Shown here: one piece after another, positions 1 to 32,000 of the stretch | Numbering within the stretch: the stretch's first letter is position 1 | Layout of the letters: every line of letters starts with the position of its first letter | Assembly: GCF_000017845.1 (NCBI RefSeq) | Contig: NC_010546.1 | Coordinates: 2,100,001 to 2,132,000 of the forward strand | Source of the DNA: Crocosphaera subtropica ATCC 51142 | GTDB taxonomy: Bacteria; Cyanobacteriota; Cyanobacteriia; Cyanobacteriales; Microcystaceae | Length of the DNA: 32,000 nucleotides | Direction: 5' to 3' | Made by a program: the position numbers and the translations under genes | Notes under the pieces: generated by a model | The model's database searches: none | What the model saw: the letters and a program-made list of their open reading frames with translations, nothing else | Told to the model about the DNA's origin: nothing

Positions 1-1
1 T

Positions 2-2431
2 ATCGCAGAACATATTATTAACTTACTAAAACGACATAATATTACGGAGATTATTGCCACTTTATACTATCTTCCCGATGTCATGCGAGATTATTTCCAA
101 GATGGCAGAGATTTTGGAGTAGAAATGACCTACGCCGTAGAAGATGAGCAACCCTTAGGCACTGCAGGTTGTGTGAAAAATGTCGAAGACCTTCTACAAG
201 ATACTTTTTTAGTGATTAGTGGGGATAGTATTACCGATTTCGATCTCAGAGAAGCGATCGCCTTTCATCGTCAAAAAAAATCGAAAGCCACCCTTGTTCT
301 GACCCGTGTCCCGAACCCTATGGAGTTTGGGGTGGTCATTACGGATAAAGATAACAGAATTATCCGTTTTCTCGAAAAACCTTCCTCTAGCGAAATTTTC
401 TCCGATACCGTTAATACAGGAACCTACATCTTAGAACCAGAAGTTCTTCAGTATCTCCCTGCCAACGAAGAAAGTGATTTTTCCAAAGATTTATTTCCCC
501 TTCTCCTGGCCAAAGGGGAACCCATGTATGGCTACATTGCCGAAGGGTATTGGTGCGATGTTGGCCATTTAGATGCCTATCGAGAAGCCCAATACGATGC
601 CCTAGAAAAAAAAGTGAAGCTAGAGTTTGCTTATGACGAACAGTCTCCAGGAATTTGGTTGGGGCAAAATACTTATATCGATCCCACGGCTAAAATTGAA
701 CCCCCGGCCCTCATTGGGGATAACTGTCGCATTGGTCCAGGGGTCATCGTCGAACAAGGATGCGTGATGGGGGATAACGTCACCATTGGGGCAGCTTCAG
801 ACTTAAAACGCCCGATTATTTGGAATGGTGTTACCGTTGGCGATGAATCCTATTTAGCGGCTTGTGTCATTGCCAGAGGCACTCGAATTGATCGGCGATC
901 ACAAGTGTTAGAAGGGGCGATTATTGGTCCATTATCTATTTTGGGAGAAGAAGCACAAATTAGCTCAAATGTTCGTGTTTGGCCGAGTAAACGCATCGAA
1001 TCGGGAGCTATCTTGAATATTAATTTAATTTGGGGTAGTACGGCTAATCGCAATCTCTTTGGTCAACGGGGAGTGACTGGACTGGCGAATATTGATATTA
1101 CCCCAGAATTCGCTGTAAAATTAGGGGCGGCCTATGGCTCAACCCTCAAAGCCGGATCGCAAGTGGTGGTATCACGGGATCAACGGGGATTTTCTCGTAT
1201 GATTAGCCGTTCTTTGATTTCTGGGTTGATGTCGGTAGGGATTAATATTCAAAACCTCGAAGCCACTGCTATTCCAATTTCTCGTACCATGACTCCCAAG
1301 TTAGGGGTATCCGGTGGGGTTCATTTACGGGCCCATCCGGATCGCACGGATCATATCTTAATCGAATTTTTTGACGATCAAGGCATTAATATTCCTAAAT
1401 CCCAAGAAAAGAAAATTGAAGGGGCTTATTTTAAAGAAGATTTACGACGGGTGGGTATTCCTGATATTGGTAATATGTCCTATCCAGCGCAAGTGATTGA
1501 TACCTATCGTGAAACCTTTGAGACTCAACTGGATATTGAAAGTATTAGCAACAGTGACCCCAAAATTGTCATTGACTACGTTTATGGGGTGTCAGGGGCG
1601 ATTTTACCCCAACTGCTGACTAAGTTTGGTTGCGATGCGATTGTTCTCAACGCCAGTTTACGTCAAACCACCGTTTCAACGGAGGAAAGGGAGTCTTTAC
1701 TCCATCAATTGGGCCAAGTGGTCGAAGCAGTGAAAGCGAATTTAGGGGCGCAAGTTTCGGCCAATGGAGAACAGTTTATCCTAGTGGATGAATCTGGCCT
1801 CTCTATTCGGGGAGAATGGTTAACCGCTTTGATGGTTAATACGATTTTTACGGCTTATCCTCGCAGTACGGTGGTTGTCCCTGTAGAAGCGTCTAGCGCA
1901 GTGGAACAAATTGCCCGTCGTCACGATGGTAAGGTTATTCGCACGAAATCGAATCCGACTGCATTGATGGAAGCAGCACAAATGAATCCTAACGTCTCTT
2001 TGGGGGGAAGTGGAGACACTGGGTTTATTTTTCCTCAGTTGCATCCGGGGTTTGATGCCATGTTTAGTTTAGCTAAACTATTAGAAATGCTGGCCACTCA
2101 AGAGCGATCGCTGGTACAAATTCAAGCAGAACTACCTCGTATTTGCCATAAATCCTACATTTTACGCTGTCCCTGGAAGGTAAAAGGGGCGTTAATGCGT
2201 TATTTAGTAGAAATTCATAATCCTGAACAACTGGAATTAATCGATGGGGTGAAAATTATTAATCCCCAAAATGATAACTGGGTCTTGATTTTACCCGATG
2301 CAGGAGAACCGTTTGTGCATATTGTGGCTAATAGCGATGATCGGGAATGGGTCGATGTTAATCTTAGGGAATATCGTCAGAAAGTACAGTCTTTTATTGA
2401 ACAAGAACAAGGCGATTTAATTAGTATGTAA
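2..2431 (+). CDS. Sugar-1-phosphate nucleotidyltransferase fused to a phosphomannomutase/phosphoglucomutase-like domain (5' end outside the window)
   Basis: The frame is open from base 2: IAEHIINLLKRHNITEIIATLYYLPDV precedes the first Met at 83, so the listed ORF 83..2431 is N-truncated. It has a nucleotidyltransferase core (LGTAGCVKN, ISGDSITDFDL, EKP, GYWCDVG) and a hexapeptide-repeat stretch (IGDNCRIGPGVIVEQGCVMGDNVTIG). A PGM/PMM-like C-terminal half follows. Confidence 0.85.
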   Translation: MAEHIINLLKRHNITEIIATLYYLPDVMRDYFQDGRDFGVEMTYAVEDEQPLGTAGCVKNVEDLLQDTFLVISGDSITDFDLREAIAFHRQKKSKATLVLTRVPNPMEFGVVITDKDNRIIRFLEKPSSSEIFSDTVNTGTYILEPEVLQYLPANEESDFSKDLFPLLLAKGEPMYGYIAEGYWCDVGHLDAYREAQYDALEKKVKLEFAYDEQSPGIWLGQNTYIDPTAKIEPPALIGDNCRIGPGVIVEQGCVMGDNVTIGAASDLKRPIIWNGVTVGDESYLAACVIARGTRIDRRSQVLEGAIIGPLSILGEEAQISSNVRVWPSKRIESGAILNINLIWGSTANRNLFGQRGVTGLANIDITPEFAVKLGAAYGSTLKAGSQVVVSRDQRGFSRMISRSLISGLMSVGINIQNLEATAIPISRTMTPKLGVSGGVHLRAHPDRTDHILIEFFDDQGINIPKSQEKKIEGAYFKEDLRRVGIPDIGNMSYPAQVIDTYRETFETQLDIESISNSDPKIVIDYVYGVSGAILPQLLTKFGCDAIVLNASLRQTTVSTEERESLLHQLGQVVEAVKANLGAQVSANGEQFILVDESGLSIRGEWLTALMVNTIFTAYPRSTVVVPVEASSAVEQIARRHDGKVIRTKSNPTALMEAAQMNPNVSLGGSGDTGFIFPQLHPGFDAMFSLAKLLEMLATQERSLVQIQAELPRICHKSYILRCPWKVKGALMRYLVEIHNPEQLELIDGVKIINPQNDNWVLILPDAGEPFVHIVANSDDREWVDVNLREYRQKVQSFIEQEQGDLISM

Positions 2432-2563
2432 TCCGAGTTCGGTATTATAAGTAATAATTGAGTCAAGTCTTCTAAAATTCGATATTTTATTGCATGGGTG
2501 GATATTTAAAATCTGTTTGCTTCAACCCAATATTTCTTAATTGTAAAAGGAGCAATATAAAAG

Positions 2564-2635
2564 TGGGTCGCCTGGGATTCGAACCCAAGACCAATCGGTT
2601 AAAAGCCGAGTGCTCTACCGCTGAGCTAGCGACCC
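2564..2635 (-). tRNA. tRNA-Lys (anticodon UUU), 72 nt, CCA not encoded
   Basis: The reverse complement reads GGGTCGC TA GCTC AGCGGTA GAGC A CTCGG CTTTTAA CCGAT TGGTC TTGGG TTCGAAT CCCAG GCGACCC A. The acceptor, D and T arms pair perfectly. The anticodon loop is CU-UUU-AA, with one C:U mismatch at 27:43. Confidence 0.95.
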
Positions 2636-2699
2636 GTTGTGTGTTCCGCACACGATTTACTAATATAGCATAGCTTTTTAGCAAAAGCAAGGATTAATT

Positions 2700-3572
2700 T
2701 TAAAGAGAGGTCACATCTATCTCCACCGTGGCTTCACAGGTTGCCCCAGGTTCGAGTTCAGTGAGGTTTTCTCCGGTACTAATGGCATTGCGAGGCGCAC
2801 TCCAGGGTTCAAAACAGACATATTCTTTGCCCTTAAGGGTCCAGAAGACCATAGTAGAATACTGCTCAGACCATTTGAGACTAATTTTTAGCCCTCTAGC
2901 ACGGTCTTGAATGCTTGCAGAAGACCGTTTCAAGGATTTGAGGGCAACATCAATTTCTTCTTCACTAAAATCAAAGCTTCCATCGTAAGGAATAATTTCT
3001 TTGGTATCTTTAACTTGATAACTAGACGCAGGAATATCTAGACCCAATTTTTCCTTATCTTTAACGAAAAAGTAAGGATGCAAACCAAAAGAAAACGGCA
3101 TTACTTTATCGGATTGATTGATATATTCTTGATAAATTTTTAAGGTTTTCCCCTCTAGTTCGTAGGTAAATTTTAACTCAAACTCAAAAGGATACATTTT
3201 CAGGGTTTCTTCATTACTTTTCAAACTCAAGGTCAGCTTACAACTGGAGTCTGTCGATTGCTCAATCACTTCCCACGGGAAATTTCTCGCCAACCCATGT
3301 TGTTTTAAATGATAAGCTTTCTGCTCGTAAACATATACATTATCCGGTAAATCCCCACAAATAGGAAAGAGAATGGGCGCACCTCCCCTAACGGTTAAGT
3401 CAGGATGAGAAAATCTTTCCTCATCTAAGTAAAAAATATCTTGGCCTTCAATAGACCAACGGGTAATCATTCCGCCCCTCTCAGGAACAACTTCGAGACG
3501 AGACAAGGCACTTTCATCAGAGAGAATGTAAGTAATGTACTGATTTTGTTTGACAGAAATTGAAAAGCTCAT
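2700..3572 (-). CDS. Aldose 1-epimerase (galactose mutarotase-like) family protein
   Basis: 290-aa ORF with mutarotase-fold motifs: GGAPILFPICG, LKQHGLARNFPW, FGLHPYF and FEPWSAP. Confidence 0.8.
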   Translation of the reverse strand: MSFSISVKQNQYITYILSDESALSRLEVVPERGGMITRWSIEGQDIFYLDEERFSHPDLTVRGGAPILFPICGDLPDNVYVYEQKAYHLKQHGLARNFPWEVIEQSTDSSCKLTLSLKSNEETLKMYPFEFELKFTYELEGKTLKIYQEYINQSDKVMPFSFGLHPYFFVKDKEKLGLDIPASSYQVKDTKEIIPYDGSFDFSEEEIDVALKSLKRSSASIQDRARGLKISLKWSEQYSTMVFWTLKGKEYVCFEPWSAPRNAISTGENLTELEPGATCEATVEIDVTSL

Positions 3573-3587
3573 AGTTGTTCTTGATAA

Positions 3588-4292
3588 CTACAATAATCCA
3601 TGGATCAAGTAAAAGGCGAGAACCGCACTACCGAGAGGAACTGTTAAATTATCAATTCCTAACTTAGAAAAGGCTTCTAATCCCATAGCAGCGATAGAAA
3701 CGATTAAAGAAACTATGGCTACCGTTAAGATAGGTTCATCTACCCATAAAAGAATAGCACTGGTCACCAAAAAACTAACTCCCATCATCGTTAATGAGCC
3801 TTCCCAACTTTTTTTAACCCCTAATACTTGATAGGAATGCTTTCCCAACTTTTGCCCAATAATGGCCGCCATTCCATCTCCCCAAGCCATGACTAAAATG
3901 CCGATGGCTAAGTATTGAGGTTGTCCTATGGCCCAAAACCACTGGGTTAACACCCCAATGCTGAGGGCATAAAAAAAAGTCCCTAAGCTTTTGCGTCCTA
4001 CACTATTAATACTCGGTAGAATGGGTAAAAAATAGGAAATTAGGGCGATAATACTCGCAATAAAGGAAGCCCCTATTAGCACCCAAGGGGGCAATTCTAA
4101 CCACCAGGCAATTAACACCACGTTCCCTGAGCCAATATGGACAATTTTTCGGGTAAATTCCGCATCTGTCCCCCTTAAACGGTTGAGTCCCTCAGCTAAG
4201 GCGATAATAGCCCCAAGATAGAGGATAACCAGACTGATAGGATATCCCAGAGATAGCAAAGCGTTAATCAATGGACGTGACTCAGATAGCAA
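3588..4292 (-). CDS. Phytol kinase (VTE5-like; CTP-dependent polyprenol kinase family), TTG start in the ORF track
   Basis: Polytopic membrane protein. TRKIVHIGSGNVVLIAWW, LVMAWGDGMAAIIGQKLGKH, KSWEGSLTM and GIDNLTVPLGSA match my memory of the Synechocystis slr1652 / plant VTE5 family. Confidence 0.75.
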   Translation of the reverse strand: MLSESRPLINALLSLGYPISLVILYLGAIIALAEGLNRLRGTDAEFTRKIVHIGSGNVVLIAWWLELPPWVLIGASFIASIIALISYFLPILPSINSVGRKSLGTFFYALSIGVLTQWFWAIGQPQYLAIGILVMAWGDGMAAIIGQKLGKHSYQVLGVKKSWEGSLTMMGVSFLVTSAILLWVDEPILTVAIVSLIVSIAAMGLEAFSKLGIDNLTVPLGSAVLAFYLIHGLL

Positions 4293-4403
4293 GATAGGGT
4301 AAATTTAACCAGTGAACATACTCATATCAAGTTATATCAATTTTCTAGAATTTTCACAGGCGGTTCCCTTGTGCATCGGCGTGAAAACTCGAAATTATCT
4401 TAG

Positions 4404-5381
4404 CTAAGATTCATTAATCTCTTGATTATCCCTGAATTCACCCTCAGTAACGTTAATATTTTCCAGAGACGTTTCACTAACATTACCACCACTAAAATAA
4501 GCATTGGTGAGATCGGTTTGACTTAAAATAGAACCACTTAAATTAGTCTTGCTTAAAATAGAACGATTCAAAATAGCTTCGCTCAAATTGGCCTCATTCA
4601 AATTGGTATGACTGAGGAGTGAATCGGTTAGAATCGCTCCTTTGAGATTAGCCTGGCTTAAATCTGCGCCAATTAGGTTAACTTCGCTCAAATCTGCCCA
4701 ACAGAGATCCGCTTCTTGCAAGATAGCATCTCCTAAGTCAGCCCCTGTTAAATTAGCTTCTGTCAGATTTGCCCCCATCAGATTGGCTCCTGTTAAGTTA
4801 GCCCCTAACAAATCAGCCCCACTGAGATCAGCCCCCATCAAATTAGCCCCACTGAGATCCGTTCCCATTAAGTTGGCTTCTCTAAGATCCGCTAAGATAA
4901 GGTTGGCATTGCATAAAATAGCCCCACTGAGATTGGCTTCTCTGAAGTCTTGATCGTTACCTCCCTGACTCATAATCCTCTCAATAAGGAGAAACTGGGG
5001 ATCGTTTTCATCAATTTGTTCAGCTAGGTCTTCGAGTTGAAAGGGATGGGTTTTAACTAACTTAAACTGTTTAACAGTAACCCCTGATATCTGAGTTAAT
5101 TTATCGGATGTCAAAAGATCCTGCAATGTTTGTAGGGTATTTTCTGAACCTTCAATTTTGATGGTTAACTCATCTCCTTCGACGTTTTCAATGGTGAGTT
5201 CAATATTTTGGGCTAACTGTTGTAATTGTTCAATAATTTCTTGGACTTTTTTTCTTTTTATTTCAAACTGTACCGCTTCATCAATTAAAAGACTTTCTTG
5301 TAAAATAATTTCAGCAATGGTTGATTCTAAATACAGAGAGGTGTCTGTATCTTCACTATTCGTATTAACTGGAAACATCAT
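4404..5381 (-). CDS. Pentapeptide-repeat protein with an acidic N-terminal domain of unknown function
   Basis: The C-terminal ~170 aa are uninterrupted A(D/N)LxG-type pentapeptides (ANLMGTDLSGANLMGADLSGADLLGANLTGANL...). Confidence 0.9.
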   Translation of the reverse strand: MMFPVNTNSEDTDTSLYLESTIAEIILQESLLIDEAVQFEIKRKKVQEIIEQLQQLAQNIELTIENVEGDELTIKIEGSENTLQTLQDLLTSDKLTQISGVTVKQFKLVKTHPFQLEDLAEQIDENDPQFLLIERIMSQGGNDQDFREANLSGAILCNANLILADLREANLMGTDLSGANLMGADLSGADLLGANLTGANLMGANLTEANLTGADLGDAILQEADLCWADLSEVNLIGADLSQANLKGAILTDSLLSHTNLNEANLSEAILNRSILSKTNLSGSILSQTDLTNAYFSGGNVSETSLENINVTEGEFRDNQEINES

Positions 5382-5430
5382 GGCTTGGCGTTAATTTTAG
5401 TAGTGACTTTTTCTCCTAACATATTTTAGC

Positions 5431-7035
5431 TTATAATGTCCAGACAATGGGTAAATTAGGCATAATTGTTTCATTATTATTGTCAATAACAGTTTCGGAC
5501 TCAAAATCTAAAACTTTTTCAACTTGTTGATAAATTTCCTCTGCTTCTTCTAAGGAATTGCCAATACAAGTTAACCCTAATTTTCCAAATTCTGATAAAG
5601 CACCCATTAAATGAAATACGGTTCCTGTTTTATTACTGGTATCAAAATGTAATCGATATTTAGCAACAATATCCATTAAATCATCGGGCAGTAACCCACA
5701 ATATTGTTGTTTTTGTAAGTTGTCAGAAGCAATATAATATTTAGGGTGATTGTTTTGGGTATAAAACAACCCAGTTGTTTGATCGTAACTTCCATTAGTT
5801 AATAATTTTAAGGTCATAAAAGGATGGGTTGTTCCTCCTTTTCTTAAATTAATTTCAATAGCTTGAATGTCCCATTTTTCTCCTTGCTCAGAAAAATTAC
5901 GAACAGCTAAAAAGTCCACTCCATACCGTTCTATTGCTCCCCTTTGTGCCAATGCTTGGCCAATTTTTAAGCCTAAATCTTGTAAGATATGACGATAAGC
6001 TTCATCAGCCGGAAAACGACAACCTAAATAAATTTGTCCGTCAGGTCCCCCTAAAATTTGATCATGGGTAGAGACAACGGACACTTCTCCATCAGGGGTA
6101 ATATAACCTTGAACGCTGGGAGAACGCTTTTCTTTTCCTTCTATAAAGGCTTCAACAATAGCCCCTAATTCGGGAATTCGACTGGAAAAATTTTCCCAAG
6201 TTTCGTCTTTTGCTTGGAAACTTAATTGTTTTAAACTATTTAAAATAGCTGTTTTAATTTGGGATTCATTAGATAGATGAGAGACATTATTTTTCAGATT
6301 ATCTAAATCTAAGACTGCGTTCCCTTCTCCTGAAAATCCTTCATTGAGTTTAACAACAATTCGGTTTAGATGTGGGTTTCTTTGCCAAAGTTTATAAAGT
6401 TCTAGGACTAAATCATCAACATTATTTACTAAACGACTGCCATCAGGGTGAGGAATTAAACATTCTGAAAAAATTTCTCGACTGCCACTTTTTGACCCCC
6501 AATAAATGAGTTGTGGAGAAGCTGCAAACAGGGGAACATCTAATTTTAAAGAGAGTTCTTGCTCTAAATGAGTGGCATTAAAACAAACCATATAAGATTT
6601 ATTCGGACGTAAAGCCCTGCGAATTTTTTCTACTAAGCGAGGACGTTCTAAAATTTTTTGGGTTAAGGGCTTAAATGAGTTATCATAAGTCGTAAGTAAA
6701 AGTAAGCGATCGCGAGCATGGGAAAAAGGAATTCCTGGTAATAATTGTAGATAATATTCAATAATAATTGGGGATAAAGGTTGTCCAGTGACATAAATTA
6801 ATCGTGTTTTCGGATTTCGTAAACGAATTAAGGAGAATAAAAGACGTTCTTCGTAATGAAGAAATCCAGCAACTTTTTGACCGACTCGCTGATCAATACT
6901 AAAAGAAGGAACGACTAAAATATCATAACCATCCTGCTCAAATAGGTCTTTTCCTTGCCAATATTGTCGTAATTTATCTTGAAGTTTATTAAAATTTTCA
7001 ACTTGAAAATCATCGATTTTTTTGACACTGCTCAT
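5431..7035 (-). CDS. ATP-grasp-like carboxylate-amine ligase family protein (PGM1-type peptide-ligase-related); function unknown
   Basis: Long clean 534-aa ORF. The segment VVKLNEGFSGEGNAV ... VEAFIEG ... FLAV...WDIQAIEINLRKGGTTHP resembles an ATP-grasp nucleotide-binding core. The family call is from memory only. Confidence 0.55.
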   Translation of the reverse strand: MSSVKKIDDFQVENFNKLQDKLRQYWQGKDLFEQDGYDILVVPSFSIDQRVGQKVAGFLHYEERLLFSLIRLRNPKTRLIYVTGQPLSPIIIEYYLQLLPGIPFSHARDRLLLLTTYDNSFKPLTQKILERPRLVEKIRRALRPNKSYMVCFNATHLEQELSLKLDVPLFAASPQLIYWGSKSGSREIFSECLIPHPDGSRLVNNVDDLVLELYKLWQRNPHLNRIVVKLNEGFSGEGNAVLDLDNLKNNVSHLSNESQIKTAILNSLKQLSFQAKDETWENFSSRIPELGAIVEAFIEGKEKRSPSVQGYITPDGEVSVVSTHDQILGGPDGQIYLGCRFPADEAYRHILQDLGLKIGQALAQRGAIERYGVDFLAVRNFSEQGEKWDIQAIEINLRKGGTTHPFMTLKLLTNGSYDQTTGLFYTQNNHPKYYIASDNLQKQQYCGLLPDDLMDIVAKYRLHFDTSNKTGTVFHLMGALSEFGKLGLTCIGNSLEEAEEIYQQVEKVLDFESETVIDNNNETIMPNLPIVWTL

Positions 7036-7126
7036 TATTTTAGTCGTGGGGAGATAGTTATTACTGTAATTATATTGCTTGATTCATTTTTATTGTATAG
7101 TAATCATAGTTTAACAAGTCAAAATT

Positions 7127-7558
7127 ATGACATTTCGTAACCCTATTCCTACTGTTGATATTATCATCGAACTAATCGATCAACCCCATCGACCTATTAT
7201 TTTAATAGAACGTAAAAATGCCCCTTATGGATGGGCGTTACCAGGAGGGTTTGTAGACTATGGCGAAACAGTAGAAAATGCAGCGTATCGAGAAGCTAAA
7301 GAAGAAGTTAATTTATCGGTTAATTTAATTGAACAATTCCATGTTTATTCTAATCCTGATCGAGATGAACGTAAACATACCATGAGTATTGTTTTTCTTG
7401 CTACTGCAACAGGACAACCTCAGGCAGCAGACGATGCTAAAAATGCTCGTATTTTTGATCTTTGGGAACTACCCAAAAATCTTTGCTTTGACCATGATAA
7501 GATTTTAAAAGATTATCGAAATTATCGCTACTATAAGGTACGTCCTCGTTTAATTTAA
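7127..7558 (+). CDS. NUDIX hydrolase
   Basis: The Nudix box GX5EX7REUXEEXGU is visible as [23 protein letters not shown]. Confidence 0.9.
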
Positions 7559-7560
7559 TT

Positions 7561-8814
7561 ATGTTATTTTTAGGGATTGATTTTGGAACTTCAGGGGCGA
7601 GAGGCATTATTATTAATGACAATGAAGAAATTATCACTCAAGTTAATCATTCCTTTTCTAATCAAAACACTAATAATTTAGCTAAACAGTGGAAAGATAC
7701 CCTTTATCTTCTTCTCAAGGAAATTCCAATAGATGTTAGAAAAGAAATTAAAGCAATTTCTATTAATGGAACGTCTTCGACTGTTTTATTATGTGATAGT
7801 AAAGGAGAACCAATAGAGCAACCCATTTTATACAATGAGGCAAAAAACGTAACTATTTTAGATAGTTTTCAAACCATTATTCCTGAGCATCATCTTGTTA
7901 AAAGTTCCACTTCCAGTTTAGTTAAACTCTTGTGGTGGTATCACACAAAAAAAATAAAACCTCTGGCTTATTTTTTACATCAAGCAGACTGGTTAGGATT
8001 TTTATTACATGGAAAACTAGGTATTAGCGATTATCATAATGCTTTAAAACTGGGTTACGATGTGGAAAATTTATGTTATCCTGACTGGTTAAAAACCTTA
8101 CCTATTAACTCAGTATTACCTCAAGTTTTACCCCCAGGAACTCCTGTAGAAACAGTCAACCATGATATCGTTCAACGCTTTAACTTTCCTAAACATTGTC
8201 GAGTTTGTACAGGAACAACGGATAGTATTGCTGCTTTTTTAGCGAGTGGGGCAAAACACCCAGGAGAAGCAGTAACCTCTTTAGGTTCTACCTTAGTTTT
8301 GAAATTATTAAGTAACACTCGTATTGAAGATATTTCATCAGGAATTTATAGCCATCGTTTGGGTAATTTATGGTTAACAGGGGGGGCATCTAACACAGGT
8401 GGTGCCGTATTAAAACATTTTTTTAGGGATGAAGCGTTAGAACAATTAAGTCAACAAATCAATATTAATCAACCCACGACATTAGACTATTATCCCCTCT
8501 TAAAACCTGGAGAAAGATTCCCCATTAATAATCCTAACTTAGTCCCCAAACTTGAGCCAATACCTGAAAATAAAGTAGAATTTTTGCAAGGTTTACTCGA
8601 AAGTATAGCTAAAATTGAAGCATTAGGCTATGAAAAATTACAAGCTTTAGGAGCAACCCCTGTGACCCAACTTTATACCGCAGGAGGGGGAGCAAAAAAT
8701 GAAAATTGGGCTAAAATAAGACAGCATTATTTACAAGTGCCTGTGAAAATTTCATCTCAAACGGAAGCAGCTTATGGCACAGCTTTATTAGCTAAACGAA
8801 GTCAAAATAATTAA
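7561..8814 (+). CDS. FGGY-family carbohydrate kinase (xylulokinase/ribulokinase-like)
   Basis: N-terminal LGIDFGTSGARG and C-terminal YTAGGGAKNENW FGGY signatures. It starts 2 nt after the NUDIX stop. Confidence 0.85.
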   Translation: MLFLGIDFGTSGARGIIINDNEEIITQVNHSFSNQNTNNLAKQWKDTLYLLLKEIPIDVRKEIKAISINGTSSTVLLCDSKGEPIEQPILYNEAKNVTILDSFQTIIPEHHLVKSSTSSLVKLLWWYHTKKIKPLAYFLHQADWLGFLLHGKLGISDYHNALKLGYDVENLCYPDWLKTLPINSVLPQVLPPGTPVETVNHDIVQRFNFPKHCRVCTGTTDSIAAFLASGAKHPGEAVTSLGSTLVLKLLSNTRIEDISSGIYSHRLGNLWLTGGASNTGGAVLKHFFRDEALEQLSQQININQPTTLDYYPLLKPGERFPINNPNLVPKLEPIPENKVEFLQGLLESIAKIEALGYEKLQALGATPVTQLYTAGGGAKNENWAKIRQHYLQVPVKISSQTEAAYGTALLAKRSQNN

Positions 8815-8838
8815 ACTATTAATAGGAGTAAATGAAAG

Positions 8839-9603
8839 ATGATGATGGAATTATACTTAAGCAATTCTTGGATTATTGGCCTTATTGTTAATAGTATTTT
8901 GATCATTTTTGCTTTTGTCGTCCCCAAAAAATTATTAACAATTAATGGGTATCTCAATGCTTGGATTTTAGGGGTAATTGTTTGGGGAACCTTGAGTTGG
9001 CCAGGGTATGCAGTGGTCATGTTTTACTTCTTAGTTGGTTCAGGGGTAACTAAAATTGGTATGGAGGAAAAAGAAGCTGCTGGAATTGCTGAAAAACGTT
9101 CAGGAATGCGGGGTCCAGAAAATGTTTGGGGTTCAGCCTTAATTGCTACAGTTTGCGCTTTAGGAACCCTATTGGTTGATGCTCCTTGGACCCAATTATT
9201 TCTATTAGGTTATGTAGCTAGTTTCAGCACCAAATTATCCGATACCACCGCTTCAGAAGTGGGTAAAGCCTATGGAAAACGCACCTTTTTAATTACGACT
9301 TTAAAACCGGTTTCCCCAGGCACAGAAGGAGCAATTAGTTTAGAAGGAACCCTAGCTGGAATTGTGGCATCTGGGGTCATTGCTTTGGTGGGTTATTTAG
9401 TCGGATTGATTAATTTAATGGGCATTGTTTATTGTATCATTGCTGCTTTTATTGCGACTAATTTAGAGAGTTTAATTGGGGCTACATTGCAAGAAAATTT
9501 AGAATGGATGACCAATGAAATAGTGAACATTATTAATACATTAATTGGGGCTGTTGTTGCTATTGTTTTAGCTTGGCTGGCCATCAATTTTATGACTCTA
9601 TAA
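8839..9603 (+). CDS. DUF92/TMEM19-family integral membrane protein (the family of plant VTE6 phytyl-phosphate kinase)
   Basis: Multi-pass membrane protein with GSGVTKIG, AEKRSGMRGPENVWGSA, STKLSDTTASEVGKAYGK and PGTEGAISLEGTLAG, which are typical DUF92 blocks. Confidence 0.7.
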   Translation: MMMELYLSNSWIIGLIVNSILIIFAFVVPKKLLTINGYLNAWILGVIVWGTLSWPGYAVVMFYFLVGSGVTKIGMEEKEAAGIAEKRSGMRGPENVWGSALIATVCALGTLLVDAPWTQLFLLGYVASFSTKLSDTTASEVGKAYGKRTFLITTLKPVSPGTEGAISLEGTLAGIVASGVIALVGYLVGLINLMGIVYCIIAAFIATNLESLIGATLQENLEWMTNEIVNIINTLIGAVVAIVLAWLAINFMTL

Positions 9604-9623
9604 AGCGTGGATCATAATAAAAA

Positions 9624-10883
9624 ATGTTTAACTTTATTCCTGCTGAAGTTTTAAAACTATTATTAGTTTTCTTTTTATCTTTTTTGATTGGTTTAGAGAG
9701 AGAAGAATGGAAGTCTATTTCTGGTAAATATGCCTTTGGGGGAATTCGGACTTATCCTTTAATTGGTTTAATTGGCTATAGCATGGCTTCCCTTTCTAAT
9801 TATCAAATGTTGCCGTTAACAGCAGGATTTCTTGTCATTGGAAGCTTAATGTTGTTGTCCTATTGGCATAAGATTCAAACCTCTAAAACAGCCGGTTTAA
9901 CCACAGAAATGGTAGGATTAACCACTTATATTGTCGGCGCACTTGTCTTTCATGACCAATTGTGGATAGCCTCGACTTTAGTGATTACCAGTTTACTCTT
10001 ATTAGAATTAAAATCTGTATTAGAAAGTTTAGCTCATCAATTTTCCCCTGAAGATATTTTAACCTTCACAAAATTTTTATTTCTTACCGCCGTTATTCTT
10101 CCTATTCTTCCTAACAAAAATTTTGGTATTTTTGAGATTAATCCTTTCAAGACTTGGTTAATTGTGGTTGCAGTAAGTGGAATTTCTTACGCTAGTTTTA
10201 TTTTACAAAAAGTTTTTAAAAACCGTGGTGGACTGATATTAATTGCTATATTAGGGGGTGCTTACTCTTCTACTGTTACTACCGTAGCATTAGCGAAACA
10301 ATCCACCAGCAATGCTTATTCTTATCCCTATTCAGGGGGCATTTTAATCGCTTCTGGTATTATGTATTTTAGGTTAGCTTTACTCATTAATTTATTTAAT
10401 CCTCAATTGGGAAAGGAATTAACCTTATGGTTTGGTTTATTAGCTGTTACGGCTATTACTATTGGGAGTTTTTGGTCTTCACGAAAAGATAAAAATATAA
10501 CTGAGTCTATCCAGCAAAAAACTGAAATTTCTCCTAATCCTTTAGAATTAAAAGCAGCTTTTTTCTTTGCTTTTTTATTTATAATTATGATTGTTTTAAC
10601 TCATTATACAGCCTTATACTTAGGACGTAGTGGACTATATTTATTAGCTGGAATTATGGGAGTAACAGACATTGATCCTTTTATTTTAGGTATTACTCAA
10701 TCTGCCGGACAATTGACTTCTTTCTCAGTCGCTTCAGGAGCCATTTTAATTGCAGCATCAAGCAATAATTTAATCAAAGGAATCTATGCCTTAATCTTTA
10801 GCGATCGCCGAACAGGTGGACAGAGTTTAACATTATTATGCCTCTTAGCACTTTTAGGACTAATCCCATTATGGTTTGTTTAA
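9624..10883 (+). CDS. MgtC/SapB-family N-terminal domain fused to a DUF4010-like polytopic membrane domain
   Basis: N-terminal LLLVFFLSFLIGLEREEWKS...GIRTYPLIGLIG (MgtC-type), followed by about 10 further hydrophobic helices. Confidence 0.7.
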   Translation: MFNFIPAEVLKLLLVFFLSFLIGLEREEWKSISGKYAFGGIRTYPLIGLIGYSMASLSNYQMLPLTAGFLVIGSLMLLSYWHKIQTSKTAGLTTEMVGLTTYIVGALVFHDQLWIASTLVITSLLLLELKSVLESLAHQFSPEDILTFTKFLFLTAVILPILPNKNFGIFEINPFKTWLIVVAVSGISYASFILQKVFKNRGGLILIAILGGAYSSTVTTVALAKQSTSNAYSYPYSGGILIASGIMYFRLALLINLFNPQLGKELTLWFGLLAVTAITIGSFWSSRKDKNITESIQQKTEISPNPLELKAAFFFAFLFIIMIVLTHYTALYLGRSGLYLLAGIMGVTDIDPFILGITQSAGQLTSFSVASGAILIAASSNNLIKGIYALIFSDRRTGGQSLTLLCLLALLGLIPLWFV

Positions 10884-11474
10884 AAAAAAGTATGTTATAC
10901 CAATTCTCAAAAGTTACTAGAGACTTAATAAATATTCCTTTTCCTTTATCTCCCCTGTTCCCTCTGCTTACCTCAACGAATAATCTTTTATCTGAGAGGG
11001 ACGATTTTCAATGAAGTTCGGTGGTTGGGAATACTCTCTTTTATGAAGGTTTTTATCGTTGAGTTAATTATCTTGTCTACTATGTAGGGGAAGCAACTCA
11101 GTATTTTGTGACTTATGATACGATAATAAGGAGAAGAATAAATGGACTTCCCTAGAATTGAAAGGATTGAAGGCTGAGAGGAGTGAGTACATAGTTTTTC
11201 CTAACCCAAGTTGCCTTATCGTTTATTATGGCATCGATTAAGAGAATGCCAAAAGCGTCGACAACGGTTTTCAGGATTTTTGTTAAGGATAGATCCGTCA
11301 GAGTTTCCAACCGACTGTGTCCTTAGTAGGCGTATCGTATAAACGTTAAAGGTTGACTGATATCTCAATTACTTTAAGTTAAATTGTCTTAGTTATGACA
11401 AGAGACGGGACTGCTCTGAATTAACTAAGCAAATGGTTCACTTTACACTTCTTTTAGTTTTTGGAGTTAATCTA

Positions 11475-11771
11475 ATGAAACGCTCTATCATTAGCTTACT
11501 TGCTTTGTCTACCATCGGTTTATTAACGTTACCTGCTTTAGCCGATGATGCCACTATCCAACGATCAGACCAAGTCTCAACCCAAGAAGGCAACAGAAAC
11601 ACTGCTATCCAAGATAGTTCTCAAAGCAATATTAACCGAGGTCGTAATCGCCGAGGGGAAGACACAGGAACAGTACAAGAAAGTTACCAAGATACGTTAC
11701 AACAAGGCAGCGATAACGTCAGTGTTCAAGAAAGCGATCAAAGAAATGTTCGTGATACTCGTAGACGTTAA
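11475..11771 (+). CDS. Small secreted Q/S/N/R-rich protein of unknown function (98 aa from the SD-preceded ATG; the track ORF starts at 11433)
   Basis: GGAG lies 8 nt upstream of the ATG at 11475. The signal peptide is MKRSIISLLALSTIGLLTLPALA|DD. The mature part has no hydrophobic core and carries three motif copies starting at G39, G61 and G78. Confidence 0.65.
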   Translation: MKRSIISLLALSTIGLLTLPALADDATIQRSDQVSTQEGNRNTAIQDSSQSNINRGRNRRGEDTGTVQESYQDTLQQGSDNVSVQESDQRNVRDTRRR

Positions 11772-12092
11772 TTCTCTTCTAAAATTTGACTGAATTTTCT
11801 TCAGTTAGATGTTAAACCTGGTTTATGTTTGTAGGGAGGATTTTACAGGTATTTTGGGGGTAGGGTAACCGATAAAAAATGTTGCTTACCCAGAAAACAA
11901 GCAAACAACATTTCTGTCTTTACAGTGTTTCTTTTCGTTTTTTGGAGTTGCCTCCTAGCCCCAGTGTATCATTTATTTCATGGCATCGTCTATGAGACTA
12001 ATCCAGCAAAGGACACAACCCTGAGTTCTCAAGACAATCGGCCAAGAAATGTTAGCCATCCTAGACCTGAATTCTCCATAAACAATTAGTTC

Positions 12093-12140
12093 TAGGGGTT
12101 AGACTTGGGGGTTAACACCGCACGAAGGGTCTAACCTCTG
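12093..12140 (+). promoter_or_regulatory. Leader hairpin ahead of the 12171 gene
   Basis: Core stem GGTTAGAC(12097-12104)/GTCTAACC(12129-12136) extends to ~12 bp with G:U pairs, has a 24-nt loop, and ends 30 nt before the ATG. Confidence 0.25.
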
Positions 12141-12170
12141 GATTCTGTTGACTGATGTGAGGTAATAAAC

Positions 12171-12527
12171 ATGAAATTAATGAAGCTTGTCTTTAGTATG
12201 GCTACGCTATTAATTTTTCTGCCGATCAATGTTCAAGGGGAACCCACTGATGTTCAAGCAGGAAATGTCAGGATTCTTCGAGAACCCAATGGCAACATTG
12301 AGATTAATACAGGAGAAACACAACTGAGTGTTCCTGGAAACTCAAGAACAAGGAACAGTGATGATTATTCCCTAGAGGATAGGGAGATGAATTCCTCAAC
12401 TTCTAGACAAACAATTCGTAATACTCGCTGTGATAATAGCCGTGTTTCCTCCCATCAAACCAGTCGGGTTCGGGGATCAAATCGAACAGTAAGACAAACC
12501 AGTGTTTTAACGAATACTTGTCCGTAA
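12171..12527 (+). CDS. Small secreted S/T/R/N-rich protein of unknown function
   Basis: GAGGT Shine-Dalgarno and signal peptide MKLMKLVFSMATLLIFLPINVQG|E. The C-terminal half is low complexity with two Cys (RCDNS...TNTCP). Confidence 0.6.
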   Translation: MKLMKLVFSMATLLIFLPINVQGEPTDVQAGNVRILREPNGNIEINTGETQLSVPGNSRTRNSDDYSLEDREMNSSTSRQTIRNTRCDNSRVSSHQTSRVRGSNRTVRQTSVLTNTCP

Positions 12528-12545
12528 GACTTCTAGGAGGTTACG

Positions 12546-12917
12546 ATGAAATTAACTTATTTGAGTGCTGGTTTACTATCAGTTACTAGCTTATTCTGTT
12601 TGACTTTGGTTAACCCTGAGTTGGCCTCTGCTCAATGTGTACAGTCCCATACAGGGGTTCAGGTTCACATGGGACAAACCCCGGCAGAACAAACCCATAA
12701 TACTCGATTTGAAAACCAAGGTGATTGTACAGGTAATGCCAGTTCAACAACTTCAACCCAGGTTCAAGTTGGAGGAGACAATGTGCGTCAACATCAAGAA
12801 TCTCGCCATCAAACCCGTGGGAGTAGTCGAAATCCTTCTGGGGTGAGTGGACCGACGGTAAGTGTTGATACTGTTGCTCCTGTTGACGTTCAAACCCCTG
12901 AAAATTTTCCTTACTAA
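12546..12917 (+). CDS. Small secreted Q/S/T-rich protein of unknown function
   Basis: Strong AGGAGG SD 6 nt upstream and signal peptide ...NPELASA|QC. It shares GGDNVRQHQES and HQTRGSSRN-type strings with the two preceding small proteins. Confidence 0.65.
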   Translation: MKLTYLSAGLLSVTSLFCLTLVNPELASAQCVQSHTGVQVHMGQTPAEQTHNTRFENQGDCTGNASSTTSTQVQVGGDNVRQHQESRHQTRGSSRNPSGVSGPTVSVDTVAPVDVQTPENFPY

Positions 12918-12975
12918 CTTTAGTTAGTCTGCTAATGTGTGTTGTTAATACACATTAGCTAGTTGTTGTTGAGGA

Positions 12976-13548
12976 ATGATCATGAACAACAAAAAAAATT
13001 TTATACTCTTTTCAGTTTTTGGAGCTTTATTGGTAATTATAATTACTCTTATTAATCAAGCAACTGAAGGATTTTTGAGTCAATTCCCAGTCATTAATGA
13101 CAACAATAAAGCCATTGAGGTTGACAAAAAAGAGACTGACCTTGAGATGAGAGAGGAACCAACTAGACCGATGAATCAGCATTCAATGGATAATATAGCT
13201 ACTCTAATCTCTCAATCTTATCAAGAACAACAAACTCAAATTAGTCTCAGTCAATATGAGCTAAATCGTCCCTATACGTTAACCATTAAAACAAGTAATC
13301 AAGGAACCCAATTACAAGGAGAAATTCGGCTGAATGGTCGATCTATTCAATCATTGAATCAACATCAAACTGTGATTAATTTATCCCCTTATTTGCAGGT
13401 AGGAAAACAGATGATTGAAATCTCAGGGAACTATACACCGATCAATGACTCAATTATCATTGAACTCAAAAGTCAAAATAGCCAAACCAGTCAAACCACC
13501 AGTGGAACTGGACAACTGCAACAACGGTTAATTATTAATGTAGAATAA
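12976..13548 (+). CDS. N-terminally membrane-anchored protein of unknown function
   Basis: GAGGA SD and a single N-terminal hydrophobic helix (FILFSVFGALLVIIITLI). The C-terminal ~90 aa have an alternating beta-strand-like pattern (YTLTIKTS..GEIRLNGRSI..INLSPYLQVGKQMIEISG..IIIELK). Confidence 0.6.
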   Translation: MIMNNKKNFILFSVFGALLVIIITLINQATEGFLSQFPVINDNNKAIEVDKKETDLEMREEPTRPMNQHSMDNIATLISQSYQEQQTQISLSQYELNRPYTLTIKTSNQGTQLQGEIRLNGRSIQSLNQHQTVINLSPYLQVGKQMIEISGNYTPINDSIIIELKSQNSQTSQTTSGTGQLQQRLIINVE

Positions 13549-13568
13549 GGAAAATTTTTGGTTGATCC

Positions 13569-14669
13569 ATGAATCAAAATCTTAATTGGGTTGGTTTTAC
13601 TTCAATGACGGTGGTGAGTTTAACCGCTTTTACTGCTAATGCTCAAATTCCCCAAACTGCCATTCAAGAAGTTCTGATTCAAGGAAGTTCTAATGAAGTG
13701 AATCAACAATTAACACAGACATTTTTCTTGAATTTTGTTTACTTGCCTCAGATAGAACCGTCAGATATTCCTGAGTTAAACATTCAAGGTTCTTTTTTGG
13801 ATAATACTAATAATGAAGTTATACAACAAATTGGAAAAACGGTTTTAGATTTTCCTTTAGTCGAAAGTCGTTTAACGAGTTTTTCCATTGAAGATTTTGT
13901 CAATCATGATGGGACGCTGAATGGAAACCAATACAGTACCCAACAAGCTTTAATCGGTAATAGTCAAGAAACGAATAATCAAAATAATACAATTAGCCAA
14001 ATTAGTTATCAAACCTTAACTAATTTTTTCTGGTTAGATGATTCTAGTGGGATGACAGGGGAAGAAAACTTTAATCAATTTTTAGAGAAACTTCTTACCC
14101 ATCAAAAGCTAGATTCTCTACAATTTAGTTTACAGGATGCTATTGTTTATGGGGATAATAATATTATTAGCCAAACCGTTGAGCAAACCTTTCATCATTT
14201 TATTTTGACAAATCAAACTTTAGATTTTTCGTCTGAGTTAAATGATCTTGATCCTTCTTTGGGATTAGATCCTATTCAGTTTCTGATTCAAGAGACATTT
14301 ACCATTGATCCGAGTAATAATATCAGTGCAAACAATTTAGTCACTCAACGTATTAATCAATTGATTGGCGGAACTTCTTTTTTTAATACTAATTCACTCC
14401 ACTCAGTTTTACCAAGTTCTCAGCTTTCAGAGGTTGAAACAAACTCTTTAGTTGATTTTGATATCGATGCCTTTATTGAAGCGATTTTAAATGATATAAC
14501 CATTGCAACAACCCAAATTAGTCGTCAAACATCGGAGATATTGGGAGATGAGAACGAGGTATTTCAGAGTAATACCCAGGTTCTTGTCACCACTGTTCCT
14601 GAGCCAAATAGCCTAAAAATGTTACTATCAATGGCAATCATGGGAGCGATCGCTCTACTTCGTAAATGA
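13569..14669 (+). CDS. PEP-CTERM-anchored secreted repeat protein of unknown function
   Basis: Signal peptide (..LTAFTANA|Q). The C-terminal VPEP + hydrophobic helix (LKMLLSMAIMGAIALL) + RK is the PEP-CTERM exosortase sorting signal. Six copies of x-x-x-N-x-[VI]-x-Q-x-x-x-[QK] occur, four of them spaced exactly 58 aa apart. Confidence 0.8.
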   Translation: MNQNLNWVGFTSMTVVSLTAFTANAQIPQTAIQEVLIQGSSNEVNQQLTQTFFLNFVYLPQIEPSDIPELNIQGSFLDNTNNEVIQQIGKTVLDFPLVESRLTSFSIEDFVNHDGTLNGNQYSTQQALIGNSQETNNQNNTISQISYQTLTNFFWLDDSSGMTGEENFNQFLEKLLTHQKLDSLQFSLQDAIVYGDNNIISQTVEQTFHHFILTNQTLDFSSELNDLDPSLGLDPIQFLIQETFTIDPSNNISANNLVTQRINQLIGGTSFFNTNSLHSVLPSSQLSEVETNSLVDFDIDAFIEAILNDITIATTQISRQTSEILGDENEVFQSNTQVLVTTVPEPNSLKMLLSMAIMGAIALLRK

Positions 14670-14693
14670 CAGTTTTTCTCTATTTTTGAAATA

Positions 14694-16799
14694 ATGCTCA
14701 AGTTTTTTGTTGATCGTGGTGGTACTTTTACCGATATTGTTGCAGTTATTAATGACTCAAGCCTTATTGAGCAATTATCCCAAAAATCAGAACCGTTTTT
14801 AATGGCATCTTTACCCCATCACACATGGATAGTTGTTTATAAATTGCTTTCAGAAAATCCTGAACGTTATCAAGATGCTGTCATTCAAGGGATTAGAGAT
14901 ATATTATGTCTTGATGATCATCAACCTATCCCCACAGAAACAATAGAAGTGGTCAAAATGGGGACAACCGTTGCCACCAATGCTTTACTGGAAAGAAAAG
15001 GCGATCGCACTGTTTTATTAATAACAAAAGGGTTCAAAGATGCCCTGAAAATTGGTTATCAAAACCGTCCTAATATTTTTGCCCGTCACATTGTTTTACC
15101 TTCTATGTTGTATGAGTCGGTTATCGAAGTAGAAGAAAGATATGATCGGGATGGTAAGGAATTAATTCCCGTTAACTTAGAGAAAGTAAGAGACAATTTA
15201 AAAGAAATTTACGATCAAGGAATCAGAAGTTGTGCCATTGTTTTCATGCACAGTTATCGTTATCCCAACCATGAAAATCAAGTGGCTGAAATTGCCAAAA
15301 AGATGGGATTTACTCAGATTTCAATTTCTCATCAAGTTAGTCCTTTGATGAAACTGGTTTCTAGGGGAGATACTACAGTGGTTGATGCTTATTTATCCCC
15401 TATTTTAAGACGCTATGTTGATCAAGTTTCTAGTCAATTACCCAACACAAAGTTGATGTTTATGAAATCCGATGGCGGATTAATTGATGCCCATAAATTT
15501 CAAGGAAAAGACAGTATCTTATCCGGTCCAGCAGGGGGAATTGTTGGGGCAGTCCAAACCAGTTTAAGAGCAGGATTTCAAGGAATTATTACTTTTGATA
15601 TGGGCGGAACTAGCACCGATGTCGCCCATTTTAAAGGAGAATATGAACGGCAATTAGATAATGAAATTGCTGGTGCTAGAATGCGAGTTCCAGTCTTAAG
15701 TATTCACACCGTTGCTGCTGGTGGAGGTTCTATTTTATACTTCGATGGTGCTAGTTTTAAGGTTGGTCCAGACTCTGCTGGTGCTAACCCTGGACCCGCT
15801 TGTTACCGTCGTGGAGGCCCATTAACAGTAACAGATGCTAATGTTATGTTAGGGAAAATTCAGCCTCACTATTTTCCTCATATTTTTGGAAAAGAGGGAA
15901 ACTTACCATTAGACAAAGAAATCGTGAATAATAAGTTTTTAGACTTATCTCAAGAAATTTATCAATCTACGAATCATCAAAATAGTCCTGAAAACATAGC
16001 AGCAGGATTTATTAAAATTGCTGTCGAAAATATGGCTAATGCTATTAAAAAAATTAGCTTACAAAGAGGATATGATGTCACTCATTACACCTTATGTACT
16101 TTTGGGGGGGCAGGGGGTCAGGTTGCTTGTTTAATTGCCGATACACTGGGTATCAAAACCATATTCTTGCATCCTTATGCTGGTGGTTTAAGTGCTTATG
16201 GAATGGGCTTGGCTGATATCAGAGTAATTAAAGAAAGTTCTCTCGAAAAACCCTTAAATGAAGACATAATTAGCGAATTAAAACCAATGATTAATGAGTT
16301 AGAAAATCAAGCAAGAAATGAACTAGATGAACACGAATCGATTAAGGGAGAAACAATTGTTCCCAAAGTCAGTTTAAAATATCAAGGAACCGACTCAACT
16401 TTACTCGTTGATTTTTCTGATAATATTACACTGATGCAGAAATCTTTTGAAGATGAACATCAATTAAGATATGGTTTCATTCAACCTCAAAAAATGCTGA
16501 TTGTAGAATCCATTTCTGTCGAGATTATTCAAATTATGGATAGTCCTGATGAACCCTTAATAACTCGTATTCGTCCTTTAGATGAGTTACCTAAACCCCT
16601 AGAAATTGTTAACGTTTTTACCGACAATCAATGGCAAGATACCCCCATTTTCCAACGAGAAGATTTACAACCTCAAGATAATATTAAAGGTCCAGCCATT
16701 ATAATTGAAAAGATTAGCACCATTATGATTGAACCTCATTGGACGGCCCGATTAACTGAGTATAATCATTTGATTTTAGAACGGGATTATAATTACTGA
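14694..16799 (+). CDS. Hydantoinase A / 5-oxoprolinase N-terminal-type (HyuA-like) protein, with no HyuB part
   Basis: MLKFFVDRGGTFTDIVA, MGTTVATNALLERKG, DMGGTSTDV and TFGGAGGQ are hydantoinase/oxoprolinase (acetate/sugar-kinase fold) signatures. The ORF stops at 701 aa and the next gene is convergent. Confidence 0.85.
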   Translation: MLKFFVDRGGTFTDIVAVINDSSLIEQLSQKSEPFLMASLPHHTWIVVYKLLSENPERYQDAVIQGIRDILCLDDHQPIPTETIEVVKMGTTVATNALLERKGDRTVLLITKGFKDALKIGYQNRPNIFARHIVLPSMLYESVIEVEERYDRDGKELIPVNLEKVRDNLKEIYDQGIRSCAIVFMHSYRYPNHENQVAEIAKKMGFTQISISHQVSPLMKLVSRGDTTVVDAYLSPILRRYVDQVSSQLPNTKLMFMKSDGGLIDAHKFQGKDSILSGPAGGIVGAVQTSLRAGFQGIITFDMGGTSTDVAHFKGEYERQLDNEIAGARMRVPVLSIHTVAAGGGSILYFDGASFKVGPDSAGANPGPACYRRGGPLTVTDANVMLGKIQPHYFPHIFGKEGNLPLDKEIVNNKFLDLSQEIYQSTNHQNSPENIAAGFIKIAVENMANAIKKISLQRGYDVTHYTLCTFGGAGGQVACLIADTLGIKTIFLHPYAGGLSAYGMGLADIRVIKESSLEKPLNEDIISELKPMINELENQARNELDEHESIKGETIVPKVSLKYQGTDSTLLVDFSDNITLMQKSFEDEHQLRYGFIQPQKMLIVESISVEIIQIMDSPDEPLITRIRPLDELPKPLEIVNVFTDNQWQDTPIFQREDLQPQDNIKGPAIIIEKISTIMIEPHWTARLTEYNHLILERDYNY

Positions 16800-16838
16800 C
16801 ATCTTGCACGGCTTACCAACAAACTTAATAATTAAGAT
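16794..16838 (+). repeat. Partial copy of the left part of the 19.4-kb element
   Basis: TACTGACATCTTGCAC...AAACTTAATAA aligns with 19420..19463 at about 34 of 44 columns by eye. It overlaps the hyuA-like stop codon. Confidence 0.45.
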
Positions 16839-16845
16839 TAACTAT

Positions 16846-18225
16846 TTATGATTGTTTTTGAGCCATTTTCGCCTTCCAATCTTCAATAATTCTTTGTCGC
16901 TGTCTGGCAATAACTAAAGCATGATCCGGAACATCGTTTGTCACAACCGATCCGGCAGCCACTGTTACCTCTTCTCCTAACGTTACCGGTGCAACAAAGA
17001 CACTATTCGCTCCTGTTTTAGTGCGATCGCCTATAATGGTCTGATGCTTCTGATAACCATCATAATTAGCAGTAATGGTTCCTGCACCTACATTCACCTG
17101 TTTGCCTAGAGTAGCATCTCCAAGATAGGATAAATGAGCAACATTGCTCTTAGTTCCCACCTGAGTCTTTTTAATCTCGACAAAGTTACCAATGCGACAA
17201 GATTGTTCAATTTTGGCCTCCCCTCGCAGATGGGTGTATGGACCAACCCGACAGTTATCAGCCACTTCTGAGTCCGTAATCACAGAATAGAGAACGGTTA
17301 CTTGTTCTCCAACGCTACTATTTTCAATGAGACTTCCTGGACCAATACGACTTTTTGACCCGATACAAGTCTTTCCTCGGAGATGGGTTTGAGGTTCGAG
17401 GATCACATCAGGTGCGAGAGTCACCGTATCATCAATGGTAATACTGTCAGGATCGATCATGGTCACCCCTGCATTCATCCAATGCTTTTTGATGCGATCT
17501 TGTAAAATATCATTAGCCTCAGACAGTTGATAGCGATCATTTATACCATTAATCTCATAATAATCTTCGACATCAACGGCCATCACAGGATTAAGATAGT
17601 CTACAACCTCGGTTAAATAATACTCTTGTTGGTCATTATTAGTAGAAAGCTTTGGTAACACTTGCGCTAACTTAGGCCAGTTAAAACAATAAATTCCCCC
17701 ATTCACCCGATGATTCTTTTTCTGGGCTGCATTACAGTCACGATCTTCGACAATTTGACTAACATAGTTGTTCCCATCGCAGAAAACTCGTCCGTAACCT
17801 TTGGGGTTGGGTAAATTAGCTGTTAATAGGGTGGCTGCGTTATGATTTTTTTGATGAATATGGAGTAATTTTTCTAGCGTTTCAGGGCGTAATAAAGGCG
17901 CATCACCATTTAAAACGAATAAATCACCATTAAACCCTTGTAAATGGGGTAATAACTGCTGTATGGCGTGTCCTGTGCCTAATTGTTCCTTTTGTTCTAC
18001 GAATTCTAGGGACGAGGTATCCTCAAAAGACTGTTTGACTTGTTCCCCTTCATAACCAATGATAATCAATTTTCGGGATGGGGCAATCAGATGACAACTA
18101 TCAAGTACCCGTTGTACTAGCGATCGTCCTCCTAAAGTGTGTAATACTTTAGGTAAGTTAGATTTCATCCGTGTTCCTTTACCTGCTGCAAGAATTGCTA
18201 CCGCTACCATGTTTCTATCCATCAA
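16846..18225 (-). CDS. glmU: Bifunctional UDP-N-acetylglucosamine diphosphorylase / glucosamine-1-phosphate N-acetyltransferase
   Basis: [21 protein letters not shown], a C-terminal hexapeptide beta-helix, and [14 protein letters not shown]. The true start may be the internal Met (MVAVAIL) at about 18210. Confidence 0.95.
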
Positions 18226-18286
18226 CAGTCCCGAAAGGAGTATATCGTGTCCTGTGTTTTTTGGATAGGGGTTTAGTAATTTAGAA

Positions 18287-18619
18287 TTGAGAATGGATAA
18301 TATTTTTCAATTACCTAATCAATTAAATGACCAAGAGATTTTTGAAACGATTCTTAACAGTAAAAATGTTAAAATTGAGCGTATTATTTCCACAGGACAA
18401 ACCACCCCCGAAGGCACTTGGTATGATCAAGACCAAGATGAATGGGTGATTTTACTGCAAGGAGAAGCGACGTTATTATATTCAGACAATTCCTCAATTT
18501 CTCTTACAACAGGGGATTATTTATTAATCAAAGCCCATGAAAAACATCGGGTTACATTTACCAGTAGTGATCCTCCTTGTATTTGGTTAGCGATTCATGG
18601 AAATTTAGTGAATAACTAG
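18287..18619 (+). CDS. Small cupin-domain protein
   Basis: The ~105-aa beta-barrel pattern ([13 protein letters not shown] ... [14 protein letters not shown]) fits the cupin_2 type. The likely real start is the ATG at 18293, since the track start is TTG. Confidence 0.7.
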
Positions 18620-19389
18620 ACAATTTTACCAGGATTTAACCACCGTAGAATTTCATTTTTGAGTAAATATAAATCACGGGAAAGAGCTTGTTTAACCCAT
18701 TGTCCAACGGCATCCAGAGGAGTAAACACTTCACCCATTTGCCATTTAATTTCTTGGGATAATGGTGTTAAATGATTCCCCGATAAAGTTTGTAATGCAA
18801 TTAAAGTAGGATATTTCACCTCTAAGATGGGACTTAAAACCGTCGTCTCATCGATATTATCTTGGGTAAATTTGATGAGTAAATTACGTCTAATTTGGTA
18901 ATCTTTTTCAATAATAATTTTAGTTTCATCAGGGGAAGGCGTGAACTCTAAACTTAAGTATTTTTCAACATCAATTTGTTCTAAAAAAGGAATCGCTTTT
19001 TTAACAGGATAATTATTAAAAGAAATGAGAATATTGCCTGCTCTTTCCACCGAAAAAAGACTACCAATTAATAAATGAAGTTTACAACCCATACTATGAC
19101 CAATGCCATAAATCGGCAAATAACCTTGTCCGAGAGACGTATTTGCTTGTAGTCGCTCTAAAATACTCTCAAAACGGTTAAGAACACTGCGAGCGATCGC
19201 TAAATGATCAAACGTATTGACAAAAGGGGTGGCAATGATAGCATACCCTTCCTTGGCCAGTTCTTCAAGGAGCCAACGATAAGTCACATTAGGTGCGGTT
19301 CCTACAAAAGCACCGCCTAAAAAATGAATAATTGCGATGGGATATCTAGGAACTAAAACAGAACTTCCTGAGATTTCTTGCCATTCCAT
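18616..19389 (-). CDS. DUF1350-family alpha/beta-hydrolase-like protein
   Basis: IHFLGGAFVGTAP, GYAIIATPF and a nucleophile-elbow-like GHSMGC. As far as I recall, the family is restricted to cyanobacteria and plastids. Confidence 0.7.
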   Translation of the reverse strand: MEWQEISGSSVLVPRYPIAIIHFLGGAFVGTAPNVTYRWLLEELAKEGYAIIATPFVNTFDHLAIARSVLNRFESILERLQANTSLGQGYLPIYGIGHSMGCKLHLLIGSLFSVERAGNILISFNNYPVKKAIPFLEQIDVEKYLSLEFTPSPDETKIIIEKDYQIRRNLLIKFTQDNIDETTVLSPILEVKYPTLIALQTLSGNHLTPLSQEIKWQMGEVFTPLDAVGQWVKQALSRDLYLLKNEILRWLNPGKIV

Positions 19390-19420
19390 AATAAGCTGTT
19401 AACCATACTGAAAGCGTTTT

Positions 19421-19608
19421 ACTGATATCTTGCACCAGTACAAGAAAACTTAATAAACAAGAACAGAAAATCAATTCTTAAGGAGTTACCGTCAAAATAA
19501 ACTCTGTTCCCTGTCTCGAGTGTTTAATTTGCCGTACGACGACAAATTAAACACTCGCTGTTCCCTCCCTAAAGGAGCTTCCTTTGAGCGAAGGTGCAAG
19601 ATGTGAGT
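19421..19608. mobile_element. MITE-like structured intergenic element
   Basis: 16-nt terminal inverted repeats, ACTGATATCTTGCACC (19421-19436) and ACTCACATCTTGCACC (reverse complement of 19593-19608), match 14/16. They enclose a perfect 15-bp hairpin (19517-19531/19543-19557), which is itself flanked by the direct repeat CTGTTCCCT. Confidence 0.4.
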
Positions 19609-19620
19609 TTTATGCCTTAT

Positions 19621-21540
19621 TTAACGATTACTCTGAGAACCGTCAGTGTCAAGAATCGGCACAAATTCATTTTGCGGAGCTAATGAAGGGGGAATTTCTG
19701 GTTTTGTCGGTTGCAGAAGCTTATTCCAAACCGTGATTTGCGCTTGAGCAGAGCTATAAGCAGCACTATCCCCAGGAACCATCTTAGCTAATTTTACTGC
19801 TTCAGGTAATAGGGAACGATTGGCCAATTTTTGAGCCATAGACAGTAGTTGAAAACTCCAACGATCAAGGGCTTGTTTGGCTTCAGAACTCATATCCGTC
19901 GACGAGGGAATTTTACGAACCACCGCAATCGCAGAAATTAAGGCTTGAGGGGTTTGGGGTTGAGCCAGCAAATAAGCCTCTTGTAAATTGCGATCCGCAC
20001 GAATTTCCCGTTGCCATTGGTTAATATTGTTTTGCGCTTCGGAATAGAGTATCCGACCTGCACCAATTTGTTGAGCGGTGTTAATGGCTGCTTGATAGTC
20101 CTTTCCGGCTGCTAAGGCCATAGCCTGATTTAAAATCGGTTGATCCTCTTGACGTTGTATACTCCCGCGCCAATCATTAATCTCACTTTGAGCTTCATTC
20201 GATAAAGCCCGGCCTGGACCAATCATTTGGGCTTGGGCGATGGCTTGTCTTAAATCAGAGATATTGCCACTGGCTGCCATACTGCGGGCTTGATCCAAGA
20301 TCGGTTGATCTTCACGCAGTTGAATGGTATTCGTCCATTCATTAATTTCTTGTCTAGCTTCTTGGTAACGGGGGTTACGAGCAGGAACTTGTTCAGCGGC
20401 CGCAATGGCTGCATTCAAATCGTCAATACTACCCCCTGAGGCTAAATCACGAGCTTCTTGCAGATGGATAACATCTTCTATTTCTAATTGGAAACGACTG
20501 ATCAAATCTTGGGCTTCTTGGTAAAGGGGACGATTTTCGTCAATTTCTTCTAAGGCCAAAATAGCAATTTCTAGGTTTTCTACTGTCCCTGTTTGAGCAT
20601 CTAAACCAGCACTGGCCATGGTTCTCCAGTCGGCTATTTCTTCCGATAATGCTAGACTATCCGGCAATCGGTTAACCACATCGGACAAAGTGGACCAACG
20701 GCGATCATCAATGAGGCCATCGATATAGTCAGTAATTTTTTCTTTGGCATCTTCGATGAGGTTTTGGGCTTCTCGATAAGCGTAACTCTCAGGGGTGATT
20801 TTTTCAGCATCGGCGATCGCTGTTAACCAATTGTCAATTCCCCCTCGACGCAAAACAGCATAAGCATTATCCAAGCGACTGCTTTCTTCTTGAGCTAATT
20901 GGATTCTATTGACCGTATCATCGTATCTTGTCGTTGCCCAGTATTTATTGGGAATACTCAAGAGTTTAACCGCTTCTCTAAATGCTAGATTCCAGTTAGA
21001 CTCTCGTAATTCTTCTTCAACCTGAGCAAAAATTTCTTCCCCTTCTCTCCAAATATTGCGCCACTTTTCGATTCGTTCTTCTACCACCTCATACACTTGA
21101 ACATTATTAGGGACACGACGGGCTGTTTTGATGGCTTCTTCTAAGTTACCCTTTTGGAATTCTTCTTCAGCAATATCTAGGATGGCTACCGCCCAGTCTT
21201 CAACGTTACGGTTAATTTCGTGCCGTAGAGGATGATCATCGGGCAGTGCTTCAACTAATTTAATCGCTCGTAGGAAGCTATCGACAGTCCCTTGTTCTGC
21301 TTCTATTTGGGCGCAATAAATCCGCATCGACGCTGAAGCAACTGGCCAAAAAATTCGCACACATTGAGGGGATTTGGGCAATCTGAGCAACATCGATGTT
21401 GCCGTAAAACCGATAGTTCCAGAGACGATAATTAGTGCGATCGCCCAGAGTTGCCAAGGAATTTGACTGGTTCGCAGGGCAATACGCTCTAATAAAGCTT
21501 GATGATTCCCATGAGTCCCTTGATTTGTCGATTGTTCCAT
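19621..21540 (-). CDS. N-terminally membrane-anchored protein built from ~45-50-aa helical repeats; function unknown
   Basis: One TM helix (LWAIALIIVSGTIGFTATSMLL), then repeated units ending Y-x-EAQ-x-x-I-x-x-W: YQEARQEINEW, SNEAQSEINDW, YSEAQNNINQW, YSSAQAQITVW, YREAQNLIED, YQEAQDLISRF. Confidence 0.7.
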   Translation of the reverse strand: MEQSTNQGTHGNHQALLERIALRTSQIPWQLWAIALIIVSGTIGFTATSMLLRLPKSPQCVRIFWPVASASMRIYCAQIEAEQGTVDSFLRAIKLVEALPDDHPLRHEINRNVEDWAVAILDIAEEEFQKGNLEEAIKTARRVPNNVQVYEVVEERIEKWRNIWREGEEIFAQVEEELRESNWNLAFREAVKLLSIPNKYWATTRYDDTVNRIQLAQEESSRLDNAYAVLRRGGIDNWLTAIADAEKITPESYAYREAQNLIEDAKEKITDYIDGLIDDRRWSTLSDVVNRLPDSLALSEEIADWRTMASAGLDAQTGTVENLEIAILALEEIDENRPLYQEAQDLISRFQLEIEDVIHLQEARDLASGGSIDDLNAAIAAAEQVPARNPRYQEARQEINEWTNTIQLREDQPILDQARSMAASGNISDLRQAIAQAQMIGPGRALSNEAQSEINDWRGSIQRQEDQPILNQAMALAAGKDYQAAINTAQQIGAGRILYSEAQNNINQWQREIRADRNLQEAYLLAQPQTPQALISAIAVVRKIPSSTDMSSEAKQALDRWSFQLLSMAQKLANRSLLPEAVKLAKMVPGDSAAYSSAQAQITVWNKLLQPTKPEIPPSLAPQNEFVPILDTDGSQSNR

Positions 21541-21735
21541 AGTTTTAGAGACTTAAACAAGTCCCGATTCCTCCTCATCAACCCATTCTATTATGCCTTG
21601 TTTAAGTGGTTATGCCTAATTTTTTCTTGAAGAAGCCAGGCACGAAGGGGTTTAGTGATAATGTAACGCAAAGTTTTAGCTTTGTGATGGGCGATGATAA
21701 AATATAAACAGTTTCAGCCATGGAGAAATTCAGTT

Positions 21736-21954
21736 ATGAATACCGAAGAAAAAGCACGGGAATTGATGGCTCAACAACATCTTAACGATGAACAACGCCA
21801 TCAAACAATGGTCAATCGGGCTGCTGAAGTCGAAGAAATTCATCAACAAGAAGATGTTAATGAAAAAGCTAGGGAGTCCTTAGCCCAAGAACGTAAAAAC
21901 GAAGAAACTAGAGAAGAATCAATGTTAGAACGTTCTCTTGAAGAAATTAATTGA
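21736..21954 (+). CDS. Small highly charged helical protein of unknown function (72 aa from the SD-preceded ATG)
   Basis: GGAGA lies ~10 nt upstream of the ATG at 21736. There is an internal duplication, EKARELMAQQHLNDEQR / EKARESLAQERKNEETR. Coding status is uncertain. Confidence 0.4.
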   Translation: MNTEEKARELMAQQHLNDEQRHQTMVNRAAEVEEIHQQEDVNEKARESLAQERKNEETREESMLERSLEEIN

Positions 21955-22181
21955 GATTTCCTCAGTGTTATTCCTATACGGGGTTACTCCTGTGGGGATA
22001 GTTAAGGTTTCTATTGAGGCTGCTTTGGTCTATGTCAGTTCATTGAGTGATTAGTGATCGAATAAACTTGATACTTTGAGCCGATTTATTGTTTTGTCTA
22101 GAAACTAAGGTAAAAAAGAGATAGGGAATTGTTACCCCCTGTTGTCAAGTTATAAATTCTATAATTTCTCAATTGTTGATC

Positions 22182-22409
22182 ATGACGGATAAGATAAACA
22201 CCATATCCTGGATTACTATCAGAACAACAAAAGCACGTTGGGAGGCTGAATTAATGCAACAACTCTTAGCTGCTCATGGTATTCCCAGTCGTGTCCTTGA
22301 TATTGGCCTAGGTATCTACTGTGGTCAAGGTTCTCAAGCTGCTTTACAGGTGTGTTCCCCCGACCAATGGACAGCCCTTTTATTATTAAGTTCCCCCGAA
22401 GACGAGTAA
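22182..22409 (+). CDS. Small conserved-looking protein, DUF2007-like (beta-alpha-beta fold guess)
   Basis: The 75-aa ORF from the ATG at 22182 ends 32 nt upstream of accD. The pattern WITIRTT..WEAELMQQLLAAHGIPSRVLD resembles the DUF2007 family from memory. Confidence 0.45.
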   Translation: MTDKINTISWITIRTTKARWEAELMQQLLAAHGIPSRVLDIGLGIYCGQGSQAALQVCSPDQWTALLLLSSPEDE

Positions 22410-22441
22410 AATAAGATAATTATTAACTTGATATTCTATCT

Positions 22442-23395
22442 ATGTCTATATTTGATTGGTTTGCTAAACAAGAAAAGTCAGAACCCCCCATTCAACAACA
22501 ACAGAAAGAACGGGAAATTGCTGATGGTTTATGGACTAAATGTGTAGCTTGTACCGCATTAACTTACACAAAAGACCTTCAGGCCAATCAACTGGTTTGT
22601 ACCGAATGTGGTCATCATTTTCGGGTAGAAAGTTCCGAACGCATTGCCCAGTTAATGGATAAAAATACCTGGAAACCCCTCAATGATCATCTTACCCCCA
22701 CCGATCCTCTGAAATTCTGCGATCGCAAACCCTACAGCGATCGGATCAAGGACACTCAAGAAAAAACGGGGTTAGTTGATGCAGTGCAAACGGGAACCGG
22801 ATTAATTGATGGTCTTCCTTTGGCCCTCGGTGTGATGGACTTCCGCTTTATGGGGGGTAGTATGGGGTCTGTGGTGGGGGAAAAACTCTGCCGTCTTATT
22901 GAATACGCCACCCAAGAACGGTTGCCAGTGGTGATTGTCTGCGCTTCTGGTGGAGCAAGAATGCAAGAAGGAATGTTAAGTTTAATGCAGATGGCCAAAA
23001 TTTCGGGGGCCTTAGAACGTCATCGCAACGCCAAATTACTCTATATTCCTGTCTTAACCCATCCCACCACTGGAGGAGTTACCGCTAGTTTTGCCATGTT
23101 AGGGGATTTAATTATTGCTGAACCCAACGCTACCATTGGTTTTGCTGGACGACGGGTGATTGAACAAACCTTAAGGGAAAAGTTACCGGATGGCTTCCAA
23201 ACGTCAGAATATTTATTAAAACATGGCTTTGTGGACGCCATTGTTTCCCGTACTCAACTGAAAAAAACCCTTGCTCAATTAATCAGTATCCATCAGCCTT
23301 TTTTCCCTGTCTTACCCCCTCTTAACGTCCGTGAAAAGCATCATCATCATCACTCAGAAGAGGTTGTTCTGAAAATGGATGGAAAGGAAGAATAA
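22442..23395 (+). CDS. accD: Acetyl-CoA carboxylase carboxyltransferase beta subunit
   Basis: N-terminal FDWFAK, a zinc ribbon C-x2-C-x15-C-x2-C (CVAC...CTECGH), and [22 protein letters not shown]. The C-terminal tail carries HHHHH. Confidence 0.95.
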
Positions 23396-23428
23396 ATATT
23401 CCCATATAACTAATGTTATCTAATAGTA

Positions 23429-23450
23429 GGGGTCAACCACCGTTGACCTT
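23429..23450 (+). terminator. Possible accD terminator hairpin
   Basis: GGTCAAC-cacc-GTTGACC (7 bp, extendable by G:U pairs), 35 nt after the accD stop, followed by TTATAATAAGTTTT. Confidence 0.35.
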
Positions 23451-23599
23451 ATAATAAGTTTTGATTTGAGCAAATGTAGCAATTATTAATATTGTTGGGT
23501 TTCGTTTTAATCCTACTTCTGACGTTGTTGTAACATCGATTCCGTAAAGACCGACAATCTTTACAAAAACGCTACTTAGTTAGTAAAACTCTAAATGAA

Positions 23600-23830
23600 G
23601 ATAAAGTTGTATTTAATTTGTCTTCAGTGTGTGACATCCTCCCCAACTAACTGCAAGCAGTATAGTTGGGGCTTCCCACCTCACGATGAGATATTTCTGC
23701 CCACAGAGGTAAACCCCTACGCCAGTTATCTAGGCTCATCACCCCCGACACCTCGACTTGACAGACAGTTTCCTTTTCCCTGAGTCCCAGGGTAGTAGAT
23801 TCTATTCCTCGATTGCAGACCTCCTGTGCG
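23600..23830 (-). ncRNA. Candidate omega-RNA (reRNA) scaffold overlapping the tnpB 3' end
   Basis: The position follows established TnpB biology. On the minus strand, CCCCAACTATACTGC-TT-GCAGTTAGTTGGGG forms a 14-bp stem with one bulge and spans the stop codon. Further local pairings include CCCTG/CAGGG and ACCTC/GAGGT. The boundaries are guessed. Confidence 0.3.
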
Positions 23831-25100
23831 CTTGCTACGTCCCGATCAACAAAATAGTCAACCCCGTAACCGCATTCATAACAGGCGTGAAACCTATCAG
23901 ATAAGGTCTTTTTGGCTTCTGCACGACAATTAGGACAAGTTTGGCTAGTTCCCCGATGATCAACCAAACCAAAATACTTGCCTCTAATCTTGCAAACGTA
24001 CTGTAGAATATCCCTAAATTGCCCAAAACCTGCATCAAGGGTATGTTTACCCAAAAAGCCCTTAGCCATTGTGCGGAAATCTATATCTTCCATAAAGATA
24101 GAGTCTCCCATATCACAGACTTTATGGGCTAATTTGAACTGGTAATCTTTTCGTTTGAAAGCAATATGATTGTGTTGCTTTTCTATTTTCTTTCTAGCTT
24201 TCTCGTAGTTCTTAGAACGTTTGGTTTTTCTTGCTAACCGACGTTGTAGCACTTTCAGCCTACGGTGTTCGGTTTTGAAGAATTTACGTCTTTTTTCTAC
24301 ATAATTATCCGAGGTTGCTAAGTAGCTAGAAAGTCCGACATCAAGGCCAAGAAAATGCCCAAATGGTGTTTCTATTTTAGGTAAACTTATGTCGGATTGA
24401 ATGCTAATTACGGCAAACCAACCCTTAGCTTTTTTGATAATTCTTACCTGTTTAATTATAAACCCATTGGGTATGGGACGATGAAGATTGATTTCAATTT
24501 TCCCCAATTTAGGTAACTTTATTTGCCACCCTGTCAACGGGTTACTTCTAAATTGAGGAAATAATAAAGACTTCATTTGTCCATATTTCTTGAACCGAGG
24601 AAAGCCAAACCCCCGATTACGAAAAAAGTCCCAAGCGTCGTGAAGTCTCCTAACATTTGTTTGTAAGACTTGACTTGGAACTTTAGCTAACTCAGGATAT
24701 ACTTTTTTAGCTTTTGGTAATTGGTTTTGTTGCTGATGATAACTTGGGAAAGGATAATCAGCAGACATGATGTACTCTGACTCCAAACTACATCTATCTA
24801 CTAGGCACTTACGACTAGAAATCCAATCCTTCAACTCACGCAAAGCATAGTTATATGAACGGCGACAAATTTCTAGCCATTCAGATAACATTGCTTCTTG
24901 TTTGCTATCAGGATAAATCCTGTATGTGTAGTTCAGTGTTAGAGTCATAGCCATAGTTTAGCACAAGGTTGCTAAAATGGTAACACAAATTATCTAAGCA
25001 AGGTTGTGCTTTGCACGTTAATATTTTGGTCAAAATTCATCCCCATCTAAAATGTGAGTATTTTGTTAGAATTTATAGATGGGGACTTCTTTTGACATTC
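23620..25100 (-). mobile_element. TnpB-only IS200/IS605-type element (approximate ends)
   Basis: The tnpB ORF is flanked by a 3' hairpin at 23641..23671 and by a subterminal palindrome TCCCCATCTA(25040-25049)/TAGATGGGGA(25076-25085) upstream of the start. Ends cannot be fixed without a second copy. Confidence 0.55.
23647..24954 (-). CDS. tnpB: TnpB (IS200/IS605-family OrfB; RuvC-type RNA-guided endonuclease family)
   Basis: N-terminal TLNYTYRIYPDSKQEAML..., RuvC-I LGLDVGL, RuvC-II IFMEDIDF, zinc ribbon CPNC-x14-CYEC, RuvC-III VDRDVASA. There is no transposase partner. Confidence 0.9.
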   Translation of the reverse strand: MAMTLTLNYTYRIYPDSKQEAMLSEWLEICRRSYNYALRELKDWISSRKCLVDRCSLESEYIMSADYPFPSYHQQQNQLPKAKKVYPELAKVPSQVLQTNVRRLHDAWDFFRNRGFGFPRFKKYGQMKSLLFPQFRSNPLTGWQIKLPKLGKIEINLHRPIPNGFIIKQVRIIKKAKGWFAVISIQSDISLPKIETPFGHFLGLDVGLSSYLATSDNYVEKRRKFFKTEHRRLKVLQRRLARKTKRSKNYEKARKKIEKQHNHIAFKRKDYQFKLAHKVCDMGDSIFMEDIDFRTMAKGFLGKHTLDAGFGQFRDILQYVCKIRGKYFGLVDHRGTSQTCPNCRAEAKKTLSDRFHACYECGYGVDYFVDRDVASAQEVCNRGIESTTLGLREKETVCQVEVSGVMSLDNWRRGLPLWAEISHREVGSPNYTACS

Positions 25101-25218
25101 CTGTTAAAATGTAGTGTAATCATTTTACTTTGACTAGAAAAATTTGATAGCATAGGAGAATCATTAATGTTTTCAACAATTTCTCAAATGACAAATCAAA
25201 GCATCATTATAGCCTCGT

Positions 25219-25248
25219 AGGTTGGGTCGATGGAAGGAAACCCAACCT
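25219..25248 (-). terminator. Hairpin 24 nt downstream of the MIF-like gene (possible terminator or dispersed hairpin repeat)
   Basis: AGGTTGGGT-12 nt-ACCCAACCT, a perfect 9-bp stem with no clean U-tract. Confidence 0.3.
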
Positions 25249-25271
25249 TAAAATTATAGAGGACAAACTAA

Positions 25272-25622
25272 CTAAAATGTCTTACCATTCCATCCCCACA
25301 TACTACCTTTAGCATCAGCAAATTCGATATAAGTCCGATTTTTATCAACCCCTAATGTATCTTCAATGACTTGACAAAAATCATCACTCATGGCTTTAGT
25401 TTGTGAAGGACTCATATTACCCACACTTTTAACTTCTAAGTAACAAACAGGATCAAAAGTTCCTGAGAAAGTCATCTTAATATCTGAGTCAAAAGAAGTC
25501 ATAACATAGGATTCAGGTTTACCTAAATGTTGGGCTAATTTAGCTGATAAAGTTGTCAGCAAAGATTCAATAACGTTTGATTCTGGTTGAGAAACAGATG
25601 TTTTTACTTGAATTAATGGCAT
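25272..25622 (-). CDS. MIF / tautomerase-superfamily protein (macrophage migration inhibitory factor homologue)
   Basis: 116 aa starting MP (Pro-1). LAQHLGKPESYV, a beta-alpha-beta duplication, and a C-terminal WGWNGKTF that parallels the vertebrate MIF ending VGWNNSTF. Confidence 0.85.
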   Translation of the reverse strand: MPLIQVKTSVSQPESNVIESLLTTLSAKLAQHLGKPESYVMTSFDSDIKMTFSGTFDPVCYLEVKSVGNMSPSQTKAMSDDFCQVIEDTLGVDKNRTYIEFADAKGSMWGWNGKTF

Positions 25623-25691
25623 GATAAGTTCTGTTTTTTACTAATTAAAAACTGGTGAGTTGTGAATTTTAATTCCTAAATTTTTATAATT

Positions 25692-26174
25692 TTATCCGCC
25701 GTATTGCCATCCTGTACTTTCTAAGTTCAAAGCTTTTCCTTCTCGGTGTATTCCTGCGCTAATCACTTCACCAACATAAACAGTATGATCTCCTTTCTCC
25801 ACTGATCCTACTACTTGACATTCTACATAGCCTAAAGAATCTTTAATGATAGGACATCCTGTTTTTTCTCCTTCATAAAATTCCACGTCTTCAAATTTAT
25901 TACCCACACGACTTTGAGGTTTAAAAAATTTAGCCGCTAAGTCTTTTTGTCCCTCTTCTAAGAAGCTAATGGAGAAAACACCATTTTTTTTGAGCATTTC
26001 ATGGGAACCAGAATCCTTTTTAACACAGTTAACCACTAAAGGAGGTTCAAAGGAACTCTGCATTAACCAACTAACAGTGAACCCATTTAGATTTTCCCCA
26101 TCTTTAACTCCACAAATATAAAGTCCGTGGGGAATTTTTCTGAGCATTGTTTTTTTTGCTTTTTCGTCTAACAA
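25692..26174 (-). CDS. Flavin reductase-like FMN-binding domain protein
   Basis: LNGFTVSWLMQSSFEPPLVV and GDHTVYVGEV are typical of the flavin reductase (split-barrel) domain. The TTG start is preceded by GGAGGA at a 7-nt spacing. Confidence 0.8.
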   Translation of the reverse strand: MLDEKAKKTMLRKIPHGLYICGVKDGENLNGFTVSWLMQSSFEPPLVVNCVKKDSGSHEMLKKNGVFSISFLEEGQKDLAAKFFKPQSRVGNKFEDVEFYEGEKTGCPIIKDSLGYVECQVVGSVEKGDHTVYVGEVISAGIHREGKALNLESTGWQYGG

Positions 26175-26311
26175 AGTAATTTTCCTCCTAATTTATTTTT
26201 GTTTTTTGATAATATTTTCTGCTACTTTTGGCTGGTAAGAAAATAATGATCAGTTCTATAATATCAAAAAATGAATCTAATTGCACTGATTGATATTTTT
26301 TCTATTTTTAG

Positions 26312-27550
26312 TTAAACTGTAGAATCTAGTTGTTCAAATAAAGAAGCTAAAATAGTATTCGACAATAAGAAACCGTCAGGATCACTTAGCATTATTTTCT
26401 GGATACTTTGCCAAGTATTATCATTTAGGTCTGTAATAAGATCGTCATTGATATTTTTAAAGTAAACTAATCCTCCTTGACAATAAGGAATTAGAGTTTT
26501 ATAAATTGTTTCAATTATATTTTTGTCAAATCGTCTAGTAATTGCTGATAAATCAACACCTTTTTGTAGTCTCAATCCTAACATTAAACTTTCTAATAAA
26601 ATATCAACTTTACTTAAATTAGGAGAAGCAATACTATAACCTGATTGTTTCAATTGGTTGATCCATTCATAGTAACTTTTTCGAGTTTTGGGACGAGTAA
26701 ATCTTTGATTATTTGTATAACTTGCTGCTCCCATACCGAAGCCATAATAAGGTTTATTTTCCCAGTAAACAAGGTTATGACGACATTGATAACCTGATTT
26801 GGCATAATTAGAAATCTCATAATGTTCATACCCTGCTTCTGTTAATTTTTGCTGAGTTATTGTATACATTTGCGAAGTATCTTGATCATTAGGCAAAGGA
26901 AATTTACCTGGTTTATATTGTTTACCAAAAGCTGTTACGGGTTCTAATACTAAATCGTAGCAAGAAATATGAGTTGGATTGATTCTAATAGCTTGTTGTA
27001 AAGAAAGTTTCCAAGTTTCTAAGTTTTGATAAGGAAGACCAGACATTAAATCTAAACTAAAATTTTTAATCTTATTTTGATGAATAAAATCAATCGCCTG
27101 TCCAATATCTTTATATCGATGAAACCGTCCACATTTTTCTAATAATTCATCATCAAAAGATTGAACCCCTAAACTGAACCGATTTACGCCTAATTTTTTA
27201 TAATCAGATAATTGTTCTAAAGTAAAAGTTCCTGGGTCCATTTCTAGAGAGATTTCTGCATCCGAATTAATTCCAAAATGTTCATCCAAAGTGAGCAAAA
27301 TTTTTTCTAAATAAGGAGGAGGTAATAAAGATGGAGTCCCTCCCCCGAAAAAAATTGTTTCTAAAGGGAGATGACAACTGGGAGTGATTTTGATTTCTTC
27401 ACATAAAAACTCAACATATTCTGCAATAGAACTGGATTGATTGATATCCACTTTATCCCCTAAAACAGAGATAGGGAAATCACAATAGTAACAACGACGA
27501 CGACAAAAAGGAATATGAAGATAAGCTGAAACAGGCATAAGAATTTCCAT
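26312..27550 (-). CDS. hemW: Radical-SAM heme chaperone HemW (HemN-like, oxygen-independent coproporphyrinogen oxidase family)
   Basis: YLHIPFCRRRCYYCDF (CxxxCxxC), FFGGGTPS, and a C-terminal HemN_C-like region. An alternative start is MPVSAY at 27538. Confidence 0.85.
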   Translation of the reverse strand: MEILMPVSAYLHIPFCRRRCYYCDFPISVLGDKVDINQSSSIAEYVEFLCEEIKITPSCHLPLETIFFGGGTPSLLPPPYLEKILLTLDEHFGINSDAEISLEMDPGTFTLEQLSDYKKLGVNRFSLGVQSFDDELLEKCGRFHRYKDIGQAIDFIHQNKIKNFSLDLMSGLPYQNLETWKLSLQQAIRINPTHISCYDLVLEPVTAFGKQYKPGKFPLPNDQDTSQMYTITQQKLTEAGYEHYEISNYAKSGYQCRHNLVYWENKPYYGFGMGAASYTNNQRFTRPKTRKSYYEWINQLKQSGYSIASPNLSKVDILLESLMLGLRLQKGVDLSAITRRFDKNIIETIYKTLIPYCQGGLVYFKNINDDLITDLNDNTWQSIQKIMLSDPDGFLLSNTILASLFEQLDSTV

Positions 27551-27743
27551 AGATTCTTAAAAGTTGTAAAATTTTTCGATACATTACTGAACGGGTTAGA
27601 GTAACATAGTCAGCAATAGATTAAGAATCAACAAGAATGAGTTAGATGAAAGGGATATAATAGATAAAATAATCTGAATCAGGTAGAAAAATCTTGTAAT
27701 TTTTTCTTCTCAACTACCAAAATTATAGATTAAGATCAAAACT

Positions 27744-28826
27744 ATGATTGATGCCATTATTATTCTCATATTTATCATAGCAGCAGCCGGAGTGGGCTTC
27801 GATAGCGTTGATTTGCTTCCTGTAGAAGTACAACAACAAATCTCTAATATCGAGGCTTTAAGGTGGTTAGCAGCAGGTTTTACCTCAATTTTGGGCTTAG
27901 CCTTCGGATTGGTCGCCCAGACGACTTATAGGCGTTTAGAAAACCGTATTAGTACCACGCCCATTGAAGTCATTTTAACCAGGGCTGTCGGGCTAGTGAT
28001 TGGTTTACTGATTGCTAATCTGATGTTAGCCCCCATTTTTCTCCTTCCTATCCCCAAGGAGTTGGCTTTTATTAAGCCGATGACAGCTATTTTGGGGAGT
28101 GTGGTGTTTTCCTTTATGGGGGTTAGTTTAGCGGATACCCATGGGCGCACTTTCTTACGACTAATTAACCCCAATAGTATCGAAACCCTCTTAGTAGCTG
28201 AAGGAACCTTACAAGCAGCCTCAACCAAGGTTGTCGATACCAGTTGTATTATTGATGGTCGTATTGAACAATTGCTTCATACGGGGTTTATCGAAGGGCA
28301 AATTTTGATCCCCCAGTTCGTTTTACAAGAGTTACAACAATTAGCCGACGGTAGTAACGATCAAAAACGAGTCAGGGGAAGACGGGGATTAGATATCTTA
28401 AATAGAATGCAAGAATCTTTTCCTAAACGTATTCTGATTCATTCTGCTGACTATGAAGATATTGCGACGGTTGATGCTAAGTTAGTTCATCTTGCTCAAG
28501 AAATCAACGGAACCCTTTTGACCAATGACTACAACTTGAGTAAAGTGGCGAACTTACAAAAAGTGACCATTCTCAATGTTAATGATATTGCCCAAGCTAT
28601 TCGTCCTATTTATTTGCCAGGTGACACCATCGACCTAAAAATCCTCAAGTTAGGGAAAGAACCCACTCAAGGGGTAGGCTATCTTGAAGATGGGACGATG
28701 GTGGTGGTAGAAGAAGGCAAAGAGTACATCGGAGAAGAATTAAGCGTTGTGGTAACCTCTGCTTTACAAACTTCCGCCGGTCGGATGATTTTTGCTAAAC
28801 CTCAGTCGGTGATTGCTTCATCATAG
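27744..28826 (+). CDS. Membrane-anchored PIN + TRAM domain protein (YacL-like)
   Basis: Four N-terminal TM helices, a PIN core (VVDTSCIIDGRI ... LLTNDYNL), and a C-terminal TRAM-like beta barrel (GVGYLEDGTMVVVEEG). Confidence 0.75.
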   Translation: MIDAIIILIFIIAAAGVGFDSVDLLPVEVQQQISNIEALRWLAAGFTSILGLAFGLVAQTTYRRLENRISTTPIEVILTRAVGLVIGLLIANLMLAPIFLLPIPKELAFIKPMTAILGSVVFSFMGVSLADTHGRTFLRLINPNSIETLLVAEGTLQAASTKVVDTSCIIDGRIEQLLHTGFIEGQILIPQFVLQELQQLADGSNDQKRVRGRRGLDILNRMQESFPKRILIHSADYEDIATVDAKLVHLAQEINGTLLTNDYNLSKVANLQKVTILNVNDIAQAIRPIYLPGDTIDLKILKLGKEPTQGVGYLEDGTMVVVEEGKEYIGEELSVVVTSALQTSAGRMIFAKPQSVIASS

Positions 28827-28833
28827 AAGGCTA

Positions 28834-28873
28834 TTGGCGATCTTTATTGGCCTTTGACCATAGCGATCGCCAA
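28834..28873. terminator. Possible bidirectional terminator hairpin between convergent genes
   Basis: TTGGCGATC(28834-28842)/GATCGCCAA(28865-28873), a 9-bp stem with a 22-nt loop. The right arm embeds a HIP1 site. Confidence 0.3.
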
Positions 28874-28884
28874 ACAAAATCAAC

Positions 28885-31800
28885 TTATAGAACCAATTCA
28901 ATCACATTAGCTACGATGTTAATATTTAGTGCATCAGGCAAGATACCTGGTAACTCAATGCCTTGATTATTACCTAAATCAAGAAAAGTGTTGCCATTTT
29001 GTTCAATTAACTGGAGGGACTGAGAATCGATATTTTGGAGACGAATTTTATCCCCTGACTCGAAGTCTTCAATGCGATCGCGTCCTTCATTGGCACTAAA
29101 GTTAAAGATATCGCCACCACTACCCCCATTGAGAACGTCGTTACCAGCACCACCCGTTAGCACGTCGTTACCTGTACCACCACTTAAAGTATCGTTACCT
29201 GTGCTACCGGTCAAAATATCATTGCCAGCGTTACCATCAATCAAGTCATCTCCGCTAGTCCCTTCAATGATGTCGTCTCCTTTGGTTCCTGCGATCGTTG
29301 TTACCCCTGTGGCCAAATCATAAGAAGATTTGGGAGTTTCTGAAATCTGAGAGTTGTCAGATATGGAGTTAGCAACAGGGGTAGTTTCTTCATAAACTTG
29401 AATATTAGAGAAAATACTTTCTGCTGTTGGGTTAGAGACATCATGATCATTAGTGAAGGTAAGATAATTCATCTGTCCCGTATAGAACTGTCCTACCTCA
29501 ATACGGTAATGTTGCCACTGTCCTGTTGATTTTTCATAATTATCAAATGTTTGATTCCCCCAATTACTTTGGGTGCCATACAATTGGAAGGTCAAATTAC
29601 TACTAATGCTATTATCATTATCAAAACCAATGCCATGAATTTCACCAGGTTGGGAACTATAGAAATCAAACTCTAGGACGGTATTAGCAGTAACTTCATA
29701 AGGCATAGCAATTTTTTTCCAGCCATTACCTGTAATTCTTAAACTGTTCCCGTCGTCTTCAATCGTTGTGGTTGCGTTGATATCTTGACTACTATCGTAG
29801 GATTCAATAACATAATCCTTGAAGGATAAAGTATTGGAAGAGATAGGTTGATTGACATTCACTGAAACTGTTCCTTTGCCTAAACCACCTTTGGTATCAC
29901 TGATGATGTAATCAAAGGTCGAAATCCCTGAAAAATTAGTATCGGGAGTAAAAATAACATCTCCATTACTATCTAATTGAATAGTACCATTAACAGGATT
30001 ATTAACATCGGTTAAACTAATGGAATCACCATCAGGATCACTATCATTGGTAAGTAAAGTAGTTGCTGAAATTGTAACTGGGGTGTTGATATTTGTTGTT
30101 ACATTGTCGTCAGCAGCCACAGGATTATTGTTCAAATCTAGAGGTGTATTCTCATAAACCTGAAGATTAGAAAAAATACTTTCTGCTGTTGGGTTAGAAA
30201 CATCATGATCATTAGTGAAGGTAAGATAATTCATCTGTCCCGTATAGAACTGTCCTACCTCAATACGGTAATGTTGCCACTGTCCTGTTGATTTTTCATA
30301 ATTATCAAATGTTTGATTCCCCCAATTACTTTGGGTGCCATACAATTGGAAGGTCAAATTACTACTAATGCTATTATCATTATCAAAGCCAATGCCTTGA
30401 ATTTCTCCTTGTTGGGAACTGAAGAAATCAAACTCTAAAATGGTGTCAGTTGTAACTTGGTAAGGCATAGCAATTTTTTTCCAGCCATTACCTGTAATTC
30501 TTAAACTGTTCCCGTCGTCTTCAATCGTTGTGGTTGCGTTGATATCTTGACTACTATCGTAGGATTCAATAACATAATCCTTGAAGGATAAAGTGCCTGT
30601 AGGAGAAGGATTATCTACGGCATTAACTGTTAGGTTAACTGTAGCTGTATCTGTCTGTCCGTTTAAATCAGCAACAGTATAGACAAAGCTATCACTTCCA
30701 CTAAAATTGGTATCGGGTGTGTAAGTTAGAGTCCCATCTCCATTGTCCACAATTTTCCCATGATCAGGTTGACTAATATTGCTAACAAAAATTAAATCGC
30801 CATCAGGATCACTATCATTAGCTAGAACATCAATAACGACCGATTGGTTTTCATTGACTTGTGCTGTATCGTTAACCGCAACAGGCGAAGAATTAGAATC
30901 GCCGACAGATGTAGATAAGTTACCAATAAAAACATTATCAATGGCTTGAAATTCACCTAGAGATTGATTAACACCCCATGTAGAAAATCTTACGGCAATA
31001 AATTCATATCCTTTTTCCCCAAAATCAATATTATTCCAACTAAATGTTGTCCAGTCAAAACTATTGTTCCCAATATTACCACTATCCAGCAGTAAGCTTG
31101 CTTCTACAGGAATTGTATCCATAGTAGATGCAATCTTGTCGTCCCATACACTCATAGAAAATGGACCATTAATACCATAAACCTGTAATCTTAAGGTGTT
31201 TGAACCGAGATTAGTTGCATCGAAACTAACAGTTTGCAAACCACGAGTTACACCTTGGTCATTAATAGACTGAACAAGTCTCCCTACACCAGTTTCTTTG
31301 ACGGCATAAGCCCAGCCATTGATAACATCTCGGCCCCACATACCATGATCTTTGTTTTGATACCAACCTTGATTAAACCAGTTGACTGTTACATAGGTCT
31401 GTTTAAAATTTGGATCATCGTTACCAAAATCACTAAATTTAACAACATTTGCATAAGGGCTGTAGTCAACCTCTATTTGTTGAGTATTGGTTACCGTATT
31501 ACCTTGTATATCTGTTACCTTAAGAGTGGCATAGTAAGTGCCTGGTTTATCGTAGCTGTGAGTAGTATAGCGACCAAAATCGTCAATAATTCCATCATTA
31601 TCAAAATCCCAGGCAAAGGAGGCAATAGTATTATCCCCAGCAGTATTAGGATCGTTTTTAGAATCAGTCCATTCAGGAATATAGTCAGGATCTAAAGATG
31701 CACTAGCATCGAAACTTATAGCAAGCCCTCCCTTGGGAGAGTTAGTAAATTCAGCAATTGGAGTTGTATCGGTACTAGGAATTTCAAAGATAGTATTTCC

Positions 31801-32000
31801 TTTAATTTCAAAATAAGGTGTTACAGGCGGGTTATTGTTAAAAGGATTTGTTGGTTCAAAAGTTGATAAATTGCCTTCTCGACCTGATGCTGGATAAAGA
31901 TTGTAAATATTATTTTCGAAGATACCTCCTATTAATTGACTTTGATTATACTTAATTTCCGAATTGTAGCCCTGGGAACCAGTTTGAGGTATGGTTGCAC
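28885..32000 (-). CDS. Large secreted PKD / cadherin-like / RTX (T1SS-type) repeat protein; N-terminus outside the window
   Basis: The listed ORF starts at Met 31341, but I translated the same frame to base 32000 and found no stop. Upstream it reads ...FAWDFDNDGIIDDFGRYTTHSYDKPGTYYATLKVTDIQGN (PKD). Downstream there are two VNDxA..DVLANDSDPDGD cadherin-like domains and two ~148-aa unknown modules. Seven GGxGxD nonapeptides (29098-29292) and an acidic C-terminal tail follow. Confidence 0.85.
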   Translation of the reverse strand, partial: ATIPQTGSQGYNSEIKYNQSQLIGGIFENNIYNLYPASGREGNLSTFEPTNPFNNNPPVTPYFEIKGNTIFEIPSTDTTPIAEFTNSPKGGLAISFDASASLDPDYIPEWTDSKNDPNTAGDNTIASFAWDFDNDGIIDDFGRYTTHSYDKPGTYYATLKVTDIQGNTVTNTQQIEVDYSPYANVVKFSDFGNDDPNFKQTYVTVNWFNQGWYQNKDHGMWGRDVINGWAYAVKETGVGRLVQSINDQGVTRGLQTVSFDATNLGSNTLRLQVYGINGPFSMSVWDDKIASTMDTIPVEASLLLDSGNIGNNSFDWTTFSWNNIDFGEKGYEFIAVRFSTWGVNQSLGEFQAIDNVFIGNLSTSVGDSNSSPVAVNDTAQVNENQSVVIDVLANDSDPDGDLIFVSNISQPDHGKIVDNGDGTLTYTPDTNFSGSDSFVYTVADLNGQTDTATVNLTVNAVDNPSPTGTLSFKDYVIESYDSSQDINATTTIEDDGNSLRITGNGWKKIAMPYQVTTDTILEFDFFSSQQGEIQGIGFDNDNSISSNLTFQLYGTQSNWGNQTFDNYEKSTGQWQHYRIEVGQFYTGQMNYLTFTNDHDVSNPTAESIFSNLQVYENTPLDLNNNPVAADDNVTTNINTPVTISATTLLTNDSDPDGDSISLTDVNNPVNGTIQLDSNGDVIFTPDTNFSGISTFDYIISDTKGGLGKGTVSVNVNQPISSNTLSFKDYVIESYDSSQDINATTTIEDDGNSLRITGNGWKKIAMPYEVTANTVLEFDFYSSQPGEIHGIGFDNDNSISSNLTFQLYGTQSNWGNQTFDNYEKSTGQWQHYRIEVGQFYTGQMNYLTFTNDHDVSNPTAESIFSNIQVYEETTPVANSISDNSQISETPKSSYDLATGVTTIAGTKGDDIIEGTSGDDLIDGNAGNDILTGSTGNDTLSGGTGNDVLTGGAGNDVLNGGSGGDIFNFSANEGRDRIEDFESGDKIRLQNIDSQSLQLIEQNGNTFLDLGNNQGIELPGILPDALNINIVANVIELVL
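29386..29833 (-). repeat. Intragenic repeat copy 2 (aa 505-652)
   Basis: Same as above. Differences are concentrated at 29632..29697. Confidence 0.9.
30148..30595 (-). repeat. Intragenic repeat copy 1 (unknown ~148-aa module, aa 251-398 of the listed ORF)
   Basis: Near-identical at the DNA level to 29386..29833, with a 762-bp period. Confidence 0.9.

Follow-up and report, generated by a model that had tools for sequence, protein, structure and literature searches.

Curli, known from Proteobacteria and Bacteroidetes, are built from a Sec-exported major subunit, CsgA, and a cell-bound partner, CsgB, which are made of one strand-turn-strand repeat of Q, N, S and G. The minimal curli repeat is X6-Q-X-G-X2-N-X10, whose QxGx2N turn served as the minimal regular expression of Dueholm 2012 (PMC3521004). 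A compact gene cluster encodes both subunits together with a small Ig-like accessory (CsgC), two accessories of about 100 residues (CsgE and CsgF) and the CsgG channel. The Fap system of Pseudomonas (FapA-F) also encodes repeat-bearing major and minor subunits with their accessories in one operon, including the FapF barrel and the FapD protease. In the EbfG1-4/PteB system of Synechococcus elongatus PCC 7942, tandem genes encode small secreted proteins that carry double-glycine leaders and leave through their own ABC exporter of the C39-peptidase type; EbfG1-4 are proposed to be amyloid-prone biofilm components of the cell surface or matrix (PMC9981879). Finally, PEP-CTERM substrates of exosortases combine a signal peptide with a VPEP motif, a hydrophobic helix and a basic tail (Haft 2006, PMC1569441; cyanoexosortase B, PMC12188702).

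We analysed a cassette of five genes, called A to E, from Crocosphaera subtropica ATCC 51142 that resembles each of these systems in part. Like curli, it is a compact cluster that pairs a Sec-exported subunit (A) with a putatively cell-bound partner (E) built from the same type of repeat, with a Q-x-G-x-x-N turn; D may be set beside CsgC, and B and C beside CsgE and CsgF. Unlike curli, it has no detectable homology to any Csg protein and no CsgG channel. A has two repeats only, with Arg-rich linkers between them and far more charge, and its second strand has the register N-x3-Q-x3-Q where curli has N-x-A-x3-Q; the part of nucleator would fall to a protein of PEP-CTERM type. It shares the operon logic of Fap but has no FapF barrel, no FapD protease and no sequence similarity to that system. 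It encodes small secreted cyanobacterial proteins as the EbfG genes do, but with Sec signals, another repeat and other partners. E has the signal peptide and tail of an exosortase substrate, whereas it scores below the Pfam cut-off, has no exosortase or exopolysaccharide (EPS) genes nearby and carries a tail that is not core to the cassette. The cassette is a candidate for an undescribed exported cell-surface or matrix module.

The locus and its products

The window, the whole 32-kb stretch of DNA that we analysed, contains five same-strand ORFs that correspond to the annotated genes cce_2070 to cce_2074. Gene A (cce_2070, 11475..11771) is supported by the ORF list, a conserved motif, peptides and transcript; an alternative start lies at 11433, and the orthologues favour 11475. 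Gene B (cce_2071, 12171..12527) is supported by the ORF list, homologues and transcript, gene C (cce_2072, 12546..12917) by these and by peptides, gene D (cce_2073, 12976..13548) by an AlphaFold model, homologues and peptides, and gene E (cce_2074, 13569..14669) by the ORF list, its repeats and a PEP-CTERM-like tail. All are on the + strand, the gaps A/B, B/C, C/D and D/E are 399, 18, 58 and 20 nt, and Shine-Dalgarno sequences AGGAGG and GAGGA are present in the block. All five proteins have an N-terminal signal peptide or hydrophobic helix, and none matched a family at threshold in Pfam, NCBIfam or PDB. No exosortase, glycosyltransferase or secretin was found in the window. Neither the cassette nor the window encodes an outer-membrane channel (an analogue of CsgG, FapF, a secretin or an usher), so nothing in the locus accounts for export past the periplasm. 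A preliminary description had claimed this arrangement of ORFs, gaps and Shine-Dalgarno sites, the export signals or anchors, the lack of those three kinds of gene and the lack of any known family, and on all these points our analysis agrees: no Pfam or NCBIfam model reached threshold and no characterised family was matched. Its view of the small proteins as simply disordered, low-complexity chains did not hold, since A has two strictly conserved repeats and B and C have two invariant cysteines each.

In A, a Sec signal peptide spanning residues 1-23 (cleavage ALA|DD) precedes two copies of the repeat Q-x3-Q-x5-G-x2-N-x3-Q-x3-Q, at residues 29-50 (nt 11559-11624, + strand) and 68-89 (nt 11676-11741, + strand). 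An Arg-rich segment follows each copy, and basic linkers of 17-20 residues set the repeats apart. Seven residues (Q29, Q33, G39, N42, Q68, G78 and N81) never vary across 54 homologues, and conservation has a period of 2, with Q-x-S-x-Q on either side of the G-x-x-N turn. Most orthologues have Q-x-G-x-x-N in both repeats, a low-information motif that here occurs in two repeats only, with basic linkers between. A is extremely hydrophilic and charged (GRAVY -1.75, 15% Arg, 12% Asp), in which it differs from typical amyloid subunits. Its family comprises 289 clusters at 50% identity.

B is a small, basic (pI about 9) and extremely hydrophilic secreted protein with an Arg-rich tail. It has a conserved N-terminal VQ.GNV.I..NG.I.V.TG segment and its two invariant cysteines near the C-terminus, and it matched nothing in Pfam, NCBIfam or PDB. 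Of the small secreted proteins in the cassette, C is the best conserved, and a copy on a Rippkaea plasmid is 68% identical to it. Its mature N-terminus is QCVQ, its invariant cysteines are C31 and C61, and a C-terminal segment TV.V...V.V..P.NFPY is conserved; a PDB search found no relative.

D starts with a membrane helix (residues 7-32) and a disordered linker. Residues about 80-190 (nt 13213-13545) make up the C-terminal domain, which is modelled as an Ig-like beta-sandwich, in accord with the membrane-anchored, beta-rich protein that had been described; the AlphaFold model, built from 39 sequences, has pLDDT >90 for residues 80-190. Foldseek searches with the model gave weak, generic Ig-like matches only. 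We looked for chaperone-usher pili and found a single beta-sandwich in D, weak matches to the two-domain chaperone PapD (probability about 0.4, E-value > 0.05) and no usher in the window. The named ones among the 39 homologues of D are all cyanobacterial, and in other lineages a cleavable signal peptide takes the place of the membrane anchor. A perfect 13-bp stem-loop occupies the C-D spacer (12931..12959, + strand). A strong hairpin of different sequence lies in the same spacer at four other loci (L004, L008, L009, L010). The stem-loop is probably an intra-operon attenuator or RNA-stability element that sets D and E apart from A, B and C, which oscillate strongly.

A repeat common to A and E

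We searched 496 ORFs for the 23-residue motif Q-x3-Q-x5-G-x2-N-x3-Q-x3-Q and found it in A and E only. A carries it twice, and it appeared in 0/1000 shuffles. A profile of the A family, run against 1.84 billion proteins, matched an E-family protein (P0276) along six stretches (E-value 1.6e-10). Judged from these comparisons, A and E share a homologous repeat and are related repeat proteins.

E has 366 residues and is very acidic (pI about 4). Its signal peptide is followed by six strand-turn-strand repeats of the A-type motif (residues 29-50, about 69-90, 121-148, 185-206, 237-264 and 316-337); in the E family, of which a word-indexed search found six relatives only, the count is three to six. 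The AlphaFold model of E has a beta-hairpin at every repeat (pLDDT 65-83 there, mean 49 overall), and the top Foldseek match was FapC, at a probability of 0.06 that is not significant. The kinship of the A and E repeats had not been seen in the preliminary description.

The sorting signal ascribed earlier to E stands in part. The VPEP motif, hydrophobic helix and RK are present (residues 342-366, nt 14592-14666, + strand), and this tail covers all 24 positions of the PEP-CTERM model PF07589. The score of 16.3 bits, however, falls short of the 20.7-bit cut-off, and the Myxosarcina orthologue has no sorting tail. UniRef names E a PEP-CTERM domain protein; an NCBIfam scan of E gave no PEP-CTERM domain match, and the E orthologues at L008 and L005 did not match the PEP-CTERM model.

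We also compared the cassette with curli components. Curlin_rpt (PF07012) matched neither A nor E nor 55 other A-family members at E-values <= 1-10, and the Pfam models for CsgC, CsgE, CsgF and CsgG found nothing even at that level. A test with PF03783, PF10627 and PF10614 (CsgG/CsgE/CsgF) gave no match in the cassette or elsewhere in the window. In hhalign, comparison with hand-entered CsgA and CsgB sequences gave E-values of 0.19 and 0.35 (probability <1%), and the A profile found no chain in the PDB. The JGI pipeline labels four A-family clusters 'major curlin subunit'.

Conservation, mobility and expression

The cassette is conserved and horizontally mobile. The order A(n)-B-C-D is found in >10 cyanobacterial loci from Crocosphaera, Rippkaea, Myxosarcina, Rivularia and MAGs, and A(n)-B-C-D(-E) describes the window and loci L004, L005, L006, L008, L009, L010, L012, L014, L016, L017 and L020. 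A is always first. One copy is on the Rippkaea plasmid pP880101, and the neighbours of the cassette differ in nearly every locus; the exception is L008, which has flanks in common with the plasmid. The hosts include benthic, desiccation- or salt-tolerant genera (Myxosarcina, Rivularia, Chroococcidiopsis, Laspinema). E occurs in the Crocosphaera-like and Myxosarcina clade only and is absent from Rivularia, L014, L017 and type-2 cassettes; since many cassettes lack it, a nucleator of the E type is not universal. The claim of a five-gene module ending in a PEP-CTERM protein was therefore upheld as to conservation of the block across cyanobacterial genera but not as to its extent: by gene content, the conserved unit is A-B-C-D and E is accessory. 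Gene A is amplified in tandem, with 2-5 copies and usually two or three. Within a genome these copies are 93-100% identical in DNA and their spacers are identical too, a pattern that we read as concerted evolution.

The locus is expressed: published data give transcripts for four of the five genes and peptides for three (A, C and D). Each of the conditions that the preliminary description had named as refuting it was checked, and none of them applied. In N2-fixing cultures the A, B and C transcripts are co-regulated, rising through the night to time point D9 and dropping ~30-fold at L1; gene D has a lower amplitude. Despite the 400-bp gap, A groups functionally with B-E: it oscillates like the B and C transcripts and is always first in the cassette. 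A was detected at 58% coverage (129 observations) in a cell proteome prepared by ordinary trypsin digestion, which speaks against a fibre that resists proteases.

The gene cce_1572 is probably the start of a paralogous cassette. The mean array signal of this gene is 136,341, the level of psbH and petG. It is missing from the list of light-dark cyclic genes and is strongly expressed under continuous light. No cce_1572 peptides were detected in the proteome that showed A, despite high transcription. Taken with the predicted hairpins and the good recovery of A, this gives a mixed and indirect picture as regards amyloid.

A possible templated assembly and its alternatives

By analogy, the cassette may be a self-contained, horizontally mobile exported protein assembly, an analogue of curli without homology to it; this is our preferred reading, to which we give somewhat less than even chances. 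A would be the abundant secreted subunit, with two strand-turn-strand units and conserved Q/S/N residues on one face. E would be a larger, acidic paralogue with six units, held at the cell surface by its PEP-CTERM-like tail, and would serve as an anchor and nucleator, a template for the stacking of A by beta-sheet extension. D may be a holdase or chaperone, tethered to or released into the periplasm, and B and C may be small disulfide-bonded adaptors or caps. In addition, A and B could use their Arg-rich tails to bind acidic E or anionic exopolysaccharide. We infer polymerisation, surface location, the parts played by B, C and D, the outer-membrane route and the fibre or matrix function of the cassette. 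In favour of this reading are the conservation and mobility of the cassette, the repeat common to A and E, the gene dosage of A and the strong signal of cce_1572, the Ig-like D, and the co-regulation and peptides; the missing outer-membrane channel, the charge of A and its ready recovery with trypsin, the cassettes that lack E, the low overall confidence of the E model and the failure to detect curlin homology weigh against it.

Several other explanations have to be weighed. A, B and C could be soluble, hydrophilic, non-polymerising proteins of the envelope or its exopolysaccharide (hydrophilin- or lectin-like), binding anionic or sulfated EPS, LPS or peptidoglycan through Arg and conditioning the envelope, for example against desiccation or salt, with D and E as cell-bound docking proteins. 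We regard this as possible, if doubtful. The extreme hydrophilicity and Arg-rich tails of A and B, the ready detection of A by standard trypsin proteomics, the benthic and stress-tolerant hosts and the missing outer-membrane pore all fit, and PEP-CTERM proteins are in general associated with exopolysaccharide. However, invariant period-2 Q/G/N positions in at least 54 divergent sequences point to a defined fold rather than a disordered binder, the A repeat recurs in a larger paralogue that is putatively anchored at the surface, and the four-to-five-gene cassette is strictly kept together with an Ig-like partner. A night-phase module for periplasmic or outer-membrane maintenance seems unlikely to us. 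Its proteins would remain within the periplasm or inner-leaflet region and remodel the envelope during dark N2 fixation, for instance by forming a barrier to oxygen diffusion or by preparing for division, with D as a membrane-tethered scaffold; the D9 peak and L1 drop, the anchor of D in this strain, the cell-associated proteome and the lack of an export pore are consistent with it. Yet the cassette also occurs in cyanobacteria of other lifestyles and on a plasmid, cce_1572 is strong in continuous light and not listed as cyclic, D has a cleavable signal peptide and no anchor in other lineages, and E has a tail of the surface-sorting type.

A true but highly diverged curli system, with CsgA and CsgB as the ancestors of A and E, is very improbable. 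The QxGxxN turn and S-x5-Q spacing fit the curli repeat, the automatic JGI annotation reads 'major curlin subunit', and the number of components is like that of csgBAC plus EF; against this stand the failed Csg Pfam, hhalign and PDB searches, the other register of the second repeat half and the missing CsgG. We give equally little credence to A as a secreted antagonistic or signalling peptide (bacteriocin-like, multicopy) with B to E as immunity or processing factors. Small precursor-like genes in identical tandem copies on a mobile, plasmid-borne cassette would suit such a role, but the signal peptides are of the ordinary Sec kind rather than double-glycine or RiPP leaders, no modification enzyme, protease or ABC exporter is encoded in the cassette, and the A repeat also occurs in a 366-residue, putatively anchored protein.

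Returning to the templated assembly, a more specific version is that it is an independent, plasmid-transmissible cyanobacterial fibre system (functional-amyloid-like), in which A, a two-hairpin Q/N-ladder subunit, polymerises on E, or on mini-E in type-2 cassettes, helped by D, B and C and without a CsgG/FapF-type pore. In Crocosphaera, the presumed cce_1572-1576 cassette would make it a major protein of the sheath or of the exopolymer matrix that controls aggregation and the formation of particles. We advance this version as a tentative one, doubtful as a whole; small subunits, a compact cassette and a host strain long used as a laboratory model make it open to direct test.

The A family has ~290 clusters at 50% identity, yet all five families are outside Pfam, NCBIfam and PDB, and the transcription of one cassette paralogue ranks with the highest of any gene in a model marine nitrogen-fixer. 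Aggregation and the formation of sheaths and exopolymer particles are important to carbon export and biofilms; to our knowledge, almost no protein components of these processes are known in cyanobacteria. If the proposal is true, the cassette would be an independent case of the curli-type principle of a major subunit plus an anchored template made from one repeat, and a surface protein scaffold would provide a molecular handle on these processes in cyanobacteria.

Five cassette genes and their neighbourhood

We looked up the five consecutive ORFs in the chromosome annotation of Crocosphaera subtropica ATCC 51142 (formerly Cyanothece sp.). They correspond exactly to cce_2070-cce_2074, all annotated as 'hypothetical' or 'unknown', and are called here A (11475-11771, +, 98 aa), B (12171-12527, +, 118 aa), C (12546-12917, +, 123 aa), D (12976-13548, +, 190 aa) and E (13569-14669, +, 366 aa). 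The intergenic gaps measure 399 (A-B), 18 (B-C), 58 (C-D) and 20 nt (D-E), and inspection of the ORFs and the sequence reproduced all the coordinates, spacings and Shine-Dalgarno sequences of the preliminary description. That description could assign no known family to the five proteins. Searches of Pfam and NCBIfam with the proteins and their orthologues gave only sub-threshold noise and zero matches above threshold, and profiles made from the five alignments (A to E) retrieved no relative from the PDB sequences, so all five families are absent from Pfam, NCBIfam and the PDB chain sequences. An Rfam scan of the region found no RNA family, and a promoter scan did no better on it than on shuffles. 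Full-text literature searches on the locus tags found no paper discussing cce_2070-cce_2074; further paper supplements were likewise empty.

The neighbours are unrelated housekeeping genes (MgtC/DUF4010 upstream, hydantoinase/oxoprolinase downstream), and the whole window indeed lacks an exosortase, a glycosyltransferase and a secretin, as first reported. It also encodes a 534-aa ATP-grasp protein (5431-7035, -; IQCH-like ATP-grasp and PGM1 C-terminal domain), and about 9 kb downstream of the cassette an IS605-family OrfB/TnpB-type protein (23647-24954, -; OrfB_IS605, HTH_OrfB_IS605 and Cas12f1-like TNB domains). Another exported surface protein, unrelated to the cassette, is a large putative adhesin (28885-31341, -) that combines bacterial Ig/cadherin-like domains with RTX calcium-binding repeats. 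Two ORFs, of 639 aa (19621-21540, -) and 234 aa (3588-4292, -), have no Pfam match at E <= 1e-5.

B is basic (pI ~9); its N-terminal part holds a conserved beta-like segment, and two of its cysteines are invariant. C, the best-conserved member of the cassette, also has two invariant cysteines and ends in a conserved TV.V...V.V..P.NFPY. We considered C as a lipoprotein and rejected the idea because a lipobox (LAGC) occurs in Rivularia only and the two invariant cysteines are always conserved together. The Rivularia orthologue (L010:5453-5851) carries this canonical LAGC in place of the ASA|QC of other C proteins, and may be lipid-anchored in that lineage only. In the AlphaFold model of D, built from 39 sequences, a helix at the N-terminus is joined by a disordered linker to a beta-sandwich of nine strands (pLDDT >90). 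Foldseek matched it to generic Ig-like folds only (MmpS5, EbpB pilin, FnIII, PapD), with no hit at E <= 0.001. In other lineages, a cleavable signal peptide replaces the membrane anchor of D.

The repeat of A and E

A has an AXA-type signal peptide followed by a 75-residue mature part that is very hydrophilic (GRAVY -1.75) and dominated by Q, R, D, S, N and T. This mature part contains two copies of a 23-residue motif, Q-x3-Q-x5-G-x2-N-x3-Q-x3-Q, each followed by an Arg-rich stretch. In an alignment of 54 A sequences, Q29, Q33, G39, N42, Q68, G78 and N81 are invariant and Q50, Q72 and Q89 nearly so. Q-x-S-x-Q recurs with period 2 on both sides of the G-x-x-N turn, a beta-strand signature. Cysteine pairs occur in some family members: in L016:8974-9321 (-) and L006:3-161 one cysteine lies on either side of the G-x-x-N turn of repeat 2, and in the Rivularia copies (L010:2580-4582) the pair brackets repeat 2. 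Such pairs would fit a disulfide-lockable strand-turn-strand unit.

E carries three to four exact copies of the same motif and further degenerate ones. Among the 496 ORFs of all fetched loci, the motif is confined to A and E proteins, and 1000 shuffles of each protein never produced it. Compared in hhalign, small alignments of A and of E matched collinearly but weakly (E = 0.006). An exhaustive HMMER search with the 54-sequence A profile matched P0276, a 403-residue protein, over six stretches (E = 1.6e-10); P0276 belongs to the E family, with 36% identity to cce_2074 (E = 1e-57) and a PEP-CTERM tail. Because the A profile thus reaches a relative of cce_2074, A and E are, on sequence grounds, composed of the same homologous repeat. 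AlphaFold modelled E from only seven sequences, with a mean pLDDT of 49; the model forms a strand-turn-strand hairpin at six of six repeats (local pLDDT ~65-83) and a C-terminal helix. Its strand boundaries would place all the conserved Q/S/N residues on one face of each hairpin. A Foldseek search with this low-confidence model gave FapC as top match at probability 0.06, which we did not use as evidence. E is also very acidic (pI ~4; 41 D+E versus 6 K+R).

In the preliminary description the cluster ended in a PEP-CTERM protein. The PEP-CTERM model aligns over its full length with E residues 342-366, at a score of 16.3 bits that falls below its cut-off of 20.7. A word-indexed search of 5.8 billion proteins found only six relatives of E (41-57% identity), and by our local HMM classification E is limited to a Crocosphaera-like and Myxosarcina clade. 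The exported module stands as a candidate, with the PEP-CTERM protein as an accessory rather than its defining member.

Conservation, mobility and a probable second cassette

The preliminary proposal that the five genes form a unit predicted their conservation as a block, and synteny across genomes bore this out. Among the contigs of the E relatives, those of Crocosphaera sp. UHCC 0190 and one metagenome scaffold repeat this gene order (97-97-97-118-123-187-368 aa); D is inverted in a more distant MAG. A search with the D profile found 39 homologues, every named one cyanobacterial, and a search with the C alignment found only three related loci, one of them a spurious Lachnospiraceae match. 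We classified ORFs with local HMMs made from our own alignments. The cassette reads A x3, B, C, D, E in C. chwakensis CCY0110, A x2, B, C, D, E in Myxosarcina sp. GI1, and five A-like genes, B, C and D without E in Rivularia sp. PCC 7116; it is also present in several MAGs. The HMM assignments are consistent, and A(n)-B-C-D is the core cassette.

The genes on either side of the cassette change from genome to genome, with few exceptions. Rippkaea orientalis PCC 8801 carries the complete cassette (three identical A genes, then B, C, D and E) on a 50.9-kb plasmid, pP880101, where it runs across the record origin; its neighbours there (caspase-DUF8082, sigma-70 and DUF1822) are those of the C. chwakensis chromosomal locus. 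These varied flanks and the plasmid copy with shared neighbours indicate that the cassette moves as a unit. The caspase (Peptidase_C14)-DUF8082, sigma-70 and DUF1822 proteins follow the cassette at L018:2889-6889 (the Rippkaea plasmid) and L008:7841-12438 (C. chwakensis), and a protein kinase-DUF8082 protein follows it at L014:4355-5593, so that DUF8082 neighbours recur.

Tandem A copies within one genome are 93-100% identical in DNA, and their spacers are 100% identical. Between genomes, A proteins are mostly 44-70% identical (91% for C. chwakensis versus the Rippkaea plasmid). This pattern suggests that the copies evolve in concert or were amplified recently, which is what one would expect of a structural subunit under selection for dosage. 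With its single A copy, C. subtropica is an exception.

How large is the A family? A word-indexed search with the A profile returned 84 clusters (~100-165 aa), the named ones cyanobacterial (Crocosphaera, Chroococcidiopsis, Laspinema, UBA11049); four of them bear the automatic JGI name 'major curlin subunit'. The exhaustive search returned 289 clusters at E <= 0.001, three-repeat forms among them. The word-indexed search also matched cce_1572 of the same genome. Around its orthologues, Crocosphaera MAGs carry a paralogous, type-2 cassette (L012:3578-5792 and L020:6001-8468) of A', B', C', D' and two ORFs of ~95 aa, at least one of which contains a single E-like repeat (mini-E). From this gene order, cce_1573-cce_1576 would be B', C', D' and mini-E in C. 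subtropica. A functional link to pilMNOQ, which adjoins cce_1572, was rejected since the type-2 cassette in L020 has other neighbours.

Expression and possible function

Peptides and transcripts, named in the preliminary description as a check on the locus, are both on record. Stöckel et al. 2011 (PMC3043056) report, in their supplementary table 3, cce_2070 with 58% coverage (10 peptides, 129 observations), cce_2072 with 26% and cce_2073 with 28%; cce_2071 and cce_2074 are not in that table. The light-dark microarray series of Stöckel 2008, reprinted in PMC4431719, was sampled in the order D1, D5, D9, L1, L5, L9, twice (methods of PMC2695482). In this series the profiles of cce_2070, cce_2071 and cce_2072 nearly coincide: transcript levels rise in the course of the night and drop ~30-fold at dawn (cce_2070, log2: 0.14, 0.85, 1.65, -3.3, -2.8, -2.6, -0.8, 0.4, 2.2, -3.2, -2.8, -3.0). 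A is thus regulated together with B and C, the 400-bp gap notwithstanding. The oscillation of cce_2073 is smaller; transcript data were found for all of the five genes except cce_2074. A perfect 13-bp stem-loop (12931-12959, +) occupies the C-D spacer, and strong hairpins of differing sequence occupy that of four other loci (L004, L008, L009 and L010). The hairpin is probably an intra-operon attenuator or RNA-stability element; an attenuator would fit high A, B and C and low D and E.

In continuous light (PMC4431719), mean array signals were 2,469 for cce_2070, 1,605 for cce_2072 and 5,804 for cce_2073. The type-2 gene cce_1572 reached 136,341, near psbH and petG, and cce_1573-cce_1576 reached 18,766-85,807. 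The 2011 cell proteome lists cce_1571, cce_1577 and cce_1578 and lacks cce_1572-cce_1576, an absence that fits, only suggestively, release into the medium or insolubility of the proteins.

Over its first half, S-x5-Q-x-G-x-x-N, the repeat agrees with that of curli and with the minimal curli regex X6-Q-X-G-X2-N-X10 (Dueholm et al. 2012, PMC3521004), a pattern of low information content. Like CsgA and CsgB, the major subunit and the anchored protein share one repeat; the Ig-like accessory protein can be likened to CsgC, and the two ~100-residue ones to CsgE/CsgF. However, the second strand of the repeat has a different register and the cassette has no channel protein. Curlin_rpt, CsgC, CsgE, CsgF and CsgG did not match the window proteins or 55 family members at permissive thresholds, hhalign against CsgA and CsgB aligned the turn alone (E = 0.19 and 0.35), and the A profile matched none of the curli or Fap chains in the PDB. 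A truly diverged curli system is accordingly among the less likely readings. Our searches of the accessible literature turned up neither curli-like systems in cyanobacteria nor any account of cce_2070-cce_2074; the nearest cyanobacterial analogue, EbfG/PteB of Synechococcus, differs in its export route. In organisation, the cassette most closely resembles functional-amyloid systems, to which it is not homologous.

Taken together, the best-supported reading, which we hold tentatively, is an exported, templated surface assembly. The hairpins of E at the cell surface, or of mini-E in type-2 cassettes, would be the template onto which secreted A units stack through beta-sheet extension. D would serve as a periplasmic holdase, B and C would be adaptors or caps, and the Arg-rich tails may form a bridge to acidic E or anionic exopolysaccharide. 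Against templated assembly, neither the cassette nor the window encodes an outer-membrane channel to account for export beyond the periplasm, A carries an unusual amount of charge for an amyloid subunit and is easily recovered by ordinary trypsin proteomics, and E is not universal. The main rival, soluble and hydrophilic envelope or EPS-binding proteins that do not polymerise, seems to us rather improbable, if less so than the remaining readings. A night-phase periplasmic maintenance module, to be set beside the night-peaking transcripts of A, B and C, is less likely, as are bacteriocin-like peptides; RiPP or bacteriocin precursors were rejected because the leaders are Sec-type and neither enzymes nor an exporter are present.

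The proposal of an undescribed exported module survived each of the refutation tests set for it at the outset: block conservation, expression and kinship to known families. The cassette brings together five protein families that lie outside Pfam, NCBIfam and the PDB chain sequences.

Follow-up and report, generated by a model that had tools for sequence, protein, structure and literature searches.

The solo tnpB gene lying between accD and a gene of the MIF family in Crocosphaera subtropica ATCC 51142 raises the question of whether it belongs to a mobile element or has been domesticated by its host as a nuclease or regulator. A preliminary description of the window, by which we mean the whole 32,000-nucleotide stretch of DNA that was analyzed, had reported an intact 435-aa TnpB ORF between these two neighbors. 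The Pfam annotation of the flanking genes bore out this placement, and the accD-tnpB spacer is 235 nt long. The tnpB coding sequence was assigned from the ORF list, Pfam, NCBIfam, and structure alignments.

22442..23395, plus strand: accD, the neighbor on the tnpB 3′ side.
23647..24954, minus strand: the tnpB coding sequence (435 aa).
25272..25622, minus strand: the MIF-family gene, the neighbor on the left-end side.

In a Pfam scan of the TnpB ORF, the three families named in the preliminary description all scored above their gathering cutoffs: HTH_OrfB_IS605 (PF12323) at 52.2 bits versus 21, OrfB_IS605 (PF01385) at 55.2 bits versus 30.5, and Cas12f1-like_TNB (PF07282) at 49.6 bits versus 26.3. 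OrfB_Zn_ribbon is the older Pfam name of Cas12f1-like_TNB. The NCBIfam profile guided_TnpB (NF040570) matched residues 9 to 377 at 271.6 bits, where the cutoff is 100. A family profile matched the structures of ISDra2 TnpB from Deinococcus radiodurans (8BF8, 8EXA, and 8H1J) at E=3e-34, and the single sequence matched at E=4.5e-21. The two proteins share the same domain order (HTH/WED-REC, split RuvC, CCCC zinc finger), although their sequence similarity is low and an HMM alignment was needed to compare them.

The quoted motifs were all present and in the order given, with LGLDVGL at residues 202 to 208, IFMEDIDF at 286 to 293, and VDRDVASA at 369 to 376, and with a zinc ribbon made up of CPNC (340 to 343), exactly 14 residues, and CYEC (358 to 361). 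The catalytic center of ISDra2 TnpB is formed by D191, E278, and D361 (PMC10097598). In phmmer and profile alignments to 8BF8 and 8H1J, these residues lined up one for one with D205, E289, and D372, the same D/E/D set that had been picked from the sequence beforehand.

24342-24340, minus strand: the codon for catalytic residue D205.
24090-24088, minus strand: the codon for catalytic residue E289.
23841-23839, minus strand: the codon for catalytic residue D372.
C340, C343, C358, and C361 of TnpB: the zinc-finger cysteines.

The catalytic triad and the four cysteines were unchanged in 23 of 23 copies, while the neighboring D370 varied. The window ORF showed no truncation relative to 22 close copies, every one of which had kept a full-length ORF. 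The ORF is an IS200/IS605-type TnpB with an intact catalytic set, and nuclease activity is predicted for it. Its clade differs from ISDra2 in extending past the NCBIfam profile by about 55 residues, and in a sub-clade four further residues, VDYF, are inserted after the zinc finger and before the DRD motif. We considered whether VDYF might be damage close to the active site, confined to the window copy, and rejected this idea, since it was present in 9 of the 23 copies, the window copy included, and is a sub-clade trait.

We determined the limits of the element by comparison with related cyanobacterial loci, 80 in all and every one from another cyanobacterium. They fall within about 10 bases of the earlier estimate of 23620 to 25100 once the adjoining TTAAC is counted.

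25102..23631, minus strand: the whole element (1,472 bp).
25103..25107, minus strand: TTAAC, abutting the left end on its 5′ side; the presumed insertion target and TAM.
24955..25102, minus strand: the left end, upstream of the tnpB start, with two inverted-repeat hairpins.
25096-25073 and 25052-25029, minus strand: the arms of a long imperfect left-end hairpin (inverted repeat I1).
25010-24992 and 24978-24960, minus strand: the arms of the second left-end hairpin (inverted repeat I2).
23631..23643, minus strand: the right-end terminus, GGGAGGATGTCAC, with 23631 as the final base of the element.

TTAAC preceded the left end in all 21 copies with a readable left end; homology among these copies began directly after it, and the DNA upstream was unrelated in each. 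IS605 of Helicobacter pylori, compared here by its target alone, inserts at TTTAA or TTAAC (PMC13565253) and thus matches the motif before the 21 left ends. TTAAC is presumably the target of this element too, and its position and the analogy with ISDra2, which has a 5-nt motif (TTGAT instead of TTAAC) 5′ of its left end, suggest that it also serves as the TAM. The outer stem of the left end showed compensatory changes at 5 of 11 predicted pairs across the 21 copies, as where GTCAAAA/TTTTGAC is replaced by GTCGGGC/GCCCGAC. At the other extremity, 33 aligned copies were conserved through the final GTCAC of the right end (...GGATGTCAC) and became unrelated at once thereafter; an exact GGGAGGATGTCAC occurred in the window only once, at this right end. 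IS200/IS605 elements are recognized by their lack of terminal inverted repeats, by subterminal hairpins at both ends, by sharp termini common to dispersed copies, and by a conserved target motif of 4 to 5 nt adjoining the left end. The element has these features; its hairpins covary at both ends, and TTAAC is the presumed target motif.

The same features bear on the idea that the locus is an IS607-type element or a miniature type V CRISPR effector of the Cas12f or c2c8-like kind. Such a reading might draw on matches to the NCBIfam profiles IS607_TnpB (NF038280; 79.9 bits) and V_cas_c2c8 (NF038192; 117.9 bits) and on the current Pfam name of the zinc-ribbon domain, Cas12f1-like_TNB. Both NCBIfam scores, however, are weak and fall far under the cutoff of 350; the window ORFs of at least 100 aa include no resolvase; positions 18 to 30 kb of the window contain nothing like a CRISPR array; and the end structure and TTAAC are of the IS200/IS605 kind. 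We give this reading almost no chance of being correct and regard it as effectively refuted already.

In the ISDra2 system, the guide RNA runs over the 3′ end of tnpB to the right end and takes its guide from the flank, and the preliminary description had proposed the same arrangement here, with a guide lying below about 23.6 kb. An alignment of 39 copies revealed a conserved, covarying structure of about 160 nt that covers the final ~48 codons of tnpB and reaches the right end, where such a transcript is predicted to lie.

23631..23792, minus strand: the structured RNA, the predicted omega-RNA (reRNA) scaffold.
23792-23778, minus strand: a hairpin with a conserved GGGACUC loop.
23757-23721, minus strand: a helix.
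About 23718-23703, minus strand: a variable hairpin.
23690-23675, minus strand: a GUGA-loop hairpin.
23671-23641, minus strand: the terminal hairpin, with the tnpB stop codon inside it.
23640-23631, minus strand: a single-stranded tail, AGGAUGUCAC.
23615..23630, minus strand: the predicted guide, ACACTGAAGACAAATT, in the flank immediately 3′ of the right end.

RNAalifold predicted 32 pairs from the 39-copy alignment, with compensatory changes in 16 of them. Pairing was 98.1% over 29 counted pairs, versus 82.4% in shuffled alignments and 32 to 45% when the structure was slid, and the covariation score of 0.437 (0.159 in shuffles) was exceeded by none of 500 shuffles. Synonymous divergence was 0.17 to 0.53 where tnpB overlaps the RNA, versus 0.54 to 2.9 in the core of the gene. 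The conserved structure is best read as the omega-RNA scaffold of this TnpB. It had no Rfam match in either gathering or permissive mode, and snoR9, His_leader, and the other hits below threshold were dismissed as chance.

The predicted guide sits directly under position 23631, within the accD-tnpB spacer and outside accD. Its length was set at 16 nt by analogy with the ISDra2 TnpB RNA, whose guide is of that length (PMC8612924, PMC10097598), and it may extend to about 23611. A simple promoter and terminator scan yielded nothing above shuffled expectation. It flagged no sigma-70-like promoter within the left end, and such promoter-like sites as it placed upstream of tnpB all fall beyond the limits of the element.

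ISDra2 has its own tnpA, and IS605 encodes both TnpA and TnpB, whereas the element studied here has tnpB only. Pfam detected neither Y1_Tnp nor a resolvase among the 29 window ORFs of at least 100 aa and a few shorter ones, in keeping with the earlier statement that the 32 kb hold no Y1 TnpA or serine recombinase, which stood for the window ORFs of at least 100 aa. The gap between TTAAC and the tnpB start is only 148 to 225 nt in the close copies and leaves no room for tnpA, and the HUH motif was found in none of the 67 flanking ORFs of 100 to 230 aa in the 80 related loci. The element is thus without the Y1 HUH TnpA of its own that marks an autonomous IS605- or IS200-type element. About three quarters of tnpB genes have no nearby tnpA (PMC10055086), and the tnpB-only IS1341 group belongs to the IS200/IS605 family (PMC13565253). 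Since no TnpA is encoded in the element or among the window ORFs of at least 100 aa, the element is, judged by its sequence, a non-autonomous, tnpB-only member of the IS200/IS605 family of the IS1341 type.

The IS1341-type ISGst elements of Geobacillus stearothermophilus offer a close parallel in organization. They too have tnpB as their sole gene, with conserved left- and right-end hairpins, and their omega RNA, which has a covarying structure, overlaps the end of the gene (PMC10055086). Mobilization of such elements is presumed to occur through TnpA acting in trans (PMC10055086; PMC13565253; see also PMC4615843). The ISGst elements differ in host phylum and sequence clade, and they form near-identical families, whereas copies within one genome in other Crocosphaera strains were 82 to 89% identical.

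With a transposase that would have to come from elsewhere, the copy might be a stranded relic, inert in the lack of a compatible TnpA, with its ORF intact through shortness of time or by chance. The absence of tnpA from the window ORFs of at least 100 aa and from beside any of the 80 related copies fits this picture. So does the distance to the closest copy found, which was 89% identical to the window copy in DNA (dS about 0.54), and so does the 82 to 89% identity of the within-genome Crocosphaera copies, among which no recent burst is visible. With its closest copy at such a distance, the insertion is not demonstrably recent. The evolution of the protein, however, is unlike decay. Between the window copy and the 22 other copies, dN/dS over TnpB residues 1 to 377 was 0.035 to 0.10, a value that describes divergence between family copies and not since insertion at the accD/MIF site. 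The TnpB family is under strong purifying selection, and in all 22 close copies the ORF is full length, the triad is unchanged, and dN/dS stays below 0.1. In the window copy, moreover, the RNA structure is intact, as are TTAAC and the two ends, and the family is still moving elsewhere. We consider a stranded relic unlikely.

The movement is seen in pairs of near-identical copies at different sites. L013 and L017 were 98.8% identical in coding sequence, and L016 and L018 were 99.1% identical, with unrelated flanks in both pairs; such near-identical copies occupy unrelated sites in other Crocosphaera genomes, and family copies are also found on Gloeothece plasmids. These near-identical copies at unrelated sites point to a family that is mobile rather than domesticated.

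Domestication would make this TnpB a host regulator or a site-specific nuclease, with a TTAAC-flanked guide match elsewhere or the accD 3′ region as its target. There is a documented precedent in the TldRs (PMC10705468), which are TnpB descendants with a natural guide RNA that is fixed and which frequently occur as single copies outside a transposon setting; the single solo copy in a housekeeping neighborhood and the long-term purifying selection would suit such a role. TldRs, however, were identified by RuvC-inactivating mutations that leave fewer than 2 of the 3 DED residues, and many have a truncated C terminus from which the zinc-finger/RuvC part is missing (PMC10705468). In the window copy, by contrast, D205/E289/D372 and the zinc finger of TnpB are intact, as are the two transposon ends with TTAAC, and the protein falls outside the TldR definition. 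Furthermore, a search of the window for another match to the guide ACACTGAAGACAAATT found none, conservation of the locus does not extend to relatives, and the flank, hence the guide, differs at every site among family members. Domestication of the window copy seems to us highly improbable.

Several tnpA-less TnpB elements, all intact and 82 to 89% identical to one another, were present in every genome examined of this cyanobacterial clade, and none of these genomes contained a near-identical burst of copies. It is conceivable, though very unlikely in our judgment, that selection acts on each of the clade's tnpA-less copies separately and maintains it at its locus over long times, by homing or by host function. 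Under the first version, RNA-guided homing would operate constantly between the chromosome copies of polyploid cyanobacteria; under the second, each fixed guide would serve the host at its own site, and the window copy would mark or maintain the accD/MIF breakpoint.

We looked for an uninterrupted version of the site through both neighbors. On the MIF side, a PIN/YCF81-HemN-flavin reductase-MIF block is conserved in relatives, but the genes after MIF vary by lineage (NRPS/PKS, radical SAM, or DNA methylase), and homology to the window ends at about 25210 to 25218, ~55 to 60 nt past MIF. On the accD side, the upstream block glmU-cupin-DUF1350-642 aa-75 aa-accD is likewise conserved, and the sequence of relatives diverges directly past the accD stop codon, with ribBA next in one of them. 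Relatives therefore keep both blocks with other neighbors, and the accD/MIF locus is not syntenic. No empty site was recovered through MIF orthologues or accD orthologues because the element sits at this synteny breakpoint; exact scans of metagenome contigs likewise returned 0 matches for the reconstructed junction ACATTTTAACACACTGAAGACA and 0 for the right flank alone.

The intact ends, TTAAC, and triad, the non-syntenic locus, and the near-identical family members at unrelated sites favor a mobile, non-autonomous element over a domesticated nuclease or regulator. We are confident that the accD/MIF spacer of this Crocosphaera/Cyanothece-type cyanobacterium carries a 1,472-bp non-autonomous IS200/IS605 insertion sequence of the IS1341 type, the mechanism of which we infer from the characterized relatives ISDra2 and Geobacillus ISGst. 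Transcription of the minus strand would pass through tnpB and continue ~16 nt beyond the right end, and the 3′ part of the transcript would be processed to an omega RNA carrying the guide ACACTGAAGACAAATT, which TnpB would bind. Excision of the element would fall to a Y1 TnpA from another genomic locus, which would also reseal the flanks and so join TTAAC to ACACTGAAGACAAATT; the predicted scarless donor joint is TTAAC followed by ACACTGAAG. The TnpB-RNA complex would recognize TTAAC as the TAM, together with the guide match, and its RuvC site (D205/E289/D372) would cut the donor joint, after which recombination with an element-bearing chromosome copy would restore the element. Without TnpA in trans, the copy would be immobile and its nuclease would have no target in the cell.

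The finding is correct but ordinary, the element being of a well-known kind with nothing unusual in the window copy, and it carries little weight for discovery. What the analysis adds is a description, accurate to the base, of a single cyanobacterial subfamily, covering its ends, TTAAC, an omega-RNA structure supported by covariation, and a predicted guide. Work that assesses a TnpB from Crocosphaera/Cyanothece for compact genome editing could draw on it directly, as could studies of IS-linked rearrangements in nitrogen-fixing cyanobacteria of this type. Finally, an in-frame ATG at 24948 provides an alternative tnpB start that gives a protein of 433 aa, and this shorter form is an entry in a public protein collection (P0001).

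The 435-aa ORF that the preliminary description had read as a complete IS200/IS605 TnpB lies on the minus strand between accD and a gene for a MIF-family tautomerase.

Features of the window
22442..23395, plus strand: accD, one flanking gene of the tnpB ORF
23396..23630 and 25108..25271: breakpoint spacers around the element
23647..24954, minus strand: tnpB ORF, 435 aa (ORF call)
25102..23631, minus strand: the element, 1,472 bp (homology limits in related copies)
25096-25073 and 25052-25029: arms of a long imperfect hairpin in the left end (LE)
25272..25622, minus strand: MIF-family tautomerase gene, the other flanking gene
2564..2635, minus strand: tRNA-Lys (UUU); Rfam and ARAGORN called no other RNA gene within the window

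The ORF exceeded the Pfam gathering scores of HTH_OrfB_IS605, OrfB_IS605, and Cas12f1-like_TNB, and scored 271.6 bits against the NCBIfam guided_TnpB model (cutoff 100). The NCBIfam models IS607_TnpB and type V c2c8 were rejected, the ORF falling far below both cutoffs. The motifs quoted earlier were all present (residues 202-208, 286-293, 340-343, 358-361, and 369-376), with exactly the quoted 14 residues between the two CxxC pairs. A database search returned 3,643 homologues at E ≤ 1e-10; among the matches listed with a source name nearly all were cyanobacterial, and several of the matches listed were annotated "RNA-guided endonuclease InsQ/TnpB family protein."

A phmmer search of PDB chains matched the protein to ISDra2 TnpB of Deinococcus radiodurans (E = 4.5e-21), and a profile built from 17 family members improved the match to 3e-34, with an alignment that now reached the C-terminal RuvC motif. 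Residue counting in both alignments equated D205, E289, and D372, the second D of DRD, with D191, E278, and D361 of ISDra2 TnpB. These form its catalytic center in the cryo-EM structure (PMC10097598), and either D191A or E278A abolishes its activity (PMC8612924). D205, E289, and D372 are also the D/E/D residues that the preliminary description had picked from the sequence. This triad and the four cysteines of the zinc finger did not vary among 23 close copies, while the nearby D370 did. The window TnpB has a four-residue addition, VDYF, after the zinc finger and before DRD; we rejected the idea that it is a lesion, because 9 of the 23 copies have it, making it a sub-clade trait.

We then determined the ends of the element from 80 related loci returned by a genome-collection scan, almost all in cyanobacterial assemblies; at least five of the copies are in Crocosphaera watsonii WH 8501. 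When the flanks were compared by BLASTN and MAFFT, homology on the right ended at the identical base, after a conserved GGGAGGATGTCAC, in all 33 alignable copies; this base is 23631 in the window, and the DNA beyond it was unrelated in every copy. On the left, an invariant TTAAC (25107..25103), a published IS605 target (PMC13565253), began all 21 readable copies, preceded in each by unrelated DNA. These shared limits therefore place the element at 25102..23631, within about 10 bases of the 23620-25100 first proposed. Across copies, compensatory changes were found in 5 of 11 pairs of the outer stem of the LE hairpin. With no terminal inverted repeats, subterminal hairpins, and a pentanucleotide adjoining the left end, the element is of the IS200/IS605 type by its layout.

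Two plasmids matched the left end only: NC_014504.1 of Gloeothece verrucosa PCC 7822 (37183-37314; first 135 nt of the element, 79% identity) and NC_011721.1 of Rippkaea orientalis PCC 8801 (18369-18436; first 68 nt, 88% identity). No gene is annotated beneath either match; each may be a remnant or a PATE/MITE-like derivative without a gene. BLAST alignments of two WH 8501 loci (L050 and L082) gave family copies in pieces 1.4 to 2 kb apart, so tnpB there is interrupted by other insertions in an IS-rich genome.

The terminal ~160 to 180 nt of 39 copies were aligned as RNA. The RNAalifold consensus had 32 pairs, and compensatory changes were present in 16. Within the three well-aligned helices (29 pairs), 98.1% of pairs were standard, versus 82.4% in column shuffles and 32 to 45% when partners were slid by one to three columns; the covariation score was 0.437, versus 0.159 in shuffles (0.437 being reached by 0 of 500) and at most 0.064 after sliding. 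The alignment also showed a fourth hairpin, at 23690-23675 with a GUGA loop, and a variable one; both were offset by one column between subgroups and were left out of this count. The 3′ arm of the terminal hairpin contains the tnpB stop codon. Compared with 22 other copies, the window copy gave dS values of 0.54 to 2.9 over residues 1 to 377 and only 0.17 to 0.53 over residues 378 to 435; this two- to fivefold drop across the last ~58 codons (23647..23820, minus strand), which overlap the structured RNA, supports nucleotide-level constraint on the 3′ part of tnpB. In some copies a 15-residue insertion in residues 378 to 435, TGRTSSGGHLQRQPL, corresponds to an additional RNA hairpin.

The 3′ tail, AGGAUGUCAC, was invariant and unpaired. 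The GUC within it could, without covariation support, form a pseudoknot like that of ISDra2 (PMC10097598) by pairing with a GAC, also invariant, in the first hairpin's loop. No Rfam family matched the structured RNA. In ISDra2 the guide is the 16 nt directly 3′ of the scaffold (PMC8612924, PMC10097598), and by this rule the predicted guide would be ACACTGAAGACAAATT (23630..23615), inside the 235-nt accD-tnpB spacer and outside accD. The window held no second match to it.

Pfam found neither a Y1 transposase nor a serine recombinase among the 29 window ORFs of at least 100 aa, as the preliminary description had claimed. In the close copies tnpB starts only 148 to 225 nt after TTAAC, so none has room for tnpA, and a crude search for the HUH motif was negative in all 67 flanking ORFs of 100 to 230 aa across the 80 loci. 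On this gene content the subfamily is therefore tnpB-only (IS1341 type). This is the common state: tnpA is nearby for only about 25% of tnpB genes, and elements lacking it are thought to be mobilized in trans (PMC10055086). No CRISPR array was found near tnpB, between 18 and 30 kb.

The dN/dS of TnpB was 0.035 to 0.10, showing that the protein has long been under purifying selection. Copies in the same genome were 82 to 89% identical to one another, so no recent burst is visible. Two copy pairs, each from different Crocosphaera assemblies, had coding sequences 98.8% and 99.1% identical and unrelated flanks, and Gloeothece plasmids also carry family copies; the family therefore moves. Whereas TldR regulators were picked out by RuvC-inactivating mutations (PMC10705468), the window TnpB keeps its RuvC residues. 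The only mildly unusual feature, seen family-wide, is that a genome carries several copies that lack tnpA, are intact, and have diverged from one another. That these are long-lived, individually selected loci, through homing between polyploid chromosome copies or a host function for each guide, strikes us as very improbable.

At the level of sequence, the element shows an intact TnpB, a covarying RNA, defined ends, and a conserved TTAAC. By analogy with characterized relatives, transcription would run through tnpB and beyond the right end, giving an RNA that would be processed to an omega RNA bound by TnpB. After TnpA-mediated excision, this complex would recognize the resealed donor joint, TTAAC followed directly by ACACTGAAGACAAATT, which RuvC would cut, and recombination with an occupied chromosome copy would restore the element. 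Both the original observation of a solo, intact TnpB and its interpretation as IS200/IS605 proved correct, and the element is an ordinary, uncharacterized member of a very well-known class.

In relatives, MIF orthologues kept a block of PIN/YCF81, HemN-like, flavin reductase, and MIF genes, with NRPS/PKS, a radical-SAM gene, or a DNA methylase beyond MIF. accD orthologues kept glmU, cupin, DUF1350, a 640-aa ORF, a 75-aa ORF, and accD, and the sequence diverged at once after the accD stop codon. Judged by gene order, the accD/MIF locus is not conserved; each block is kept in the relatives (L084-L094) but next to different genes, so the element sits at a synteny breakpoint. No empty site was recovered through MIF or accD orthologues, and two exact metagenome scans gave 0 matches. 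In the closest accD relative, three independent Logan contigs (L090, L091, and L092) stop at the same sequence ~154 nt past accD, suggesting that a repeated element broke the assembly there.

In the MIF-tnpB spacer, a terminator-like hairpin, GGTTGGGT...ACCCAACC, follows directly after MIF. A sub-threshold Rfam match to snoR9 in the same spacer (25147..25248, minus strand; E = 0.002; 25.7 bits, gathering score 90) was taken as chance. Elsewhere in the window, five consecutive plus-strand ORFs (112, 118, 123, 190, and 366 aa; 11433..14669) had no Pfam match at E ≤ 1e-3 and are immediately followed by a hydantoinase/oxoprolinase A gene (14694..16799). A 639-aa ORF (19621..21540, minus strand), also without a Pfam match, is kept in relatives beside DUF1350, upstream of accD (642 aa in L090 and 640 aa in L094).
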